IMG/VR virus record: IMGVR_UViG_3300050029_000117 | Location: 1-57,188 of that record | Reading direction: 5' to 3' (one strand) | DNA: 57,188 nucleotides | DNA from: a virus | Part shown: positions 1 through 57,188 of the stretch, in pieces | Position numbering within the stretch: position 1 is the stretch's first letter | Layout: each line of letters starts with the position of its first letter | Program-made: the position numbers and the translations under genes | The notes under the pieces: model-generated | Told to the model about the DNA's origin: nothing | Seen by the model: the letters and a program-made list of their open reading frames with translations, nothing else | Database searches by the model: none

Positions 1-127
1 TCTACAAGCGATCGCCAAGAAGGGTAAGACGGTGACCCATTAATCATTATAAAGTTTTCTCTTGTTTCTGCACCCCGACATTTCACAGTGAGTTTAAGAG
101 CGCACTGCGTAGCAGAAAAAGCCATTG
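1..127. repeat. 127-bp terminal direct repeat, identical to 57062..57188; the contig closes into a circle of about 57,061 bp
   Basis: Bases 1-127 read identically to 57062-57188. An ORF is continuous and in frame across the join. The length suggests an assembler k-mer overlap of a circular or terminally redundant genome. Confidence 0.9.
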
Positions 128-1373
128 CGAAAAAGTTACCACTAATCTTAGGGGCAATGGCATAATCAACTAAAAGGTACGTACTGTCTGTCTGCGTTCC
201 CTGATAAAATTTGTTGTTAGTAATGATAGGCATGGATGTTGAATAAGTAGAATTACCCTTGATCGCCAAAACTGCATTATCTGCACCGGTGTTTGCTAAT
301 TGTCCTTCAAATTGGTTAGCGTCAATGATTATAGGTGCTATCGCGTATGCTCTAATAATGTTACCACTAGCCGAAACGGATACGTTACCCCTGATAACAT
401 TTGTGGCCGCACCAATACCGGCCCCGTTAGTGAGATTAACAGTGGTAATATCGATACCATATCCATTCCCTCTAAGGAAATTATTCTCGAACCGGTTTGT
501 ATCCCCTAGTTGGGCAAAAGTCATCCCCCCAAACAAGGTGCAGTGCCGGATTATCGAATTGAACATGCCGCCAGTACCGCTGGCTATATTGCCGTTTTCG
601 TATATCCCCGCCCCAATATACGGGGGGGTTCCTGTCCCTACGGTCGGGTCAACCCAAATTTCCTCTATAACCGATTCAGCAATGAACTGTGAACCGTTGA
701 CGGTGGTATCTAGGTAAATGCCACCTCCTCCAACAGCGGCACCGGACGAAGTTATTTTGAAGTCCGACACGTGCAGGTTCAAGCCGTTACCATGTGCGGC
801 GTCCATTACCGGTGACACCCTGATTGCAAACGTAGATGTACTCACATCGCTACCGGCTGAACTCATAACAAGTAAAGTGGCGTTTTTGCCCTGGCCTTTG
901 AATGTCAACATTCTATCAAGTAATATTATCTCTGTGCCAGTTCCTTTTATGGGGAGATTACCCGCTGGTAGTTTTATTTCCTGGAGTGCTGAGGCGGCTT
1001 GGATGGCTTTGTTTATGGCGGGACCCCAGTTGCCTGAATCGTCATAGAACCATGTAGGGTCTATCTCCTTAACGCTTGGTCCAAACTGGAACTTTGTGGT
1101 TGGCGCGAGCCTCCCGCCCTTCTCCACTTTCAAAGCTCTGTCGGACGGCCAAACACCGTGAGTCGTTGCGGTGGAATAGTTGGACTGCGTAGCGTTGAGC
1201 ACGCTGGTTACCACGACCGTCTTACCTGCACAATCACCATCCGTCCCAGCTGCTAACAGTGATGCTTTGAGTGTGGGCAAAGCCCCCGCCGGATTGATGC
1301 ACTGGATCTCAGCTCGACTGGTAACTGCCACTCCTAACAGCAGCATCACGCCCACAATTATTTTCGATACCAT
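1..1373 (-). CDS. 5' part of a 588-aa right-handed beta-helix (pectate-lyase-fold) depolymerase / tailspike-like protein with an N-terminal signal-like segment; the gene continues across the junction to 56668
   Basis: The minus frame is open from ATG 1373 (AGGGGG SD upstream) to the window edge, in frame with ORF 56668..57186 through the repeat. The translation starts MVSKIIVGVMLLLGVAVTSRAEIQC, contains WGPAINKAIQAA...LPAGNLPIKG, and has G/N-rich beta-helix turn repeats (GNGYGIDITTVNLTNGAGIG...). Confidence 0.6.
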   Translation of the reverse strand, partial: MVSKIIVGVMLLLGVAVTSRAEIQCINPAGALPTLKASLLAAGTDGDCAGKTVVVTSVLNATQSNYSTATTHGVWPSDRALKVEKGGRLAPTTKFQFGPSVKEIDPTWFYDDSGNWGPAINKAIQAASALQEIKLPAGNLPIKGTGTEIILLDRMLTFKGQGKNATLLVMSSAGSDVSTSTFAIRVSPVMDAAHGNGLNLHVSDFKITSSGAAVGGGGIYLDTTVNGSQFIAESVIEEIWVDPTVGTGTPPYIGAGIYENGNIASGTGGMFNSIIRHCTLFGGMTFAQLGDTNRFENNFLRGNGYGIDITTVNLTNGAGIGAATNVIRGNVSVSASGNIIRAYAIAPIIIDANQFEGQLANTGADNAVLAIKGNSTYSTSMPIITNNKFYQGTQTDSTYLLVDYAIAPKISGNFFAMAFSATQCALKLTVKCRGAETRENFIMINGSPSYPSWRSLV

Positions 1374-1434
1374 ACTTACCCCCTAATCTATTTTTATTGA
1401 TGTGGCAACCCTATCGGGCTTTCCTGTGCCTGCG

Positions 1435-2034
1435 TTATTCTCGGTACCATATACCCCCCTGGAGTACGAGGTGTACAAACTCGCCGCCCGTTGTGAGCAC
1501 ATACGATGCCGCACCTCCGGGGAAAGTATTGCCGTTGGTGTCGATCAGTATTACTGTGTTGGCGCTACTATCGGTTTTAAATACCGCTATCTCGGTGTAG
1601 CCCTTTAGATCTTTGGTGACTGACAACCCGGTCGTATCATAGTACAGCGGTGCAACGCCCCCACCACCCGATCCGCCGGCAGCCGACACATTATCCACCG
1701 TGTAGATCAAATTGCCCGCCGAGTCGTAGAGCGCGACTTTGTAGAAGCCGGTCAGCCAAACATTTGCCCTCCCTGCTGAGTCCATAATAACAGGGTTGGC
1801 GTTGGTGGTGGCACCGCTGGCATCCGTATAAGTGGCTTTCGGTGTGACCGTACCGGGTCCACACGTCGTACCCGGTAGGCAGGTGTACAGCCGACCCCCC
1901 GATAGCGGCGCCCCCTGGCTGGTGAAAAACTGCGCCTTGGGCATCGGCATCAGACTCATAGCAGCGTAGAGCGGCTGGCACGTGGTGAGGGTCAGCAGGC
2001 ACAGTGCTAGTAGCGTACGGGTAATGTAGATCAT
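1435..2034 (-). CDS. tail-fibre-like protein (conserved phage fibre N-terminal motif) preceded by a Sec-type signal peptide
   Basis: ATG 2034 overlaps the upstream stop (ATGA), with AAGGAG upstream. The N-terminus is MIYITRTLLALCLLTLTTCQPLYA. It is followed by AQFFTSQGAPLSGGRLYTCLPGTT...TYTDASG...NPVIMDSAGRANVWL...YKVALYDSAGNLIYTVDNV, a motif typical of phage fibre/spike N-termini. Confidence 0.6.
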   Translation of the reverse strand: MIYITRTLLALCLLTLTTCQPLYAAMSLMPMPKAQFFTSQGAPLSGGRLYTCLPGTTCGPGTVTPKATYTDASGATTNANPVIMDSAGRANVWLTGFYKVALYDSAGNLIYTVDNVSAAGGSGGGGVAPLYYDTTGLSVTKDLKGYTEIAVFKTDSSANTVILIDTNGNTFPGGAASYVLTTGGEFVHLVLQGGIWYRE

Positions 2035-2468
2035 CCTTTGAACTCCTTTAGCCACTTACCTATCGTGGTCGGTACGTGAAACTTGTCGGATAGCCACCAT
2101 AGAAACAATAGACCGACTAACGCCCGGTCGGTAAATTGTTTCTTGATGCTATCCCAGAATCTCTGCTGCCTTTTCTCCGCCACATACCGCCCGTCCTCCT
2201 TGGCGTGCCGCAGCTCTATATCTCGCAGCTGCACAAACGCCTGGTCGATATCCGTCTCTAGTTTTATTGACTTGGTGGCATGCTCATCCAGTCGTTGACC
2301 ATGCCCCGCGATAGTGGCACCTTGGTACGCTATGGCCTCCATTGCTATGGCCTGGCGTTCCATAAGTTCATCTTGCCGGTCCATGCGTTTGTCCCACCTG
2401 TCAATGGTCTTGTTGATTGACTCAAGCACTGGGTTCTGGGGGCACTCGGCCACGGTATGAAGTGTCAT
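2031..2468 (-). CDS. coiled-coil protein with a C-terminal transmembrane segment (function unknown; lysis or assembly accessory possible)
   Basis: ATGA overlap with the upstream gene at 2465-2468. The protein has a heptad-like charged core and a C-terminal ALVGLLFLWWL hydrophobic stretch. Confidence 0.45.
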   Translation of the reverse strand: MTLHTVAECPQNPVLESINKTIDRWDKRMDRQDELMERQAIAMEAIAYQGATIAGHGQRLDEHATKSIKLETDIDQAFVQLRDIELRHAKEDGRYVAEKRQQRFWDSIKKQFTDRALVGLLFLWWLSDKFHVPTTIGKWLKEFKG

Positions 2469-2911
2469 AGGTCTGAGGGCTCCTGTATGATGAGTGCCCA
2501 TTTTACTTCGGGCTTATCATACCAGCGGTCATTAAATTGTTTCCGACTGTAACGGTCAATCTTTGCGTTGTACGGGTTAAAAATATGAATCGCTTTGCCT
2601 GCTTTCACAACTACCCCGTAATGTCCTTCGCCACCCCACTGGTATAGCACCATAGCGGGTAGCGGTATATCTCTGATGTCCCGACCTTCATAGATAGAGT
2701 GACTGATACTCACTCTATTCAGGTACGCGGATAGGTTCGACGGCTCAGTGCCCGTTTCGTACTTGGTTTTAAGCTGCTCCTCGGTCGGCATGTAGTCGAT
2801 GGGCCGCGCAACGTGTGGCCACACAAGTATGCTGAAAAGATACCGTAGAGCGAACACTCCACAGGTCGCTTCATTCGACTGGCGGAATGCTAAGAGAGAT
2901 AGATCTTGCAA
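2465..2911 (-). CDS. papain-fold cysteine peptidase, C39-like
   Basis: Q-x5-C (FRQSNEATCGVFAL) is followed by GEGHYGVVVKAGKAIHIFNPYN...SRKQFNDRWYD, the Q/C/H pattern and tail of C39-like peptidase domains. TTG start with GAGG upstream. Confidence 0.55.
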   Translation of the reverse strand: MQDLSLLAFRQSNEATCGVFALRYLFSILVWPHVARPIDYMPTEEQLKTKYETGTEPSNLSAYLNRVSISHSIYEGRDIRDIPLPAMVLYQWGGEGHYGVVVKAGKAIHIFNPYNAKIDRYSRKQFNDRWYDKPEVKWALIIQEPSDL

Positions 2912-3354
2912 AATGTCGCCTCGCGTCCCGAGTCAAACCAGTTCTGGTGAGTGTGAAAAAACTCGCCACCGAATGTCTCGCAGAGATGTGTCATGGCTGG
3001 GTGGGTGCAGTGCGCCGTTACGGCCTCGCACTTACCGGCAATTCGCCCCATCCAGTTAGCCATCAGGATTTTGGTGAGTCCTTTACCTTCAAACTCAGGC
3101 AGAATTGCTGCTGAGTAGAGATAGATGTATTGACCCTCGGAATGATCAACATCCAGTATCTCCTCGTCAAACTCGGTATGCCTAACTCCGTACATCTCAC
3201 CCGCCAGCTTGCCGTCAACCAGCAGCCAGACCGTTATGCAGTTTTTAAGTAGGTCGGTCTTGTCAGTAACATCCAGCCGCAGCTCGGGCTCAAAAATGTC
3301 CTCAAACTGCATAGTGGTGTCAATGGGTAAATCCGTTCTAAATGTGATTTTCAT
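2890..3354 (-). CDS. GNAT-family N-acyltransferase
   Basis: Motif A is present: YLYSAAILPEFEGKGLTKILMANWM (R/Q-x-x-G-x-G/A type acyl-CoA site). ATGA overlap with the ATP-grasp gene. Confidence 0.6.
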   Translation of the reverse strand: MKITFRTDLPIDTTMQFEDIFEPELRLDVTDKTDLLKNCITVWLLVDGKLAGEMYGVRHTEFDEEILDVDHSEGQYIYLYSAAILPEFEGKGLTKILMANWMGRIAGKCEAVTAHCTHPAMTHLCETFGGEFFHTHQNWFDSGREATFCKIYLS

Positions 3355-4913
3355 ATTTCTGCCTTTCCAAAGTTTATTCCGAACTTTTCACCGGCTTCTA
3401 TCTGCTTCTCTGCCTCGTCGAATATGGTCATGTCATGCTCCATATCCTCGGTCTTGACTGTCTCGGCGATTTTCATGGCCTTGTCCGCCGCTTCTTTCCA
3501 CGTCTTGCCAGACGCTGTGACCGCCCCAAAAAATGATCCGTTGCCGGCAGGGATGCAGTGCATCTTACCGCCATGCTGCAAATGGTTCTTCAGCTTGATA
3601 TTGTCCGCATGCTCTTTGGGATAATCCACTACCAGCTCATGCGACTCATGCCACGGCGACCGCAGGATAACCTCTGCGATATACGGGTTGTCCCATTTGA
3701 GGACAGGTAGGACGCCCCCCGCACACAACCAGGCCACCTCAGCGTAATTGACAATGTGCTCACACATGGCCTCGCTGGGCGGACTGGGCGCTCGTTGCGT
3801 CGCGTCGATAAAATAACCTTTGCCGTCCTCGGTAAAAATTATCTCGGTGGATAGGTGCCCGTTATATCCGAGTTTCTTGTAGACACCGGACACGGCTTGA
3901 TTGACTTTATCTATCGCTTCTGGTGTCTCTGCAAATATCTTGCCCAATAATCCACGATCTTTTATTTCGTAGCCGACCAGACAGTTTTTAGTATACTCGC
4001 CGTTCACGCAAAAGCCGTCATAGCCGCCCTCGGCCTTTTTCTTGAGGACATTCTGCACCAATATCTCTATCGTGCGGCTAGCGTGCTCACCGATTCGTTG
4101 CTTCACATCGTTCAGTTTGGCCTCAAAAGCCGTCATATCTCCCGGATACTTCATGGTTTCAAAGTCCTCACGGTAGTACGGAGTCTTGAGCCATTTTGAG
4201 TTTTTACCTCTCAAGTACTCGGCCAGTGGGTCCAGACCCTTGATACGGTGCGTATATGCTACGGGCAAACCACAGTCAACCAATGTCTTGAGGAAATAAT
4301 CTTTATCCAGTTCCATCTTCTCGCTGCGACCCGAGCCGAATACCCGATGCCCCTGTGCCCGCAGATAGACCTGCAGATCACCGTCGTAGCAGTCCGGGAA
4401 AAAGATCAGGTCTGCTTTGGCGACGTACGGCCAAAATGAGTAGACGCGCTCGATCTCGGGGAGACCGGTGCCGATGTCTTTGAAACGTGAGGAGGGGTAG
4501 GGGGCCGACTCGGCCAGGTAAAACCAGACTTTCTTGAACTTCTGACCGAGTTTCTGGGCGAGGAAGATGTAGAGACCTTTGCGCCCATAGACCAGACACG
4601 TCTTATCAGACAGATCCACCGCTTGCGGGTCTTTCTGCTTGATACCCTTGGCAGCAGCATAGATACCGGAGTGTAAACCTTCGGGTGGTACGTCGGTGAG
4701 TTTGGAGTGGACGGCGGGCTCGTGACGTTTTACCCATCCGAGTGCCATTTTGCGGGATAGCCACATACTACCCCCGTTGGGCTGGAAACCGTGGGTCGCA
4801 TCCGGCATACCGGTGGGCAGACCATGCGCCTCAATGATCGTGGCGTGCGAGTCGCTTGGAGTACCTGTTACAATGGTTCCATCCGGTATGCGGACTGCTG
4901 GCAATAAACGCAT
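3351..4913 (-). CDS. ATP-grasp fold ligase with an extra ~95-aa N-terminal domain
   Basis: 520 aa. The C-terminal half shows ATP-grasp-like strands (GGYDGFCVNGEY ... HLSTEIIFTEDGKGYFIDATQRAPSPP). Subfamily is not assignable by eye. Confidence 0.5.
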   Translation of the reverse strand: MRLLPAVRIPDGTIVTGTPSDSHATIIEAHGLPTGMPDATHGFQPNGGSMWLSRKMALGWVKRHEPAVHSKLTDVPPEGLHSGIYAAAKGIKQKDPQAVDLSDKTCLVYGRKGLYIFLAQKLGQKFKKVWFYLAESAPYPSSRFKDIGTGLPEIERVYSFWPYVAKADLIFFPDCYDGDLQVYLRAQGHRVFGSGRSEKMELDKDYFLKTLVDCGLPVAYTHRIKGLDPLAEYLRGKNSKWLKTPYYREDFETMKYPGDMTAFEAKLNDVKQRIGEHASRTIEILVQNVLKKKAEGGYDGFCVNGEYTKNCLVGYEIKDRGLLGKIFAETPEAIDKVNQAVSGVYKKLGYNGHLSTEIIFTEDGKGYFIDATQRAPSPPSEAMCEHIVNYAEVAWLCAGGVLPVLKWDNPYIAEVILRSPWHESHELVVDYPKEHADNIKLKNHLQHGGKMHCIPAGNGSFFGAVTASGKTWKEAADKAMKIAETVKTEDMEHDMTIFDEAEKQIEAGEKFGINFGKAEI

Positions 4914-4914
4914 G

Positions 4915-5313
4915 TCACTCCCAGACTAGAAAGTCGAATCTGAATACGAACCTGTTGACTGCTATGTCGAAACCTCTCAGCACTCTCACCTTCACGCCCG
5001 GTGCTTCTGCACTACCACTCAGTGCCATACCGGGTGGCATGTGTATGCTAAAATCTACTTCTAACCCCTCCGGTAGGTTCATCTTGGCTGCGCCCCACTC
5101 TTTCCATACCGAGAGGTTGTCTACCGCTGGTTGTATAAACTTGTTGACAAATTCTGGTATGGACAGTAGTGCAAAATCTTTGTCGCACGGGTCGGATTTG
5201 TTGTTGGAAAGTAGCATTAGACGGGTGGTCATCCTGGGTTTTACGGGGTACTTAGCTAGGTAACAGCGCAGTGCTTCTCTCGCGACTACATCTCCTGAAA
5301 TAGATTTTATCAT
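4915..5313 (-). CDS. 132-aa mini paralog of the major capsid protein (N-arm, spine-helix and C-terminal strand motifs only)
   Basis: DKDFALLSIPEFVNKFIQPAVDNL aligns with MCP DTDLALNIEDFAERILDPAISMI. VKVRVLRGFDIAVNRFVFRFDFLVWE aligns with MCP ISLRILRGFDIINNLYLSRLDILYGY. Confidence 0.55.
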   Translation of the reverse strand: MIKSISGDVVAREALRCYLAKYPVKPRMTTRLMLLSNNKSDPCDKDFALLSIPEFVNKFIQPAVDNLSVWKEWGAAKMNLPEGLEVDFSIHMPPGMALSGSAEAPGVKVRVLRGFDIAVNRFVFRFDFLVWE

Positions 5314-5334
5314 TTTTTCTACCTACCTTTCTTG

Positions 5335-5363
5335 TTGACAGCGTGTGGTGGCTAGTGTATGCT
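5335..5363 (+). promoter_or_regulatory. sigma70-type promoter, TTGACA-17 nt-TATGCT, antisense to the late operon
   Basis: TTGACA at 5335-5340, a 17-nt spacer, and TATGCT at 5358-5363. It is followed by AAGAGG and a small ORF. Confidence 0.4.
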
Positions 5364-5366
5364 ACA
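5347..5366 (+). repeat. 20-bp exact repeat GGTGGCTAGTGTATGCTACA (second copy at 38496..38515)
   Basis: Identical 20-mers at two distant loci. Each lies downstream of a TTGACA and upstream of an SD plus a small + strand ORF embedded antisense in minus-strand genes. Confidence 0.85.
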
Positions 5367-5382
5367 TTTAAGAGGTGACGCT

Positions 5383-5484
5383 ATGTTCTGGCCCGTATTT
5401 GCTACCGTACTGCTTGCTCGTAGACCCGCCGGTTGGTACGTATTATTTATCGTTTACGCGCTTTGCTACTGGTGGACGGCTTAG
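5383..5484 (+). CDS. 33-aa hydrophobic micro-protein (MFWPVFATVLLARRPAGWYVLFIVYALCYWWTA)
   Basis: AAGAGG SD 7 nt upstream and a promoter-like element upstream. It is convergent with and overlaps the 3' end of gene 5447..5797. Below the ORF-track size cutoff. Confidence 0.3.
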   Translation: MFWPVFATVLLARRPAGWYVLFIVYALCYWWTA

Positions 5485-5797
5485 CGATGCCGATAGCTTT
5501 CTTTAAAACGGGCTTTTTGTCAAGTTTTTTCGTCTGTTTGACGGTTAAAACTCGCTCTTTTGCATGGAGCTTGGCCGGACCCGTCTTTTTGACCAATCCA
5601 CCCTTTTTGTACTCCTTCATAGCTTTTTCCGTTTCGCCCTTGCGGTCGAGCATGGCTTTACGGGCATCCGTTCCGGTATCTTCAAACTTGCGCTTTGGAG
5701 CGGGCTTGGCTGGCGGTGTGGCTGCCTTAGCTGCTTTGGTTTCCCCGCCACGGACCGCTATTCCGACACCCTTTTTAAAATCATCCCATGTAGACAT
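5447..5797 (-). CDS. 116-aa Lys/Glu/Thr-rich basic protein (virion-internal or modification-substrate candidate)
   Basis: Strongly Lys-rich composition. N-terminus is MSTWDDFKKGVGIAVRGG-ETKAAK. It lies between the ejection-protein genes and the enzyme cassette. Confidence 0.5.
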   Translation of the reverse strand: MSTWDDFKKGVGIAVRGGETKAAKAATPPAKPAPKRKFEDTGTDARKAMLDRKGETEKAMKEYKKGGLVKKTGPAKLHAKERVLTVKQTKKLDKKPVLKKAIGIAKPSTSSKARKR

Positions 5798-5815
5798 AAC
5801 CCCTCCCTTTTTTTT

Positions 5816-8800
5816 CTAGTTGGCAAAAGGACTTAACCCCCCTGACATTCTTCGTCTTGCGTGATCCACCGCTTTTTGCATTATTTTGCGGCCCATTGTA
5901 GTTTTAAACATCTCTGGACCCACCGGGTTCTGTAGCAGGTAGTTGACTTCGTTTTTATCTAACGTAGGTACCATTGTGGGTATTTCTACCTCTTTGCCAC
6001 CCAGGTTTACACCTATCGATATCTCGCTAGATACTTTGCCGTCTGGTCGGTTCATCAGTCCGAGCCACCCATTACCCTTGTCGCTGCCATCCGCCCGCTT
6101 ACTCCAGTTGGTCTTATCAACGGATGCTGCTTTAGCAGTCGGCAGCACCGTACCAGGCTGAGTAGGTGTGAGTATTTGCTGACCGGTCTGGCCTATGATC
6201 TGCTGCGTACCATCCGCATTAACCAAAGTTTCAGGTTGCTTCTCGCCCACTTTGTACTGCTGTCCAGGTACGACTGGCCCACCATTCTCTCTGCCCTCAA
6301 GCTGACCGGCTTTCCATTCGCCATACGTACTGCCGTGGTGCCAGTCAGGCGTATCCTCGGCGGGTGGTGCGGGCTCCGGGTCTGGTGTGCCCACTGACTC
6401 CCATTTATCCGCCGCTTGTTGCTGATCGTCCGGCGGTGCAGCGGGTGCTGCGGCATTTGCTGCCTGTCCAGCTGCACCCCGCTTGGTGGCCTGTTTCATG
6501 TACCCCTCAAACTGCGCTTTGAGATAGTTCACCGTGTGCGCCGAGTGGTCGCCCTCAAGCACCGCCGTCAATGCGTCGGCCTTGCGACCGTCGAGCATTG
6601 CGTCCATTATGAACTCTTTTATCCGGCTCAACTGGAACTTGGTACCCGCCTTTATTAGTGTGGACACAATGCCTGCCGAGGTGTTGACTGCACCCCCCAT
6701 TTCGACAAGACGCGCCCCGTCGCGGGCTACTTGGTACCCCAGCCGAGCCTGTATGTTGCCGGTGGCGTTCTCTCTGGTGTTACTACCGGAACCGTACCCT
6801 CTGGCATTTCTGGACTGACTGATCTTTTTCAGTGTGCGGTAGAACCGGTGCAGCTTGGCTAATTCGGGTTTGTCGAATATTTCCGGCAATACGTCCTTCA
6901 GCTTTAATCTCAGCTCATTTGCTTTGGCGTAAGATAACTTTGGTCTACCCAGCGAGTCATCCACCCCCGACTTTGCCAGTTCATCGTACATGTAGTCACG
7001 AAAAAGACCCTTAACGCCCTTGACATACGCTGGATCGTCGGCACCAAAAGCTTTTAGGTCTCGGACTGCTTGCACTTTGTTACGTATTTTTAGGATAGCA
7101 GGCACTATCTCGGATGGTGGCAGGTCCATTATCTGCCCAACTACGGACTTGTTAAATGCGTCCACATCAGCCTGAGCTAAAGCGACCGACTCCCGGATCT
7201 TCTGCGTACTGCCAAATTCGTCCCGCAAGTCGTACTTAGTAAGTGTCTCTTTATTGTTGGCGATCCAGTCAGCAATTTTATGGGGCTTACTATCGACCAG
7301 ACTGGACAACTCGCGGTTGTAGTGGTCGCGCATAACATCAGCAGCAGCCTTGCGCCCTACCTCGTCGGGCAGCAGTCGGCCCTTGGCGTCTCGCTCCGTT
7401 GTCTCACTGAGCGATCTGATAAGATCGTCGGCACCGGTCGGCGTGGTGTACTTGGCCGGCAACTTCTCAGTGGGTAGCCTGGTGCCGTCGGACTGATTAC
7501 CCCGTTTAAAGATGTCTTCCATAGCGCCGGTACCGTACCGCTCTTTTTCCAGTCGTGCCAGACTGTTGGCTTTCTTATAGGCAGCGGAAAAATCCTCAGC
7601 CGGTTTCAAGTCGGCCAGTTGCTGCTGGCGCTGGGCGATACCTTCCTGGAGGCTGGTGACCAGTTGCGGATTGGCCGTTGCTACGGTGGGGGGTTGGTAA
7701 TCTGCACCACCACCCTTACCTTTGAGATAGGTGAGTCTGTCCGCCAGCGACTTGGCGTACTGAGCGTCGGTAATGCCTGTGTTCTGCATGATCGTCTCGC
7801 CTTTGCCGGCCAGATACTTGGCGAGGTGAGCATTCTGCTCTTTGAGCGGGGGCGGTGCGGCCTGCTCCTTAGCCAGTTGCTTCTCGGCCTCGGCAATCTC
7901 TGCTTTAATCTGTGACGGCCTGACCGCACGGAGCTTGCCGCCCGGAGCGGCTGGCGGGGCCAGCATAACGTCGCCCGTCTCAGCCGCTTTGCCCATGGCT
8001 TCGGCATCCTCGATCAGCGCGGACTTCATCTCCCCGAGGTAATGTGCAATGGTGGGGTCTACGTTTTTGCTGTACAAGTCCCTGTTAATCGACTTATACG
8101 CCGCCTCATAACCAGATGTAGTCCGCTCGTTATTGAGGATAGCTTTAAACTTACTAGTAAGCGTACTCTTAGCCACATCATCGATAGTTGTGTCTGCTGC
8201 GATCCTCTTGTACGCGCTCTCGGCAGCGGGCCACTCCATCTCATAACCCAGCTTCTCCACATCATTAAATGCCGCTTTTTTCTGAGTATTAAGCGGCTTG
8301 CGTTTGGCAGCCACAACATCAACCAGCGTGTCGCCCACTGCCTGCGGTCCGGGTGCTTGCTCCAGTCGGGTCGTCTCCCCAGCCAATTTACCAGTAGCGA
8401 CATTTAGAGTACCCCGCTTCTCAGCAGCTATAGCTGCTATCCTGTTTCTAATATCCGGTACTTTAGCAGGCGCCACCATCTTAGCCTGTCCCGCCGCCAG
8501 ACCAATCAACTCGTCCTCTTGCTTCACAAGTCGGCCCGCAAAAGATGGGTTGTCGTTAGCTTCATTCTTTGTAAAATCAGCAAGACCCTTGTTGCCCTCC
8601 AATGACGCAGTGGGAAACTGTGGTCGCTGACCCTCTTTCTTGGTAGAACCCAGGGTGTTCTGTAGTGACTCGGATTCAGCTCGGTTGTGCGCATGTACTT
8701 TGGCAGCTCTGGATGACAACGGATTGGCAGTGGCAGTGTACTCTTGGGCAGCGGTAAGTTTTGCCCGCTTGGTGGATAATGGCAGACCACGCTCGGCCAC

Positions 8801-9409
8801 GCCTCGGGTGGCCGCCTTGGCGCCGGACCGTAGGGCGTTGAGTGATGGTTTGATAGCCATAATCCCAGCTATGTCGCCGCCTATGTCTACCGCGTCCCTC
8901 ACCAATCCGGTATTACCGGTTACGTCCTCAAATTTATTAGTAGCGTCACCGAGATCATTACCCATATACCCCATAAGACGGGACTGGCCGAGTACCGGTT
9001 TAAACGCCCCAGCTTCGGACGCCTCTCGACCAGCGGCCCATGCCTCTTTTACTGGACGACCCGCCGATAACGCACCGGCAAATGCTCCTGTACGGTTTGC
9101 CAGCTTATTAACGCCCTGCACACCCTGTGTAAGCGCACCTTCTGCGATACGCGGTACTTCCATCAGCTCATTGGAAAGTCGGTCACCCACCTGACTCCAA
9201 AATCCAGGTTGTGCCTTGACGGCAGCCACACCAGCCTTGTTGGCTTTGGACCACTTGCCCTCATTGGCTGTCGGTGTGGCTACAGCGGGCTTACCACCGC
9301 CAGTAGATTGCAGATACTGGAGCGTCTTGGTACTGACCTTACCCAAATTGCCCGCCTGCATAGCTTCCAGATCCGGGGTCGGTATTTTGCTGTAATCCAC
9401 ATCGGCCAT
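5816..9409 (-). CDS. 1197-aa large internal virion / DNA-ejection protein (putative)
   Basis: Largest gene, last of three consecutive large or low-complexity genes after the tail hub, matching the position of ejection or core proteins in P22/T7-like podoviruses. No catalytic motif recognised. Confidence 0.45.
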   Translation of the reverse strand: MADVDYSKIPTPDLEAMQAGNLGKVSTKTLQYLQSTGGGKPAVATPTANEGKWSKANKAGVAAVKAQPGFWSQVGDRLSNELMEVPRIAEGALTQGVQGVNKLANRTGAFAGALSAGRPVKEAWAAGREASEAGAFKPVLGQSRLMGYMGNDLGDATNKFEDVTGNTGLVRDAVDIGGDIAGIMAIKPSLNALRSGAKAATRGVAERGLPLSTKRAKLTAAQEYTATANPLSSRAAKVHAHNRAESESLQNTLGSTKKEGQRPQFPTASLEGNKGLADFTKNEANDNPSFAGRLVKQEDELIGLAAGQAKMVAPAKVPDIRNRIAAIAAEKRGTLNVATGKLAGETTRLEQAPGPQAVGDTLVDVVAAKRKPLNTQKKAAFNDVEKLGYEMEWPAAESAYKRIAADTTIDDVAKSTLTSKFKAILNNERTTSGYEAAYKSINRDLYSKNVDPTIAHYLGEMKSALIEDAEAMGKAAETGDVMLAPPAAPGGKLRAVRPSQIKAEIAEAEKQLAKEQAAPPPLKEQNAHLAKYLAGKGETIMQNTGITDAQYAKSLADRLTYLKGKGGGADYQPPTVATANPQLVTSLQEGIAQRQQQLADLKPAEDFSAAYKKANSLARLEKERYGTGAMEDIFKRGNQSDGTRLPTEKLPAKYTTPTGADDLIRSLSETTERDAKGRLLPDEVGRKAAADVMRDHYNRELSSLVDSKPHKIADWIANNKETLTKYDLRDEFGSTQKIRESVALAQADVDAFNKSVVGQIMDLPPSEIVPAILKIRNKVQAVRDLKAFGADDPAYVKGVKGLFRDYMYDELAKSGVDDSLGRPKLSYAKANELRLKLKDVLPEIFDKPELAKLHRFYRTLKKISQSRNARGYGSGSNTRENATGNIQARLGYQVARDGARLVEMGGAVNTSAGIVSTLIKAGTKFQLSRIKEFIMDAMLDGRKADALTAVLEGDHSAHTVNYLKAQFEGYMKQATKRGAAGQAANAAAPAAPPDDQQQAADKWESVGTPDPEPAPPAEDTPDWHHGSTYGEWKAGQLEGRENGGPVVPGQQYKVGEKQPETLVNADGTQQIIGQTGQQILTPTQPGTVLPTAKAASVDKTNWSKRADGSDKGNGWLGLMNRPDGKVSSEISIGVNLGGKEVEIPTMVPTLDKNEVNYLLQNPVGPEMFKTTMGRKIMQKAVDHARRRMSGGLSPFAN

Positions 9410-9412
9410 GGG

Positions 9413-11356
9413 CTATTTTCCTTTGCGGCGTGCGAGTTCCGCCGCTATGGCGTCTTGTGTGACTCCTGCTGGTAACGTGTCGGCGGGTGTCTGATCCCCA
9501 CCCTGAACTCGTTTGTACACGTCCTGTATCCGACCTTCAATTTTTCTGAGTTGTTTGTTGTAACTTTGGGGTGAATTATTAATTTCGGTTTGTGCTTGTT
9601 TTATCTTGGCCTCCAGCACTTCCCAGCTATCGAATTTGCTCATTATCTGCTCGGCTGACATCTGAGCACCCACTGACAATTCCGCGACCGACCGGGCAGC
9701 ACCAGTTGTGACTTTCATATACTCTTTCTGGAATGCTTGAAGCGCGACCTCAAACTGGCCGTATTCTTTGCTGGACATATTCTTTTTCGCCCAGTTTACA
9801 AAATGGTTGGGGCCAGGGTAACTGGAGCGTCTGTAATTCGCACTGGCGGTACGCAATGCTTCTGCATTTTTTTCAGACTGACCGACCGCTTGAGCAACCG
9901 CATCGGATGCTGTTTTTAAGCTTATCAAAGATTTGGTGTCCGCTTTTAACTGCTTGGACCCCGCCATTACCTGATCGGGCGTAAGACCCCATTCGCCTAT
10001 CCGCAACGCGAAAGCATTGAGCATGGCCTCCTGCTTGTCGATATTCCCCCGGTACTTGCCGAAAGTCTGCCAGTTAGGGTTATCAAGCATCTTAGTAAAT
10101 TCCATATCCAAAGCGCCCTTGTTAAGCCCGATATACTTCTGGAGCTGCGGCAGGGTATAGTCGGCGGTTTTACCTTTACCGGCCGCACCGGTTTTACGCG
10201 CGTCCGATTTACTCTTAAACTCGTCGCGGATAATGTATGTGTCCCTCGTTTTTTCCTTCTTTAAGTCCTTTAGCCCCTCCAATACCTCTGTATCGGTCGG
10301 TACCCTACCGAGCGTCTCTTTAAGTGATCCTTTGACAAGCTGCTCGTCAGATTTAGTTTTTTCGATAGCGCCACCCGTGCTAATCTCCGCTGCATTGGTA
10401 ATATTTTTATCTTTCCCGCTAAGTTTCCACGACATCCCAGGTGTAGGGTACACTCCTTCTGGTATGTGTGGCTTCAATTTCTCATAGGCGGCGTCATACC
10501 CAGCCTTGTCAGTCTTCGGGTCTGGGATTCTCAACTCTACCTCAAAAGCATTGTTCGGCCCCGGTAAAAACCCCTTATTCTTGATGGCGTCCAGCGTCGT
10601 GTCGGCGTTGCGTTGCGCCACGGGGTTGTTGGCAAGGGCTTTTTTGCCCTCTTCCAGAAACTTGATCATCTCGGTTTTACGCTTCTTCTCGTCTGGTATG
10701 TTGAGTATCTGTTCTTTACGCTCGGCGTTCAGCGCACCGTACTCACCGACCTGCTTGGTGTAGACCACTTCCTGCTGCTGCTTGAGCTTCTGCGTGTCGG
10801 CATCCAGAGCCATAGCCGCTTGGACCGCCTGCTTGTTGCCGATCATATTATTGTCAGAGAGATACTTCTGGAGCCACTGAGTCGTAGGGCGGCCAGGCAC
10901 CTTAATCTCGTACTTATCGTCGGTGTAGCTCGGCGTGGTATCAGCGGGTGCGGTGCTGGGTGACTTCTCAGACTCGTACGCCTTTAAAAACATACCGGGG
11001 TCAGCGGCGGGCTGCTGGTCGGGCATACCTGATAGCGGGTTGGCCGGCAACGGTTGAGCCTGTGGATTGAGCGGTCCCTGCTGAGGTGTGGCGGCAAGTG
11101 GGTTGGCTGCGGGCTGTGCTGGCGCAGCGGGTGCTTGACCCTGACCGCTGGACAACCAGTTACCCGCCAGCATGTTCTGCGCCTGCTGCTCCACCTGGTC
11201 CTGCATCTGCTGGAGCGCGGACGTGCGGCGGTTGTCGCGCAACCGATCACCCATAGCGAGGACGTTCATCACCTCGCCGGCGGTAACGGGTGGTGTCTGC
11301 TGCATCGGCTGGAGAGGTGTTACGGGTACTTCATACGCTCCGGGGAGTGCCATCAC
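9413..11356 (-). CDS. 647-aa internal virion / ejection protein (putative), with a Pro/Gln/Ala-rich N-terminus
   Basis: Called from position and composition only. Confidence 0.4.
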   Translation of the reverse strand: MMALPGAYEVPVTPLQPMQQTPPVTAGEVMNVLAMGDRLRDNRRTSALQQMQDQVEQQAQNMLAGNWLSSGQGQAPAAPAQPAANPLAATPQQGPLNPQAQPLPANPLSGMPDQQPAADPGMFLKAYESEKSPSTAPADTTPSYTDDKYEIKVPGRPTTQWLQKYLSDNNMIGNKQAVQAAMALDADTQKLKQQQEVVYTKQVGEYGALNAERKEQILNIPDEKKRKTEMIKFLEEGKKALANNPVAQRNADTTLDAIKNKGFLPGPNNAFEVELRIPDPKTDKAGYDAAYEKLKPHIPEGVYPTPGMSWKLSGKDKNITNAAEISTGGAIEKTKSDEQLVKGSLKETLGRVPTDTEVLEGLKDLKKEKTRDTYIIRDEFKSKSDARKTGAAGKGKTADYTLPQLQKYIGLNKGALDMEFTKMLDNPNWQTFGKYRGNIDKQEAMLNAFALRIGEWGLTPDQVMAGSKQLKADTKSLISLKTASDAVAQAVGQSEKNAEALRTASANYRRSSYPGPNHFVNWAKKNMSSKEYGQFEVALQAFQKEYMKVTTGAARSVAELSVGAQMSAEQIMSKFDSWEVLEAKIKQAQTEINNSPQSYNKQLRKIEGRIQDVYKRVQGGDQTPADTLPAGVTQDAIAAELARRKGK

Positions 11357-12213
11357 CGACCTCCTGTTTGAAACGGGCCTACAGCTGCGGGGTCAGAATA
11401 CGTGTAGTTATAACCGCCCGTACCGTACGGGTTGTACGTTTGACCGTTCTGTGCGGCGGTTAGCAGATTCTGCTGGTTCTGGTAATTCTGGTAATTTTGC
11501 ACACCGCTCGTAAGAGCGTTACCGGCAATGTTACCGATATTATTCATTGAGGCTGACCGGGCATTACCAGCGGCTATCTGTGTACCCGCGATATTATTGG
11601 CGGCGTCGGTCCCTATTGTGGTCACATTATTAGTCATATTCTGGCCCGCTTGCCCTATTTGGCTCGCCGCTATCTGACCCGTGCCCGCCAGACCCGACAA
11701 CCTATTAAAGTCCGTATTCTGGGCGTTGAGGTTCGCGTTGTACGATGTGAGATTATTTTGGAATCCCTGCTGGTAGTACGTTTCGGCGTTGTTGCCCGCG
11801 AGAGCCTGGAGCGCCACCATCTGATTACCACTGCCGAGAGACCCACCACTTGCCGCCCCCGCCCGATTACTGGCGAGGATGTTGTTCTGCTGGGTCATCA
11901 TATTTTGGTACAACGGATCTTTCTTAAAAGCGGCCATGTCATAGTTTAGCGGGGTGGGCGTAGAGGCAAACCGTCCGCCTGGTTGCATACCTGTAGACAA
12001 CTGGTTTACGGCGTCCGTACCCGCTTTGAGCCACGGTGCCTGGTCCGCTCTCTGCTGGAGAAATTCGTTCCATTGGACCTGCGTGGCGGCATCTGCCGCA
12101 CTGGCCGTTGTTTGGGCCGCTGACTTTTGAGCGTCTGCCGCATTACTTGACGACGCATACGACACACCCGCTGAGATTGCCGCCCCCGCTACTACCGCAA
12201 CTGCTATCCACAT
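11353..12213 (-). CDS. 286-aa Gly/Ala/Asn/Gln-rich protein with an N-terminal TM segment (ejection-protein candidate)
   Basis: MWIAVAVVAGAAISAGVSYA hydrophobic start and low-complexity GANQ-rich body. ATGA overlap downstream and a 10-nt overlap with the radical SAM gene. Confidence 0.4.
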   Translation of the reverse strand: MWIAVAVVAGAAISAGVSYASSSNAADAQKSAAQTTASAADAATQVQWNEFLQQRADQAPWLKAGTDAVNQLSTGMQPGGRFASTPTPLNYDMAAFKKDPLYQNMMTQQNNILASNRAGAASGGSLGSGNQMVALQALAGNNAETYYQQGFQNNLTSYNANLNAQNTDFNRLSGLAGTGQIAASQIGQAGQNMTNNVTTIGTDAANNIAGTQIAAGNARSASMNNIGNIAGNALTSGVQNYQNYQNQQNLLTAAQNGQTYNPYGTGGYNYTYSDPAAVGPFQTGGR

Positions 12214-13244
12214 GACGCACCTCCTTGGTGCAGCTTGAATCCGTCCTTATACCCTTTCATAATTCCTTCGTTGATAATCTGGCAGATCGGCACTGGATAG
12301 CACCGGCCATCCATAGCCAACATAAATACAGGGCGCGACGCTTGGTGGTAGTCCAAATTATCTACCGTAGGCGCCGAGCTGAGAGATACCTGCGTACCCC
12401 CGTCCAACTCCAGGTAGAGACAATACATATTGGACCGCTCCACCGCCAGAGACATCCGGGGGTGGAGGTCTGCAAATTTGGCGATGAATGCTTTATGAAG
12501 ATCGGAAAGATACAACTGGTTGGTGTCACCCTTATTACCCCAATTTTTGAACATGGTGCGTATTCTCAGCATGGGGTAATACTTCTTGGTCACATCAAAC
12601 CACTCTCTGATGTAATCCAGCTCGTCGAGTGTCTGAATGGAAAACATAGAACACATGGCGTGCTTTCCTGATTTCTCCATGTTCTCCAGCGCGTGTATCT
12701 TGGCAGCAAATACGTCCGGCCCGTAATTCTTGGGGTGCTGCATGGACATGGCAAGGCGCAGCACATTGCCCTGACATAGCGGTGAGTCGAGTAACCGACT
12801 AAAAAACTCGTCGTCGGCTAGTCTGATCATGTTGGTGATCGCATTGATGCCCCAGCCGTGATCTGCCGCTTCTTGGGTAAACTCAAAAAAGTCTGGGCGT
12901 AGTGTAGGCTCTCCGCCCGACATAAGCAGATTAAACCCACCGTAGGGAGACAGCACGTTGTTGTAGTACGAGAACGGGTGCATCGGCTCCGCACCCATCG
13001 GGTAGTAACACCAAGAGCACTTCATGTTGCATTGGTCGTGGGTGTGGATGATAATTGTGTTATTGTTCCCGAGCGTCCCTAGCGAATAGAAATTGCTTAC
13101 ATGTTGGATGTCTTTCTCTACCACAGCACTGAACGGTCCATGCTCCGGGCATTCCTTGGTCATCACAACCATGCCGTTCTGGAATATTATCGCCGCTTCA
13201 ACTTTCCGGTAGCAGACCGGGCATAGCGAGAGTGTCTTTATCAT
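12204..13244 (-). CDS. radical SAM enzyme with an N-terminal zinc-ribbon-like module
   Basis: CNMKCSWCYY gives a CX3CX2C cluster. The N-terminus is MIKTLSLCPVCYRKVEAAIIFQNGMVVMTKECPEHGPF. ATG 13244 forms an ATGA overlap with the upstream stop, so the longer ORF-track N-terminus is rejected. Confidence 0.7.
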   Translation of the reverse strand: MIKTLSLCPVCYRKVEAAIIFQNGMVVMTKECPEHGPFSAVVEKDIQHVSNFYSLGTLGNNNTIIIHTHDQCNMKCSWCYYPMGAEPMHPFSYYNNVLSPYGGFNLLMSGGEPTLRPDFFEFTQEAADHGWGINAITNMIRLADDEFFSRLLDSPLCQGNVLRLAMSMQHPKNYGPDVFAAKIHALENMEKSGKHAMCSMFSIQTLDELDYIREWFDVTKKYYPMLRIRTMFKNWGNKGDTNQLYLSDLHKAFIAKFADLHPRMSLAVERSNMYCLYLELDGGTQVSLSSAPTVDNLDYHQASRPVFMLAMDGRCYPVPICQIINEGIMKGYKDGFKLHQGGASCG

Positions 13245-13612
13245 AACGTAGCAACCTTCCCGGACACGCTGGCCCGCACCACACCCGCCACACTGGCGGT
13301 CAATTGTAACGTGTACCCAGTCAGCAGCACCTCGGCCATAGCCAGTGGTAAGTACTGGCCTGCAGTCAGCAGCTGGTCGCATACATGCGTTGCCACTCCA
13401 GCCACTCCACCAGGCGGTATAGCGTGGATGGTGGCCGTACGGCTGGACCCGTCGGTATTAAACAGACTTACCCATTCCACGCGAGTAATGGCCTGCGCCT
13501 TATACTGAGGCGTTGCGGGCGCTGCGCTGGGGAGTGCCACACCGGGTATCAGTAGGGCATCCGTGGTGGGGTCGATATTTTTAATAGTCTGTACTTGCCC
13601 CGGACCGCTCAT
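13241..13612 (-). CDS. 123-aa virion-associated hypothetical protein
   Basis: ATGA-coupled at both ends (13609-13612 and 13241-13244). No motif recognised. Confidence 0.4.
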   Translation of the reverse strand: MSGPGQVQTIKNIDPTTDALLIPGVALPSAAPATPQYKAQAITRVEWVSLFNTDGSSRTATIHAIPPGGVAGVATHVCDQLLTAGQYLPLAMAEVLLTGYTLQLTASVAGVVRASVSGKVATL

Positions 13613-15393
13613 CTCTCCACCTCGGCGTAACCACCTAGTAATACTACACGGGTGGGATCTGACCCCCGCAGTTGCCACACCTTATCACGGGCCGCACCCA
13701 ATTTCCAGAAAACAATACGACCCGTAGCATCCTTGACCCGCTCGCTGCCGTAGGTGTGCCCACCATCCGTGGAGTATGATAGACCTAGCTGTGGTTTGGA
13801 CGCAGTATCTGTCAGTACTACGGAGGCGGGGGGTGGCAATGGAAACCCCGGAGGGGGTAGCTCCGGTCTGCCTATGGGTGTATACCCCCTGTTCAGTAAA
13901 GAGCTGTTGGTGGGGTCAACAAATACCACTTGAGGCGGCTGCGTGTAGCCCGTCCCGCCCGCTGTCAAGGTAACCGACTGGATGCTACCCAGACCCGCCA
14001 CTGCTGTAGCGGTTGCACCGGACCCGTTGCCGTCGGTTGTAACTATGACCACTTGCGGGTCCATAACATAATCATACCCAGGGTTGGTAATGGTGATACT
14101 TGCAACAGCATCGCCAGACAGAGTAGCTACCCCAGCCGCTACGCCCGGTACGGTGGTAATATCCGCATCGATCTCCAGCCTATTGACGAACAGACGATCC
14201 AGATCGTCATTGTCGAATAGGTGGTTGGTTCTCCGTAGCCACACTATCGGGTTTCCCACCTCAGTCAATCGCTCCTGGCTCATATGGTAGATATTGCCCG
14301 ACTGGTAATCACCGACCAGGTGCATGTTGTTAAAATAACAATACGAGTTGCTGAGATGCCGGTTTATCGCGTACGGGTTGTCCACATACGAGCTGCGGTC
14401 ATGCCACATCTGGGTGATCGTGTCGTAAACAAATGTCTCGTTATCGCCGGGGCTGGTAAACACGACAAATGTGTGACCACCCTCGCTGTAGCTGTAACCG
14501 AAAGCGTTTACTCGGTCCGTCCACTTACCCATCCGGTAGACATACGCCGGGGTGCCAATCCGCATCGGTGTGGCGCCGTTGAGCATGACAGGCCCGATAA
14601 ACTCCCCGCCGTTCTGCTTCCGCTCGGTGGCCAGCCAGAAAATACTACCCTCGCCCTGGCAGACTGACCCCGGTGACTCGGTACCCCACGGCACGACCGC
14701 ACCGGAGATCCGGCTGAACGGAAAACCGTTGATCGTTGGCGTGCCATTGTTCCCGTAGTACTCAGTGGTGTACTGCTTAATAAAAATGAGTTGTTCGGAA
14801 AAAGCGATTGGTACCTGTACGATGTCCGAGGCAGATTGCACGGGGGTAGTCGCCAGAGCGTTCCATGTCGTACCGTCGTATAGTTCCGAGGCTGAGGCGT
14901 TCATAGTACCGTTGGTGACGATGAAGTAACCATCGATGTACTCTACGTGGGAGGGAAACGTGGGAAATCCGGGGCTGGAGATGGTAACGAAGGTATTGGC
15001 TATCACATCATAGATGTACCCGGCCTGTCCGTCTACGATCATCAACTGGTTGCCGCCGATACCAGCGGACAAGATACCGTTATTTTTCATACTGACCTGC
15101 CCGAAGGAGGTCAGTAGCGCGCCGAGTTGCGCCGAGGCGGTGCCCGTAGCGTCAAGAGCGAACAGACCGTTGGCCGATACCACATAATTTTTACCGTTGA
15201 ACACGTGCTGACCGCGATTTGGCCCGACCCCCACGTTACCCCATTGGGAGCATCCTGGGGTCTTGACCAACGATATAACAGCCTTGCTGGTCGGATCTGC
15301 GTCCAGCTCGGGGTATAGGTTGACAGACCGACTCGCATTTACGTTGAGTGATCGGCCCTCCCCACTGCCGCCGAGTATTTGGAGCTTGGGCAT
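13609..15393 (-). CDS. tail hub / DNA-stabilisation protein (P22 gp10-like beta-propeller type) with a C-terminal extension
   Basis: N-terminal LNVNASRSVNLYPE...KTPG...RG...NGLFALD pattern, length, and position after the adaptor gene. The C-terminus carries two G-x-GY-x3-P-x-V-x-F/I motifs. Confidence 0.5.
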   Translation of the reverse strand: MPKLQILGGSGEGRSLNVNASRSVNLYPELDADPTSKAVISLVKTPGCSQWGNVGVGPNRGQHVFNGKNYVVSANGLFALDATGTASAQLGALLTSFGQVSMKNNGILSAGIGGNQLMIVDGQAGYIYDVIANTFVTISSPGFPTFPSHVEYIDGYFIVTNGTMNASASELYDGTTWNALATTPVQSASDIVQVPIAFSEQLIFIKQYTTEYYGNNGTPTINGFPFSRISGAVVPWGTESPGSVCQGEGSIFWLATERKQNGGEFIGPVMLNGATPMRIGTPAYVYRMGKWTDRVNAFGYSYSEGGHTFVVFTSPGDNETFVYDTITQMWHDRSSYVDNPYAINRHLSNSYCYFNNMHLVGDYQSGNIYHMSQERLTEVGNPIVWLRRTNHLFDNDDLDRLFVNRLEIDADITTVPGVAAGVATLSGDAVASITITNPGYDYVMDPQVVIVTTDGNGSGATATAVAGLGSIQSVTLTAGGTGYTQPPQVVFVDPTNSSLLNRGYTPIGRPELPPPGFPLPPPASVVLTDTASKPQLGLSYSTDGGHTYGSERVKDATGRIVFWKLGAARDKVWQLRGSDPTRVVLLGGYAEVER

Positions 15394-16133
15394 TACTGCA
15401 CCTCGTCGCCGACATAAATGTTAAATACGCTCCGCTTGCTGCCCGGTACGTCCAGCGGCACAAGACCCTGAACGGAGTTGAGCGTCATAATCGTGCTCAT
15501 GGACTCACGTGCCGCTTTCTTAATCTCCATCGGTATCGGCTGGGTGTGCTTGCGATACTCGTAATACTGCTCAATCGCCCCACAAAACTTGAGAGCCCGG
15601 AAATACTGAGGCTCCATCGTCAGGGTGTCAGTCGGGTTGACAAACTCGGTGAGCATCTTCTGCTGCGTGACAAACAGCGTGTAAGGGGTCGTGCCGTCCG
15701 GTATGACGTAAACCCAGATCGTACCAGTCTGCACCGCCTGCTGGGTAAGACCCGGATCGTACCAAAGGGCATCCGGTCGGCCTTGGGTAATCGACTTGTC
15801 GTCGCGGGCTTTGTACTGGTCCTCAGAATAGATACTCATGCCTGTATCCACACTCTGCCCGTCTCTGAGAAACGCCCCCGTAACTGTCATCGGTTTGGAC
15901 GTGTTGAAATTACCGCCCACCCCGATAGTGTAGCTGGCTTTACCGGCGACCAGCGGGAAACCCTCTTGCACCAACGCCCGGACCATCAGACGTTTGGCTG
16001 ACCAACTGTCCAGCATAATATTGTTGGCCTGGATAGCGTTGGTGATCATCATAGCATCAGCCGGTTCAACCGGATCAAGTACGCCGATCAGCCGCAGCTG
16101 GGCCTCAATAATATCCTGGACAGTTACGATCAT
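15393..16133 (-). CDS. head-to-tail adaptor (P22 gp4-like)
   Basis: The N-terminal IIEAQLRLIGVLDPVEPADAMMITNAIQANNIMLDSW pattern is typical of adaptor/tail accessory proteins. It lies upstream of the hub gene with a TAATG overlap. Confidence 0.5.
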   Translation of the reverse strand: MIVTVQDIIEAQLRLIGVLDPVEPADAMMITNAIQANNIMLDSWSAKRLMVRALVQEGFPLVAGKASYTIGVGGNFNTSKPMTVTGAFLRDGQSVDTGMSIYSEDQYKARDDKSITQGRPDALWYDPGLTQQAVQTGTIWVYVIPDGTTPYTLFVTQQKMLTEFVNPTDTLTMEPQYFRALKFCGAIEQYYEYRKHTQPIPMEIKKAARESMSTIMTLNSVQGLVPLDVPGSKRSVFNIYVGDEVQ

Positions 16134-16546
16134 TTAGTCGGCTCCGGTGCTTCAGGTGTGACAGCGGCGGGCTGCTTACCGGTCTTGGCGGTCGGCTCCA
16201 TTACAGCTTTTTGCAGCTTGGCCAGAATGGTACCATGCGCTTTAAGCAGCTCGGCGGTACGGTCGCCACCGGTACGCTCGTCCATATCCGCTACCAGTTT
16301 CTCCAGCAGCTCCACCCGTGCGGATAGCGCCACGATGTCGGACTGTTTGGCCTCACCGGCTGTCTCTTCGATCAGGGCCTTGGGGTCCGGTTTGGTCAGC
16401 GACCAACCATTTATAATGTGATAGTCCAGTTGCTCCTGACTACCCACCACATACTCAGCGCCCTGCGCGTTGTAGATGGTCGCCGGAAAGATCTGCCCAG
16501 TGCTGTCGTCGTACTCGTCCTCGATCAGATGATTCATTGTGGTCAC
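16130..16546 (-). CDS. 138-aa hypothetical head/neck protein
   Basis: ATGA overlap with the adaptor gene. Acidic N-terminus with a coiled-coil centre. Confidence 0.4.
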   Translation of the reverse strand: MTTMNHLIEDEYDDSTGQIFPATIYNAQGAEYVVGSQEQLDYHIINGWSLTKPDPKALIEETAGEAKQSDIVALSARVELLEKLVADMDERTGGDRTAELLKAHGTILAKLQKAVMEPTAKTGKQPAAVTPEAPEPTK

Positions 16547-16566
16547 ATTCCTTTCAGAGTGGGTTG

Positions 16567-16719
16567 TTACATACCCTTCATGTAATCTTTGACGGTCGGC
16601 TCGACCTTCTTTTTCTTCTTACCGCCTTTTTTCTTTCCGATTACAGCTTTTTCAGCGGCCAATGCACCCTTGGGGTGCTTAGTTTTGAGAAGGTTTTTGA
16701 TCTCTTTTTCGCCTTTCAT
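16567..16719 (-). CDS. 50-aa Lys-rich micro-protein (MKGEKEIKNLLKTKHPKG...KKKGGKKKKKVEPTVKDYMKGM)
   Basis: AAGGAG SD 8 nt upstream of ATG 16719, clean stop at 16567. Below the ORF-track cutoff. Confidence 0.45.
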   Translation of the reverse strand: MKGEKEIKNLLKTKHPKGALAAEKAVIGKKKGGKKKKKVEPTVKDYMKGM

Positions 16720-16782
16720 AGCAGACTCCTTATAATTATGAGTACGAGTGAGCTGCCCGCGAGTAGAGCGAACAGCGGGGAT

Positions 16783-18018
16783 TTAAGATAGTGTAGCAGC
16801 ACTGCCTCCGCCCACTTCCACATACCAGATGGTTCCAACAGTCTTAACGACACCAAACGCTTCTTTGACCGCACGCATGACGCCGGGCCAATTTTCCGAG
16901 AAGTCGTGGCCCGCGATTACCCGCTTGGCCTTATCTCGCCAGGCTTCAATATTCGCTTTGCACCCTTCGTAGGTGTGCTCTGCGTCGATAAATACCATGT
17001 CCGCATCTTCAACGCAAGCGGCCATTTCCGAGCTGTTGCCGCGTGCGACCCGCAGGTTGGGGTACTGACCGACATTACGTTGGAACGTCTGAAAAACGTC
17101 CTCTTTTTCAACTATTTCCGACAAAATGCCGTTACTCGACGGGTCGTGGCCGGTCCAATTGTCAACGCATGTGACCATGCCCTTGCAACCCTCCAGCAGT
17201 ACCGTCGCACTGCGCCCTTTCCACGACCCCAGCTCAACCACACTACCCATCCGACCGGCGGTATTAAGCAACCACTCCAACTCTTGGTCGGTCATAAAGC
17301 CGTCGATCACCCGTGCTTTTTGTACGGCGGGTGGGTACTGCGCCTGTTTCTGCATAAACTCATGGAAGTTACCCGAAAATCCTTTGCTACCTTCGTGAAT
17401 GAAATCCACGTTGGGCAAACAGTGCATCTTGCCACCAATTTCCGACCAGAGATGACAGAAACCGTAGTCATCACCATACCACCGGCCCTTCTTGACAAAC
17501 GTACCGAACAGGTCATGGGTCATCAAACCGCTGGCGCAGTCGCGGTACGCAAGTTGCGGGTAAGCGTCCTGCATCTTTTCCAGTACGTGCCGGCGAATCT
17601 TGAGGAAACCTGTGGCCAGACCTTCAGCCAGCAGCACACCATTCTCATTGACCGGATGATGGTTTGCGTCGGTTGCCAGCGACACGGCAAATTCCTCAAC
17701 GGCCTGCTTCTTGGGGTACGCTCCACCAATTACATCCTCGGTGCTGGTAATCAGATCCCGGAATGCTTGCGGTGAGAATCCCAGATCTGCGTCGATAAAT
17801 ACCAGATCGGTGCATTCCGACGCCATAAACCGCCGGACCAAGTTGTTGCGGGCCATGGTCACATAGGGGCATCCGGGCTCAAACTTGAACTCGAAAGGAA
17901 CCTCCATAAGCAGGAGGGCTTGCATGGCGTTCATCAGAGACTGGACGGTGGATACGCATACCTTCTTGTCGTAGCAGGGAATGCCGATAAAGATTTTTAC
18001 TGGGGGTGCTTCAGTCAT
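16783..18018 (-). CDS. bifunctional GT-A-type glycosyltransferase / class I SAM-dependent methyltransferase fusion
   Basis: N-terminal half: IGIPCYDKK...ARNNLV...LVFIDADLGF, with a DxD. C-terminal half: GFMTDQELEWLLN...VVELGSWKGRSATVLL...VFIDAEHTYEGC...IAGHDF, a Methyltransf_24/TylF-like pattern. Confidence 0.6.
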   Translation of the reverse strand: MTEAPPVKIFIGIPCYDKKVCVSTVQSLMNAMQALLLMEVPFEFKFEPGCPYVTMARNNLVRRFMASECTDLVFIDADLGFSPQAFRDLITSTEDVIGGAYPKKQAVEEFAVSLATDANHHPVNENGVLLAEGLATGFLKIRRHVLEKMQDAYPQLAYRDCASGLMTHDLFGTFVKKGRWYGDDYGFCHLWSEIGGKMHCLPNVDFIHEGSKGFSGNFHEFMQKQAQYPPAVQKARVIDGFMTDQELEWLLNTAGRMGSVVELGSWKGRSATVLLEGCKGMVTCVDNWTGHDPSSNGILSEIVEKEDVFQTFQRNVGQYPNLRVARGNSSEMAACVEDADMVFIDAEHTYEGCKANIEAWRDKAKRVIAGHDFSENWPGVMRAVKEAFGVVKTVGTIWYVEVGGGSAATLS

Positions 18019-18086
18019 TACTCTTCTCCTTTATGACGGGGTTTGTAGTACGGCCACCCGACGTTCTCCACCCCGTCATAGAGTAG

Positions 18087-18105
18087 AGTCCGCCGGGGGC
18101 CGACT
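18087..18105 (-). terminator. GC-rich hairpin just after the decoration-gene stop (partial terminator candidate)
   Basis: AGTCCGCC-ggg-GGCCGACT imperfect inverted repeat. A second 11-bp perfect inverted repeat, TATGACGGGGT/ACCCCGTCATA, lies at 18032-18080. Confidence 0.35.
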
Positions 18106-18115
18106 GGTAGAGGGC

Positions 18116-19771
18116 TTACGCCCCTTTCATTGCACTCAGACCTGATTCACTGAAAGTCTGTTGCATCTCATTGACCAGGTTGGTAAGGCCAACGCGGCTG
18201 GCGGACAGGGCCACCCAACTTCCCGGTACGCCCCCGCCGGCTCCTACGGCATTGAAAACGCCGATGGTGTAAATCTCGGTAGCCGGAATAATAGCAACCG
18301 CCGTGACGTTCTCGAAGGTAATGGCCAGTGTATTTGCTGCACTGACCCTGACCCCCGCGATACCCAGACCAGCCTGGAAGGACGGCTTATTGACAAAAGC
18401 AGTCGAAGGGCTGGAGTTGATAAACGGGAGACCCGCAACAGTAAATGTCTGCTCGGCGGTAGTGTTGGCAGCTACCGAAGTGGGAGCCAACTGTGATGTC
18501 AGCACCGTGAACGGTGACAACGGGGTCTGCTGGAATGTCGTCACAAAATAGACATCCGTAGCAGACGGGGTGATAGCCGCTGCGGTGGCGTTCATAAACT
18601 GGAGCGCCAGTGTATTAGCTGCACTGATCCTGGAGTTTACAACTGCCAGACCCGCATTGAGGGAGGGCTTGGATGTTCCCACCCCAATATCAGTAGCCAG
18701 CAGGCCGTTAACCGTAAAGGTCTGCTCGGCGGATGTCGCGCTGGCGACCGAGACCAGACCAGTTGCTACGACACCATACCCTACGGTATGCTCCCCGGTG
18801 GGCAGCGAGTGCAGACCGACAACCGAATACGTCTCAGCAGCGGTCGGTGTGATCGCGGCGGTAGTACCGCTGATATTGGCGTATGTGATACCGATCTGGT
18901 TCACACCAGTTACGCGGGCATTCACAATAGCCAGACCGGCCTGAGCGGTCGGCTTGGTGACCATGACGGCCATGCCGGGGGCGATTGTATTGCCACCTAG
19001 GAATGTAACGGTCGGAGCGACGGTGTAGCCACTGCCGGGGTTGGTAACTTGGATACCAGTCACCGTACCGCCCGACAGGATAGGTACAGCCGAAGCACCA
19101 GTACCCAGCGGGGCGATAGTGCTATTGGCCGGATTGACCTGCGGTGTGGCTACCCCGTAGTTAAATACAACGGTCGGCGGGGTCGTGTAGTTGGACCCGG
19201 CACTGGTCATACGCACGCCGGTAACCTGACCGTTGGCGACAAGAGCCGTGCCGGCAGCTGCAACCGGTGTCAGGTTGAAAATCTGCTCTGCCGTAGTGTT
19301 GGCGGCAACAGCGGCGGGGGTGAGTGCCTGCGAATGAACGGGCATACCCCTCAGGACGGTCACATTATACACCTGGGTTGCGGTAGGTGTCAGCGTGGCG
19401 CCGCTGGTGTTGGAGTAGGTCAGGAACAGGGTATTGGCCGCACTGATACGGGCGGTGTGAACACCGAGTCCCGCCTGGGAGGTGGCTTTGTTGACCGCCG
19501 CTACAAAGTCGCCGGCAAGCAGGCCATTACCCGCTGTGGTGCCGACTGTTAGGGACTGCTCGGCGGCTGTCAAAGTGGCGATAGTGGCGGGCGTGAGGGT
19601 CTGCTGGTATGTCACGACCTGCGCCCCAGACCCACCGAATAGTGGACCCTGCGAGGGGTTGGACCGCTGAGGTACAACACCACCGTTGTAAAACGCGATA
19701 GGGTCTACCGCACTTGCTCCGAGGCTTGCACCGTCAACCTGATCGCCTGTAAAAATTCTTGGTTGTCCCAT
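18116..19771 (-). CDS. capsid decoration / surface protein with four tandem ~85-aa beta-domain repeats
   Basis: Immediately downstream of the MCP gene. The repeated pattern is T(A/S)AEQ(T/I)F...(K/N)(P/A)(S/T)xQAGL...(R)(I/V)SAANTL...(F/Y)xN...TP(T/S)AT(Q/D/E)(V/I)Y. Thr/Ala/Ser-rich. The second repeat carries two GxGYxxxPxVxF inserts. Confidence 0.55.
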   Translation of the reverse strand: MGQPRIFTGDQVDGASLGASAVDPIAFYNGGVVPQRSNPSQGPLFGGSGAQVVTYQQTLTPATIATLTAAEQSLTVGTTAGNGLLAGDFVAAVNKATSQAGLGVHTARISAANTLFLTYSNTSGATLTPTATQVYNVTVLRGMPVHSQALTPAAVAANTTAEQIFNLTPVAAAGTALVANGQVTGVRMTSAGSNYTTPPTVVFNYGVATPQVNPANSTIAPLGTGASAVPILSGGTVTGIQVTNPGSGYTVAPTVTFLGGNTIAPGMAVMVTKPTAQAGLAIVNARVTGVNQIGITYANISGTTAAITPTAAETYSVVGLHSLPTGEHTVGYGVVATGLVSVASATSAEQTFTVNGLLATDIGVGTSKPSLNAGLAVVNSRISAANTLALQFMNATAAAITPSATDVYFVTTFQQTPLSPFTVLTSQLAPTSVAANTTAEQTFTVAGLPFINSSPSTAFVNKPSFQAGLGIAGVRVSAANTLAITFENVTAVAIIPATEIYTIGVFNAVGAGGGVPGSWVALSASRVGLTNLVNEMQQTFSESGLSAMKGA

Positions 19772-19788
19772 GGTTATTTTCTCCTTAC

Positions 19789-19808
19789 GCGGGGCTCAAT
19801 GGCCCCGC
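19789..19808 (-). promoter_or_regulatory. 7-bp GC hairpin between the MCP stop and the decoration-gene SD
   Basis: GCGGGGC-6 nt-GCCCCGC, with no U-tract. Possible attenuator or mRNA-stability element. Confidence 0.35.
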
Positions 19809-19817
19809 TGAATGTGA

Positions 19818-21065
19818 TTATTTAGTTATACGGCAAGCAAGCTGCGGACGGCAGGCCAGATACCCATACAGAATATCCAGACGGCTCAGGTACAGGTTGT
19901 TGATGATGTCGAATCCGCGCAAGATACGCAGACTGATACCTTCAGATACTTCCCTGTAGCACATATCCATACCCTTTGGCAAGGTCATATCGCCGGTTAC
20001 GAAAGTAAAGGCGTCTTTGTGGTACGCGAGGTTCTGACCGTAGCTGGTCGAAGCAGCACCAACAAACACGACGGAGCCTGCAACGCCGCTGGTTGGGCTG
20101 GCGGTCACATTGGCATAGGGGTTCTGTGCAGCCGGGGCGGCGACAACCGGAATGATTGCTGGGCTGATGTTCAAGACCACGTTACCGTTGGCATCAGCGG
20201 TGTATACACCTGTTGCTCCGGCATCAGCTGTAGCAACAAACTGCTGAAGCGCACCAAAAGTCACCTTTGTGTCAGGGTGGACTTTATTGGAGCCAGCCAG
20301 GGTGAACACCGTACCCTGTGTGATGGTCGCACCTGCGGTGAATCCACCCAGACTGATGGTACTACCGATCTGATTGGGGCCGTTGACGAATACGTTGGCG
20401 CTACCGGCCATCGTACCAGTGGTGTGGACAGGAGCCAGCTCATTCTCGTAGAAGTCGAAGTTACTGGCGCGACCCATAGCCCCTTCCAGGAACTGATCGG
20501 AAATCTCGTCACGTGGGTTGAAAAAGTTGGTCATACCGTTGACCAGCGACGCCGAGGTTACAGAGTCAACCTGGACCTTACGGCCCTTACCTTTGGGCGC
20601 GAGGCTCTGGTTAAGCAGAGTCTTGGCATTCAGGAAAGGCAGGATACCGGCAGGAGTTACGCCTGCGGTACCGGTCAGCTGGTACACATCCTTGAACATG
20701 CCAAAGGCGTCATTCTCGATGTTGGCCACAATCATGGAGATTGCGGGATCAAGAATACGCTCGGCAAAATCCTCGATGTTAAGGGCCAGATCGGTATCGC
20801 TGAAATCCATATCAGCACCGCCGATATTAGCGAGTACCAGGACCACGTTGGTTTCGTTGGTGGCCTGCATGTTGGCAACCGGCCCACGGCGGAAATTGTA
20901 CTGGTTGGGCAACCGGATTTTCAGTTGGTTGCCGATTTTGGCGTTTTCCTGGCCGAACTGATCATCGTATTGACGGCCAATGGTGCCTAGAAACGTGCTC
21001 TTGTTGTGAAGGACTGCGAGCGCCTTACGGGTTATTTTTATATCTGTCAAAAAATTTGAACTCAC
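19818..21065 (-). CDS. major capsid protein (P22 coat-like HK97 fold)
   Basis: 415 aa with a GTG start and AAGGAGAG SD. Lies after the scaffold gene. The C-terminal ...RILRGFDIINNLYLSRLDILYGY and N-terminal motifs are typical of P22-type coat proteins. Confidence 0.75.
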   Translation of the reverse strand: MSSNFLTDIKITRKALAVLHNKSTFLGTIGRQYDDQFGQENAKIGNQLKIRLPNQYNFRRGPVANMQATNETNVVLVLANIGGADMDFSDTDLALNIEDFAERILDPAISMIVANIENDAFGMFKDVYQLTGTAGVTPAGILPFLNAKTLLNQSLAPKGKGRKVQVDSVTSASLVNGMTNFFNPRDEISDQFLEGAMGRASNFDFYENELAPVHTTGTMAGSANVFVNGPNQIGSTISLGGFTAGATITQGTVFTLAGSNKVHPDTKVTFGALQQFVATADAGATGVYTADANGNVVLNISPAIIPVVAAPAAQNPYANVTASPTSGVAGSVVFVGAASTSYGQNLAYHKDAFTFVTGDMTLPKGMDMCYREVSEGISLRILRGFDIINNLYLSRLDILYGYLACRPQLACRITK

Positions 21066-21080
21066 TGTGTACTCTCCTTT

Positions 21081-21995
21081 TTACCTCCTGAAACTGGCCT
21101 CACGCATCTCCCTGATCACATCTGCTGCCGGTCGCTTATCGTCATCTACTTCGATTGCGCCCCGTGTGGTTACCGGTGTGATCGGTGGTGGTGCGCTACT
21201 GACCTGTCTAACAGGGGTGCTTTTATTTAATGTGCTTTCAAGTTTGACCAGCTCGCGCATTGCTGCTACGGCGCCGAGTCGTGCGATACGTGCAGTATCC
21301 TGCTTGTTGTTGTAGAGGTGGCGCAAGAGTTCCGGGCCGACCTCAGATTCCAAAATTGCTTCCTGCATGATCCCGTTAAGGGGTAGCTGGTACTGACCGG
21401 GCTGATGCCAATTATCGGCAATATCCTGTAGCTCGGGGTCCAGCTCGGCGGCTTTTTCCAACCGCTTCAAGTACTCGGTGTGCTTCTGAGCCTGTGTCTG
21501 CTGCTCGGTCTGCTGGTGCGACTCCTGTTTCAAGTCGTATTTCACCTTGGCCGTCACATACTCGTCTCGCTTCGCCTGGTACTCGCGGTTGAGCCGCTTC
21601 TGCGCTTTTTCGTACTCGCTGTAGTCGTCAAAATCTGTAGAGTCCAGATCGTCCGGTTCAGTCGGTGGTTGCGGCGGACCGGCTGGCTTTACTGGCTCGG
21701 GTGGTGTCGGTACTCCTGGGGCTTTACCCCCCGCTTCCGCTACACCTTTCCAATACGCTGCCTCTTCCTTCGCTTCCTGCCGTCTCTTCCGTTCACCCTC
21801 AAGTGCGGTGAGTGGGACCATTGTGGCTGGTGGTGGGTCTGCCTGGGGCGGGTCTGCCGCTGCCGGGGGGTCTACCTGTGCGGGGTCAGCCGCTGGTGGA
21901 TCAACCTGGGGCGGGTCTGCCGCTGCCGGGGGGTCTGTTACAACCACTTCACCTCTGTTGCCTGCGAGTAATTCAAAGAGCTTCATGTTACACAT
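21081..21995 (-). CDS. scaffolding protein (putative)
   Basis: Lies directly upstream of the MCP gene. Acidic and helical, with an N-terminal (A)DPPQ(V/A)DPPAA repeats encoded by ~32-bp direct DNA repeats at about 21840-21934. Confidence 0.5.
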   Translation of the reverse strand: MCNMKLFELLAGNRGEVVVTDPPAAADPPQVDPPAADPAQVDPPAAADPPQADPPPATMVPLTALEGERKRRQEAKEEAAYWKGVAEAGGKAPGVPTPPEPVKPAGPPQPPTEPDDLDSTDFDDYSEYEKAQKRLNREYQAKRDEYVTAKVKYDLKQESHQQTEQQTQAQKHTEYLKRLEKAAELDPELQDIADNWHQPGQYQLPLNGIMQEAILESEVGPELLRHLYNNKQDTARIARLGAVAAMRELVKLESTLNKSTPVRQVSSAPPPITPVTTRGAIEVDDDKRPAADVIREMREASFRR

Positions 21996-22137
21996 CCTTT
22001 CTCCTGCACGCCCGTTAGAGGCCGGCTACGCCTGTATTGTGCTACGCGCCCTTACCCCGGCGACGGGTTTACTGCGTACTATTTCACATAAGCGGCCTTT
22101 TCTATAATAGCGGGGTTGCTGTTTTACTTTTTGTGAG

Positions 22138-23940
22138 TTACTGCCTCCATACCGCTATCCGTCCAAATTTCAGTGTTAGCGTTTTTGAGTTGGTTATCGC
22201 CCCATCAGCGCGTACATACATTTGTAATGTTGCTGCTGAGATGGTTGTGGCTGATGCTGGTATTGTTAATATCGGGGTTCGTAGGTGCAGCACTTTGTCG
22301 GCATTTATCGAAACAGCGGTAGCCTCGTATCCCTCGATAGCACGGGTACTGAGTGACGCACCGTCAACCGTGGCGCGGAGGTCAAAAAATAGTTCCGTTA
22401 CTGGTGTATCCACCCAACTCGTAGAACTAATAAATACTTCTACTTCGGCATAATATGACCCACCCACTACCATGCGAGGCAAAAGTGTTGTGGTACTGCC
22501 ATATCCCTGGATACCTATCAAATTGCCCGATGCCATAGCAGTAACATCAATCTGCTGTACGTTGCCATACCCCGATGGATGTGCCGTAACAGAGCAGACC
22601 GCCGTGGGGGTCCCGGAAATTGCGCCAGCCCCTAATTCCCCCGCTACAACGCCGGTTGCTGTCCCTGACAGCGATCCGCCGGTTGCCGTGGCGAGTACGG
22701 GGTTGTTAAATATATTTTTGCTGCGACCCGCCTTGATCGTTCCGGTTGCTGCACCATCTGCACCAGCGGCAGCAAATGTGAATGTATCGGCCGCCGCTGT
22801 CGCCACCACAAAAACATTATTCAGGTCGGCTGGTGTAGCTCCAGTTACAGCGAATTGTTCACCCGCTCGAAAACCGTGTGCCGTGGCGGTTGCTGTGACA
22901 ATTCCCGATGTTCGGCTGAGTGTTACAGTGATTGATGAGTTTGCAAAACAATTGGTAGTTGACACAGGGCGCGTATCGGATTCGGTGGGTGCTATCGTGG
23001 CAACTATAGCGGCAACGGTGGCACCTATTCCACTGGCGGCAATTACACTGTAGTGGATTTTGTCCGCGATTTTGAAGTTGGTCGCAGTAGCAAGACCCGT
23101 TGTATCTGTGGGGTTCACAGTTCTACGGAACGCGTCAACATAGTAAAAACCGGCGTTGTCCTTGTAATTATCGTATATACGCTTGTTGAGGGTTTGTACC
23201 CTCTGCATATTTTGAACCGTTGCCCGCGCTTCCCCGGATGCCACAGGTGTCGCTGATACCAGGATAAGTTTTGATCCACTTCCTAGAATGCGAGTAATAA
23301 TTTTGCACATGGAGGTGTAAGTGGTTTCCTCGTCAATCGGACCATTTGATACGCTCTGGTCGTTAATTGTAGGACTCTGCATTAAAACAAGTTGCGGCTG
23401 GTACGCCATAACATCCGCTTCCAGCCTTGCCAGCACATCAACAGACGTATCCCCTGATTGAGCGCCATTTGATACGATATTCAGGGGGTAAGATCTCAGT
23501 ATCTGCACCCAATTCACCCACGAATGCCCACTCCTGCGGTGTGAATAACGGGTGAAGCATGTTCCAGGGACAGTGCCGTTTGGGATGTCCCGTGGAATGT
23601 CCGGCAGTAGCACGGTGTATGTATTATCATCAACTCGTGTAGCAATGAGATTTCGATGTTTTTTAATGCTGGGGTAATTCCGGTGCCAGATGGTCACATT
23701 CGCGCCGGTCCATAATTTATGGCCCGTTTCTACCACCGTAAGCACGCCTGTTGCGTTGTTGTAGGTGAATGACGTGGGAGCGCCAACCACGTCCCACCAA
23801 TCCGTCATTGAATCACCACAAAGTACGGTCCGCAAGCCCGTGGACCCACTAGGCCCTCTCACTCCTTGCCCACCACCAAACCCAAACGCCCACGCATTCC
23901 CCGCCCACAAACACATTGCTATAATCAGTAATCGCCTCAC
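22138..23940 (-). CDS. secreted-type SGNH/GDSL hydrolase (esterase/deacetylase) with C-terminal beta-rich binding domains
   Basis: GTG start. Signal peptide MRRLLIIAMCLWAGNAWA. GDS block VLCGDSMTDWW, and DKIHYS as a DxxH block. The C-terminal region resembles fibre or carbohydrate-binding modules. Confidence 0.55.
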   Translation of the reverse strand: MRRLLIIAMCLWAGNAWAFGFGGGQGVRGPSGSTGLRTVLCGDSMTDWWDVVGAPTSFTYNNATGVLTVVETGHKLWTGANVTIWHRNYPSIKKHRNLIATRVDDNTYTVLLPDIPRDIPNGTVPGTCFTRYSHRRSGHSWVNWVQILRSYPLNIVSNGAQSGDTSVDVLARLEADVMAYQPQLVLMQSPTINDQSVSNGPIDEETTYTSMCKIITRILGSGSKLILVSATPVASGEARATVQNMQRVQTLNKRIYDNYKDNAGFYYVDAFRRTVNPTDTTGLATATNFKIADKIHYSVIAASGIGATVAAIVATIAPTESDTRPVSTTNCFANSSITVTLSRTSGIVTATATAHGFRAGEQFAVTGATPADLNNVFVVATAAADTFTFAAAGADGAATGTIKAGRSKNIFNNPVLATATGGSLSGTATGVVAGELGAGAISGTPTAVCSVTAHPSGYGNVQQIDVTAMASGNLIGIQGYGSTTTLLPRMVVGGSYYAEVEVFISSTSWVDTPVTELFFDLRATVDGASLSTRAIEGYEATAVSINADKVLHLRTPILTIPASATTISAATLQMYVRADGAITNSKTLTLKFGRIAVWRQ

Positions 23941-24045
23941 TTTCCACCCCCCATCCCGGCCTCAAATATCAGCCGGTGCAGCTCAGCCACCCGGTCTCGC
24001 AGGGCCGTGATATACAACTCCATTTGTTCAATCTCAGTCTGTAAG

Positions 24046-24444
24046 TCACATACCCTGGACATAGTTTGTCCCGGCACCAAACGCCACCGTTACCGAGTTC
24101 ACATTAACCTGCCCGAGAAATATGGTGCACATCACACCACCTGGGCAGATAAACGTCTTGGTGGTATCTGAGTTGTAATAGTATGTGGTGTCGTTAGACG
24201 GGTACAGACTGACACCCCACCAGCCGGTCACATTCACATTGCCTGTCGCGCCACTGGCCGGGAAATAAAATGTTACCGTACCCGTCATTGCTGTGGTGAC
24301 TTGGCTCTTTGCCGGGTCGGGCACAATGGATTGTATGGTACCCAGCCCGTTACCCTGAGTGGTCGGTACGGTCTGACCGCCCGGTGCGGCTATGGCTGCG
24401 GTAGCGAGTACGAGTAATGCGAGTAGTGTGGCTACCAGTCTCAT
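24046..24444 (-). CDS. 132-aa secreted beta-rich protein
   Basis: Canonical signal peptide MRLVATLLALLVLATAAIA-AP. ATGA overlap with the upstream gene. Confidence 0.5.
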   Translation of the reverse strand: MRLVATLLALLVLATAAIAAPGGQTVPTTQGNGLGTIQSIVPDPAKSQVTTAMTGTVTFYFPASGATGNVNVTGWWGVSLYPSNDTTYYYNSDTTKTFICPGGVMCTIFLGQVNVNSVTVAFGAGTNYVQGM

Positions 24445-24662
24445 TTTTTACCTCCCAGTAGTGCTTTAGCGTGGCGCATGGCCTCTGCCTCATTCTTGGC
24501 TACCATGATCTGCTCACCCTTCGGACCGTAGGTGCTGACCGAAAAACCGTTGTCGGCCTCAGTGATACGGATACACTTCTTTTCCCGGTACTGTGCTACC
24601 GTAGGTTCTGGTGCGTCCTTGGTTCTGCGACGACTGACAGTTTTCTTTTTAGGAGTAGCCAT
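24441..24662 (-). CDS. 73-aa basic protein
   Basis: ATG 24662 has a GGAGGG SD and lies 1 nt after the portal stop. MATPKKKTVSRRRTK... The longer ORF-track N-terminus overlaps the portal gene and is rejected. Confidence 0.5.
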   Translation of the reverse strand: MATPKKKTVSRRRTKDAPEPTVAQYREKKCIRITEADNGFSVSTYGPKGEQIMVAKNEAEAMRHAKALLGGKK

Positions 24663-24663
24663 A

Positions 24664-27012
24664 CTACCCTCCGATCTGTGGTTGCGGTGCCTCCACCGCA
24701 TGCAGCTCTTGCAGAGTTTTAAGGATCTCCGACCTGATACCCGCCTCGGACTCTTTAATCTCTTTGTACAGCTCAATCATTTTTACTTTGGCCTGCAGCA
24801 GGGCGACCTGTTCCTTGGCCTGGGCTGTCCGTTCTCGCGCGGCCTCGGTCTTGCCCTTCTGCATGAGAACCTGGATCTGTGGTGGTACAGGCGGCACGTA
24901 CGGTTTTTCACCCTCGCGCAACTCGACCAGGCCCGGCGGCATGGTACGACGTGCGCGGCTGGCCATGCGGTCGGCATCCTTGAAGTCCATGTTTTCAAAG
25001 AATATATCATCATACTTGGCCATACCCTGTGGGTTATTCTGCCGCATACCCGCCAGCATCTGCGCCGTCTCCTGGCGCTGAGTCGCGTAACTCGGGCCGA
25101 CGGTCACAACTACGTCGTACTTGCCGACGGTGATATCGTTGAACTTGGCACCTTTGCCGTGCTTCTGGATCAGCTCTACTAGCCGTGTGGTGTTCATACC
25201 CTTGTAGCGGTCAGGGTTGTTACGCATGGTTTTAGCTGCCGTCTCCGCAGACGTGTTGATGGGCACAATGGCCTCGGTATCATCCACGTTGCGGAGACGA
25301 ACATCACGCTCGGAGTCGTACACCTCGGGTATCATTGCATTGGCAATTTTTCCCGAGTGCTCGATGGCCCGATTTAAGTTGTAGGCGTAGACATAGGTGC
25401 TGACATCGCCAGGGCGTTGTTTTGCTGTGACTGCCGGCGCGGACCGCTCGGGTCCGACCTCACCCACGTCTCCGCCGAACATGCCGAGGACCGCTTTGAG
25501 GTTGTCGTGCGCCCGCTGGACTTGGTTGAACAGCGCGACGGGCGGTTGGCCCGGTGACTGCCGAATGGGTGGCGGCAGCAGTTGCCCGTTATCCCCGATG
25601 ACTGCGTTATACTTGAGAACCGCAAAATTCTTGGTGTTGGCGGTCAGGTAGTCATTCTCGTACCCCTCGATCTGTTCACCAGTAGCCAACCACGGTGACT
25701 TGGGAGCCAGGGCGATTATCTCAGCAAGGGCCGTCTCATAGTAGTTGACCAGGCGTTGGGCGTCTTTGATGTCTTTGATCAGTCCCTTGCGAAATATCTT
25801 GCCCTCAATGTTGAGCGTCGGGCCGCTGACCTCCACGATGGGGATGTACTTACCCGGCACCGGCTCACCGCCCAGCAGCGTGTCGGCGTCCAGATCATCC
25901 TCTTTACGGTACTCTTCCCAGGCATCTTTACGCGGGGGCAGAATCTCGTTCATGGTGATGGTATAGTGCCTGATACGATTGACCGGCGTGGTACGTTGGG
26001 CAGTAATCTTGGGCCGGGGTGGCATGCTGGGTGTAGCAGGCGGCGCAGCGGGTGCCCCCTGTGGTGGTGCAGCACCGCCCGCCGCTTGGGGTGGTGCCCC
26101 TTGAGGTGGCATAGCGCCGGGAACTGGTGCGGCGGGCGGTGCTTGGGGTGGCATACCCTGAGTGGGCGGCCCCTGTGAGGGACCGGCCTGGATGTCCTCG
26201 ACTCGCTCTTTATACAGAGCTTCCCAGCTGGCAATCAGTTCTTTAGCGTCGTCCTCGGGGAGCACTGTACCATCTTCCAACTGGCAAAATGTCTGCTTTT
26301 CCGGTTTGACGATGAAGTATTCTGCCACGGTGATCGTGTCGTTATCATACCAGATCTCGTTACGAGCACCCTGTAGCGCGGGCATTTTATCCGGTCGTTT
26401 GGCGTTGGGCCAGTACTCCTCGAAATCTTCCTTGAGCATCTTGCTCAGGACAAACCCGTACTGGCTATCGGCACCGGCGGCGTCCTTGCGCTTACTGTCC
26501 GTGTAAACCATGAAAGCGTTGGGTATCAGTTCTTTATAGATCTCTTGGAGGAATGGATTATCTTCGCAGTACCGGGTACCGACGCGCCACGCACCATAGC
26601 CACATGACACCTGCATCTTGCCCGCTTCCAGGTAGATGTCCTCAGCGTTGCTGATATACTCGGTATTGGAGATGATGCCGGCGCGGATCTTGGCGATGTG
26701 GGGGTCTGCTTTGGAGTCAACCGGTTTGATGCTGACACGCGCCCGGTTATGGAGCATGTCACCGACTACCTGGGCGGTAAATTTGTGAAACAGTGGGATT
26801 TCAAGGCAGGGTCTGCCGTCTTTGGTGCGGTCGTCTTTATCTTTGGTGGGCCACTGGTTGCCCGGCACCGTGAACATCAGGCACTCGATAGCTTCCCGGC
26901 GGTTGTCGGCTTCCTGCTTGATCTCAAATTCGAGGCGTTTCTTGGCCTTAGCCAGAAACTTGTCAATGGCCTCCTGCTGAGACTCTTTTTTCTTCTTGTC
27001 CTCTTTAGCCAT
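24664..27012 (-). CDS. portal protein (P22-like) with an internal ~60-aa Pro/Ala/Gln-rich insertion
   Basis: 782 aa, lying after TerL. N-terminal ...RREAIECLMFTVPGNQW...DGRPCLEIPLFHKFTAQVVGD...VSIKPVD pattern is typical of portals. Confidence 0.75.
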   Translation of the reverse strand: MAKEDKKKKESQQEAIDKFLAKAKKRLEFEIKQEADNRREAIECLMFTVPGNQWPTKDKDDRTKDGRPCLEIPLFHKFTAQVVGDMLHNRARVSIKPVDSKADPHIAKIRAGIISNTEYISNAEDIYLEAGKMQVSCGYGAWRVGTRYCEDNPFLQEIYKELIPNAFMVYTDSKRKDAAGADSQYGFVLSKMLKEDFEEYWPNAKRPDKMPALQGARNEIWYDNDTITVAEYFIVKPEKQTFCQLEDGTVLPEDDAKELIASWEALYKERVEDIQAGPSQGPPTQGMPPQAPPAAPVPGAMPPQGAPPQAAGGAAPPQGAPAAPPATPSMPPRPKITAQRTTPVNRIRHYTITMNEILPPRKDAWEEYRKEDDLDADTLLGGEPVPGKYIPIVEVSGPTLNIEGKIFRKGLIKDIKDAQRLVNYYETALAEIIALAPKSPWLATGEQIEGYENDYLTANTKNFAVLKYNAVIGDNGQLLPPPIRQSPGQPPVALFNQVQRAHDNLKAVLGMFGGDVGEVGPERSAPAVTAKQRPGDVSTYVYAYNLNRAIEHSGKIANAMIPEVYDSERDVRLRNVDDTEAIVPINTSAETAAKTMRNNPDRYKGMNTTRLVELIQKHGKGAKFNDITVGKYDVVVTVGPSYATQRQETAQMLAGMRQNNPQGMAKYDDIFFENMDFKDADRMASRARRTMPPGLVELREGEKPYVPPVPPQIQVLMQKGKTEAARERTAQAKEQVALLQAKVKMIELYKEIKESEAGIRSEILKTLQELHAVEAPQPQIGG

Positions 27013-27058
27013 TGGCTCCCCGATTGGTCGGGCACTTAGTCATATGCGGTTGCGGATA

Positions 27059-27087
27059 GTATTATTGAGATATTATTATAATGTCAA
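27059..27087 (-). promoter_or_regulatory. sigma70-type promoter TTGACA-17 nt-TAATAC upstream of the portal gene
   Basis: Minus-strand TTGACA (27087-27082), a 17-nt AT-rich spacer, and TAATAC (27064-27059). Confidence 0.45.
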
Positions 27088-27371
27088 GTAATTTCTATTC
27101 GCTCCAGCGCGGTACGGGCTACCTGTTTCAATTTAGTTTCTCTTCCAGCAGGCAGGGGCAATGAAAAATCCGGTCTGGCGATCTGTTCCAACGCCTCCCG
27201 ATACTTTAGCTCTCTGCCGACTGCATCCGCGACATCTTGGTAACAACCAGCCAACTGTACCCGCAGTTGCTCTATCTCGCCCGTCAGCCTTTCGTTGCGG
27301 CAAAATGGGCAGTAGTTATGCACTGTAGACCCAAAATCGTGTGTGAAACACTCATACGTTATTTTGCTCAT
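27084..27371 (-). CDS. 95-aa zinc-finger/coiled-coil protein
   Basis: C-x3-H...C-x2-C near the N-terminus. ATGA overlap with the TerL stop. Confidence 0.45.
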   Translation of the reverse strand: MSKITYECFTHDFGSTVHNYCPFCRNERLTGEIEQLRVQLAGCYQDVADAVGRELKYREALEQIARPDFSLPLPAGRETKLKQVARTALERIEIT

Positions 27372-29047
27372 CGGTCCACCCTCCTCGCAGCCATCATATT
27401 GGTCACACTTACTCGCGGTTTATCCCCGCTGCTGGTGAAGCGGTACGTTTTGATAATGTCGTAGGCGTAGGCCCACATGTTGATAATATCAGGATGATAG
27501 AAAGGAAATAGGTCCATCTCTGACGTGAGTTTTTGCCGTTTTTCCGCATTAATTGCTGTGCTGATAAACAACTTTCGATTACAAAGCGGCCACTGTAGCG
27601 CAGCCTCCACACGCTCCTCGGTATTGCGCCCCGCCGGTCGCAGCAGTATCAGTGTCTTGGTTTCCTCACTGATACGCCGACCGTGGACCTTCAGAGCGTC
27701 CCGGATGTGGATCTCGGTGGTGGACAGGCCAACCTTTTCCACCCCGATAGCTCGGATAAATCCACCGTCCAGATACATACGAATGATGGTGTCAATCGCC
27801 TCAGCATGGGTCATCTGGTCCGCCTCAAACTCCTCCAGGTAGCAGTTGGATGATCCTATGTCGTCCAATTGCGGCTTAACCGAGATCAGGCCGATTGACC
27901 ACATATCACCCTTACGGGCGCCCTTGGCCTGGGTGTCCTTACCGCCGGCTTGGTCGATGATCAGGAATTTGTAGCGGTCTTTCGGCAGGAATGCCGGGTC
28001 GATGCTTTGCAGCAGTCGAGAATCCAACGCCACGATGTCCGTGGGTGTCGGCTGGCAGAGCTGCTGCGCGTCGAAGAACTTGCTGGTCATCAGCTTTTCC
28101 AGTCGCTCCTGACTCAGCAGCACGGGCCGGCCGGTGCGGGTACCGTCGTGAGTGGCCGGCTTGATGACCGTCTTGTACATGGACTCGCCGTGGATATCCT
28201 TCTTATCCCGGATGCGGACCAGCGGGCCTATGTGGCTGTAGTACGTGCCGACGATGTTTTCCGTGCCGGTGTTGGTGCCCAGGTTGTCCGACATCTCAAA
28301 AGCGTGAAAGCAGAGATCCATCTGGTCCGGGCTCTTAGCGATATCGAAGGTCTCCACGTCATCGTACATGCGGTGGTCGTAGTGGCCCCCGGTCGGCATA
28401 CCCTCGATCAGTCCGAATGCTTCCACCGTGTTCTCTTTACGACTGACCGACTTCCGTTTGACTCGGATGCCGTGCTGTAACGACCAGCTGGGGCTCTCGG
28501 TATCCGGGTTGTTGTAGAGGATGTCTGGGAAACAGGCGATCATCATTTCTTTTTCAAGAGTCTCCCGGATAGAGACCAGGAATTTATCAGCGGCTGGTTT
28601 TTTATAGGAAAATATGGCGTTGGTGCAGTCCGGGTTGTTCATAATCCGCTTGATTGTCAGACCGATGGACATGCTCACAGACTTGAAATGCTCACGCGCC
28701 CAGATCTGGAGGGTGCGGGTCATGCTCAATCCGCCGTCCGGTGTGCTGGCCTCCAGCTCATTGCAGGCGGTCACAGGAAACACCTCATTGGCAGGCGGTA
28801 CGTCCATGATGAAGTAGACAATGAAAAATAAGTCAGTCATTACCAGCTTACGGATGACGGACTTGCAGTACTGCTCTCTCTCGGGTGCGGGGTAGTTTGC
28901 CATCTGCTGGAAAATAGCCAGATAGTCATGGGCGTAGTAGGTGTCCCACGGTGGGTTATCCGGGTCGCAGCCGTCCATGTCGGCCATGTAGACCGACTTG
29001 CGGGGCGCGATACGCGGGTGGGGCGTGAATTTTGGCAGCTGTTGCAT
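27368..29047 (-). CDS. terL: terminase large subunit
   Basis: 559 aa, lying upstream of the portal gene. Shows an N-terminal ATPase-like region and a C-terminal nuclease-like region (LIIDQAGG..., AIGVEKVG...). Confidence 0.75.
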   Translation of the reverse strand: MQQLPKFTPHPRIAPRKSVYMADMDGCDPDNPPWDTYYAHDYLAIFQQMANYPAPEREQYCKSVIRKLVMTDLFFIVYFIMDVPPANEVFPVTACNELEASTPDGGLSMTRTLQIWAREHFKSVSMSIGLTIKRIMNNPDCTNAIFSYKKPAADKFLVSIRETLEKEMMIACFPDILYNNPDTESPSWSLQHGIRVKRKSVSRKENTVEAFGLIEGMPTGGHYDHRMYDDVETFDIAKSPDQMDLCFHAFEMSDNLGTNTGTENIVGTYYSHIGPLVRIRDKKDIHGESMYKTVIKPATHDGTRTGRPVLLSQERLEKLMTSKFFDAQQLCQPTPTDIVALDSRLLQSIDPAFLPKDRYKFLIIDQAGGKDTQAKGARKGDMWSIGLISVKPQLDDIGSSNCYLEEFEADQMTHAEAIDTIIRMYLDGGFIRAIGVEKVGLSTTEIHIRDALKVHGRRISEETKTLILLRPAGRNTEERVEAALQWPLCNRKLFISTAINAEKRQKLTSEMDLFPFYHPDIINMWAYAYDIIKTYRFTSSGDKPRVSVTNMMAARRVDR

Positions 29048-29451
29048 CAGTAATCCGAGATACCAACCGAAAATCTAAACTGACACTCGTTGAGCGCGAC
29101 ACCAAAAGTACACAACATCCTGACACTCAGGCCGTCATACACCTCAATGTGCTTTGCTATACCTTCGCCCCCCGCCGGCAGCTCTAACATCGTAAATCGT
29201 ACGGGGCTTTTAAAATTACCCTCCAATAGTCCACACAACTCCGATACTTTGGGCCGGATATACTTGTTTGAGAACTCGTCAAAATTCAGTTTCATATCTT
29301 CCGACGGCACATTCACATACACGTCGAATACCCGCGCCTGCCCCATCGGAGAATGTGCCAGACACTCCAGTCGAGGAAAAGCCGCCATGTAGTTACAGAA
29401 AATCATCAAAAATTTTCGTATTATCTGCGTATGCGACAACTGCGTTGCCAT
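29047..29451 (-). CDS. 134-aa mini paralog of the major capsid protein, in the slot usually occupied by a small terminase subunit
   Basis: FDEFSNKYIRPKVSEL and LSVRMLCTFGVALNECQFRFSVGISDY align with the 4915..5313 product and with the MCP spine-helix and C-terminal motifs. Confidence 0.45.
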   Translation of the reverse strand: MATQLSHTQIIRKFLMIFCNYMAAFPRLECLAHSPMGQARVFDVYVNVPSEDMKLNFDEFSNKYIRPKVSELCGLLEGNFKSPVRFTMLELPAGGEGIAKHIEVYDGLSVRMLCTFGVALNECQFRFSVGISDY

Positions 29452-29575
29452 GTCGTACCTCCTAAGTTAAGCGGGTGGGGGCAGTCGCCATGCTCTGACG
29501 ATACCGCGCCATGGCCGTGGCTTGGACGTTTACGAGCTGCGCGTCCTGCGTACCCACCCTATCGTTACCACACTC

Positions 29576-29881
29576 CTACTTGGTTTTCAATGCCGCATGT
29601 GCGATGTCGTACATTCTGCCGTCCTGTGGGAAGTTACTACCATACTCCCCGGCTGCAGTAATTTCCTCCAACGCTTCCCGCAGCCGTTCATTTTCCTGCC
29701 GAAGTCTGATGTGCTCGCAAGCGCTAAACGACGATTGTATCCGGGCACATTCGTTTCGCAGCTCGTCAATCTCAGCCTGCCGGGCTTTCCACGCGGTGAG
29801 TGCTATGACTATCGGTATCCCATCAAAATGCGTTTTGTCTTCTTTATCCCACCACTCTGTAAATGTCTGGCTCATACCCAC
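29576..29881 (-). CDS. 101-aa coiled-coil hypothetical protein
   Basis: ORF with a 10-nt overlap with the upstream gene. Confidence 0.4.
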   Translation of the reverse strand: MGMSQTFTEWWDKEDKTHFDGIPIVIALTAWKARQAEIDELRNECARIQSSFSACEHIRLRQENERLREALEEITAAGEYGSNFPQDGRMYDIAHAALKTK

Positions 29882-30174
29882 ACCTTCATTCCTTTGTCCA
29901 GCGCGTGCGTCGGCTCACCCAGCTTGCGGCAGTCTGCCGGTGTGGCGCCCGGCATGTGCTCCGACACGTACACCCAGAGTAGCGCAGTCAGTGCAGCATG
30001 CACCGCTGGTATGTTACGCTCCAGGACGCACGTGTCGGTCAGTATCCGCCAGTCGTCCGCTACGCAGATCTCTACCCGGCAATGATACTCTCGGGTCGCC
30101 GGATCTTGCACGGACAGTCGCCGGGTGAGTGCGTTGAATTGCTTGCGAGTCAGCACGACTTGCTCCGTTCCCAT
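29872..30174 (-). CDS. 100-aa hypothetical protein
   Basis: ORF within a tightly packed early block. Confidence 0.4.
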   Translation of the reverse strand: MGTEQVVLTRKQFNALTRRLSVQDPATREYHCRVEICVADDWRILTDTCVLERNIPAVHAALTALLWVYVSEHMPGATPADCRKLGEPTHALDKGMKVWV

Positions 30175-30338
30175 TGATCACGGGTTATACCGGTCCTGTG
30201 GGTAAACCCGTCTTGCTCCAGGCTTAACTTTTCCAGTACAATCGTAGCAACTTTCTCTGCCCCGCCCGATCCACTCACTGCGATCTTTACGCTACCCGTT
30301 TTATCATCCATCACTATCTCTATGGTCGCAGTGCTCAT
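30150..30338 (-). CDS. 62-aa hypothetical protein
   Basis: ATGA-coupled to the upstream micro-ORF. Confidence 0.4.
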   Translation of the reverse strand: MSTATIEIVMDDKTGSVKIAVSGSGGAEKVATIVLEKLSLEQDGFTHRTGITRDQWERSKSC

Positions 30339-30475
30339 ACCAGCCTGCTGGCCCTGAGTATCGCGGCTTTGCGGCGTGCTTGGCAGTCGGCCAGTTTCTC
30401 CGCAAAATACCGATCCACGTAACCGGTGAACGCTGTGTGTGGCGCGTCATACCATCTTGCCTCGGTGAGTGTCAC
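30335..30475 (-). CDS. 46-aa hypothetical protein (GTG start)
   Basis: GTGA overlap with the upstream stop, AGGAGA SD, and an ATGA overlap downstream. Below the ORF-track cutoff. Confidence 0.35.
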   Translation of the reverse strand: MTLTEARWYDAPHTAFTGYVDRYFAEKLADCQARRKAAILRASRLV

Positions 30476-30639
30476 TGTCGTCTCCTATCTCGGCGGGCGC
30501 GTGCTACGTCCTTGCCGATCTGGTCAAATGTGCGTTGTGGCGGTGCCCAGATGTCGCAGGGCTTGCCGCATTCGGAACAGCGAGTGGTGCCGCCGCATGT
30601 AGCTACCTGCATGTGACAGCAGTCTGAGAGCTGGCTCAT
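30472..30639 (-). CDS. 55-aa zinc-ribbon micro-protein
   Basis: ATGA overlap at 30636-30639. MSQLSDCCHMQVATCGGTTRCSECGKPCD..., with Cys pairs. Confidence 0.4.
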   Translation of the reverse strand: MSQLSDCCHMQVATCGGTTRCSECGKPCDIWAPPQRTFDQIGKDVARARRDRRRQ

Positions 30640-30941
30640 GGTGTCTCCACCGCAGCAATATCACCCTGCCGCATGATTCTGACATCATAATCCCACGGCA
30701 GTCTGGCTCTGCCCGCCTCGATCTCGTACCACACGCGGTCGCCGGTAGTCACATCCATAGGCAGTATCTCGCCCTGCTTGGTGCGCTTGCCGGGGCCGGT
30801 CTGCTCCACGATGCCCTGAATGACCGTGCCGGGGCGTTTATTGGGGTTGTCCACCTGCAGTATCACTGCCGAGTCGGGTGGTGCGGGTAGCTCTCGGACG
30901 GCTACCCAGTCTGAGGTGAGCGCGTATGCCTGTGGTGTCAT
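30636..30941 (-). CDS. GroES/Cpn10-like co-chaperonin (putative)
   Basis: Aligns by eye with GroES: DWVAVREL...SAVIL...G(T)V(I)..G.G......GE..PMDV..GDRV.Y......DIAAV. Confidence 0.45.
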   Translation of the reverse strand: MTPQAYALTSDWVAVRELPAPPDSAVILQVDNPNKRPGTVIQGIVEQTGPGKRTKQGEILPMDVTTGDRVWYEIEAGRARLPWDYDVRIMRQGDIAAVETP

Positions 30942-30952
30942 ACCACACCTCC
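30926..30952 (-). repeat. 27-bp exact repeat (minus strand GGAGGTGTGGTATGACACCACAGGCAT), copy 1
   Basis: Identical to 31380..31406. It contains the SD, an ATGA stop-start overlap and the first five codons (MTPQA). The AUG lies in the 5-nt loop of a 6-bp hairpin, TGTGGT/ACCACA. Confidence 0.9.
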
Positions 30953-31108
30953 TTTTATCTGTATTTTTGGGAGTGATATTGGTGTGACTTCCACCATATC
31001 CAGCATTTTCTCCAATAGTGCTGATCGGTCCATCCCCGCCTGGGCCGCCAGTACCTTAAATTTTACCGAATGCTCCTGCGATAGAAACATACTGACTTTT
31101 GTTTTCAT
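30938..31108 (-). CDS. 56-aa ribbon-helix-helix (CopG/Arc-like) DNA-binding protein
   Basis: MKTKVSMFLSQEHSVKFKVLAAQAGMDRSALLEKML... ATGA-coupled at both ends. Below the ORF-track cutoff. Confidence 0.5.
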   Translation of the reverse strand: MKTKVSMFLSQEHSVKFKVLAAQAGMDRSALLEKMLDMVEVTPISLPKIQIKGGVV

Positions 31109-31395
31109 AGGAACTCCACTCCGCTGGGATGACGCAGTTTGGTGAATCGCTGCTTTTTAAAGGCCGTCGGGTGCGTCTTCGCTAAGTACTTGGCCAGTCC
31201 TTCGACAACACGTTCCTTCCATTGTTTGACGGTGCAGTGTTTGTTGAGTCTAGCGCCTGGTTTCCCTATCGAGTCGATTCCTACGATCTGAGTACCAATC
31301 ATCACGTCCGCTCGTAGGATAAAGGTGTTGCTCATGATGTCAAACGCCCTTAAAAACCGCACATACGGGTACATCCGCCATGCCTGTGGTGTCAT
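31105..31395 (-). CDS. 96-aa protein beginning with the MCP-like C-terminal strand motif (distal half of a split mini-MCP paralog) fused to a novel tail
   Basis: YVRFLRAFDIMSNTFILRADVMIG aligns with MCP LRILRGFDIINNLYLSRLDILYG. Confidence 0.45.
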   Translation of the reverse strand: MTPQAWRMYPYVRFLRAFDIMSNTFILRADVMIGTQIVGIDSIGKPGARLNKHCTVKQWKERVVEGLAKYLAKTHPTAFKKQRFTKLRHPSGVEFL

Positions 31396-31406
31396 ACCAC
31401 ACCTCC
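31380..31406 (-). repeat. 27-bp exact repeat, copy 2
   Basis: Identical to 30926..30952. It sits exactly at the split between ORFs 31392..31631 and 31105..31395. Confidence 0.9.
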
Positions 31407-31631
31407 GGGGATTATAATTCGGGTGTCGGGTTCCGTGACGCTCATGTAGAGGGTAACCACACTACCCACTGGCGGGGTCTTACCCGGACCGGCTGCCCGC
31501 GAGAGCATGAGCCGCAGTGCCGGCTCCAGTATGTCAATGATCAGGCCGTCGACATGGGCGTATTTGACGCCTACTTGGCAGTCTACGCTGAGGAGATCTA
31601 CTATCTCGTCGTCGTGGGTGGTGTCGGTCAT
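31392..31631 (-). CDS. 79-aa protein carrying the MCP-like spine-helix motif (proximal half of the split mini-MCP paralog)
   Basis: VDGLIIDILEPALRLML aligns with MCP IEDFAERILDPAISMIV. It ends in GGVV*, encoded by the 27-bp cassette. Confidence 0.4.
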   Translation of the reverse strand: MTDTTHDDEIVDLLSVDCQVGVKYAHVDGLIIDILEPALRLMLSRAAGPGKTPPVGSVVTLYMSVTEPDTRIIIPGGVV

Positions 31632-31918
31632 GGCTTCAACCTCTCACACGTTTCGGGGCCATTACACATTACCGGTGCCCAGTCACAACCCTCGCAGGGG
31701 TCGGGCTCGACCCGGTATGGTATGTTGCTCAGTCGGTCAACCACTTGGCTCATTGCTCTCAGACCCGTGGGGTCCGGCACGGCCTGCGTGGTGGTTGGTA
31801 CCAGGTACGAGTCAACCGCCCGTCGCACGATCTCGGCCACACTGAGGCCGGTCTCGCCTTTACTACGGTCGAGCCGTGCGATCTGTTGCGGGGTGAAATA
31901 CAGGGTTATTCTGGTCAT
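31628..31918 (-). CDS. ribbon-helix-helix DNA-binding protein with a Cys-rich C-terminal tail
   Basis: ITLYFTPQQIARLDRSKGETGLSVAEIVRRAVDSYL, with AAGGAG SD. C-terminal CEGCD...C...C. Confidence 0.5.
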   Translation of the reverse strand: MTRITLYFTPQQIARLDRSKGETGLSVAEIVRRAVDSYLVPTTTQAVPDPTGLRAMSQVVDRLSNIPYRVEPDPCEGCDWAPVMCNGPETCERLKP

Positions 31919-32060
31919 TGGTTACTCCTTGGATGTGACTGTATGCTGGTGGCGGATTGCTGTCAAGTATTATTTCCAGAGCGTGCTCAATTATTTCTGG
32001 TGGCAGCGTCACCATGCCGTAGACGTACTGGTACCAGAGCTGCTGCTGGTCTGTAGTCAC
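31863..32060 (-). CDS. 65-aa hypothetical protein
   Basis: ATGA overlap with the HNH gene stop. Its 3' end overlaps the RHH gene start by 56 nt, so the extent is uncertain. Confidence 0.3.
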   Translation of the reverse strand: MTTDQQQLWYQYVYGMVTLPPEIIEHALEIILDSNPPPAYSHIQGVTNDQNNPVFHPATDRTARP

Positions 32061-32587
32061 ACCAGCCTCCCGGATGCCGCCCGTTGGGTGTGGTGGTACG
32101 ACATGTGCGCCGACTGCGATTCAAATATCTGCAAGTTATCCAGCGACCAGTTTTCCCGGTTACCGTCGATGTGGTGGACCACTTGCCCTGGTTCCAGCTT
32201 TACGCCCGACCGCTCGACAACCGCACGCGCCACCCGGCTCAGCTTGCGATGCACTGATTTACCTATCTGGGCGTTTACGCGGGTCATCACACCACCTATG
32301 CGTGAGTACTCCCCGCATGTGCTGCGATCGGCGTGGAAGCAGATCGGGCTGCAGTACCCGGCGTTGGGTCGGTCGGTCTTGTGGCTGCGGGGGCGCCTGA
32401 AGTGCTCACCGCAAAATTTGCAGGCAAGATCCAGCACAGCCCGTCTGGTCGGTGCGGCGCCTGCTCGGGCCAGGGCTGAGTGAATTGCTTGCCTCGTTAT
32501 GCCCGCCATATCCGCTATGGTTTGGACAGCGAGGCCCGTCTGGTACAGGAAAGCCGTTGTTTCGTCGGTCAGTTTGCTCTTAGCCAT
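32057..32587 (-). CDS. HNH endonuclease with an N-terminal HTH
   Basis: VVHHIDGNRENWSLDNLQIFESQSAHMSYHH gives the HNH core. N-terminal IADMAGITRQAIHSAL gives the HTH. Confidence 0.7.
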   Translation of the reverse strand: MAKSKLTDETTAFLYQTGLAVQTIADMAGITRQAIHSALARAGAAPTRRAVLDLACKFCGEHFRRPRSHKTDRPNAGYCSPICFHADRSTCGEYSRIGGVMTRVNAQIGKSVHRKLSRVARAVVERSGVKLEPGQVVHHIDGNRENWSLDNLQIFESQSAHMSYHHTQRAASGRLV

Positions 32588-32606
32588 GGGTATTCTCCTT
32601 GGTCAA

Positions 32607-32635
32607 GAGCTATCATGTCGTGTGTACTATGTCAA
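32607..32635 (-). promoter_or_regulatory. sigma70-type promoter TTGACA-17 nt (ending TGA)-TAGCTC upstream of the HNH gene
   Basis: Minus-strand TTGACA (32635-32630). The spacer ends in TGn, giving an extended -10 context. Confidence 0.35.
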
Positions 32636-32889
32636 CCGAAACTTTTAATTTTCTACCCGTGGTGCGGATTGCGGGAGGCGGAAATTTTTGTAGAGCGCGC
32701 GGATGGCCCACCGGCGGGGGTCCGGGACCGGGCTCCGAGTGCTGCGCCTGGCTCGGGTGGGCCGTCGGTCCTGCTCTCCATCACTTTACATAATGTACAC
32801 AACGGAATAACGGTTATGGGCTATTGGTCAGGCACCCTATATAAATCAATACGTTACGCGCGCGACGTGCGGCGCGTGTGCGTTATTTG

Positions 32890-32925
32890 AGTTATCAACA
32901 GGGTAATCCGCCAGTTATCAACAGG
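32890..32925 (+). repeat. two 13-bp direct repeats AGTTATCAACAGG, 23 bp apart (core TTATCAACA, one mismatch from a DnaA box)
   Basis: Copies at 32890-32902 and 32913-32925, just downstream of the stop of gene 32927..33427. Confidence 0.8.
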
Positions 32926-32926
32926 T

Positions 32927-33427
32927 TTACTGATAGTCTGCTAAATCTATAGGCATAAACTCTGCGGTGATACTGGCGGACAGCGTGACCTTGGGCTGCT
33001 CTCGATCCATGACCAGCTCCACAGCTCGCATCACGTCGCTGCCCTTGGGCACTACAGCCCCTGTTAGCACGGGTTTGCCGGTCAATGGGTCCGTTGTAAT
33101 AGTGCCGCCGACGGGCTTTCCCTGGATGAAATTACGGGTCGTTTTAGTGGCTAAAGACACGAGTTTGTCCCGCTGCAGCTCGTACGCGTTGAGGCGTTTC
33201 TCTAGCTTTGTACCCGTCTGCGCCGTGTAGCCAAGTACCTTGGCCGCCTGGCTGGGTCCGGCGCCCGCCTCGCGTAGCACGGCGTATGCTGCGTGCTTTG
33301 CTGTAACGTCCTTCCGCATGTGTGCTGGCTTCGGGCTGGAAATGTGGTCATGTGTAGAATATTCTACACTTATCGGATACTCCTTCAGTTTGCTGTCTGA
33401 GATTGAGGGTATTTCAAATAGACTCAT
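32927..33427 (-). CDS. 166-aa HTH DNA-binding protein (early regulator or small-terminase-like)
   Basis: Central HTH AVLREAGAGPSQAAKVLGYTAQTGTKLEKRL. First gene after the promoter at 33454-33482. Confidence 0.35.
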   Translation of the reverse strand: MSLFEIPSISDSKLKEYPISVEYSTHDHISSPKPAHMRKDVTAKHAAYAVLREAGAGPSQAAKVLGYTAQTGTKLEKRLNAYELQRDKLVSLATKTTRNFIQGKPVGGTITTDPLTGKPVLTGAVVPKGSDVMRAVELVMDREQPKVTLSASITAEFMPIDLADYQ

Positions 33428-33453
33428 GGCTGGTTATCCTCCTGATTTGCAAG

Positions 33454-33482
33454 GTTATCACATAGGGGCGGTTGCGTGTCAA
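33454..33482 (-). promoter_or_regulatory. sigma70-type promoter TTGACA-17 nt-GATAAC
   Basis: Minus-strand TTGACA (33482-33477) and GATAAC (33459-33454), followed by AGGAGGA SD and ATG 33427. Confidence 0.45.
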
Positions 33483-33881
33483 GTACCCTGTGGCTTGGGG
33501 TGTCTGTGGCGTGTGTTCCGGGTGTAGCAAGGTAGTCACATGGCACAAGCGGGCGGCACTACCTATGCTTTGATATAAGTAGTACGGTTTAGGGTTAAAA
33601 TTATATGTAACATTTACAGCTATTTACTCTTCTCTACTACTTATACTACTATATACTACTTATATTTTATACTGTAGCTGGGCATATGTTATAGGTACAG
33701 TATACCGCTATGTAATAGCGTCATATTACACTTTCCCAGCCTGAATAGAAAAAACATAAGGTCGCTTTTTAAAAATGGCAGCGCGGCCAATGCTGGCGCG
33801 GGTTTGCGGGCCTTACCCCTTTACATTTGGGAACAGTGTTAAGGTTTAAGGTTTGCGGCTTGGTGAGCATAAAAAGACCGC

Positions 33882-33910
33882 TTGACACTAAATATAGCGT
33901 GTGTTTTAAT
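33882..33910 (+). promoter_or_regulatory. sigma70-type promoter TTGACA-17 nt-TTTAAT
   Basis: TTGACA at 33882-33887 and TTTAAT at 33905-33910, followed by AAGGGGGG SD and ATG 33939. Confidence 0.5.
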
Positions 33911-33938
33911 TAAGTCAAAATTTTAAGGGGGGTGCAAG

Positions 33939-34430
33939 ATGCAAACTGTAGAATGTTTAATGGATACTGTAGCGGCTCCGTTCCGCTACATGAGTTATCC
34001 AGAAGTCAAGCGGCTTAATAACTTGGCGGGCACAAATTACCGGGGGCAAGTTCGAATCGTCCCATGTGTTGAGGGCGCCGTGATTGTCGGCGATGCTCTG
34101 GGTGCTTTCTTCTTGGTTCCGGTGGCGTTGGCGGTTCCGGGGGGCGTGCTGCCGTGCCTGGCTGCTGCGGTTCCTGCTGTGGGTCGGTACGTGACTGAAA
34201 GGGAAGCGCGTCACATACGGGCGGCGGGGTTCCGTTGCAGTGCTCGAACGTATTTTGTTAAGCCGTGGGTGGGTGGTGACGGTCAAGCGTGCCGGTGGGA
34301 TTGCAAGGATGGGTTTTTAAATCATGGGTATGTGCTCGGGGTGTATGTGCCTGCGGCGGCGGGTCGTCCTGCTGGCGGTGGGGTGTGCTGCGTGTCTGGT
34401 TGTCCATTTAGAAAGGGGGTCGAGCTATGA
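33939..34430 (+). CDS. 163-aa Cys-containing protein with two copies of a ~38-aa RY-x-T/S-x2-E...G...G-x-V module
   Basis: Good SD and an ATGA overlap with the next gene. The internal repeat is FRYMSYPEVKRLNNLAGTNYRGQVRI / GRYVTEREARHIRAAGFRCSARTYFV. Confidence 0.5.
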   Translation: MQTVECLMDTVAAPFRYMSYPEVKRLNNLAGTNYRGQVRIVPCVEGAVIVGDALGAFFLVPVALAVPGGVLPCLAAAVPAVGRYVTEREARHIRAAGFRCSARTYFVKPWVGGDGQACRWDCKDGFLNHGYVLGVYVPAAAGRPAGGGVCCVSGCPFRKGVEL

Positions 34431-34801
34431 AAGAATACCCAGTGCTAACAAAACTAGTTCCTTGGGGTGGTCGGTATTTAACAAAGAATGAAATGGTGTA
34501 TCTAAAGGCGTGCGGCGTCAATTTCAAGGGCAAGGTGTGGATACAGGGAAGATCCGGCGGTGCTATTCGCTGCTGCCCGGACACTAACACGCCGTATAGT
34601 AAAGAACAGTACCAATACTTGTTGGTTAAGCGTCCGCGTGCGCCTCGTGTCAAGCGTCCGCCCACCCCTTTTCAGCTGGCTCGGTTGGCTTTGCAGGAAG
34701 CACGCGCGGCGGGCACAGTGATTGCCCATGAGCATTGGAAGTATTGTTCGTCGGATGAATTAAAAGAGACTGGATCTGTTCCGCATTGGTGGTTTAGGTA
34801 A
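34427..34801 (+). CDS. 124-aa protein with a third copy of the same module and a basic Pro-rich centre
   Basis: GGRYLTKNEMVYLKACGVNFKGKVWI. ATGA-coupled. Confidence 0.5.
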   Translation: MKEYPVLTKLVPWGGRYLTKNEMVYLKACGVNFKGKVWIQGRSGGAIRCCPDTNTPYSKEQYQYLLVKRPRAPRVKRPPTPFQLARLALQEARAAGTVIAHEHWKYCSSDELKETGSVPHWWFR

Positions 34802-34813
34802 AGCATGGCAGGC

Positions 34814-34840
34814 GCCCGGCGTGTGGTGAGTCCGCCGGGC
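34814..34840. terminator. 8-bp GC hairpin between convergent genes (bidirectional terminator candidate)
   Basis: GCCCGGCG-11 nt-CGCCGGGC, with no clear U-tract. Confidence 0.35.
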
Positions 34841-34861
34841 ATGTGTGGGTGTGTCACGGTG

Positions 34862-35044
34862 TCACAGGCTGTTGGAGAAGATCCAGCGGCCTTTTTTCTG
34901 TGTGACGGTAAAGCCGGATAGCAGTTGCATGGTGGTCAAGCTCTCTATGTGGTTCTCCGAGTTAATAAAATAACTGGAGCTGTAGAAATACTCGTTGATC
35001 AACTCCTCAAGGGCCGGTTTGCTCGGTGCGCTGGCTAATTTCAT
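34862..35044 (-). CDS. 60-aa hypothetical protein
   Basis: ATGA-coupled to the upstream gene through the conserved junction 20-mer. Confidence 0.4.
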   Translation of the reverse strand: MKLASAPSKPALEELINEYFYSSSYFINSENHIESLTTMQLLSGFTVTQKKGRWIFSNSL

Positions 35045-35250
35045 GGCGTGGTTACCTCCTGGTGTGTATATATGGCCTCTTTGATCAAGTCCGCGTTTCG
35101 TATGAGGCGGGTGGCTCGGCGTCGCATGTCTACCGCTTCGGCTGCCAGTTCTTCAGGCGTGCCGCGTTCGGTGCGTATGGTAAGTGATATATTATCATGC
35201 TCAATGGTGGTGTAATGGCCGGTGGTGGATACCTGGGTGAGCACTCTCAT
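35041..35250 (-). CDS. 69-aa hypothetical protein
   Basis: Starts and ends in the conserved junction cassette. C-terminus ...QEVTTP*. Confidence 0.4.
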   Translation of the reverse strand: MRVLTQVSTTGHYTTIEHDNISLTIRTERGTPEELAAEAVDMRRRATRLIRNADLIKEAIYTHQEVTTP

Positions 35251-35531
35251 GGCGTGGTTACCTCCTCGGCCCGGTGTACCGCTGCGATACAGGTTGTCAC
35301 AAAATCAAGGCCGAATAACTCACCCTCTCCGCTGTCGTGTTCGCGGTGCCAGTCTATAACGTACCGGCAAGCGGCTAGCAGGTCGGGTGCGGCTGCTATA
35401 AGTGCGGCGTCATGTGAGTTTATAACAGATCCTCCCGAAAACCGCATATCCGCTATAACGTGCGCGTTACTGCGTATGGTCTGATACCGTTCCGTCGTAA
35501 CGACGTGCCATGGTCCTGGTGTATGTTTCAT
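35247..35531 (-). CDS. 94-aa phage protein of the MKHTPGPW...AALIAAAPDLL family
   Basis: ATG 35531 forms an ATGA overlap with the pentapeptide gene stop. The TPGPW and LIAAAPDLLAA motifs are common in small phage early proteins. The longer ORF-track N-terminus is rejected. Confidence 0.5.
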   Translation of the reverse strand: MKHTPGPWHVVTTERYQTIRSNAHVIADMRFSGGSVINSHDAALIAAAPDLLAACRYVIDWHREHDSGEGELFGLDFVTTCIAAVHRAEEVTTP

Positions 35532-36151
35532 GGTGTGGTTACCTCCTGTGTGGTGGGTCTGTATATCTGTTCCATTGCATTTATCATTGCCAGTGCCGCC
35601 CGGTATTCCATATGCTCCGGCGTGTCGGTCAATCGTGCGGCTAACTCGTCCGGGCTGCCGGTAAAGCATCCAGTGCAACATACGGTGGGGCCGTCGGTAA
35701 TAAATATTTGCAGATAGTCTTTACGGCTGCCAATCGGGCCGACGGATAAGAATTTTAGTAGTGTATTTTCGCCGTATTTGGCGCCTCTCAGGTTGGCGCT
35801 GTACAGGTTGGCGCTGTACAGGTTGGCGCTGTACAGGTTGGCGCTGTACAGGTTGGCGCCTCTCAGGTTGGCGCCGCTCAGGTTGGCGCCTCTCAGGTTG
35901 GCGCCTCTCAGGTCGGCGCTGTACAGGTTGGCGCCGCTCAGGTTGGCGCCGCTCAGGTTGGCGCTGTACAGGTTGGCGCCGCTCAGGTTGGCGCTGTACA
36001 GGTTGGCGCTGATCAGGTTGGCGCCTCTCAGGTTGGCGCCTCTCAGGTCGGCGCCGCTCAGGTCGGCGCCGCTCAGGTTGGCGCCGCTCAGGTTGTTTGC
36101 ATAAACGCCACATATTACTGCGCCGGTGTATCTGTTTTTAATTTCAATCAT
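35528..36151 (-). CDS. pentapeptide-repeat protein (about 22 tandem A(N/D)L(S/R/Y)(G/S) units) with a Cys-containing C-terminal domain
   Basis: Translation reads ANLSGANLSGADLSGADLRGANLRGANL... The DNA shows 15-nt periodic near-identical repeats across about 35760-36100. Confidence 0.8.
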   Translation of the reverse strand: MIEIKNRYTGAVICGVYANNLSGANLSGADLSGADLRGANLRGANLISANLYSANLSGANLYSANLSGANLSGANLYSADLRGANLRGANLSGANLRGANLYSANLYSANLYSANLYSANLRGAKYGENTLLKFLSVGPIGSRKDYLQIFITDGPTVCCTGCFTGSPDELAARLTDTPEHMEYRAALAMINAMEQIYRPTTQEVTTP

Positions 36152-36411
36152 GGCTGTGTCACCTCACTGTCTGGTATGATGAGTCTGTCCGCGTTTATCC
36201 ATGCCTGGCCGGTACCAAAGCCGGGCATTGGTTGGACTAGCAAGCGGGGTTGCCCGTATGGCTGGTTTGCGCCGGCAATGTAGACCGATACAATGCGGGG
36301 GTCGGGGGTGAGGTCAAGGTCGCCGGGCATTGGAACAGTGAGCAAGCGGACCTGTTGAATGGTGCCAATGAGTGCGGAGAGACTATGGGTGGTTGCGGTG
36401 ATACGTGGCAT
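36148..36411 (-). CDS. 87-aa hypothetical protein
   Basis: ATGA overlap downstream. Confidence 0.4.
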   Translation of the reverse strand: MPRITATTHSLSALIGTIQQVRLLTVPMPGDLDLTPDPRIVSVYIAGANQPYGQPRLLVQPMPGFGTGQAWINADRLIIPDSEVTQP

Positions 36412-36460
36412 GGTTAGGGCTCCTGGCCGGTTTGCTCGCCGGCGTCGGGTTGGTGTGTGG

Positions 36461-36880
36461 TTACGCTCTGACCCAGTACGTTACGCCGTCAAAATCAATA
36501 TCATAATAATCCTGTTTGGCTTCGTCGGCTGCGGCTTCAAAATCAATCGTAATGTGCCTCCATGGCCACCCGCCGGAATTGATTTCTTTGGGCATTTCGT
36601 AACAGTCGTTTATCAGCTCTTCAATGTAGTCTGTAAAATAGCTGTCTCTGATAAGCGTTTCACCATATACCCAGTCTGGGGAGTTTTCGCCGTCCTCACA
36701 TACCCGTTTCAAGGTCTTGTATTCCATGGCCTCGTCGGATTCATTATCTTTGAGAAAGTCGTCAAGCTCTTGTTCGGCTTCCTCTGCCAGTGCTTCGACG
36801 TCGGCTGTTATTTCTTCAAATCGCTCTATTACGTCGCGGCTGTCCATTACATCCTGTGCGTTACTGATTTCTCTACTCAT
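36461..36880 (-). CDS. acidic ArdA-like antirestriction protein (putative)
   Basis: ATG 36880 with GAGGAGAG SD. Highly acidic. C-terminal YFTDYIEELINDCYEMP....GGWPWRHITIDFEAAADEAKQDYYDIDFDGVTYW resembles the ArdA C-terminal pattern. Confidence 0.4.
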   Translation of the reverse strand: MSREISNAQDVMDSRDVIERFEEITADVEALAEEAEQELDDFLKDNESDEAMEYKTLKRVCEDGENSPDWVYGETLIRDSYFTDYIEELINDCYEMPKEINSGGWPWRHITIDFEAAADEAKQDYYDIDFDGVTYWVRA

Positions 36881-36911
36881 GGTGTGCTCTCCTCTGCCCG
36901 GTGGGGCGGGT

Positions 36912-36998
36912 TTATAGTAGGGTAATGATAGCCACAATCCAAAAAACTATGACCGCGGCTATGGCTTCAATAATCATGCGTGCGGGTGTGGGTGTCAT
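36912..36998 (-). CDS. 28-aa hydrophobic micro-protein (MTPTPARMIIEAIAAVIVFWIVAIITLL)
   Basis: ATGA overlap with the stop of gene 36995..37627. Single TM-like stretch. Below the ORF-track cutoff. Confidence 0.3.
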   Translation of the reverse strand: MTPTPARMIIEAIAAVIVFWIVAIITLL

Positions 36999-37627
36999 AC
37001 GCGGTCGCCTCCGGCGGTGTACTCTGCGTCGTCGTTCTCCAAGTAGTCGCGGGCGTTTTCTTCGCTGGTGTCGTAGTCGTAAGACGTTTCTAGCTCGCTG
37101 TAAATCCAGTCTGCAAAATCACGCAGGGCTTGTGTGATTGCGTCCTCCTGGTCGTGGGTAACGTCCGCGTCGTCGGTGCGTTCAACGTCAACGGACATAC
37201 AGCCAGAATGATAATAATGTCCTCGCTGGGTGGTGCGTGCGGTCAAGCGGTAAAACGCGGTGCATTGGGCGTCCTGCAGGTCTTTTACAATCTGGTGTAA
37301 TGTGGTGTCTTGTGGGGCGTGTGCTTTGACTGCGGCAAGGGCTCCGGGTTTGTAGCTGTAGCGTCCCTCAAAACATGCGCCGTCGCCCTGGCTGCAAAAA
37401 CCGCTATAATAGATGTTGGGTGAGTAATTGCCTGACTTGCTGCGTCGGGTGTTAATGTCGAGACCAAAAAGATCCGCTATTTCTGCGGCGTTCTCATAAA
37501 CAAATTCTGCACTGTCGAAAAACTCTCCCGCCTGCTGTTGGTAACGCTCTATCACTTCGGCTTGTACCTCGGGCTGCAGCTCTTTGAACGTGTAAACCTC
37601 GTACGTATCTGTCTGTGTCCTGCTCAT
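36995..37627 (-). CDS. 210-aa acidic hypothetical protein (SQGDGA motif; anti-defence or DNA-mimic candidate)
   Basis: ATGA-coupled upstream, with an acidic C-terminal third. No confident family assignment. Confidence 0.4.
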   Translation of the reverse strand: MSRTQTDTYEVYTFKELQPEVQAEVIERYQQQAGEFFDSAEFVYENAAEIADLFGLDINTRRSKSGNYSPNIYYSGFCSQGDGACFEGRYSYKPGALAAVKAHAPQDTTLHQIVKDLQDAQCTAFYRLTARTTQRGHYYHSGCMSVDVERTDDADVTHDQEDAITQALRDFADWIYSELETSYDYDTSEENARDYLENDDAEYTAGGDRV

Positions 37628-37770
37628 ACTGTCCCCCTTAGCCGGTGGGCTTGTTGGATTGTGGCCGGGTTGCGGCCTGGTTTGTTCACTGCGTTGTCAA
37701 CGGCTGCCCGCATGGCCTGCAAGCCTCCTGCCTGGTATGCTTGGTTGAGTAAGCGGTCAATGGGTCTCAT
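37624..37770 (-). CDS. 48-aa hypothetical protein
   Basis: ATGA-coupled at both ends. Below the ORF-track cutoff. Confidence 0.35.
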   Translation of the reverse strand: MRPIDRLLNQAYQAGGLQAMRAAVDNAVNKPGRNPATIQQAHRLRGTV

Positions 37771-38018
37771 GGTGTGCATCCTCTCCTGTAGCTAGTCTGC
37801 GCCCATTGGCTGCCGTGGTGCAATCCGCACATACAGCCGGATATCCCACACATGTGACGGCTGAGGCGGGCGCACTGGTTATTAGTCAATATCCCAGGCT
37901 CTAAAATCCAGCCGGCCGATTCGGTACTGTGGGTTGGTACGTCTGCGGGGTCAATTTGCAGGCGGATCGCCGGGGCGTTGTGAAATCCCCCCCATATTTC
38001 GATGGTGGCTTTTTTCAT
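37767..38018 (-). CDS. 83-aa Cys-rich hypothetical protein
   Basis: AAGGAGG SD upstream of ATG 38018. Confidence 0.45.
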   Translation of the reverse strand: MKKATIEIWGGFHNAPAIRLQIDPADVPTHSTESAGWILEPGILTNNQCARLSRHMCGISGCMCGLHHGSQWAQTSYRRGCTP

Positions 38019-38064
38019 AGTGTGGCCTCCTTGGTATATGTGGTTACAGGTAATCGGTATTGTA

Positions 38065-38187
38065 GGTCAATTCAGCACTGCCCGGTGTGCGGGTCAATGG
38101 TTGCCTGTATTCGGTTATCAAAGGGCGGTGGTGGTCAATGTGTGCTGCATCTGGGTCAACTATGCACTATAGGCGGTAGGGGGTCAA
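38065..38187. repeat. five direct copies of GGTCAA (minus strand TTGACC) within 123 bp
   Basis: Copies start at 38065, 38092, 38133, 38154 and 38182, all in the same orientation, in a non-coding gap. The last copy forms TTGACC-17 nt-CATAGT on the minus strand. Confidence 0.7.
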
Positions 38188-38234
38188 CAAAAATAATTGC
38201 ATACGTATATTATAATTATTTAATGAGAATAAAC

Positions 38235-38308
38235 TGACGGCCGGGGCTCTCCTCCTGGAGCATGACGGCCGGGGCTCTCCTCCTGGAGCATGACGGCCGG
38301 GGCTCTCC
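38235..38308. repeat. 28-bp tandem repeat, 2.6 copies (TGACGGCCGGGGCTCTCCTCCTGGAGCA)
   Basis: Two exact units (38235-38262 and 38263-38290) plus an 18-bp partial unit. The unit length is not a multiple of 3. Preceded by an AT-rich tract at 38188-38233. Confidence 0.9.
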
Positions 38309-38478
38309 ATCACCTCCCAGTGTGGTGCCCCCCTACGCCCTATAGCCCCCTTATAAAAGACCCGACCGGCCCGAGCGGCCAAATTTCGCCCCGGTATTTC
38401 CGGCTGGGGTATCGAATTGGTTTGGCATTTTTCATATAATAGAATTGAATCATTTTTCGATTTGACAGGTTTTTCCGC

Positions 38479-38512
38479 TTGACAAGGGGGCCAACGGTGG
38501 CTAGTGTATGCT
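38479..38512 (+). promoter_or_regulatory. promoter-like element: TTGACA-17 nt-TAGTGT, or -22 nt-TATGCT
   Basis: TTGACA at 38479-38484. It contains the conserved 20-mer. Spacing differs from the copy at 5335. Confidence 0.3.
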
Positions 38513-38515
38513 ACA
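38496..38515 (+). repeat. 20-bp exact repeat GGTGGCTAGTGTATGCTACA (copy 2)
   Basis: Identical to 5347..5366. Confidence 0.85.
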
Positions 38516-39307
38516 CAGGAGGGCGAGACTATGCCAACTATGGTTAAAGAATGTCTGTGGTGTAAGGCAAATTACGAGTGGATAGCCAGTGCCGTGGTAG
38601 AGGGGGTCACATCGGGGGTTTGCCCGGTATGTGTGGAGGATGGATTTACAGGAATGGTGGGTGTGAGCCAGGCGGATCTGGCAGCACTGAGGGAGCGGGT
38701 GGGTGCATGCGGGTAGCGAGTAAGTACGCAGCAGGTACTCCATGAGAGCTACGGGTTTTTGGGTGGGGTGTACCCGCGCCGGGTCGTCGTTGTTCATTAC
38801 GGGTATTTCTATTATGCTGCGCGGGTAACGGACGGTCTGACCGCCGTATTCAGTAGCTGCTGAGGCACCATAACAATCAGACTGCTTACCCCGTTTGGCG
38901 TAATTTCCAGGGGCGTGCCCTCCTGTCATCTGCGGGTGATAGTCCGGTTGGCCGAATGAGAATAGCAGCACATCCTCGTGGTATCGCATTGGTTTACGTT
39001 TTGAGTTGAGGTGCCCAGATCCTTTATTCTTACCCCACACCCACTCATACCTGAATACAGGTAGATTGCTGGCGACCAGCACACTGGTAAATGGTTGGCA
39101 GGCGGTCAGTACGATAGCAGCGTTCGGTTTACAGACTCGGCGGTATTGTGACCATAGCGACGGTAGATCAATCACCGTGTCCCACTTGCAGGCGGTCGTG
39201 CCATATGGTAAGTCTGCCATAACCATATCCACCGAGCCGTCCGGTATCTCGGACATCACATCCAAGCAGTCGCCCTCGTATAACGTATGCGGTCCGAGTT
39301 TAACCAC
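38501..39307 (-). pseudogene. N6/N4 DNA methyltransferase (beta class) lacking the C-terminal AdoMet-binding motif I; truncated
   Basis: GTG 39307 start. Motifs present: LYEGDCLDVM, SVDMVMADLPYG (DPPY-type), HPTQKPVALMEYLLRTYS. After ...TYSLP (about 38712) the expected ...LDPFxGSGTT motif is replaced by unrelated sequence that is antisense to the small + ORF. Confidence 0.55.
38531..38716 (+). CDS. 61-aa zinc-ribbon protein (CxxC...CxxC), encoded antisense to the 3' end of the methyltransferase ORF
   Basis: AGGAGGG SD 8 nt upstream. MPTMVKECLWCKANYEW...GVCPVCVEDG. Confidence 0.45.
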   Translation: MPTMVKECLWCKANYEWIASAVVEGVTSGVCPVCVEDGFTGMVGVSQADLAALRERVGACG

Positions 39308-41690
39308 CCGACACCTCCCCCTGACTGAACACACCCGCCGTAGTCACACAGCCCTGCGCCTCCAGATAATGTCTCACTATGTCCGCTGGTCCGGTAAGCT
39401 GACTGACTATGTGACCAATCTTGCAATACAGCACAGGCTTACCCGGCCCGCCACAATCTTGTATCGGGTTCCAGATCCTGCCATTATTTTTTAACCCCGG
39501 ATGCCAGTCATAGCCGAGAGCCCGCAGCGTGTCCCGCCGCTTGGCTCGGGGTAGCTTAGCGGATAGTCGGCGGTCACTGAGCATCTTGTCCAGCGCCAGG
39601 CTTGAGATCCAGCCGCCCGAGAAGCCCGGTTGTCCGGACTCGATCGCCTCCAGTATCTCCTGCTCGATGCCGCCCATGGATAACCTGATAGCCTCCTCGG
39701 TGCTGCTGGTCTTGGGTGCCACCTGACAACCACGCGCCGGATTAAATTCTGCTGCTATCTGGTAAGTACGCAACCAATGGTTGACTACCGCATAGCCGTA
39801 GCCGACGCCCAGGTGAGCGTAATCACCCTCACCCTTCAGCCAGTCGTAGAGGTCCGGGAAGTATGTGCCATCCATACCATCGCGCTCGATGTCGGCACGG
39901 GACTGCTGTGCCGTGTAGAGGATGGAGTATCGCCGCTGGTCTGTGCCTGTTGGCACACCGTCCTGGTGATTGGTGCACATGATGCCGTTGGCCCGGTTGT
40001 CTCCCATAACCTGGTCGGCACCCTTGCCCTCGATCTGGATACGATCATTGGTCACAGTGGCCTTGAAAGCCTCCAGAAAGTCCCGCCGGTCGTTGACATA
40101 AATCTCCTCGATGCCGATAAACAGCTTGCGGACTACCCAGCTATTAAACTTGGCACCGTTACGGGCCATGTCGTCCACGTTGGGGATGTGAGTGTATCGT
40201 TTGCCCACGGCGTGCTCCATCGTTCGGATGATAGCCGACTTGCCGTTGCCCTCGGTTCCTTGGATAACAGGCCACCATTGAAACTTTTTGCCGGGATACT
40301 GCACCATAGCCGCCATGTAGCTGATCAGGATCTCCCGGTCGCGGTCATTGGGCAGCATCTTGGCCAGCATCTCCTGGAAGCGGGAAGGGTCGCCGTCGGT
40401 CACCCGACGCGTCTCTATCGGGCGGTAGGTGTTCACAATGGTGGTGCCCTCTTCTTCCAGGATGATACCAGGGGGCTGCTCGGGCCTGAAGCACATCGAC
40501 GCAGCATTGGGGAATCTGATCGCCTTGGACCGGGTAAAACATAGCCAAGCGTCATCGGTCGTCTTGGAGCCTTGGGAGTCCATAAAGTAAGCCCGTCCGC
40601 CATACTGCACCTGAAACCGCTCGGAGTTAAGCAATGATCCATCCGGTATCCAGACACGGTGCAGATCGCGGATATACACACAGCCACGGAAGACTTCGGG
40701 CTGCTGGGAGATGCTGCACAGGCCGGTTGAGCCGGTCAGCTCGGCTTGGGTGGGCTGCTCTGTGGGGGGTGTGACAGTAGCGGGGCGGTTATTCATTACG
40801 GAGGTGCAACGTGCTACGGCTTTGAGAATAGTATTGGTGCGGTAATCTTCACGGTCGGTCCATTTGTCGCGCCGGCCGAGCGCGGATTGCCTGAACAACC
40901 GATCCATGCGCTCACAATCCTTGCCGGTCCACCATGCGAGGTGAGCACACAGGGCGGCATCTGCTGCACTGGCGTCATAGCCGCGCGGGTCGGGGTACGC
41001 CGTGGATAGAGCCGTCTCGTCACCAAGCCACAACTGCAGCAGGGTAGCGCGACCGCCGAATGATGCAGCCACACTCGGCCTGGACAGCATCATACGATTG
41101 ATCATATCGTTGTCATCTGTTGGGCCGGACCATTCTGCCACTGGTGAGGTTGTCCAGTCGGCGGGGGCGGTGGGTGTTGCGGGTCCGCCGGACCATCCGG
41201 GAAATGACAACAACCAGTCGAGCTGCGCTTGGGCCGGGTGGTCCATTGAGCCGGTTGCGTGGTATCCGGTGAGGGCGCAGAAGCGGCCACTGGAATACAT
41301 CTCAAGCTGGTACGTTGCGTTCCTCGTACCGTGACCAGCAGGGGGTGTGCCAGAGCCTATAATGTGAAGGCCCGTGCCGCTCTGTGAAACCTCCACGTAA
41401 GCCCCGGCACATGCCTGACAGACCTGAACGGCGAGGGGTGACCATGTACCGTCGGATTGTAAGCAATGGTCCAGATCCAGAAACCACCGCTGTGCCGCCG
41501 CGGTAAATACGTAGCCTACTTGACAGCCCGGCCACTGGCTTGCGGCCTGCGCGGCCTGCTGCTGGGTGACGTGGTGCTGCGGGTCGTGCGGATTGCAGAC
41601 TTGGCCGGTGTATGGTGATACGGGCAGCTTATCGGTGCTGCCCGGACGGGTGCGCGAGGGAGCCGACCGCCAGAGGATATAGTGGGGCAT
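39300..41690 (-). CDS. bifunctional primase-polymerase / SF3 (D5/P4-type) helicase
   Basis: N-terminal prim-pol motifs (FLDLDH, SQSGTGLHIIG). Walker A is QGTEGNGKS in the C-terminal half. 796 aa. Confidence 0.7.
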   Translation of the reverse strand: MPHYILWRSAPSRTRPGSTDKLPVSPYTGQVCNPHDPQHHVTQQQAAQAASQWPGCQVGYVFTAAAQRWFLDLDHCLQSDGTWSPLAVQVCQACAGAYVEVSQSGTGLHIIGSGTPPAGHGTRNATYQLEMYSSGRFCALTGYHATGSMDHPAQAQLDWLLSFPGWSGGPATPTAPADWTTSPVAEWSGPTDDNDMINRMMLSRPSVAASFGGRATLLQLWLGDETALSTAYPDPRGYDASAADAALCAHLAWWTGKDCERMDRLFRQSALGRRDKWTDREDYRTNTILKAVARCTSVMNNRPATVTPPTEQPTQAELTGSTGLCSISQQPEVFRGCVYIRDLHRVWIPDGSLLNSERFQVQYGGRAYFMDSQGSKTTDDAWLCFTRSKAIRFPNAASMCFRPEQPPGIILEEEGTTIVNTYRPIETRRVTDGDPSRFQEMLAKMLPNDRDREILISYMAAMVQYPGKKFQWWPVIQGTEGNGKSAIIRTMEHAVGKRYTHIPNVDDMARNGAKFNSWVVRKLFIGIEEIYVNDRRDFLEAFKATVTNDRIQIEGKGADQVMGDNRANGIMCTNHQDGVPTGTDQRRYSILYTAQQSRADIERDGMDGTYFPDLYDWLKGEGDYAHLGVGYGYAVVNHWLRTYQIAAEFNPARGCQVAPKTSSTEEAIRLSMGGIEQEILEAIESGQPGFSGGWISSLALDKMLSDRRLSAKLPRAKRRDTLRALGYDWHPGLKNNGRIWNPIQDCGGPGKPVLYCKIGHIVSQLTGPADIVRHYLEAQGCVTTAGVFSQGEVSGG

Positions 41691-41699
41691 GCTGTGCTC

Positions 41700-41924
41700 C
41701 TATGTAGTGGGCTGGGCTGTCTGCATCCGTGTAACAACCGCGTCAAATAATGTGCGGTCCGGGTAATATTTATAGAGGGTGGGCTTGGTAAGCCGGGAGG
41801 CTACGGCCACCGCTTCGTAGGTGAGGGCGCCATACCCGTGGTCGGTAACCAGGGTACAGGCGGTGGTTAGGATATACTCAGCAGCCAGAGCTGAGAGTGG
41901 GTGGGGCTGTGCGGGGGTGGTCAT
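41700..41924 (-). CDS. 74-aa stand-alone TetR-type HTH domain protein
   Basis: GYGALTYEAVAVASRLTKPTLYKYYPDRTLFDAVV matches the TetR N-terminal DNA-binding domain. There is no ligand domain. Confidence 0.5.
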   Translation of the reverse strand: MTTPAQPHPLSALAAEYILTTACTLVTDHGYGALTYEAVAVASRLTKPTLYKYYPDRTLFDAVVTRMQTAQPTT

Positions 41925-41934
41925 GGGTTGGCTC

Positions 41935-42555
41935 CTAAATTCCAGATTTTCCGGTATAACGGGTGGCGGGGGCCACTTGAGTTACTACGTCAATTTCGCC
42001 ATCTTTATGGTTTTCTACATACTGTCGGAGATACTTTTGCACAGACTGATACCATTCCTTTGCTGTGACCTGTTTCAGATTCATGTGGCCGTGTTTGCCG
42101 TCCGGTTGCGCTGATCTCATGTACTCAGTCAGTTCACCAGAAGCCCATGCGCGGGGGAGATACATCCACCACGGTTCCAACCCCAATGACAGTTTATCAG
42201 CCATGCAGAGGCGGGATGGTTGATGCCCCACTTGCTTTGCCAGAAAACGAGAGTGAAACAGGCAGAACCAGTGCCATGTGTAATTGTGGTCAGCAGCGTA
42301 TCCCTCCCGGCGGATTATGCGCGGCCAGTCAAAGACCTTGTGCATGATGATTGCTCCACGGTAAGGGTGTAAATCTCCCTTTGGCCCATCCATTTCAGGA
42401 CAGCCCCAATATCCCCAATCGTGGACAATGAATGCCACCCATAACCGAGGATCGAACGGGAAGCCGTAGAGCTTCCACCACGCCAGCGCCACCCAAAGAG
42501 GATGAATAAATACTTGATGCACTCCGAAGAGTAATGACTTTGTACCGACTCTCAT
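41935..42555 (-). CDS. 206-aa hypothetical protein (HDWGYWG motif; possible metal-dependent hydrolase)
   Basis: ATG 42555 with GGAGG SD, 1 nt after the upstream stop. Function not assignable. Confidence 0.4.
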   Translation of the reverse strand: MRVGTKSLLFGVHQVFIHPLWVALAWWKLYGFPFDPRLWVAFIVHDWGYWGCPEMDGPKGDLHPYRGAIIMHKVFDWPRIIRREGYAADHNYTWHWFCLFHSRFLAKQVGHQPSRLCMADKLSLGLEPWWMYLPRAWASGELTEYMRSAQPDGKHGHMNLKQVTAKEWYQSVQKYLRQYVENHKDGEIDVVTQVAPATRYTGKSGI

Positions 42556-42556
42556 A

Positions 42557-43087
42557 TTATGCCTCCGGGTCATTAACAAACCGGGCGATACCGCCCAGGC
42601 TTAGGACTTTCATAATGAAATTCATTTGTGCTTTTTGGTGGCAGTAGTCACATAGAGATTTACCGGGCTTACAGATACAAGGTCGATCACCGAGATAAAC
42701 CCATCCGGGATGCTTCACCTCCTCGGCCAGGAACAGCCCCACCGTACTGCCGACCATCTGCGGTGTGACCACAACCGACTGAACGCCTATTAAGTCGCTA
42801 GACTTCATTACCTTGCTGACCTGTGCGCTGGTGTGGCCGAGACCATACCGAACGAGCCGCCCGGTCTTATCTTGAAGTGCGCCCGAGTTGTTCCTTAGAA
42901 GCCATCCGTTATTACGTGCCGCCCGCAGCACCCGCTCCGACTGGATGCCCGCCTCGCTGCGGTCTGGCCCTGGAGTGGCGGTGGGCGGCGGGGTCGGTAC
43001 GGCTGCGCCGAGGGTGGCCAGCAGATCGTTGAGGCATGCGGCGGGGAGGCCCCAGCGGGCGGCCCATTGGTAGAGTGGTGTGGTCAT
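42557..43087 (-). CDS. VRR-NUC / PD-(D/E)xK nuclease
   Basis: SEAGIQSERVLRAARNNGWLLRNNSGA ... SDLIG ... LAEEVKHPGW, with D...E-x-K. ATG 43087 is ATGA-coupled to the upstream micro-ORF, so the longer ORF-track N-terminus is rejected. Confidence 0.5.
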   Translation of the reverse strand: MTTPLYQWAARWGLPAACLNDLLATLGAAVPTPPPTATPGPDRSEAGIQSERVLRAARNNGWLLRNNSGALQDKTGRLVRYGLGHTSAQVSKVMKSSDLIGVQSVVVTPQMVGSTVGLFLAEEVKHPGWVYLGDRPCICKPGKSLCDYCHQKAQMNFIMKVLSLGGIARFVNDPEA

Positions 43088-43227
43088 TTCCCCAGTCTCC
43101 AGGTTCCCCATGTAACCCACCATTCCAGGTGCCACACCACGATAACTGCCAGTGCGCCTAGTACGATAGACCCCGATAATACCCAAACCACCCAGTACAG
43201 TTGTGCGGTAAGCCAATAGTAACTCAT
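43084..43227 (-). CDS. 47-aa Trp-rich hydrophobic micro-protein (MSYYWLTAQLYWVVWVLSGSIVLGALAVIVVWHLEWWVTWGTWRLGK)
   Basis: ATGA overlap with the helicase stop (43224-43227) and ATGA overlap with the nuclease start (43084-43087). Below the ORF-track cutoff. Confidence 0.4.
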   Translation of the reverse strand: MSYYWLTAQLYWVVWVLSGSIVLGALAVIVVWHLEWWVTWGTWRLGK

Positions 43228-44945
43228 ACTCTACCCTCCCGTAATTCAGCATCTAGCTCACAAATGCTGTCGCATATGCGGATAGTCATAGCTTCGGCCT
43301 CAGCCCGCCCTAATGACTGGGCGGATAGCACATCGCAATTAAATTTAAAGTACCATCTGCGCTGCGCCTCACTGACCGACCGGCCCCACGCCTGCTGATA
43401 ACCCATCCAGAGACTCGCAGCCTCTCGCAGTGCCGCCTGCGCCTCCTGCTTCTCGGCGTGACGGTTACTCGCTCCCTTCGCAATAGGATAGGCGTGCCCG
43501 GCGCGTTGCATCATGTGTAGCACCTCCAGTGGCGTGCGGTCAACTGCTGCTACCTCGCCCCGCATGGCTGCTAGTGTTGCGGGGTCTACTTCCCCGAGGT
43601 CACCGTCTACAAACTCCACCGATGCTCTGCTGGCTGGTTCGGGTATCGGGTATCCACATACCGGGCAGGCTTTGTAGAATCGTTCGTATGGTGTGAAGCA
43701 GGGGTTTCCGCGTCCGTCGGCATTGGGGTTAAGGCAGGTACGATAGGGTATAACGTCCTCAGACTTACCCCGTGTCTTGCTGTCCTGCCGCTCCAGCGTC
43801 CAATTGTGCTTACGGTCCGGGGGGCCGTGGCGGTGGAAGTTACCAACGTGGTCAATGATCAGTGCCACCTTGGATGGATCGTCGGGATTCTTGCGGCAGG
43901 GTCTGAGGAACTGCTGATGGAACAGGGGGTAACTCTCAGTATACCGAGCCATTATGACCACTTCCATACCAGGACAATCAAAGCCCTCGCCTAGAATGTC
44001 TATATTTGCGATTACTAATATTTGGCGGCGTTCAAACCGTTGCAGTAGCTCAAACCGGATGTCATCGGGGGTGTTTGCGGTAACCAGCTCACAAGGGACA
44101 CCGGCGGCGTTGAAGTTGGCCACCATCGTAGTAGCGGTTTCTATGTCCGGTGCGAACAGACCGGCCAGCTTGCCGGGGCAGTACTTCTGGTAGTGTGTGA
44201 CCACATCCCCCATAACCGTAGAGTTGCGGGTACGTAGTCCCAGCTTCTTTTGGTTGACATCCCCATCTTTACCGATTGGTATATCGTGAACATCCAGATC
44301 GGACGGTGGGCAGATTACCCGGTACTCGGCCAGATGGCCCGCATTGATCAGCTCCCGCTCTCCCGGCCCCTCAACCATCACGTCCACAATGCCGCCCTCA
44401 TTGAGACCGAGACCCTGACCGTCGGCACGTTTCGGTGTGGCTGTAACCAGCAGGCCGCGTGCGTTGGGCATCAACGCGGCGATACGGCACCATTTATTCC
44501 CGGTGGTAAAGTCAACCCCCTTGACGCCGCTAGCGTGATGACCTTCATCGAGTACCCAGAATGTCTGTTGGGTTAGCCACGGTCCCAGCGTGTCGGCGCG
44601 TGCTATCAGGGTATCCACACCAGCAACAGCGCAACGGCTGGACGGATCGTAGAAGTCGCACCCGTATACTTTAATCTGCAGTCGGATGATCCGCTTGATT
44701 ACATTGTCGGGGGCGACGATACGGTGCCTGACGCCGTACTTGGCCAGCGTCATGCTCATTTGCCTGACCAGCTCCTGGCGGTGCGCTATGGCCAGGCAGT
44801 AGCCATTGTGATGCAGCAGACGATAGCAGAAACAGGCTGTCTTTCCCCCTCCGCAACCAAGCACCATCATTACTATACGGGCGCCGGCAGTAAAGGCGTC
44901 ATCGACGAGTTTATTAAGTTTTATCTGGTAATTTCTCAATCTCAT
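43224..44945 (-). CDS. SF2 DEAD/DEAH-box (DEGH) helicase with a C-terminal zinc finger
   Basis: Motifs LRNYQ, Walker A GCGGGKT, VLDEGHHA, VTATPKR and QQFLRPCR. The start is placed at ATG 44945, immediately after a promoter-like element; upstream in-frame ATGs at 44993 and 45014 are possible. Confidence 0.7.
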   Translation of the reverse strand: MRLRNYQIKLNKLVDDAFTAGARIVMMVLGCGGGKTACFCYRLLHHNGYCLAIAHRQELVRQMSMTLAKYGVRHRIVAPDNVIKRIIRLQIKVYGCDFYDPSSRCAVAGVDTLIARADTLGPWLTQQTFWVLDEGHHASGVKGVDFTTGNKWCRIAALMPNARGLLVTATPKRADGQGLGLNEGGIVDVMVEGPGERELINAGHLAEYRVICPPSDLDVHDIPIGKDGDVNQKKLGLRTRNSTVMGDVVTHYQKYCPGKLAGLFAPDIETATTMVANFNAAGVPCELVTANTPDDIRFELLQRFERRQILVIANIDILGEGFDCPGMEVVIMARYTESYPLFHQQFLRPCRKNPDDPSKVALIIDHVGNFHRHGPPDRKHNWTLERQDSKTRGKSEDVIPYRTCLNPNADGRGNPCFTPYERFYKACPVCGYPIPEPASRASVEFVDGDLGEVDPATLAAMRGEVAAVDRTPLEVLHMMQRAGHAYPIAKGASNRHAEKQEAQAALREAASLWMGYQQAWGRSVSEAQRRWYFKFNCDVLSAQSLGRAEAEAMTIRICDSICELDAELREGRV

Positions 44946-44951
44946 GGCTCT

Positions 44952-44980
44952 TGTATACCCGCTTGCCGGGGGCAAGTCAA
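44952..44980 (-). promoter_or_regulatory. sigma70-type promoter TTGACT-17 nt-TATACA, 6 nt upstream of ATG 44945 (leaderless-mRNA geometry)
   Basis: Minus-strand TTGACT (44980-44975) and TATACA (44957-44952), then AGAGCC-ATG. The spacer contains the CTTGCC-ccc-GGCAAG hairpin. Confidence 0.4.
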
Positions 44981-45007
44981 CTATTTTTATCATGTGTAAA
45001 ATAATTA

Positions 45008-45036
45008 TTGACACGGTGCGCGAGTGGGCGTATTAC
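45008..45036 (+). promoter_or_regulatory. sigma70-type promoter TTGACA-17 nt-TATTAC for the rightward operon
   Basis: TTGACA at 45008-45013 and TATTAC at 45031-45036. Divergent from the leftward promoter. Confidence 0.5.
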
Positions 45037-45120
45037 TACATTCAACGTGAGGTTAGGGGTACAACGGCTGACAGATCAGCCCCCCTACTACGGTGGAGGA
45101 AACAATAAAAGGAGAAACAC

Positions 45121-45504
45121 ATGAAAAAGTTGATTATGTCAATACTCTCGGTGGGCTGCATCTGTTTGTTATCTGGCTGCACCAATGACGCAAGCGTGGT
45201 GTCTCATAATCTCTCAAAAGCGGCTAACCAGTTCGAGGTGATGCGAAGGATTGTGTTCTACAACGGGATTACCGGGGAGTACATGCTGACCGTAGAAGGG
45301 CTGTGTTCTCTGGAGCCGACCGACAAGAAACTCATGGTCACATGCAAAACAGGGCCATCTGCCTACAAGAAGCATTACCTTGGATTGTCGGATAATGTGA
45401 CCTACTTTGCTGAACAAATGGAGCCTGTTGCAGCAAGCCCATATCATTACCGTGTGGTATTCAAACCGGCTGCAATTCTGCCAGATATCCAGATTGCCAG
45501 ATAA
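45121..45504 (+). CDS. lipoprotein (lipobox LLSGC)
   Basis: MKKLIMSILSVGCICLLSGC-TND, with AAGGAGAAA SD. First gene of the rightward operon. Confidence 0.7.
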   Translation: MKKLIMSILSVGCICLLSGCTNDASVVSHNLSKAANQFEVMRRIVFYNGITGEYMLTVEGLCSLEPTDKKLMVTCKTGPSAYKKHYLGLSDNVTYFAEQMEPVAASPYHYRVVFKPAAILPDIQIAR

Positions 45505-45594
45505 CGATCAAGCGTCAGCAGCGGGGCTTTTCCCGCCTGCTGCACAGCGGCTTGTTATCTGGGGTTTTCATCACATTCAAAAAGGAGCAATCCA

Positions 45595-45996
45595 ATGGCA
45601 GACAGCAAAGAAATCGCAGTAAAAGCAAGTATCGACATTGGCGACAACATCACAAAACTGATTGAAAAACTGGCGTCCCAAATCGGCACAACAACCGACA
45701 AAGTATTTCCTTGGTACGTAAAGCAGCAAGTAATTGAAGGTTGGTGCTGGATCGGGTGTTCTGGTTTTGTTTTTCTGGCTGGATTGATAGTGGCACTCTG
45801 CTGCATCCGTCCGAGTCTGCACGAAAAAGACAATGAGTCGTATGTTGTCGCTGTAGTAATCGGCGGAATATTATCTGCAACAGGGTTAGCGTTTTTACTC
45901 TTTGGCATGGGCGGTGCGCTGACACAGATCATCAACCCCGAATACTATGCCCTCAAATCAATGACCGGCGACATGGCAAGGCTTATTTCCAGATAA
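45595..45996 (+). CDS. 133-aa membrane protein (two TM segments)
   Basis: AAGGAG SD. Hydrophobic stretches WCWIGCSGFVFLAGLIVALCCI and VVAVVIGGILSATGLAFLLFGMGGAL. Confidence 0.55.
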   Translation: MADSKEIAVKASIDIGDNITKLIEKLASQIGTTTDKVFPWYVKQQVIEGWCWIGCSGFVFLAGLIVALCCIRPSLHEKDNESYVVAVVIGGILSATGLAFLLFGMGGALTQIINPEYYALKSMTGDMARLISR

Positions 45997-46001
45997 CGGT
46001 T

Positions 46002-46028
46002 AGCCGATGACCGGACGGCTTTTTGTTT
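46002..46028 (+). terminator. rho-independent terminator candidate
   Basis: AGCCG-9 nt-CGGCT followed by TTTTGTTT. Confidence 0.45.
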
Positions 46029-46064
46029 CGGTCCATAGGCGGGTTATGCCCGTCAGAAAGTGGG

Positions 46065-46346
46065 ATGGCAATGACTACTTTAGAAGAAGCTAAAGAAGTT
46101 TGTGCGCAGGGATGGCCGGAAAATCAACGGATGCAACGGAGGTTTGACGTTGAACAATGGCTAATTTCGGAAGTAGAGCGACTGTCAAAACCTAAAGGTT
46201 TTCTTGTCGTGGATCACAACGGCATGGATAACGACGCAGACTACGGAGTTAGTTTCAGTGGGTTCAACCCCGAATTACAGGACTACGTTAAATGTGCCAC
46301 AGAAGAGGATGCCATTCGTCTGGTAGAAATTTTGTCGAGGGCATAA
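46065..46346 (+). CDS. 93-aa hypothetical protein
   Basis: The start is placed at ATG 46065 (or 46071), after the terminator. The ORF-track N-terminal extension is unlikely. Confidence 0.4.
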   Translation: MAMTTLEEAKEVCAQGWPENQRMQRRFDVEQWLISEVERLSKPKGFLVVDHNGMDNDADYGVSFSGFNPELQDYVKCATEEDAIRLVEILSRA

Positions 46347-46410
46347 CGGGTATTGAGGTGAGCGGCTTGACCGCTCCAGCGAATGGTTATGGCGCGGAGG
46401 TGCCACGGAG

Positions 46411-46527
46411 ATGAAGTATTCAGTAGATCAATGTATTTCGCAGTGCCAAGAGCAGGCAAAAATTAATCTGGAACCGGAGTTCTCACAGTTCATGGAGGAC
46501 ACGGCAACCTATTTGATTTCGTTTTAG
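46411..46527 (+). CDS. 38-aa hypothetical micro-protein
   Basis: GGAGGTGCCACGGAG upstream. Below the ORF-track cutoff. Confidence 0.3.
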   Translation: MKYSVDQCISQCQEQAKINLEPEFSQFMEDTATYLISF

Positions 46528-46563
46528 GAGTCATACCAAACATTCAGGGCTGTCATCGACAAA

Positions 46564-46592
46564 TTGACAGCAGACAACGGCGGTACTATTCC
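46564..46592 (+). promoter_or_regulatory. sigma70-type promoter TTGACA-17 nt-TATTCC
   Basis: TTGACA at 46564-46569 and TATTCC at 46587-46592, upstream of the HU-like gene. Confidence 0.4.
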
Positions 46593-46649
46593 AAGTTGGC
46601 TATTGCAAACGAACACCGCTGTATATCTACGACTAGGAGGTGATGCAGA

Positions 46650-46916
46650 TTGATTGCAGTTGAACTGGTGGACCGTGTGGCCCGTAAGACCGGGTACACC
46701 CGCCGCAGCATCAGCAAGATTATCAAGGCGGCGTTTAAAGAGATCCGGGCCGAGGGTCATCTGGAGTATCGGGGATTCGGGGTATTTAAGCGGATCGCCA
46801 CGCCCGAGAGAGTGTGGACAACCCCCTGGGACGGTGACATGGGGGTCAGCCTGAGCAAGAGTAAATTGACGTTTAAAGAGAGTAAACCAAACCGGCATAG
46901 GAGGAAGAAAGTATGA
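46650..46916 (+). CDS. HU/IHF-family DNA-binding protein
   Basis: TTG start 10 nt after AGGAGG. ...RRSISKIIKAAFKEIRAEGHLEYRGFGVFKRIATPER...KLTFKESK matches the HU/IHF arm pattern. Confidence 0.6.
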   Translation: MIAVELVDRVARKTGYTRRSISKIIKAAFKEIRAEGHLEYRGFGVFKRIATPERVWTTPWDGDMGVSLSKSKLTFKESKPNRHRRKKV

Positions 46917-47836
46917 GTAAACTAAGCATCACTTTGGAAACTGAAGATCGGAACGTGGTGTGCGAGGTGGCCGATATGTTGCGTCGGTTAGTTTGCACCG
47001 AGAGTACTGATTACTACGGTCGGCTTGTTACTGACCCGAATTGTCTCGTACCTATGCCAAGTTGTTTTGGCCCCACCACTGTAGAGGTCAACCCGTTTGG
47101 CCAATCACAAGGATTTCCCGAGATGCCAGCTGAAGCGGGCCAATCGGCTGCGGGGGTAGCATTTAATTTTACCGAAGTTCCGGCTCCCGTATTTCCACAG
47201 GTACCCGCCGAACCCGTAGTATTTAAGACCGTCGTACCCCCGCTGGCCCCGGTGTCCCCCGGCGTAGAACTCGACGCTGACGGTCTGCCCTGGGACGCCC
47301 GTATTCATGCCAGCTCCAAGGGCAAGTTGGCCAAGACCGGACAGTGGAAACTCGCCCGTAACATCGACCCGGCTCTGGCCGCATGGGTCACCACTGAGTT
47401 AAAGGCCGTGATGGGTAATCCGGCACCGCAACATGAGTACATACCGAAGGGTGAGACGTTTACCGCACCGGCCCCCGATCAATCAGTGGTGGCCACACCA
47501 CCCGCACCACCTGTAACTTACACCGAGCCACAAACAGTAACAGTTTGCCCGATACCACCGGTATTGACCATCGTGCCACCCTTGGCACCCGCTGCACCCT
47601 TGGCACCCGCCGCGCCTGCACCGCCCGCTCCAGCCCCCACGGGTAATGTGACCACCTTTCCGCAGGTCATTATGAAGCTGACCGAGATGCAAGCGGCTAA
47701 GAAGATCGCTTTTGACGAGGTGCTAGCGGTCCTGGCGACGCACGGTCTGCCGAATCTGCAGCTGCTCGGGTCGGCTAAACCGGAACTCATACCGCAGGTC
47801 ATGCAGGAGCTGGAGGCGATATGGGCGGCACGTTAG
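46913..47836 (+). CDS. 307-aa Pro-rich hypothetical replication-module protein
   Basis: ATGA-coupled. Conserved-looking block DADGLPWDARIHASSKGKLAKTGQWKLARN. Confidence 0.4.
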   Translation: MSKLSITLETEDRNVVCEVADMLRRLVCTESTDYYGRLVTDPNCLVPMPSCFGPTTVEVNPFGQSQGFPEMPAEAGQSAAGVAFNFTEVPAPVFPQVPAEPVVFKTVVPPLAPVSPGVELDADGLPWDARIHASSKGKLAKTGQWKLARNIDPALAAWVTTELKAVMGNPAPQHEYIPKGETFTAPAPDQSVVATPPAPPVTYTEPQTVTVCPIPPVLTIVPPLAPAAPLAPAAPAPPAPAPTGNVTTFPQVIMKLTEMQAAKKIAFDEVLAVLATHGLPNLQLLGSAKPELIPQVMQELEAIWAAR

Positions 47837-49023
47837 TACCAGCTCCACCCGCAGCGCACGCCCGCCTCTCGCCCAGTGCGGCCAGCCGATGGGTCAAGTG
47901 CCCCGGCAGTATCTCAATGGGTGAGGCGCACCCCGACCGCAGCAGGTCCGAGTCTGCCGAGGAGGGCACTGCCGCCCACTGGATAGGTAGCGAGGCTCTG
48001 GCCAGCGGTGTGTGGCACCCAGTCGGCACGCCCGCACCAAACCACATAATCACCACCGTAGAAATGGTGGAGTGTGCCGGTGTGTACGTGCAGGCCGTAG
48101 CCGCCAGCATGGGTGAGCATCGCCCAGCCCTGGTGGTTGAGCAACCGATGGTCTGCGCGGAGATCCACCCGGAATGTTGGGGTACACCGGACTTGTGGTA
48201 CTTCATTCCCGCTACATGGGAATTGCACATCTGGGATTACAAGCACGGGTTTGGCATCGTGGACCCGTATGAGAATTACCAGTTGCTCTGCTACTCAAGT
48301 GGGGCATTATGCCAGATAGCCACACAGATGGGTATGACAATGGGCCAGATTGACCAGAAAGTTACCATTGTCATGCACATCTGCCAGCCCCGTCCGTTTC
48401 ATGTGCTCGGGCCGGTACGTGAGTGGCGCCAGACCGCTTGGTTCTTGCGCGGGTATATCAACACAATGGCCAACGCTGCGGCTAAGGCACTCCAGCCCAA
48501 CCCAGAGTGTAAAACCGGTCCGCACTGCTTATATTGTGGTGGTGCTAAGGCTGATGCGTGCGAGGCGTTACGTAAGGCGTCATACTTGGGTGTGGATTAC
48601 TGCGAATCAACCGCAGCGCAACAGCTCACGCCCGGAGCACTCAGCCGAGAGATCGCCGTGCTGCAACGTATCCAGGCGCTGGTCAAGGCCAGGTTGCAGG
48701 GTATGGAGCAACAGGCAATCGGTGTCATCAAGACCGGTGCAGTGGTGCCCGGATGGGGTATCGAGACCGGTAAAGGCCGGCAGACGTGGAACAGACCGGT
48801 CGAGGAAGTTGTGGCACTCGGTCAGATGATGGGCCTGGAGTTGGCGGCACCCACCGCAGTAATCACACCTGCTCAGGCCCGCAAGTTGGGTTTGCCGGCG
48901 GAACTGGTAGATGCGTACAGTATCGTGCCTAGCACTGGTGAGAAATTGGTAGCAACGGGCGGGTCATTGGCAAGTTTGGTATTTAAAGGCGTAACATCAC
49001 CGAGTATTACAGGAGGAGAGTGA
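47821..49023 (+). CDS. PD-(D/E)xK exonuclease (DUF2800/Cas4-like) with a C-terminal Cys cluster
   Basis: LSPSAASRWVKCPGS, EEGTAAHW, LHIWDYKHGFG and CKTGPHCLYCGGAKADAC. Confidence 0.65.
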   Translation: MGGTLVPAPPAAHARLSPSAASRWVKCPGSISMGEAHPDRSRSESAEEGTAAHWIGSEALASGVWHPVGTPAPNHIITTVEMVECAGVYVQAVAASMGEHRPALVVEQPMVCAEIHPECWGTPDLWYFIPATWELHIWDYKHGFGIVDPYENYQLLCYSSGALCQIATQMGMTMGQIDQKVTIVMHICQPRPFHVLGPVREWRQTAWFLRGYINTMANAAAKALQPNPECKTGPHCLYCGGAKADACEALRKASYLGVDYCESTAAQQLTPGALSREIAVLQRIQALVKARLQGMEQQAIGVIKTGAVVPGWGIETGKGRQTWNRPVEEVVALGQMMGLELAAPTAVITPAQARKLGLPAELVDAYSIVPSTGEKLVATGGSLASLVFKGVTSPSITGGE

Positions 49024-49024
49024 C

Positions 49025-49279
49025 ATGCAGATCAGCCATAGAGGTAGAATGCCCGGCATAGCAACAATGATGGCAATACTGGCTGCGGGTGGTGTAGGTG
49101 GTACTGCTGCGGCACTTCCGGTTCGCGGCCCGGTAAACCAACCGGCAGCACCAAGATTGCCCCGAATGTCCCTACCAGATTTTCGTCAAGCTCGGGGTAA
49201 AGCGGGGCGTCCCAAACGTCATAAAAACCCAGCAAAATGCGCTACAAAAGCTAAATTGCGCCGTCGTCGTGCAGCATAA
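49025..49279 (+). CDS. 84-aa basic protein with one hydrophobic segment
   Basis: Strong SD ACAGGAGGAGAG. The same 16-mer, ATTACAGGAGGAGAGT, recurs before the next gene (about 49294). Confidence 0.45.
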   Translation: MQISHRGRMPGIATMMAILAAGGVGGTAAALPVRGPVNQPAAPRLPRMSLPDFRQARGKAGRPKRHKNPAKCATKAKLRRRRAA

Positions 49280-49315
49280 CCGGTCCACGGACCGTATTAC
49301 AGGAGGAGAGTAACC

Positions 49316-50209
49316 ATGTCAGACATTTTATTTCCACCGGGCAGGATGATTGGCGGCAACCTCGACAAGCTGTTCCCCCGTACCGAGGCGAACGGTACCC
49401 CCAAAATCGGCAAAGACGGTCAGCCCGAGATGCAGTGCTCTATCGGGTACGCTATCCCCAAAGGTACCGAGACGCACTGGAGCCAGACACCGTGGGGCTC
49501 CGAGATCTTCAAAGTCGGTTCGGCTGCTCACCCCAATCTGGTGCAGTCCCCCTCGTTCAGCTGGAAGATCACGGACGGCGACAGCCAGCTGCCCAACAAA
49601 AAGGGTAAACGCCCCTGCGACCAGTCGGCCTATCCGGGCAACTGGGTTATGTGGCTGTCACAAGGCTGGCTGCCCAAACGGGTCAATGCCAACGGCACTA
49701 TCGAGTTGCCAGAGGGCTCCATTGTACCGGGCTTCTACATCCAGGTATTTGGTAGCGTGGCGGGTAACAAGCTCGTACCAAACGGTACGCCTGGCGTGTA
49801 CCTCAATCCTATCGCCGTGGCACTGATCGGTGAGGGTGACCGCCTTACCGTGGATGTTGACACTACAGCGGTCGGTTTTGGTACTGCTCAGTTGCCGCCA
49901 GGTGCTCGACCCGTAACAATGGCCGCACCGGAATTTGCGCAACAGCCCCCCATCGGTGCCCTCGCCCCAGCGGGCTTTGCGTCTCAGCAGGGCCAGCCGG
50001 CTCCGGGCTACCCCGCCGGTGGTGTACAGCCCGCTCCAAATTTCCTGCAGCCTTCGGGTGCTCCCGTGGCTCCAGGTGTGCCGACCGTGCCGCCCGCCCC
50101 TCCTGCTGGTCCGCAGATGACGGCCAAAGCTGCAGGTGCGCCGTACTTGGCGTTTATCGCGCAGGGCTGGACGGACGAGATGCTGCGTGCTCAAGGGTAT
50201 ATGGTATAA
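49316..50209 (+). CDS. single-stranded DNA-binding protein (DUF2815/gp2.5-like, putative) with a Pro/Ala/Gln-rich C-terminal half
   Basis: Lies after the DUF2800-type nuclease, as in related replication modules. Its N-terminal OB-like region was judged by eye only. Confidence 0.4.
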   Translation: MSDILFPPGRMIGGNLDKLFPRTEANGTPKIGKDGQPEMQCSIGYAIPKGTETHWSQTPWGSEIFKVGSAAHPNLVQSPSFSWKITDGDSQLPNKKGKRPCDQSAYPGNWVMWLSQGWLPKRVNANGTIELPEGSIVPGFYIQVFGSVAGNKLVPNGTPGVYLNPIAVALIGEGDRLTVDVDTTAVGFGTAQLPPGARPVTMAAPEFAQQPPIGALAPAGFASQQGQPAPGYPAGGVQPAPNFLQPSGAPVAPGVPTVPPAPPAGPQMTAKAAGAPYLAFIAQGWTDEMLRAQGYMV

Positions 50210-50222
50210 TCTAACAATGAAG

Positions 50223-50246
50223 CCAGCGGCCCGTGTGGGCCGCTGG
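50223..50246 (+). terminator. perfect 10-bp GC hairpin (CCAGCGGCCC-gtgt-GGGCCGCTGG) after the SSB-like gene
   Basis: Inverted repeat seen directly. No U-tract, so it could be a terminator, attenuator or processing site. Confidence 0.4.
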
Positions 50247-50259
50247 TATGGAGTGCACC

Positions 50260-50619
50260 ATGAGTCTCAATCAAGATGATTTGCAACGTCTGCGCGATGG
50301 TATCAGTAGGGGGTGGGATTTTACCCACTGTCACGAGATAGACTTCCAGGCGGCTGTAACGGAATTGCTGGACGATGCGCTGGAGGGCGGTGTGTCGCTG
50401 GCGCAGAAGGTGTATGACTGTTGGCCGGGTCTATCGGAGTTGGATAGCGCGGTGGAGGATCTGGATACTCAGGTGGAATACCTAGATTCAATCGAAGTAC
50501 CGTTACACGAACCCGAATTTACGGCGGTTTGTAACGCCCTGCGTAAAGTTCAAGAAACGATAACGGAATTTAGAGACCGGTTGAATGCCGCCGACCAGGA
50601 AGCGAGTAACTTACTATGA
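50260..50619 (+). CDS. 119-aa acidic hypothetical protein
   Basis: ATG 50260 with GGAG upstream. The ORF-track start lies inside the hairpin. Confidence 0.4.
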   Translation: MSLNQDDLQRLRDGISRGWDFTHCHEIDFQAAVTELLDDALEGGVSLAQKVYDCWPGLSELDSAVEDLDTQVEYLDSIEVPLHEPEFTAVCNALRKVQETITEFRDRLNAADQEASNLL

Positions 50620-51215
50620 TACCACAATCCGAATGGCACGCTGCACTGACCGCAGTACTGCATGGTGTCCCTCTCAGTCACCCCAAGCATCCGGCGCTGG
50701 CCTGCGTGCTGGTAGAATTTGCCGACGTGTCCGAGTTGCGACTGATTGGCTCAGATGGTGAGCGTATAACGGTGGTCTGTCTGACTGTTGAACATGGCCA
50801 ACCGGTCAATGGGACGTTCCAGATACCGGTCATTGAGGCACGGGGCATGCTTGACATCTTCCCGCCAGATGCTGAGGCGCGGGTAACACTCTGTTTCATG
50901 GGCAACACGCTGATGGTCACAAACCAGTTGGCCGTGGCGGGATGTGAGCATGCTGTCTGCTCTACCAAATACCCCGAGTACCGCAAGGTGATGCACTACA
51001 AGCGGTGCCCGCCAGATCCCCGGTGGTTCAACCGGCAATTTATGATAGATGCACTGGCCTGTATGGATGGTCTGGCTGACACGGTGGGCTTGCACATTAA
51101 TGGTCTAGTCGGGCCGGGGTATATTGACGCGGTGCTGCGGGATGGGCTGGAGTGCATTACCAGCATACGGGTCGGGTTGGCCAGCGTGCCGGGGCCGGTG
51201 GGGGTGGAGAGTTGA
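50616..51215 (+). CDS. short DnaN-like (beta sliding clamp family) protein, about half normal length
   Basis: LRLIGSDGERITV resembles l.l.atDg.Rla, and CSTKYPEYRKVM resembles DGKFPDYRRVIP of DnaN. 199 aa against about 366. Confidence 0.4.
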   Translation: MIPQSEWHAALTAVLHGVPLSHPKHPALACVLVEFADVSELRLIGSDGERITVVCLTVEHGQPVNGTFQIPVIEARGMLDIFPPDAEARVTLCFMGNTLMVTNQLAVAGCEHAVCSTKYPEYRKVMHYKRCPPDPRWFNRQFMIDALACMDGLADTVGLHINGLVGPGYIDAVLRDGLECITSIRVGLASVPGPVGVES

Positions 51216-52676
51216 TCACTTACGGGTCGGTGTGTAGCGGAATAGAAGCGGCCACATTAGCGTGGGAGCCGTTGGGCTGGCAAGCGGCGTGGTTCTCCGA
51301 AATTGAGCCGTTCCCAAGTAAGGTGCTGGCGTACCGTTGGCCGAGGGTACCAAACTTCGGAGATATGTGCCAATTACCTGCGCTCATACGAGCTGGTATG
51401 CTGGACGCTCCGGATGTGCTGGTGGGCGGTACTCCTTGTCAGGCTTTCAGTGTGGCTGGGCTGCGGCAAGGAATGCTCGATCCCCGTGGTATGTTATCTA
51501 TTAAATTTATTGAGGTGGCTAATGCTATTGACGAGCGACGACCCGACAAACCTTGCACAGTCCTATGGGAAAACGTCCCCGGAGTTCTTAATTCCAAAGA
51601 CAACTCGTTCGGATGTTTTCTCGCCGCTCTTGTCGGGGAAGAAATCCCACTCGAACCGCCAGGGGGTAGATGGACGAACAGTGGTTATGTGTATGGACCC
51701 CAAAGAACCGCTTGCTGGAGAATTCTCGACGCTCAGTTCTTTGGAGTGGCCCAGCGACGCAGACGTGTGTTTGTTGTCGCAAGTGCTGGAGACATCCGTG
51801 TCGAGCAAATACTTTTTGAGCGCGAAGGCGTGCGCCGGGATACTCCGCCGAGCCGAGAAGCGGGGCAAGACGTTGCCGGGTATGCTGCGGGTAGCATTGG
51901 AATCGACGGTGAACAAAACGCAAGCATTGAGTCCATCGGCACCCTGCGGTCACACCAGTCGGGGGGGGTATGAAGGAGCGCGAGTAGCCGTCAACACGAC
52001 CGGCGCGGGTTTCTGGCAGGAGGGTTTTGGTACGCTTCGAGCGAGAGAACAAGAATCGCATGAGCATTTAATTTGCATGTCAACCGGCCAAGCTGGCGCT
52101 GAGATTGGGATTGGGATTGGGACAACGCTCAACTGCAACCATGAGGCACCGATAGTTACACAGCAGTCAGTTGCGTTCTGCCAAAATACCCGTGATGAAG
52201 TGCGTTTGATGGGTGGTGACGGTCAGATAGTCGGTGCGCTTGCCGCGGAACCGGGAATGAAACAAACCTGCTATGTAGCTCAGAGCCAGTACGGCGCGGT
52301 AGCGGGTAGTCTGACCGCACGACACGATAGCAGCCCATGCGCCGACCGGGGAATGAATGTGATTTGCTTTGAACCCGGCATAGCCGCCCGAGAGGGTAAC
52401 CCGAACCGTTTTGCCGACAACGTGTACCCCACCTTGCGGAAAGATGCAGGAGATAATAAACCCGCCGTTGCCACGCACATGCAAGTCCGCCGACTTACCC
52501 CGCGGGAATGTGAGCGCCTACAGGGAATGCCTGATGACCATACGGCTATCCCCGGCGCGGCGGACGGTCCGAGGTATCGCAGTATTGGAAATTCTAAAGC
52601 TGTTCCTGTTGTAACATGGATTGGCAAAAGAATTGATCGAGTTTATAAACAGCTTGATCGGGATCAAACACAATAA
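51212..52676 (+). pseudogene. DNA (cytosine-5) methyltransferase interrupted by a frame change at a G8 tract
   Basis: Upstream frame: motif I region YGSVCSGIEAATLAW, motif IV GGTPCQAFSVAG, ENVPG and QRRRRVFVV, ending at 51973. Next frame: RRLTPRECERLQGMPDDH and IGNSKAVPVVTWIG, ending at 52676. Removing one G at 51961-51968 fuses them. TTG 51212 forms a TTGA overlap with the upstream stop. Confidence 0.7.
51961..51968 (+). repeat. G8 homopolymer at the methyltransferase frame break
   Basis: Eight consecutive G, read directly. Confidence 0.95.
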
Positions 52677-53265
52677 TACCCGCTTTAATTAACTGATAAC
52701 CAACCGTTTCTAAAGACTTATGACATTTAGTATGACCAGATTGATTGGGGAACACGTGCAAATTTTCAATTTCATTATCTGTTTTATCACCATTAATGTG
52801 ATGCACAATCTCACCCTTCTTAGCTTCGGTTATTATTCTATGCACCAGCAGTCGTTCCGATCTACCGTTCCCTCTCGCTTTAACTTTTTGGTTGACACAA
52901 TTATCATGTGTTCGATGAGTGCGTTCTACAGACGGATCACCCGATACTGTACTAAACTCAGCATTTATTTGCGACGTAACAGCAACATACCCCCGTCGGT
53001 TACTCATGCCAGGTGGCAAACCGTCGATTTTTTTAGAGTCTGCGTGCAACGGGTTCCCGTGTTTTCTGTCCATTTGGTAGTGTCGCCAGCACATTTCTTT
53101 AGCTACTGCGGGTCGGTCGCAAAAAGCGCATTTTCTACCAACTACCTTCCCACCCCATTTGTAATCGGGACTGCCGTGCTTATTTATTCTTTTGTAGTGC
53201 ATCAGACAAAAACCGTGTGCCGCATGTTTTCTGCCGCAACCTTCCACCGAACACAATCTACTCAT
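52594..53265 (-). CDS. free-standing HNH homing-type endonuclease in a low-GC island
   Basis: EIVHHINGDKTDNEIENLHVFPNQSGHTKCH gives the HNH core. There are two N-terminal GCxxxxxxxGxCxxHYxRxxKHG repeats. It is on the opposite strand to both flanking genes and is visibly AT-richer. Confidence 0.7.
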   Translation of the reverse strand: MSRLCSVEGCGRKHAAHGFCLMHYKRINKHGSPDYKWGGKVVGRKCAFCDRPAVAKEMCWRHYQMDRKHGNPLHADSKKIDGLPPGMSNRRGYVAVTSQINAEFSTVSGDPSVERTHRTHDNCVNQKVKARGNGRSERLLVHRIITEAKKGEIVHHINGDKTDNEIENLHVFPNQSGHTKCHKSLETVGYQLIKAGIIVFDPDQAVYKLDQFFCQSMLQQEQL

Positions 53266-53304
53266 AACTACCTCCGCTCGTCGTTTGTGGAAACCATAAC
53301 ACTG

Positions 53305-53339
53305 TTTAAAGTAATAGGCAAGTTATTTAAAGTAATAGG
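53305..53339 (+). repeat. two 14-bp direct repeats TTTAAAGTAATAGG with 21-bp period
   Basis: Copies at 53305-53318 and 53326-53339, between the divergent HNH and polymerase starts. The arrangement also gives TTTAAA-17 nt-TAAAGT. Confidence 0.85.
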
Positions 53340-53351
53340 AAAGGCACAGCT

Positions 53352-55277
53352 ATGCCTATAGATTACATATATGATATAGAGACCTACCCCAATGTGTTTA
53401 CCTGCTTCATCAAACAGGCCAGCACACCGAGCCGCTGGCTATTTGAAATATCCGACCGGTGCAATGACCATGACCAAATGATACAGTTTATCCGGTATCT
53501 GGTCTCGTCAGAAGCCCGTATGGTCGGTTTTAATAACCTGGGATTCGACTGGCCGGTGGTAGATTTCATATTGTCTACGCCGGCAGTCACTCCTGCTGCG
53601 ATTTATCAGAAAGTCGTATCAATCATACATGCCAGCGGTGACGACTCCGACGACCGCTGGCGGCATATCATCTGGAATCCGATTGTACCGCAGATTGACC
53701 TCTATAAAATTCACCACTTTGACAACCAGGCTCGTCGTACCAGTTTGAAAGCGTTGGAGTTCAACATGCGGTCGGCCAGTATCGAGGATCTACCGTATGC
53801 ACCCGGTACCGTACTGACCAGCAACCAGATTGACCGCCTGATCACCTACAACGCACATGACGTGGAATGTACCGAGGAATTTTATCATAAGTCTGTAGAC
53901 GCTATTCAATTCAGGGAACAATTGTCTGCCAAGTATAACCGCAACTTTCTTAACCACAATGATACCAAGATCGGCAAAGACTACATGATCATGGAGCTGG
54001 AGCGGCTGGTGCCGGGATCGTGCTATCTTCCAGGTACTCGGACTCCCCGCCAGACGTACCGCGCACAGATTGCGCTGGCAGATGTGATATTTCCTTATAT
54101 TCAGTTTACCCGACCGGAATTTACCGCAGTGCGCGACTGGTTTGCTGCTCAGGTTATCAGCGAAACCAAAAAGATATTCAGCGACATACTATCTGACCGG
54201 CTGGGACAGTTGGCTCAATATGCCACTCTCAAACCAGTCAAGGGCGGTGGCAGTAAAGCGGTCACCCTGAACACGGTGGTCAATGGCTTTCAATTCGACT
54301 TCGGCACGGGCGGCATACACGGGTCGGTCAGCAGCCGGACCGTTCGCAGTAGTGACACCCATTGCATCCTGGACGTGGATGTGACCAGCCTTTATCCGTC
54401 AATCGGTATTGTCAACCGTCTGTATCCTGAACATCTGGGCGAGACGTTTTACAGCGTATACTCCGGCGTTAAAGACCAACGGGTCAGCTATGCGAAAGGT
54501 ACGCCTGAAAATGCAATGCTTAAACTGGCCCTAAATGGTGTGTACGGTGATAGCAACAATCAATACAGCCCGTTTTATGACCCGCAATATACAATGGCGA
54601 TCACAATTAATGGTCAGTTGCTGCTCTGCATGCTGGCCGATTCGTTGATGTATATTCCGGGCCTGGAGATCATTCAAATAAATACTGACGGTATCACGGT
54701 CTATTTGCCCCGTGGGATGCAATGGGTATTCGACCACTTCTGCCGGTGCTGGGAAGGTGTGACAGCATTGAATTTGGAACAGGTTGAATATCAGGCAATG
54801 TATATCCGGGATGTCAATAATTATATTGCAGTCACACTGGAAGGTAAGGTTAAAAGTAAGGGTGCTTATGAGCATAAAGATCTGGGTTGGCACAAGGATC
54901 ATTCGGCGTTGGTCATTCCGAAAGCGGCTGAAGCGGCTCTGCTGCATGGCACACCGGTTGACCAGTTCGTGCGGTCACATGGGGATATGCTTGACTTCAT
55001 GTGCCGAGCCAAAGTACCGCGCAACAGTCGATTGATGCTTGGTGAGCGGCAGATTCAGAACGTCAGCAGGTATTATGTCAGTCATACAGGCGCGTCGTTA
55101 GTCAAAATCATGCCACCGTTGGCTAAGGTGCCAGACAAGGAACGATCAATCGGTATTGCAGTTGGATGGTTGGTTACCGAGTGTAACAGATTGCCGACCA
55201 GCATGCCGGGTGACATCAATTATGAATATTATATCAGCGAGGCGGAAAAGCTGGTTAATCCGCTGGTAGCCAGATGA
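53352..55277 (+). CDS. family B DNA polymerase with 3'-5' exonuclease domain
   Basis: Exo I YDIETYPN, Exo II NNLGFDWPV, Exo III YNAHDVE, motif A DVDVTSLYPS, motif B KLALNGVYG and motif C QINTDGI. Confidence 0.8.
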   Translation: MPIDYIYDIETYPNVFTCFIKQASTPSRWLFEISDRCNDHDQMIQFIRYLVSSEARMVGFNNLGFDWPVVDFILSTPAVTPAAIYQKVVSIIHASGDDSDDRWRHIIWNPIVPQIDLYKIHHFDNQARRTSLKALEFNMRSASIEDLPYAPGTVLTSNQIDRLITYNAHDVECTEEFYHKSVDAIQFREQLSAKYNRNFLNHNDTKIGKDYMIMELERLVPGSCYLPGTRTPRQTYRAQIALADVIFPYIQFTRPEFTAVRDWFAAQVISETKKIFSDILSDRLGQLAQYATLKPVKGGGSKAVTLNTVVNGFQFDFGTGGIHGSVSSRTVRSSDTHCILDVDVTSLYPSIGIVNRLYPEHLGETFYSVYSGVKDQRVSYAKGTPENAMLKLALNGVYGDSNNQYSPFYDPQYTMAITINGQLLLCMLADSLMYIPGLEIIQINTDGITVYLPRGMQWVFDHFCRCWEGVTALNLEQVEYQAMYIRDVNNYIAVTLEGKVKSKGAYEHKDLGWHKDHSALVIPKAAEAALLHGTPVDQFVRSHGDMLDFMCRAKVPRNSRLMLGERQIQNVSRYYVSHTGASLVKIMPPLAKVPDKERSIGIAVGWLVTECNRLPTSMPGDINYEYYISEAEKLVNPLVAR

Positions 55278-55459
55278 TATGCGCGTGTGGCACTGAGTAC
55301 CCCGACGGCTCGGGCCGACGAAAAAGATGCCCGCCGTGCGCCATCATTCGACGCAACCAGCAGGCATCTGCTTGGTACTATGCTAATCTGAGGCCAGCTG
55401 CACCCCGACAGTATGTTAGACGGGTGGTGCTGGGTCAGTCGGCGGTGGAGACAGAATAG
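55274..55459 (+). CDS. 61-aa zinc-ribbon protein
   Basis: ATGA-coupled to the polymerase gene. CAC...CPPC. Confidence 0.4.
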   Translation: MICACGTEYPDGSGRRKRCPPCAIIRRNQQASAWYYANLRPAAPRQYVRRVVLGQSAVETE

Positions 55460-55796
55460 TTGCGGCTTCTGCTGCCGCAGCGAGTACAGCCTGCGCTTGT
55501 CCGGTCTGGCTCTTGATAGCGTTGTAGTGATCCGCTATTGTCAGTGCTTGGGGGGCAAGTGTGGCCGCCACATTAATTGCTGGTGTCAGGGAATCGGTAC
55601 CGAGGGAATGTAGCCCGCTAGTCACAAACCCCGCTGCTATACCGGCCCCCACATTAATAGGTACCGTACCTGTAGCCATACCAAAGCAGGTCGCTCCGCC
55701 TGCTGCCAGTTGAGCGATACCCTTAATACTGCTGGCCGGATCAGCTGCGATGTTTTTAAAGAAACTGCTGAAGAAACTCCCGAGTTTACTCCACAT
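55416..55796 (-). CDS. 126-aa Gly/Ala-rich membrane protein (holin candidate)
   Basis: ATG 55796 with AAGGAGGTG SD. Hydrophobic glycine-zipper-like segments. It lies two genes downstream of the endolysin. The ORF-track N-terminal extension overlaps the upstream gene and is rejected. Confidence 0.45.
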   Translation of the reverse strand: MWSKLGSFFSSFFKNIAADPASSIKGIAQLAAGGATCFGMATGTVPINVGAGIAAGFVTSGLHSLGTDSLTPAINVAATLAPQALTIADHYNAIKSQTGQAQAVLAAAAEAATILSPPPTDPAPPV

Positions 55797-55809
55797 ACTT
55801 ACACCTCCT

Positions 55810-56109
55810 TTATTTAATGTACGGTACGCCTGCTGCATCCAGCTCCAGAACCAGAGCGTCAACCAGTGCAGCAAATTGCTCAGTCCAGGTTGGGACGGGC
55901 ACGGCTGCGGGAAATGTTGCTGCAAGAAACGTGTTGGCAGCGGCCACCACCTCCTGCAATGCGTCGGCTGGGGTCTTGGTGGTGTCGGCGGCCTGCGACC
56001 AGATTCCACCCGAGTCGTTTTTGTTGATGGTGAGCGTGTTGGTGGTATCCTCGAAAACAAGAATGAGGGTATCGGAGCCAAGGGCCAATGTGCTGATTGT
56101 TTTTGTCAT
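55810..56109 (-). CDS. 99-aa hypothetical protein
   Basis: ORF between the endolysin and the membrane protein. Confidence 0.4.
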   Translation of the reverse strand: MTKTISTLALGSDTLILVFEDTTNTLTINKNDSGGIWSQAADTTKTPADALQEVVAAANTFLAATFPAAVPVPTWTEQFAALVDALVLELDAAGVPYIK

Positions 56110-56148
56110 GATATAGTCCTCCGTGCATAAACTGACCGCCTAAGCGGG

Positions 56149-56637
56149 TTACAACTCACCGTTATACAGCTTGATTTCGTTTGCCCTGCGAGTTACGAGT
56201 CCGTCACATACGACATGCTGACCGTCCTTGGTTATCTTATTCCAAACGGCCATACGAGCTGGTACGCCATCATAGTTGCCTGAGTTGAGAGTGGATAGAG
56301 CACTGGATGTCATAAACCCACTATTACCGATGTTGAACGCAAATATGGTTAAAGCGTCAAACTGGTTTTGGTTCAGCGCCACCTTGACGGAGCTGTTAAC
56401 CACGCATTCCACGGGGTAAAGGTCTTGCGCAAGCAGGTCAAGTGATTGCTGCTCTGTTATCCCGTCGTGGGCGGCAACCTGCACCCCTTTAATGGTGATA
56501 AGTCCACTCGCCCGCTCGGATTTGGTAAGTAGATGGCCTATTCCGATAGTAGGTAAACCGGCAGAGTCTTTGTAGAGGTGTAAAACATTATCCTCCCATT
56601 GTTCCAGCAGATTCAATCCGTGATTTGATACTTTCAT
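56149..56637 (-). CDS. GH24 (T4/lambda-R-type) lysozyme endolysin
   Basis: LLEQWEDNVLHLYKDSAGLPTIGIGHLL gives the E-x8-D-x5-T catalytic pattern, plus QFDALTIFAFNIG. Confidence 0.8.
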   Translation of the reverse strand: MKVSNHGLNLLEQWEDNVLHLYKDSAGLPTIGIGHLLTKSERASGLITIKGVQVAAHDGITEQQSLDLLAQDLYPVECVVNSSVKVALNQNQFDALTIFAFNIGNSGFMTSSALSTLNSGNYDGVPARMAVWNKITKDGQHVVCDGLVTRRANEIKLYNGEL

Positions 56638-56667
56638 TTATTCCTCCTAAAATTATGGGTGAACCTC

Positions 56668-57188
56668 CTATATATCAAAGTATGGATTTGCTCTGTATTT
56701 TATACCGTTCAAATCCATATGAACACCTGCATACGTACTAACACCGTATATTGTCACTGCTCCTGTGCTGCTATCTATTCGTAACTCAGCCGTGAATAAA
56801 CCTGTTGCCGTTGACACTGGGCGTAAAATAGATACACCACCAAGCGGTAAGTATCCAAGTGGTACTACAAATATTTGGGTTCCGTCCGTTAAAGTTCCGG
56901 CATTTATTGACCCTGACAATGTAACCCACTCCTGATCCGTTTTTTCCATAAGGGGCGGAGTTGCGTAAGTTACCCACCCACCGGTCAAAGTGATGGCTTT
57001 ACTTAACCCCATAGTACCTAAACCAGCATCCTGGATGATTAACGGGTACGTCGTTCGGTCATCTACAAGCGATCGCCAAGAAGGGTAAGACGGTGACCCA
57101 TTAATCATTATAAAGTTTTCTCTTGTTTCTGCACCCCGACATTTCACAGTGAGTTTAAGAGCGCACTGCGTAGCAGAAAAAGCCATTG
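56668..57188 (-). CDS. 3' part (C-terminal beta-sandwich domain) of the junction-spanning beta-helix depolymerase / tailspike-like gene
   Basis: In frame with 1..1373 through the 127-bp repeat. Combined gene length is 1767 nt (588 aa). Confidence 0.6.
   Translation of the reverse strand, partial: MAFSATQCALKLTVKCRGAETRENFIMINGSPSYPSWRSLVDDRTTYPLIIQDAGLGTMGLSKAITLTGGWVTYATPPLMEKTDQEWVTLSGSINAGTLTDGTQIFVVPLGYLPLGGVSILRPVSTATGLFTAELRIDSSTGAVTIYGVSTYAGVHMDLNGIKYRANPYFDI
57062..57188. repeat. second copy of the 127-bp terminal repeat
   Basis: Identical to 1..127. Confidence 0.9.

What the first reader, a model, noticed from the sequence alone, without database searches (positions are those of the whole stretch)
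16783..19771. Glycosyltransferase-methyltransferase fusion directly after the capsid and a Thr/Ala-rich four-repeat decoration protein
A single 411-aa ORF joins a GT-A-type glycosyltransferase half (with an FIDAD DxD motif) to a class I SAM methyltransferase half (VVELGSWKGRSAT...FIDAEHTYE). It lies immediately downstream of the MCP gene and a 551-aa surface-type protein. That protein is built from four tandem beta-domain repeats rich in Thr, Ser and Ala. The arrangement suggests O-glycosylation of the capsid surface with a methylated sugar. Virion glycosylation is known for only a few phages, and a fused GT-MT dedicated to it is unusual.
Basis: partly seen in the sequence, partly recalled or inferred. 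Interest (0 to 1): 0.65.

Follow-up and report, generated by a model that had tools for sequence, protein, structure and literature searches.

The report
Capsid-linked sugar-adding and methylating phage enzyme
An uncultured P22-like phage encodes, right after its capsid genes, one enzyme joining a sugar-transferring half to a methylating half; related phages keep sugar-building enzymes at the same spot, so the phage head probably carries a methylated sugar, but no experiment shows this yet.

Summary
Window 16783-18018 (-) encodes a 411-aa soluble protein. Its N half is a GT-A glycosyltransferase with an invariant DxD motif (D76/D78). Its C half is a class I SAM methyltransferase (Pfam Methyltransf_24). 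The gene follows the P22-type coat gene and a 551-aa Thr/Ala-rich all-beta protein made of four real repeats.

The closest solved relatives by profile search are the archaeal-virus glycosyltransferase STIV A197 (GT half) and the mycobacterial sugar O-methyltransferase MeT1 (MT half).

Context is the strongest evidence. In 33 of 55 related phage loci a homologous GT sits directly after the repeat-protein gene, fused to the methyltransferase in 8. In other relatives the same slot holds unrelated GT2-TPR glycosyltransferases, other methyltransferases, a hexapeptide acetyltransferase and radical SAM enzymes. The GT-MT also follows coat genes where the repeat protein is absent.

Head-protein glycosylation with a methylated sugar is therefore the best reading (about 0.55), but it is unproven. 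No acceptor site could be identified. Distant family members sit in replication modules of T4-like phages.

The fusion is not rare. The GT family has about 6,300 cluster representatives, and PBCV-1 A064R is a functional precedent. I rate it a new variant of a known kind, of moderate interest.

The parts
16783..18018 (-). 411-aa bifunctional glycosyltransferase-methyltransferase (GT-MT); soluble, no transmembrane segment
   Evidence: ORF. SD AAGGAG before the ATG and maximum KD19 hydrophobicity 1.41. AF2 pLDDT 93.7, two domains. 204 homologues.
17335..18018 (-). GT-A glycosyltransferase half (residues 1-228). DxD motif FIDAD at 17785-17799. Invariant R57, D76, D78, Y101, G137, D184, F187, H208
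   Evidence: phrog_1574 1.9e-22. Invariant columns. Profile hit to STIV A197, 2e-7. Foldseek hits to stand-alone phage GT-A proteins, TM 0.81, and to COLGALT1/LH3. Relatives weakly hit Pfam Anp1 and Glycos_transf_2.
16804..17307 (-). Class I SAM-dependent methyltransferase half (residues about 238-405). SAM motif VVELGSWKGRSAT at 17203-17241; FIDAEHTYE at 16966-16992
   Evidence: Pfam Methyltransf_24 1.4e-13. Profile hit to M. hassiacum MeT1, 3e-11. Top Foldseek PDB hits are 6g7d/6g80.
18116..19771 (-). 551-aa Thr/Ala-rich all-beta protein with four repeats; presumed head accessory or decoration protein and a candidate glycan acceptor. Repeats: R1 19340-19618; R2 18797-19339 (insertion 18992-19237); R3 18521-18796; R4 18236-18520
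   Evidence: repeats z 14-21. AF2 pLDDT 81, pTM 0.80. More than 960 homologues. No match in PDB by sequence or fold. Always directly after the coat gene.
19818..21065 (-). Major capsid protein, P22 coat type; the alternative candidate acceptor
   Evidence: Pfam PF11651 2.5e-24; phrog_283 3.7e-60.
21081..21995 (-). Head scaffolding protein
   Evidence: phrog_8865 2.3e-26.
16567..16719 (-). Unannotated 50-aa Lys-rich small ORF in the 236-nt gap after the GT-MT gene
   Evidence: Sequence and SD; translation; conserved C-terminal KKKKK-EPTV-DY-KG in L001.
16130..16546 (-). 138-aa conserved protein that closes the variable slot (homologues in 27 of 50 related loci)
15393..16133 (-). 246-aa conserved head-completion or adaptor-position protein
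   Evidence: phrog_12985 2.9e-32; syntenic in relatives.
13609..15393 (-). 594-aa Hc3 / P22 gp10-like (Phage_stabilise) protein; carries the same small GYT-type domains as the 551-aa protein
   Evidence: phrog_578 2.7e-72 and phrog_460; Pfam Phage_stabilise in orthologues.
12204..13382 (-). Radical SAM enzyme inside the structural operon; a possible second virion-modifying or glycan-modifying enzyme
   Evidence: Pfam Zn_ribbon_HMPTM 2.4e-17 plus Radical_SAM 5.3e-9. NCBIfam partial hits to TrsS and Tes. rSAM genes in the same module of relatives.

Best explanation
The 411-aa protein is a soluble, late-expressed, two-domain enzyme.

Proposed mechanism:
1. The N-terminal GT-A domain uses its DxD motif (D76/D78), probably with H208 as a further metal ligand and D184 as catalytic base. 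It takes a host nucleotide-sugar and transfers the sugar onto a phage head protein. The acceptor is the 551-aa four-repeat protein and/or the P22-type coat protein, in the cytoplasm during head assembly.
2. The fused C-terminal class I SAM methyltransferase then O-methylates that sugar. The head surface ends up carrying a small methylated glycan.

Status of each step:
- Shown: the domain identities, the intact catalytic motifs, the conservation of the fusion, and its fixed position after the capsid genes.
- Inferred from context: that the product is a glycan on a head protein.
- Assumptions: O-linkage, sugar identity, acceptor identity, the roles assigned to H208 and D184, and any biological role such as shielding, stability or reduced non-specific adsorption.
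For: 1. Enzyme identity.
- Methyltransf_24 at 52 bits.
- A profile of 41 homologues hits the sugar 1-O-methyltransferase MeT1 (3e-11) and the viral GT-A enzyme STIV A197 (2e-7). MeT1 function is described in PMC9883506. A197 is described as essential and as possibly glycosylating the STIV capsid protein B345 in PMC10551542.
- AF2 pLDDT is 93.7. Foldseek finds GT-A enzymes and O-methyltransferases.
- DxD, D184 and H208 are invariant.

2. Synteny.
- Scaffold, coat, (repeat protein), GT-MT is kept from 65% down to 30% identity, with different portal and capsid families. It is also seen in GenBank MW202691.
- Of 55 unique loci with the repeat protein and at least 1.5 kb downstream, 33 have this GT immediately downstream; 8 of these are fused to the MT.

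3. Non-orthologous replacement. The same slot in relatives holds:
- GT2-TPR (L029, L033, L043);
- a second GT2 (L033);
- Methyltransf_11 plus Methyltransf_24 as separate genes (L004);
- Methyltransf_23 (L061);
- a hexapeptide acetyltransferase (L029);
- radical SAM/SPASM enzymes (L033, L038).
Apart from a conserved 138-aa-type protein, the identifiable content of the slot is almost entirely glycan-building or glycan-tailoring enzymes. Many small ORFs and several ORFs of 200 aa or more there remain unidentified.

4. GT and MT recur together in different fused and split forms. This fits a methylated sugar.

5. The window encodes separate C5 and N6/N4 DNA methylases elsewhere. It has no thymidylate-synthase-type hydroxymethylase or TET and no other GT.

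6. Precedents. Mycobacteriophages glycosylate capsid and tail-tube proteins with their own GTs (PMC12363180, PMC11256854). PBCV-1 A064R is a GT-GT-MT fusion that builds and methylates the capsid glycan (PMC9614988).
Against: - No biochemical or proteomic data exist; the phage is known only from a metagenome.
- No acceptor signature was found. The conserved N-x-S/T in each repeat is often N-P-T and is kept in a prophage without the GT. Ser/Thr columns that seemed enriched in GT-positive loci are clade effects that vanish in sister pairs.
- The repeat protein occurs without any detected GT in about 18 of 55 loci. The GT-MT occurs without the repeat protein (L002, L010, L003, MW202691). The pairing is therefore not obligatory.
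- The slot between the coat gene and the head-completion genes could simply be a permissive insertion site.
- Distant GT homologues in Cr30 and DLP_6 lie in replication modules. A GT2-TPR-MT24 fusion whose MT is 40-50% identical lies beside thymidylate-synthase-like and DNA-polymerase genes. The domains are thus also used in other contexts.
- No nucleotide-sugar synthesis genes are present in the phage.
Confidence: 0.55

Rival explanations
1. The enzyme glycosylates a virion protein other than the head shell, for example the gp10-like/Hc3 protein, tail needle or fibres, or ejection proteins. Its position beside the coat gene would then reflect only late co-expression.
For: - In cyanomyovirus ACG-2014f the GT homologue sits among tail-collar fibre genes, next to another GT and a nucleotide-sugar epimerase.
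- In mycobacteriophages the tail tube is glycosylated as well as the capsid (PMC12363180).
- The 594-aa Hc3-like protein shares the small GYT-type domains with the 551-aa protein.
Against: In the P22-like relatives, the coat gene (with or without the repeat protein) directly upstream is the one constant neighbour. The genes downstream vary.
Confidence: 0.12
2. The enzyme modifies a host cell-envelope glycan (LPS, capsule or another polysaccharide intermediate) late in infection, for example to stop progeny from adsorbing to debris. No virion protein is glycosylated.
For: - One GenBank homologue is annotated 'polysaccharide biosynthesis'.
- The MT's best characterised relative acts on a free polysaccharide (PMC9883506).
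- Pfam relatives (Anp1, GT2) are mostly polysaccharide enzymes.
- Some relatives carry GT2-type enzymes typical of such pathways.
Against: - The protein has no transmembrane segment or signal peptide.
- No Gtr-type flippase or membrane partners, and no integrase or lysogenic-conversion context, were found in the window.
- The gene is embedded in the head operon across many lineages.
- TPR domains on the replacement GT2 enzymes point to protein substrates. This is an inference from what TPR domains generally do.
Confidence: 0.13
3. The enzyme hypermodifies phage DNA by glycosylating a modified base and methylating the sugar, as an anti-restriction measure.
For: - Distant GT-family members in T4-like Cr30 and DLP_6 lie between the gp46/47 and clamp genes. 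From memory, T4 carries its alpha-glucosyltransferase gene at that position.
- A GT2-TPR-MT24 fusion (L012) lies beside a thymidylate-synthase-like gene and a DNA polymerase gene.
- PHROGs labels the MT family 'DNA methyltransferase'.
Against: - The window has no thymidylate-synthase/hydroxymethylase or TET/JBP hit among 52 scanned ORFs.
- It has ordinary C5 and N6/N4 DNA methylases in its replication region.
- The gene is in the late head operon, not the early region.
- The fold is GT-A, whereas T4 AGT and BGT are GT-B (from memory).
- The MT lacks DNA-methylase motifs, and its nearest solved relative is a sugar O-methyltransferase.
Confidence: 0.07
4. The slot after the coat gene is simply a hotspot for insertion of accessory (moron) genes. 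The GT-MT would then serve a function unrelated to the virion, such as small-molecule or metabolite modification.
For: - Slot content is highly variable. GT presence and absence are interspersed on the coat-protein tree.
- A homing endonuclease occupies the slot in MW202691.
Against: The identifiable enzymatic cargo of the slot is strongly biased to glycosyltransferases and sugar-tailoring enzymes from several unrelated families. That bias is not expected for a neutral hotspot.
Confidence: 0.1

Closest known systems
PBCV-1 (chlorovirus) A064R, a GT-GT-methyltransferase fusion acting on the major capsid protein glycan
   Same: Both are virus-encoded, soluble, single-chain proteins. Both have an N-terminal GT-A domain with a DxD motif and a C-terminal class I SAM methyltransferase. 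In A064R the methyltransferase O-methylates the sugar the enzyme has just added, and the product decorates the capsid protein (PMC9614988).
   Different: - A064R has three domains, including a second, novel rhamnosyltransferase. It extends a pre-existing N-linked glycan and belongs to a eukaryotic giant virus.
- The window protein has two domains and is the only GT in the phage, so it would have to attach the first sugar itself.
- No sequence homology was demonstrated here. The only trace is a weak Foldseek hit to an unnamed 638-aa chlorovirus protein.
Mycobacteriophage virion glycosylation (Che8 gp110, Corndog gp38, Myrna; Freeman et al. 2023, cited in PMC11256854 and PMC12363180)
   Same: Phage-encoded glycosyltransferases glycosylate the phage's own capsid (and tail-tube) proteins in the bacterial cytoplasm. 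This is the same concept as proposed here. A Che8 GT appears among the Foldseek hits (Q855A2, E 8e-11).
   Different: - The hosts are actinobacteria and the phages are siphoviruses or myoviruses.
- In the related cluster F1 phage Maravista the GT genes lie near the 3' end of the genome, not beside the capsid gene (PMC11256854).
- No fused methyltransferase is reported in what I could read.
- Similarity to the Che8 GT is at fold level only (13% identity, TM 0.30).
STIV A197 glycosyltransferase (PDB 2c0n)
   Same: It is the only solved structure detected by sequence profile for the GT half (E 2e-7, query residues 29-146 including the DxD). It is a minimal viral GT-A enzyme, essential, and proposed to glycosylate the STIV major capsid protein (PMC10551542).
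   Different: It comes from an archaeal virus and is a single domain of 197 aa with no methyltransferase. Its substrate is also unproven.
Mycobacterium hassiacum MeT1 (PDB 6g7d/6g80), the methylmannose-polysaccharide 1-O-methyltransferase
   Same: It is the best sequence match (3e-11) and fold match for the MT half. The shared motifs are ExGxxxG, a D-H-x-x-G-S-like segment, FIDxxH and HD. It is a sugar O-methyltransferase (PMC9883506).
   Different: MeT1 is a stand-alone bacterial enzyme that methylates the reducing-end 1-OH of a free oligomannoside. That position would be occupied in a protein-linked sugar, so the regiochemistry here must differ.
Phage capsid decoration and cement proteins (lambda gpD, phage L Dec, T4 Hoc/Soc, BPP-1 cement protein; review PMC7602432)
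   Same: The 551-aa protein is encoded directly after the coat gene, is all-beta and is modular, as many decoration proteins are.
   Different: It has no detectable sequence or fold similarity to any solved protein. Its architecture of four tandem homologous beta domains with a nested insertion has no match among solved structures. Its presence in virions is untested.

Membership tests
GT-A fold glycosyltransferases | Single Rossmann-like alpha/beta/alpha nucleotide-binding domain | tested here: met
   AF2 model with pLDDT above 90 over residues 9-230. Foldseek gives TM 0.81 to stand-alone phage 'Glyco_tranf_GTA_type' proteins and also hits COLGALT1/LH3 GT-A domains.
GT-A fold glycosyltransferases | DxD metal/nucleotide-sugar binding motif at the end of the central strand | tested here: met
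   FIDAD at residues 74-78. D76 and D78 are invariant in 41 homologues. The motif aligns with the A197 DED motif.
GT-A fold glycosyltransferases | Membership of a curated GT sequence family (Pfam/CAZy) | tested here: inconclusive
   The window protein has no Pfam GT hit at E <= 1. Of 41 relatives, 13 weakly hit Anp1 (best 9.6e-5) and 12 hit Glycos_transf_2 (best 9.8e-5). The PHROGs family phrog_1574 is 'unknown function'. CAZy was not available.
GT-A fold glycosyltransferases | Nucleotide-sugar dependent transfer activity | not testable with these tools
   Needs an enzyme assay.
Class I SAM-dependent methyltransferases (Pfam Methyltransf_24; MeT1-like sugar O-methyltransferases) | Scores above the Pfam gathering threshold | tested here: met
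   52 bits against a cut-off of 26.3, residues 261-372. 35 of 41 homologues also match.
Class I SAM-dependent methyltransferases (Pfam Methyltransf_24; MeT1-like sugar O-methyltransferases) | SAM-binding motif I (E/DxGxxxG) and the conserved FIDxxH / HD motifs shared with MeT1 | tested here: met
   VELGSWKG, FIDAEH and GHD are present and align to the MeT1 motifs VEIGTYCG, FIDGGH and HD.
Class I SAM-dependent methyltransferases (Pfam Methyltransf_24; MeT1-like sugar O-methyltransferases) | The substrate is a sugar hydroxyl | not testable with these tools
   Only inferred. The grounds are the MeT1 relationship and the repeated pairing with glycosyltransferases.
Phage virion self-glycosylation systems (Che8 type) | Phage-encoded glycosyltransferase | tested here: met
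Phage virion self-glycosylation systems (Che8 type) | Glycans demonstrated on capsid or tail proteins | not testable with these tools
   The phage is uncultured. Glycoproteomics is needed.
Phage virion self-glycosylation systems (Che8 type) | Homology of the GT to the Che8 or Corndog enzymes | tested here: inconclusive
   Similarity is at fold level only: Q855A2 at E 8e-11, TM 0.30, 13% identity.
A064R-type multidomain capsid-glycan transferases | GT-A domain and class I methyltransferase in one polypeptide | tested here: met
A064R-type multidomain capsid-glycan transferases | Three catalytic domains (two GTs plus one MT) | tested here: not met
   There are only two domains in 411 aa.
Phage DNA glucosyltransferases (T4 AGT/BGT type hypermodification) | A base hydroxymethylase or TET that supplies the acceptor, with the gene located in the early/replication module | tested here: not met
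   No Thymidylat_synt or Tet_JBP hit among 52 ORFs. The gene lies in the late head operon. The fold is GT-A, not GT-B (the GT-B fold of T4 AGT and BGT is from memory).
Seroconversion Gtr-type O-antigen glycosylation | Membrane-embedded GtrA/GtrB/GtrC-type proteins in a lysogenic-conversion context | tested here: not met
   No transmembrane segment (maximum KD19 1.41). No integrase or Gtr families found in the window.
Capsid decoration/cement proteins (for the 551-aa protein) | Encoded adjacent to the coat gene and conserved with it | tested here: met
   Directly after the coat gene in the related loci where the upstream flank was captured.
Capsid decoration/cement proteins (for the 551-aa protein) | Similarity to a known decoration protein, or a demonstrated location on the capsid | tested here: not met
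   No PDB sequence hit. No Foldseek hit with E < 0.001. Virion location is not testable here.

The most novel reading that the evidence does not exclude
Many environmental P22-like podoviruses carry a previously unrecognised 'head glycan locus'. It would be a variable slot between the coat or repeat-protein genes and the head-completion genes. In this slot, interchangeable glycosyltransferase families (the phrog_1574 GT-A family, GT2-TPR, GT2), methyl- and acetyl-transferases and radical SAM enzymes would build lineage-specific tailored glycans on the capsid surface. That would make capsid glycosylation a common and rapidly diversifying trait of these phages rather than a mycobacteriophage curiosity. 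The hosts are unknown; I presume they are Gram-negative bacteria.
Probability: 0.4. Interest if true: 0.75.

Novelty: new variant of a known kind. Interest (0 to 1): 0.55.

Why it matters
Self-glycosylation of virions has been shown experimentally only for a few mycobacteriophages, some archaeal viruses and giant viruses.

If the prediction holds, a large uncharacterised GT-A family would gain a function. That family has about 6,300 cluster representatives at 50% identity, and about a quarter of the best 150 are long enough to be fusions.

Capsid glycans with methylated sugars would then be widespread in environmental podoviruses. That bears on virion stability, adsorption to particles and non-host cells, grazing and immune recognition. 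It also bears on the engineering of phage surfaces.

The variable slot also offers a natural library of soluble, cytoplasmic protein-glycosylating and sugar-tailoring enzymes.

The test is simple. Co-express two or three genes in E. coli and measure intact masses.

Tried and rejected
1. N-glycosylation sequon idea. Each of the four repeats has a conserved N-x-S/T (N121, N299, N394, N488). Many homologues read N-P-T, and the motif is intact in P0175, whose prophage (L018) has no GT. I conclude the motif is structural, not a sequon.

2. Acceptor-site search by contrast. I compared Ser/Thr enrichment per alignment column between GT-positive and GT-negative loci, for both the repeat protein and the coat protein. 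The top columns were clade effects that disappear in sister pairs. Overall S+T content is also the same (0.21 against 0.20; 0.161 against 0.160).

3. Fold assignment of the 551-aa protein. Foldseek against PDB gave nothing with E < 0.001. A profile search against PDB sequences gave nothing. Pfam and NCBIfam gave nothing. The only PHROGs hits fall on the inserted GYT-type domains.

4. Host assignment. The genome-contig scan with the GT-MT gave only two partial methyltransferase hits, in a Nitrospirota MAG and in Neolewinella. The host remains unknown.

5. A profile-based scan of viral contigs with alignment A1 failed because no conserved stretch was available.

6. Intrinsic terminators or promoters that might isolate the GT-MT gene. 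No convincing minus-strand site lies in the intergenic gaps.

7. The Freeman et al. 2023 paper could not be read. Its results are cited second-hand.

8. The top Foldseek PDB hits to COLGALT1 align over about 465 columns at rmsd about 18 A. I do not take them as evidence for a collagen-type, hydroxylysine-directed activity.

Full report
**What is there.** The window is a complete 57,188-bp metagenomic (JGI) phage contig; the query protein's own database entry gives 57,188 bases as its longest contig. On the minus strand it carries a P22-like head operon:
- scaffold, 21081-21995 (phrog_8865);
- coat protein, 19818-21065 (Pfam P22_CoatProtein 2.5e-24; phrog_283 3.7e-60);
- a 551-aa ORF, 18116-19771;
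- a 411-aa ORF, 16783-18018;
- a 138-aa protein, then a 246-aa protein;
- a 594-aa Hc3/gp10-like protein;
- a radical SAM enzyme;
- a DNA-ejection protein.

The 551-aa and 411-aa genes each start at an ATG preceded by AAGGAG. The shorter 499-aa JGI call for the first has no such site, and homologues cover the full 551 residues.

**The fusion enzyme.** Pfam recognises only the C-terminal half: Methyltransf_24, 52 bits against a cut-off of 26.3. The N-terminal half matches only PHROGs family phrog_1574, which has unknown function (1.9e-22).

A database search found 204 homologues. Among the best 120, most are full-length fusions at 31-66% identity, and many others are stand-alone N-terminal halves of 230-260 aa. 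In an alignment of 41 of them, R57, D76, D78, Y101, G137, D184, F187 and H208 are invariant. This covers the DxD motif, a G(E/D)D segment and a histidine. From general knowledge of GT-A enzymes, I read these as the metal/nucleotide-sugar site and the catalytic base.

The AlphaFold2 model is confident (pLDDT 93.7, pTM 0.81) and has two alpha/beta domains.

A profile of the family hits two solved proteins:
- M. hassiacum MeT1 for the methyltransferase half (3e-11, with aligned SAM and FIDxxH motifs);
- the STIV A197 GT-A glycosyltransferase for the N half (2e-7, spanning the DxD).

Foldseek agrees. MeT1 is the top PDB hit, and catechol/sugar-type O-methyltransferases follow. The GT-A domains of COLGALT1 and LH3 also appear, although the COLGALT1 alignments are poor (rmsd about 18 A). 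In the viral library the best hits are stand-alone phage GT-A proteins (TM 0.81). A Che8 glycosyltransferase and several phage and giant-virus proteins that combine GT and MT also appear.

MeT1 methylates a sugar hydroxyl of methylmannose oligosaccharides (PMC9883506). A197 is an essential viral GT thought to glycosylate the STIV capsid protein (PMC10551542). The window protein has no hydrophobic segment. I conclude with high confidence that it is a soluble bifunctional glycosyltransferase plus SAM-dependent, most likely sugar O-, methyltransferase.

**The 551-aa protein.** Its composition is A 15%, T 14%, V 11%, G 11% and S 8%. It contains four homologous units of about 95 aa (39-54% identity, z = 14-21 against shuffled sequence). 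The second unit is split by an 82-aa insertion. That insertion holds two copies of a small 'GYTxxPxVxF' domain, which also occurs twice in the 594-aa Hc3-like protein and in other phage structural proteins.

The AF2 model (pLDDT 81, pTM 0.80) is all-beta and compact. It has no significant match in the PDB by fold or by sequence profile. More than 960 homologues exist, some in prophages within large bacterial contigs. Its role as a head accessory or decoration protein rests on position only.

**Context, the main evidence for function.** The order scaffold, coat, repeat protein, GT-MT is kept in relatives at 65% identity (L001) and about 57% identity (L006-L008).
- At 36-40% identity (L002, L010) the GT-MT follows the coat gene closely, without the repeat protein.
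- At 30% identity (L003) it follows a different capsid family and three small genes.
- In L004 the two halves are separate genes, with an extra Methyltransf_11 gene between them.
- In GenBank MW202691 the order is scaffold, P22 coat, HNH endonuclease, a 68-aa ORF, a 425-aa GT(-MT-like) gene, gp4, gp10.

I then collected 80 IMG/VR loci through the repeat protein and combined them with the loci already fetched. Of 64 unique versions, 55 had at least 1.5 kb of downstream sequence:
- 33 carry the phrog_1574-type GT directly after the repeat-protein gene (8 fused to the methyltransferase, 25 alone);
- 22 do not.

Among those 22, L029, L033 and L043 carry an unrelated GT2-TPR glycosyltransferase in the same place. 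L033 adds a second GT2 and a radical SAM/SPASM enzyme. L038 has a radical SAM enzyme. L029 has a hexapeptide-repeat acetyltransferase. L061, a GT-positive locus, has a Methyltransf_23 gene next to the GT.

An inventory of the slot between the repeat protein and the adaptor gene in 50 loci shows one conserved non-enzymatic protein (the 138-aa type, 27 loci). Beyond that, the ORFs that could be identified are almost all glycosyltransferases and sugar-tailoring enzymes. Many small ORFs and several of 200 aa or more remain unidentified. GT presence and absence are interspersed on the coat-protein tree, which implies repeated gain, loss or replacement. Enzymes with one shared activity but no common ancestry are recruited to one position next to the capsid genes. 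This is the best argument that the product is a glycan on a head protein, and that methylation (or acetylation in other lineages) tailors that glycan.

**Evidence against, and the alternatives.** No acceptor could be defined.
- The striking N-x-S/T in every repeat is frequently N-P-T and persists where no GT is present. It is structural.
- Columns enriched in Ser/Thr in GT-positive loci turned out to be clade effects.
- The repeat protein and the GT each occur without the other. The target could be the coat protein, the repeat protein, both, or another virion protein.

The domains are also used elsewhere.
- In cyanomyovirus ACG-2014f the GT homologue lies among tail-collar fibre genes, with another GT and a sugar epimerase. 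That context is still virion and glycan.
- In Pelagibacter phage HTVC023P it lies next to a GT1 gene.
- In the T4-like phages Cr30 and DLP_6 it lies between the recombination-endonuclease/peptide-deformylase genes and the sliding-clamp genes. From memory, T4 keeps its DNA alpha-glucosyltransferase at that position.
- A 955-993-aa GT2-TPR-Methyltransf_24-GT2 fusion has a methyltransferase 40-50% identical to the window's. In L012 it lies beside a thymidylate-synthase-like gene and a DNA polymerase gene.

A DNA-hypermodification role therefore cannot be dismissed for the family as a whole. For this phage it is unlikely, for three reasons.
- A Pfam/PHROGs survey of 52 further ORFs found a full replication module and ordinary C5 and N6/N4 DNA methylases.
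- The same survey found no hydroxymethylase, TET, nucleotide-sugar synthesis gene, integrase or second GT.
- The gene is in the late head operon.

Host-envelope modification is disfavoured by the lack of membrane segments or Gtr-type partners, and by the head-operon position. A neutral insertion hotspot is disfavoured by the functional bias of the slot's cargo.

**Most likely mechanism.**
- Shown: the domain identities, the intact motifs and the synteny.
- Inferred: the enzyme is made late with the head proteins. The GT-A domain takes a host nucleotide-sugar and, with a divalent metal held by D76/D78, glycosylates exposed side chains of the repeat protein and/or the coat protein. The tethered methyltransferase then O-methylates the sugar with SAM. 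As this is the only GT in the genome, the glycan should be very small: a methylated monosaccharide, or a short homo-oligomer if the GT is processive.
- Assumed: O-linkage, the identity of the sugar and the biological benefit.

I put this reading at about 0.55. Rival readings are another virion protein as target (about 0.12), a host glycan (about 0.13), an unrelated moron function (about 0.10) and DNA (about 0.07).

**Comparison with what is known.** Functionally the closest system is PBCV-1 A064R. It is a single polypeptide with a DxD GT-A rhamnosyltransferase, a second rhamnosyltransferase and a class I methyltransferase that 2-O-methylates the terminal rhamnose of the capsid-protein glycan (PMC9614988). 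The window enzyme works like a two-domain version of it. It fails the three-domain criterion, and no sequence homology was shown.

Conceptually it matches mycobacteriophage virion glycosylation (Che8, Corndog, Myrna; PMC12363180, PMC11256854). However, the GT family, the gene location, the phage type and the fused methyltransferase all differ. By sequence, its only solved relatives are A197 and MeT1.

No close cultured phage exists. Coat-protein identity is at most 39%, and the repeat protein gives only fragmentary hits.

**Novelty and interest.**
- A phmmer search of 1.84 billion representatives finds 6,271 relatives of the GT half (3,108 at 1e-10).
- By my count, about a quarter of the best 150 are 380-520 aa, some with the GT at the C-terminal end.
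- GT-plus-MT proteins are common among uncultured Caudovirales in BFVD.

What is new is the family-level prediction. This is an uncharacterised GT-A family, fused or adjacent to sugar methyltransferases and anchored to the capsid genes of P22-like podoviruses. It sits in a slot that other lineages fill with different glycan enzymes and radical SAM enzymes. That makes it a new variant of a known kind (virus-encoded capsid glycosylation). It is of moderate interest (0.55) and can be tested directly by co-expression and mass spectrometry.

Noticed in passing
window 12204-13382 (-); also L007 13500-14435, L033 8774-9718, L038 8538-9446: A radical SAM enzyme lies inside the virion structural operon, between the gp10-like gene and the DNA-ejection gene. 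It has an HMPTM-type N-terminal zinc ribbon and a Radical_SAM domain, with partial similarity to TrsS and to the tetraether lipid synthase Tes. Related phages carry rSAM or rSAM/SPASM genes in the same module, sometimes right after the glycosyltransferase. This may be a second kind of virion-protein or glycan modification.
   Followed up: partly
window 22138-23940 (-): A 600-aa SGNH/GDSL 'lipase'-like protein (phrog_6102 4.8e-19) has an N-terminal signal-peptide-like sequence, MRRLLIIAMCLWAGNAWAFG. It is encoded between the portal-side genes and the scaffold gene. A secretion signal is odd for a gene in a head operon. It may be a polysaccharide esterase.
   Followed up: no
window 16567-16719 (-); L001 12874-13029: An unannotated 50-aa Lys-rich ORF with a strong Shine-Dalgarno site lies in the 236-nt gap after the GT-MT gene. 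It is conserved in the 65%-identity relative (shared KKKKK-EPTV-DY-KG tail). A 51-aa basic ORF also follows the GT-MT in L003.
   Followed up: partly
window 18992-19237 (-) and about 13906-14136 (-): The same small 'GYTxxPxVxF' domain occurs twice as an insertion inside repeat 2 of the 551-aa protein and twice near residues 420-496 of the 594-aa Hc3/gp10-like protein. It matches domains in many phage baseplate and virion proteins (phrog_460, 708, 719, 4406).
   Followed up: partly
L103 3959-4807 (Caulobacter phage Cr30) and L104 3959-4816 (Stenotrophomonas phage DLP_6): Distant homologues (26-27% identity) of the GT half lie in the replication module of T4-like phages, between the recombination-endonuclease/peptide-deformylase genes and the sliding-clamp genes. 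From memory, this is the place of the alpha-glucosyltransferase gene in T4. The GT-A family may therefore also serve DNA modification.
   Followed up: partly
L012 6828-9695, L014 6870-9851, L015 6810-9830: Fusion proteins of 955-1006 aa occur in these loci. L012 and L014 read GT2, TPR, Methyltransf_24, GT2 by Pfam; L015 was matched only through its methyltransferase. The methyltransferase is 40-50% identical to the window's MT half. In L012 the gene sits beside a thymidylate-synthase-like gene, a DNA polymerase, a Holliday-junction resolvase and a repair exonuclease.
   Followed up: partly
window 18116-19771 (-): The source annotation (JGI) calls this gene as 499 aa from an internal GTG that has no Shine-Dalgarno site. 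The 551-aa ATG start has AAGGAG upstream, and the extra 52 residues are conserved in homologues.
   Followed up: yes
window 18116-19771 (-), residues N121, N299, N394, N488: Each of the four repeats keeps an invariant or nearly invariant Asn in an N-x-S/T-A context, followed by (I/L)TP(T/S)A. It looks like a sequon, but it is often N-P-T and is kept in GT-less relatives, so it is probably a structural turn.
   Followed up: yes
window, whole contig: The phage encodes its own replication module (DNA polymerase, primase, helicase, exonuclease, gp2.5-like SSB). It also encodes a pentapeptide-repeat protein, a Cpn10 co-chaperonin, a TetR-family regulator, a C39 peptidase domain and both C5 and N6/N4 DNA methylases. 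No integrase was detected among the 52 ORFs scanned.
   Followed up: partly
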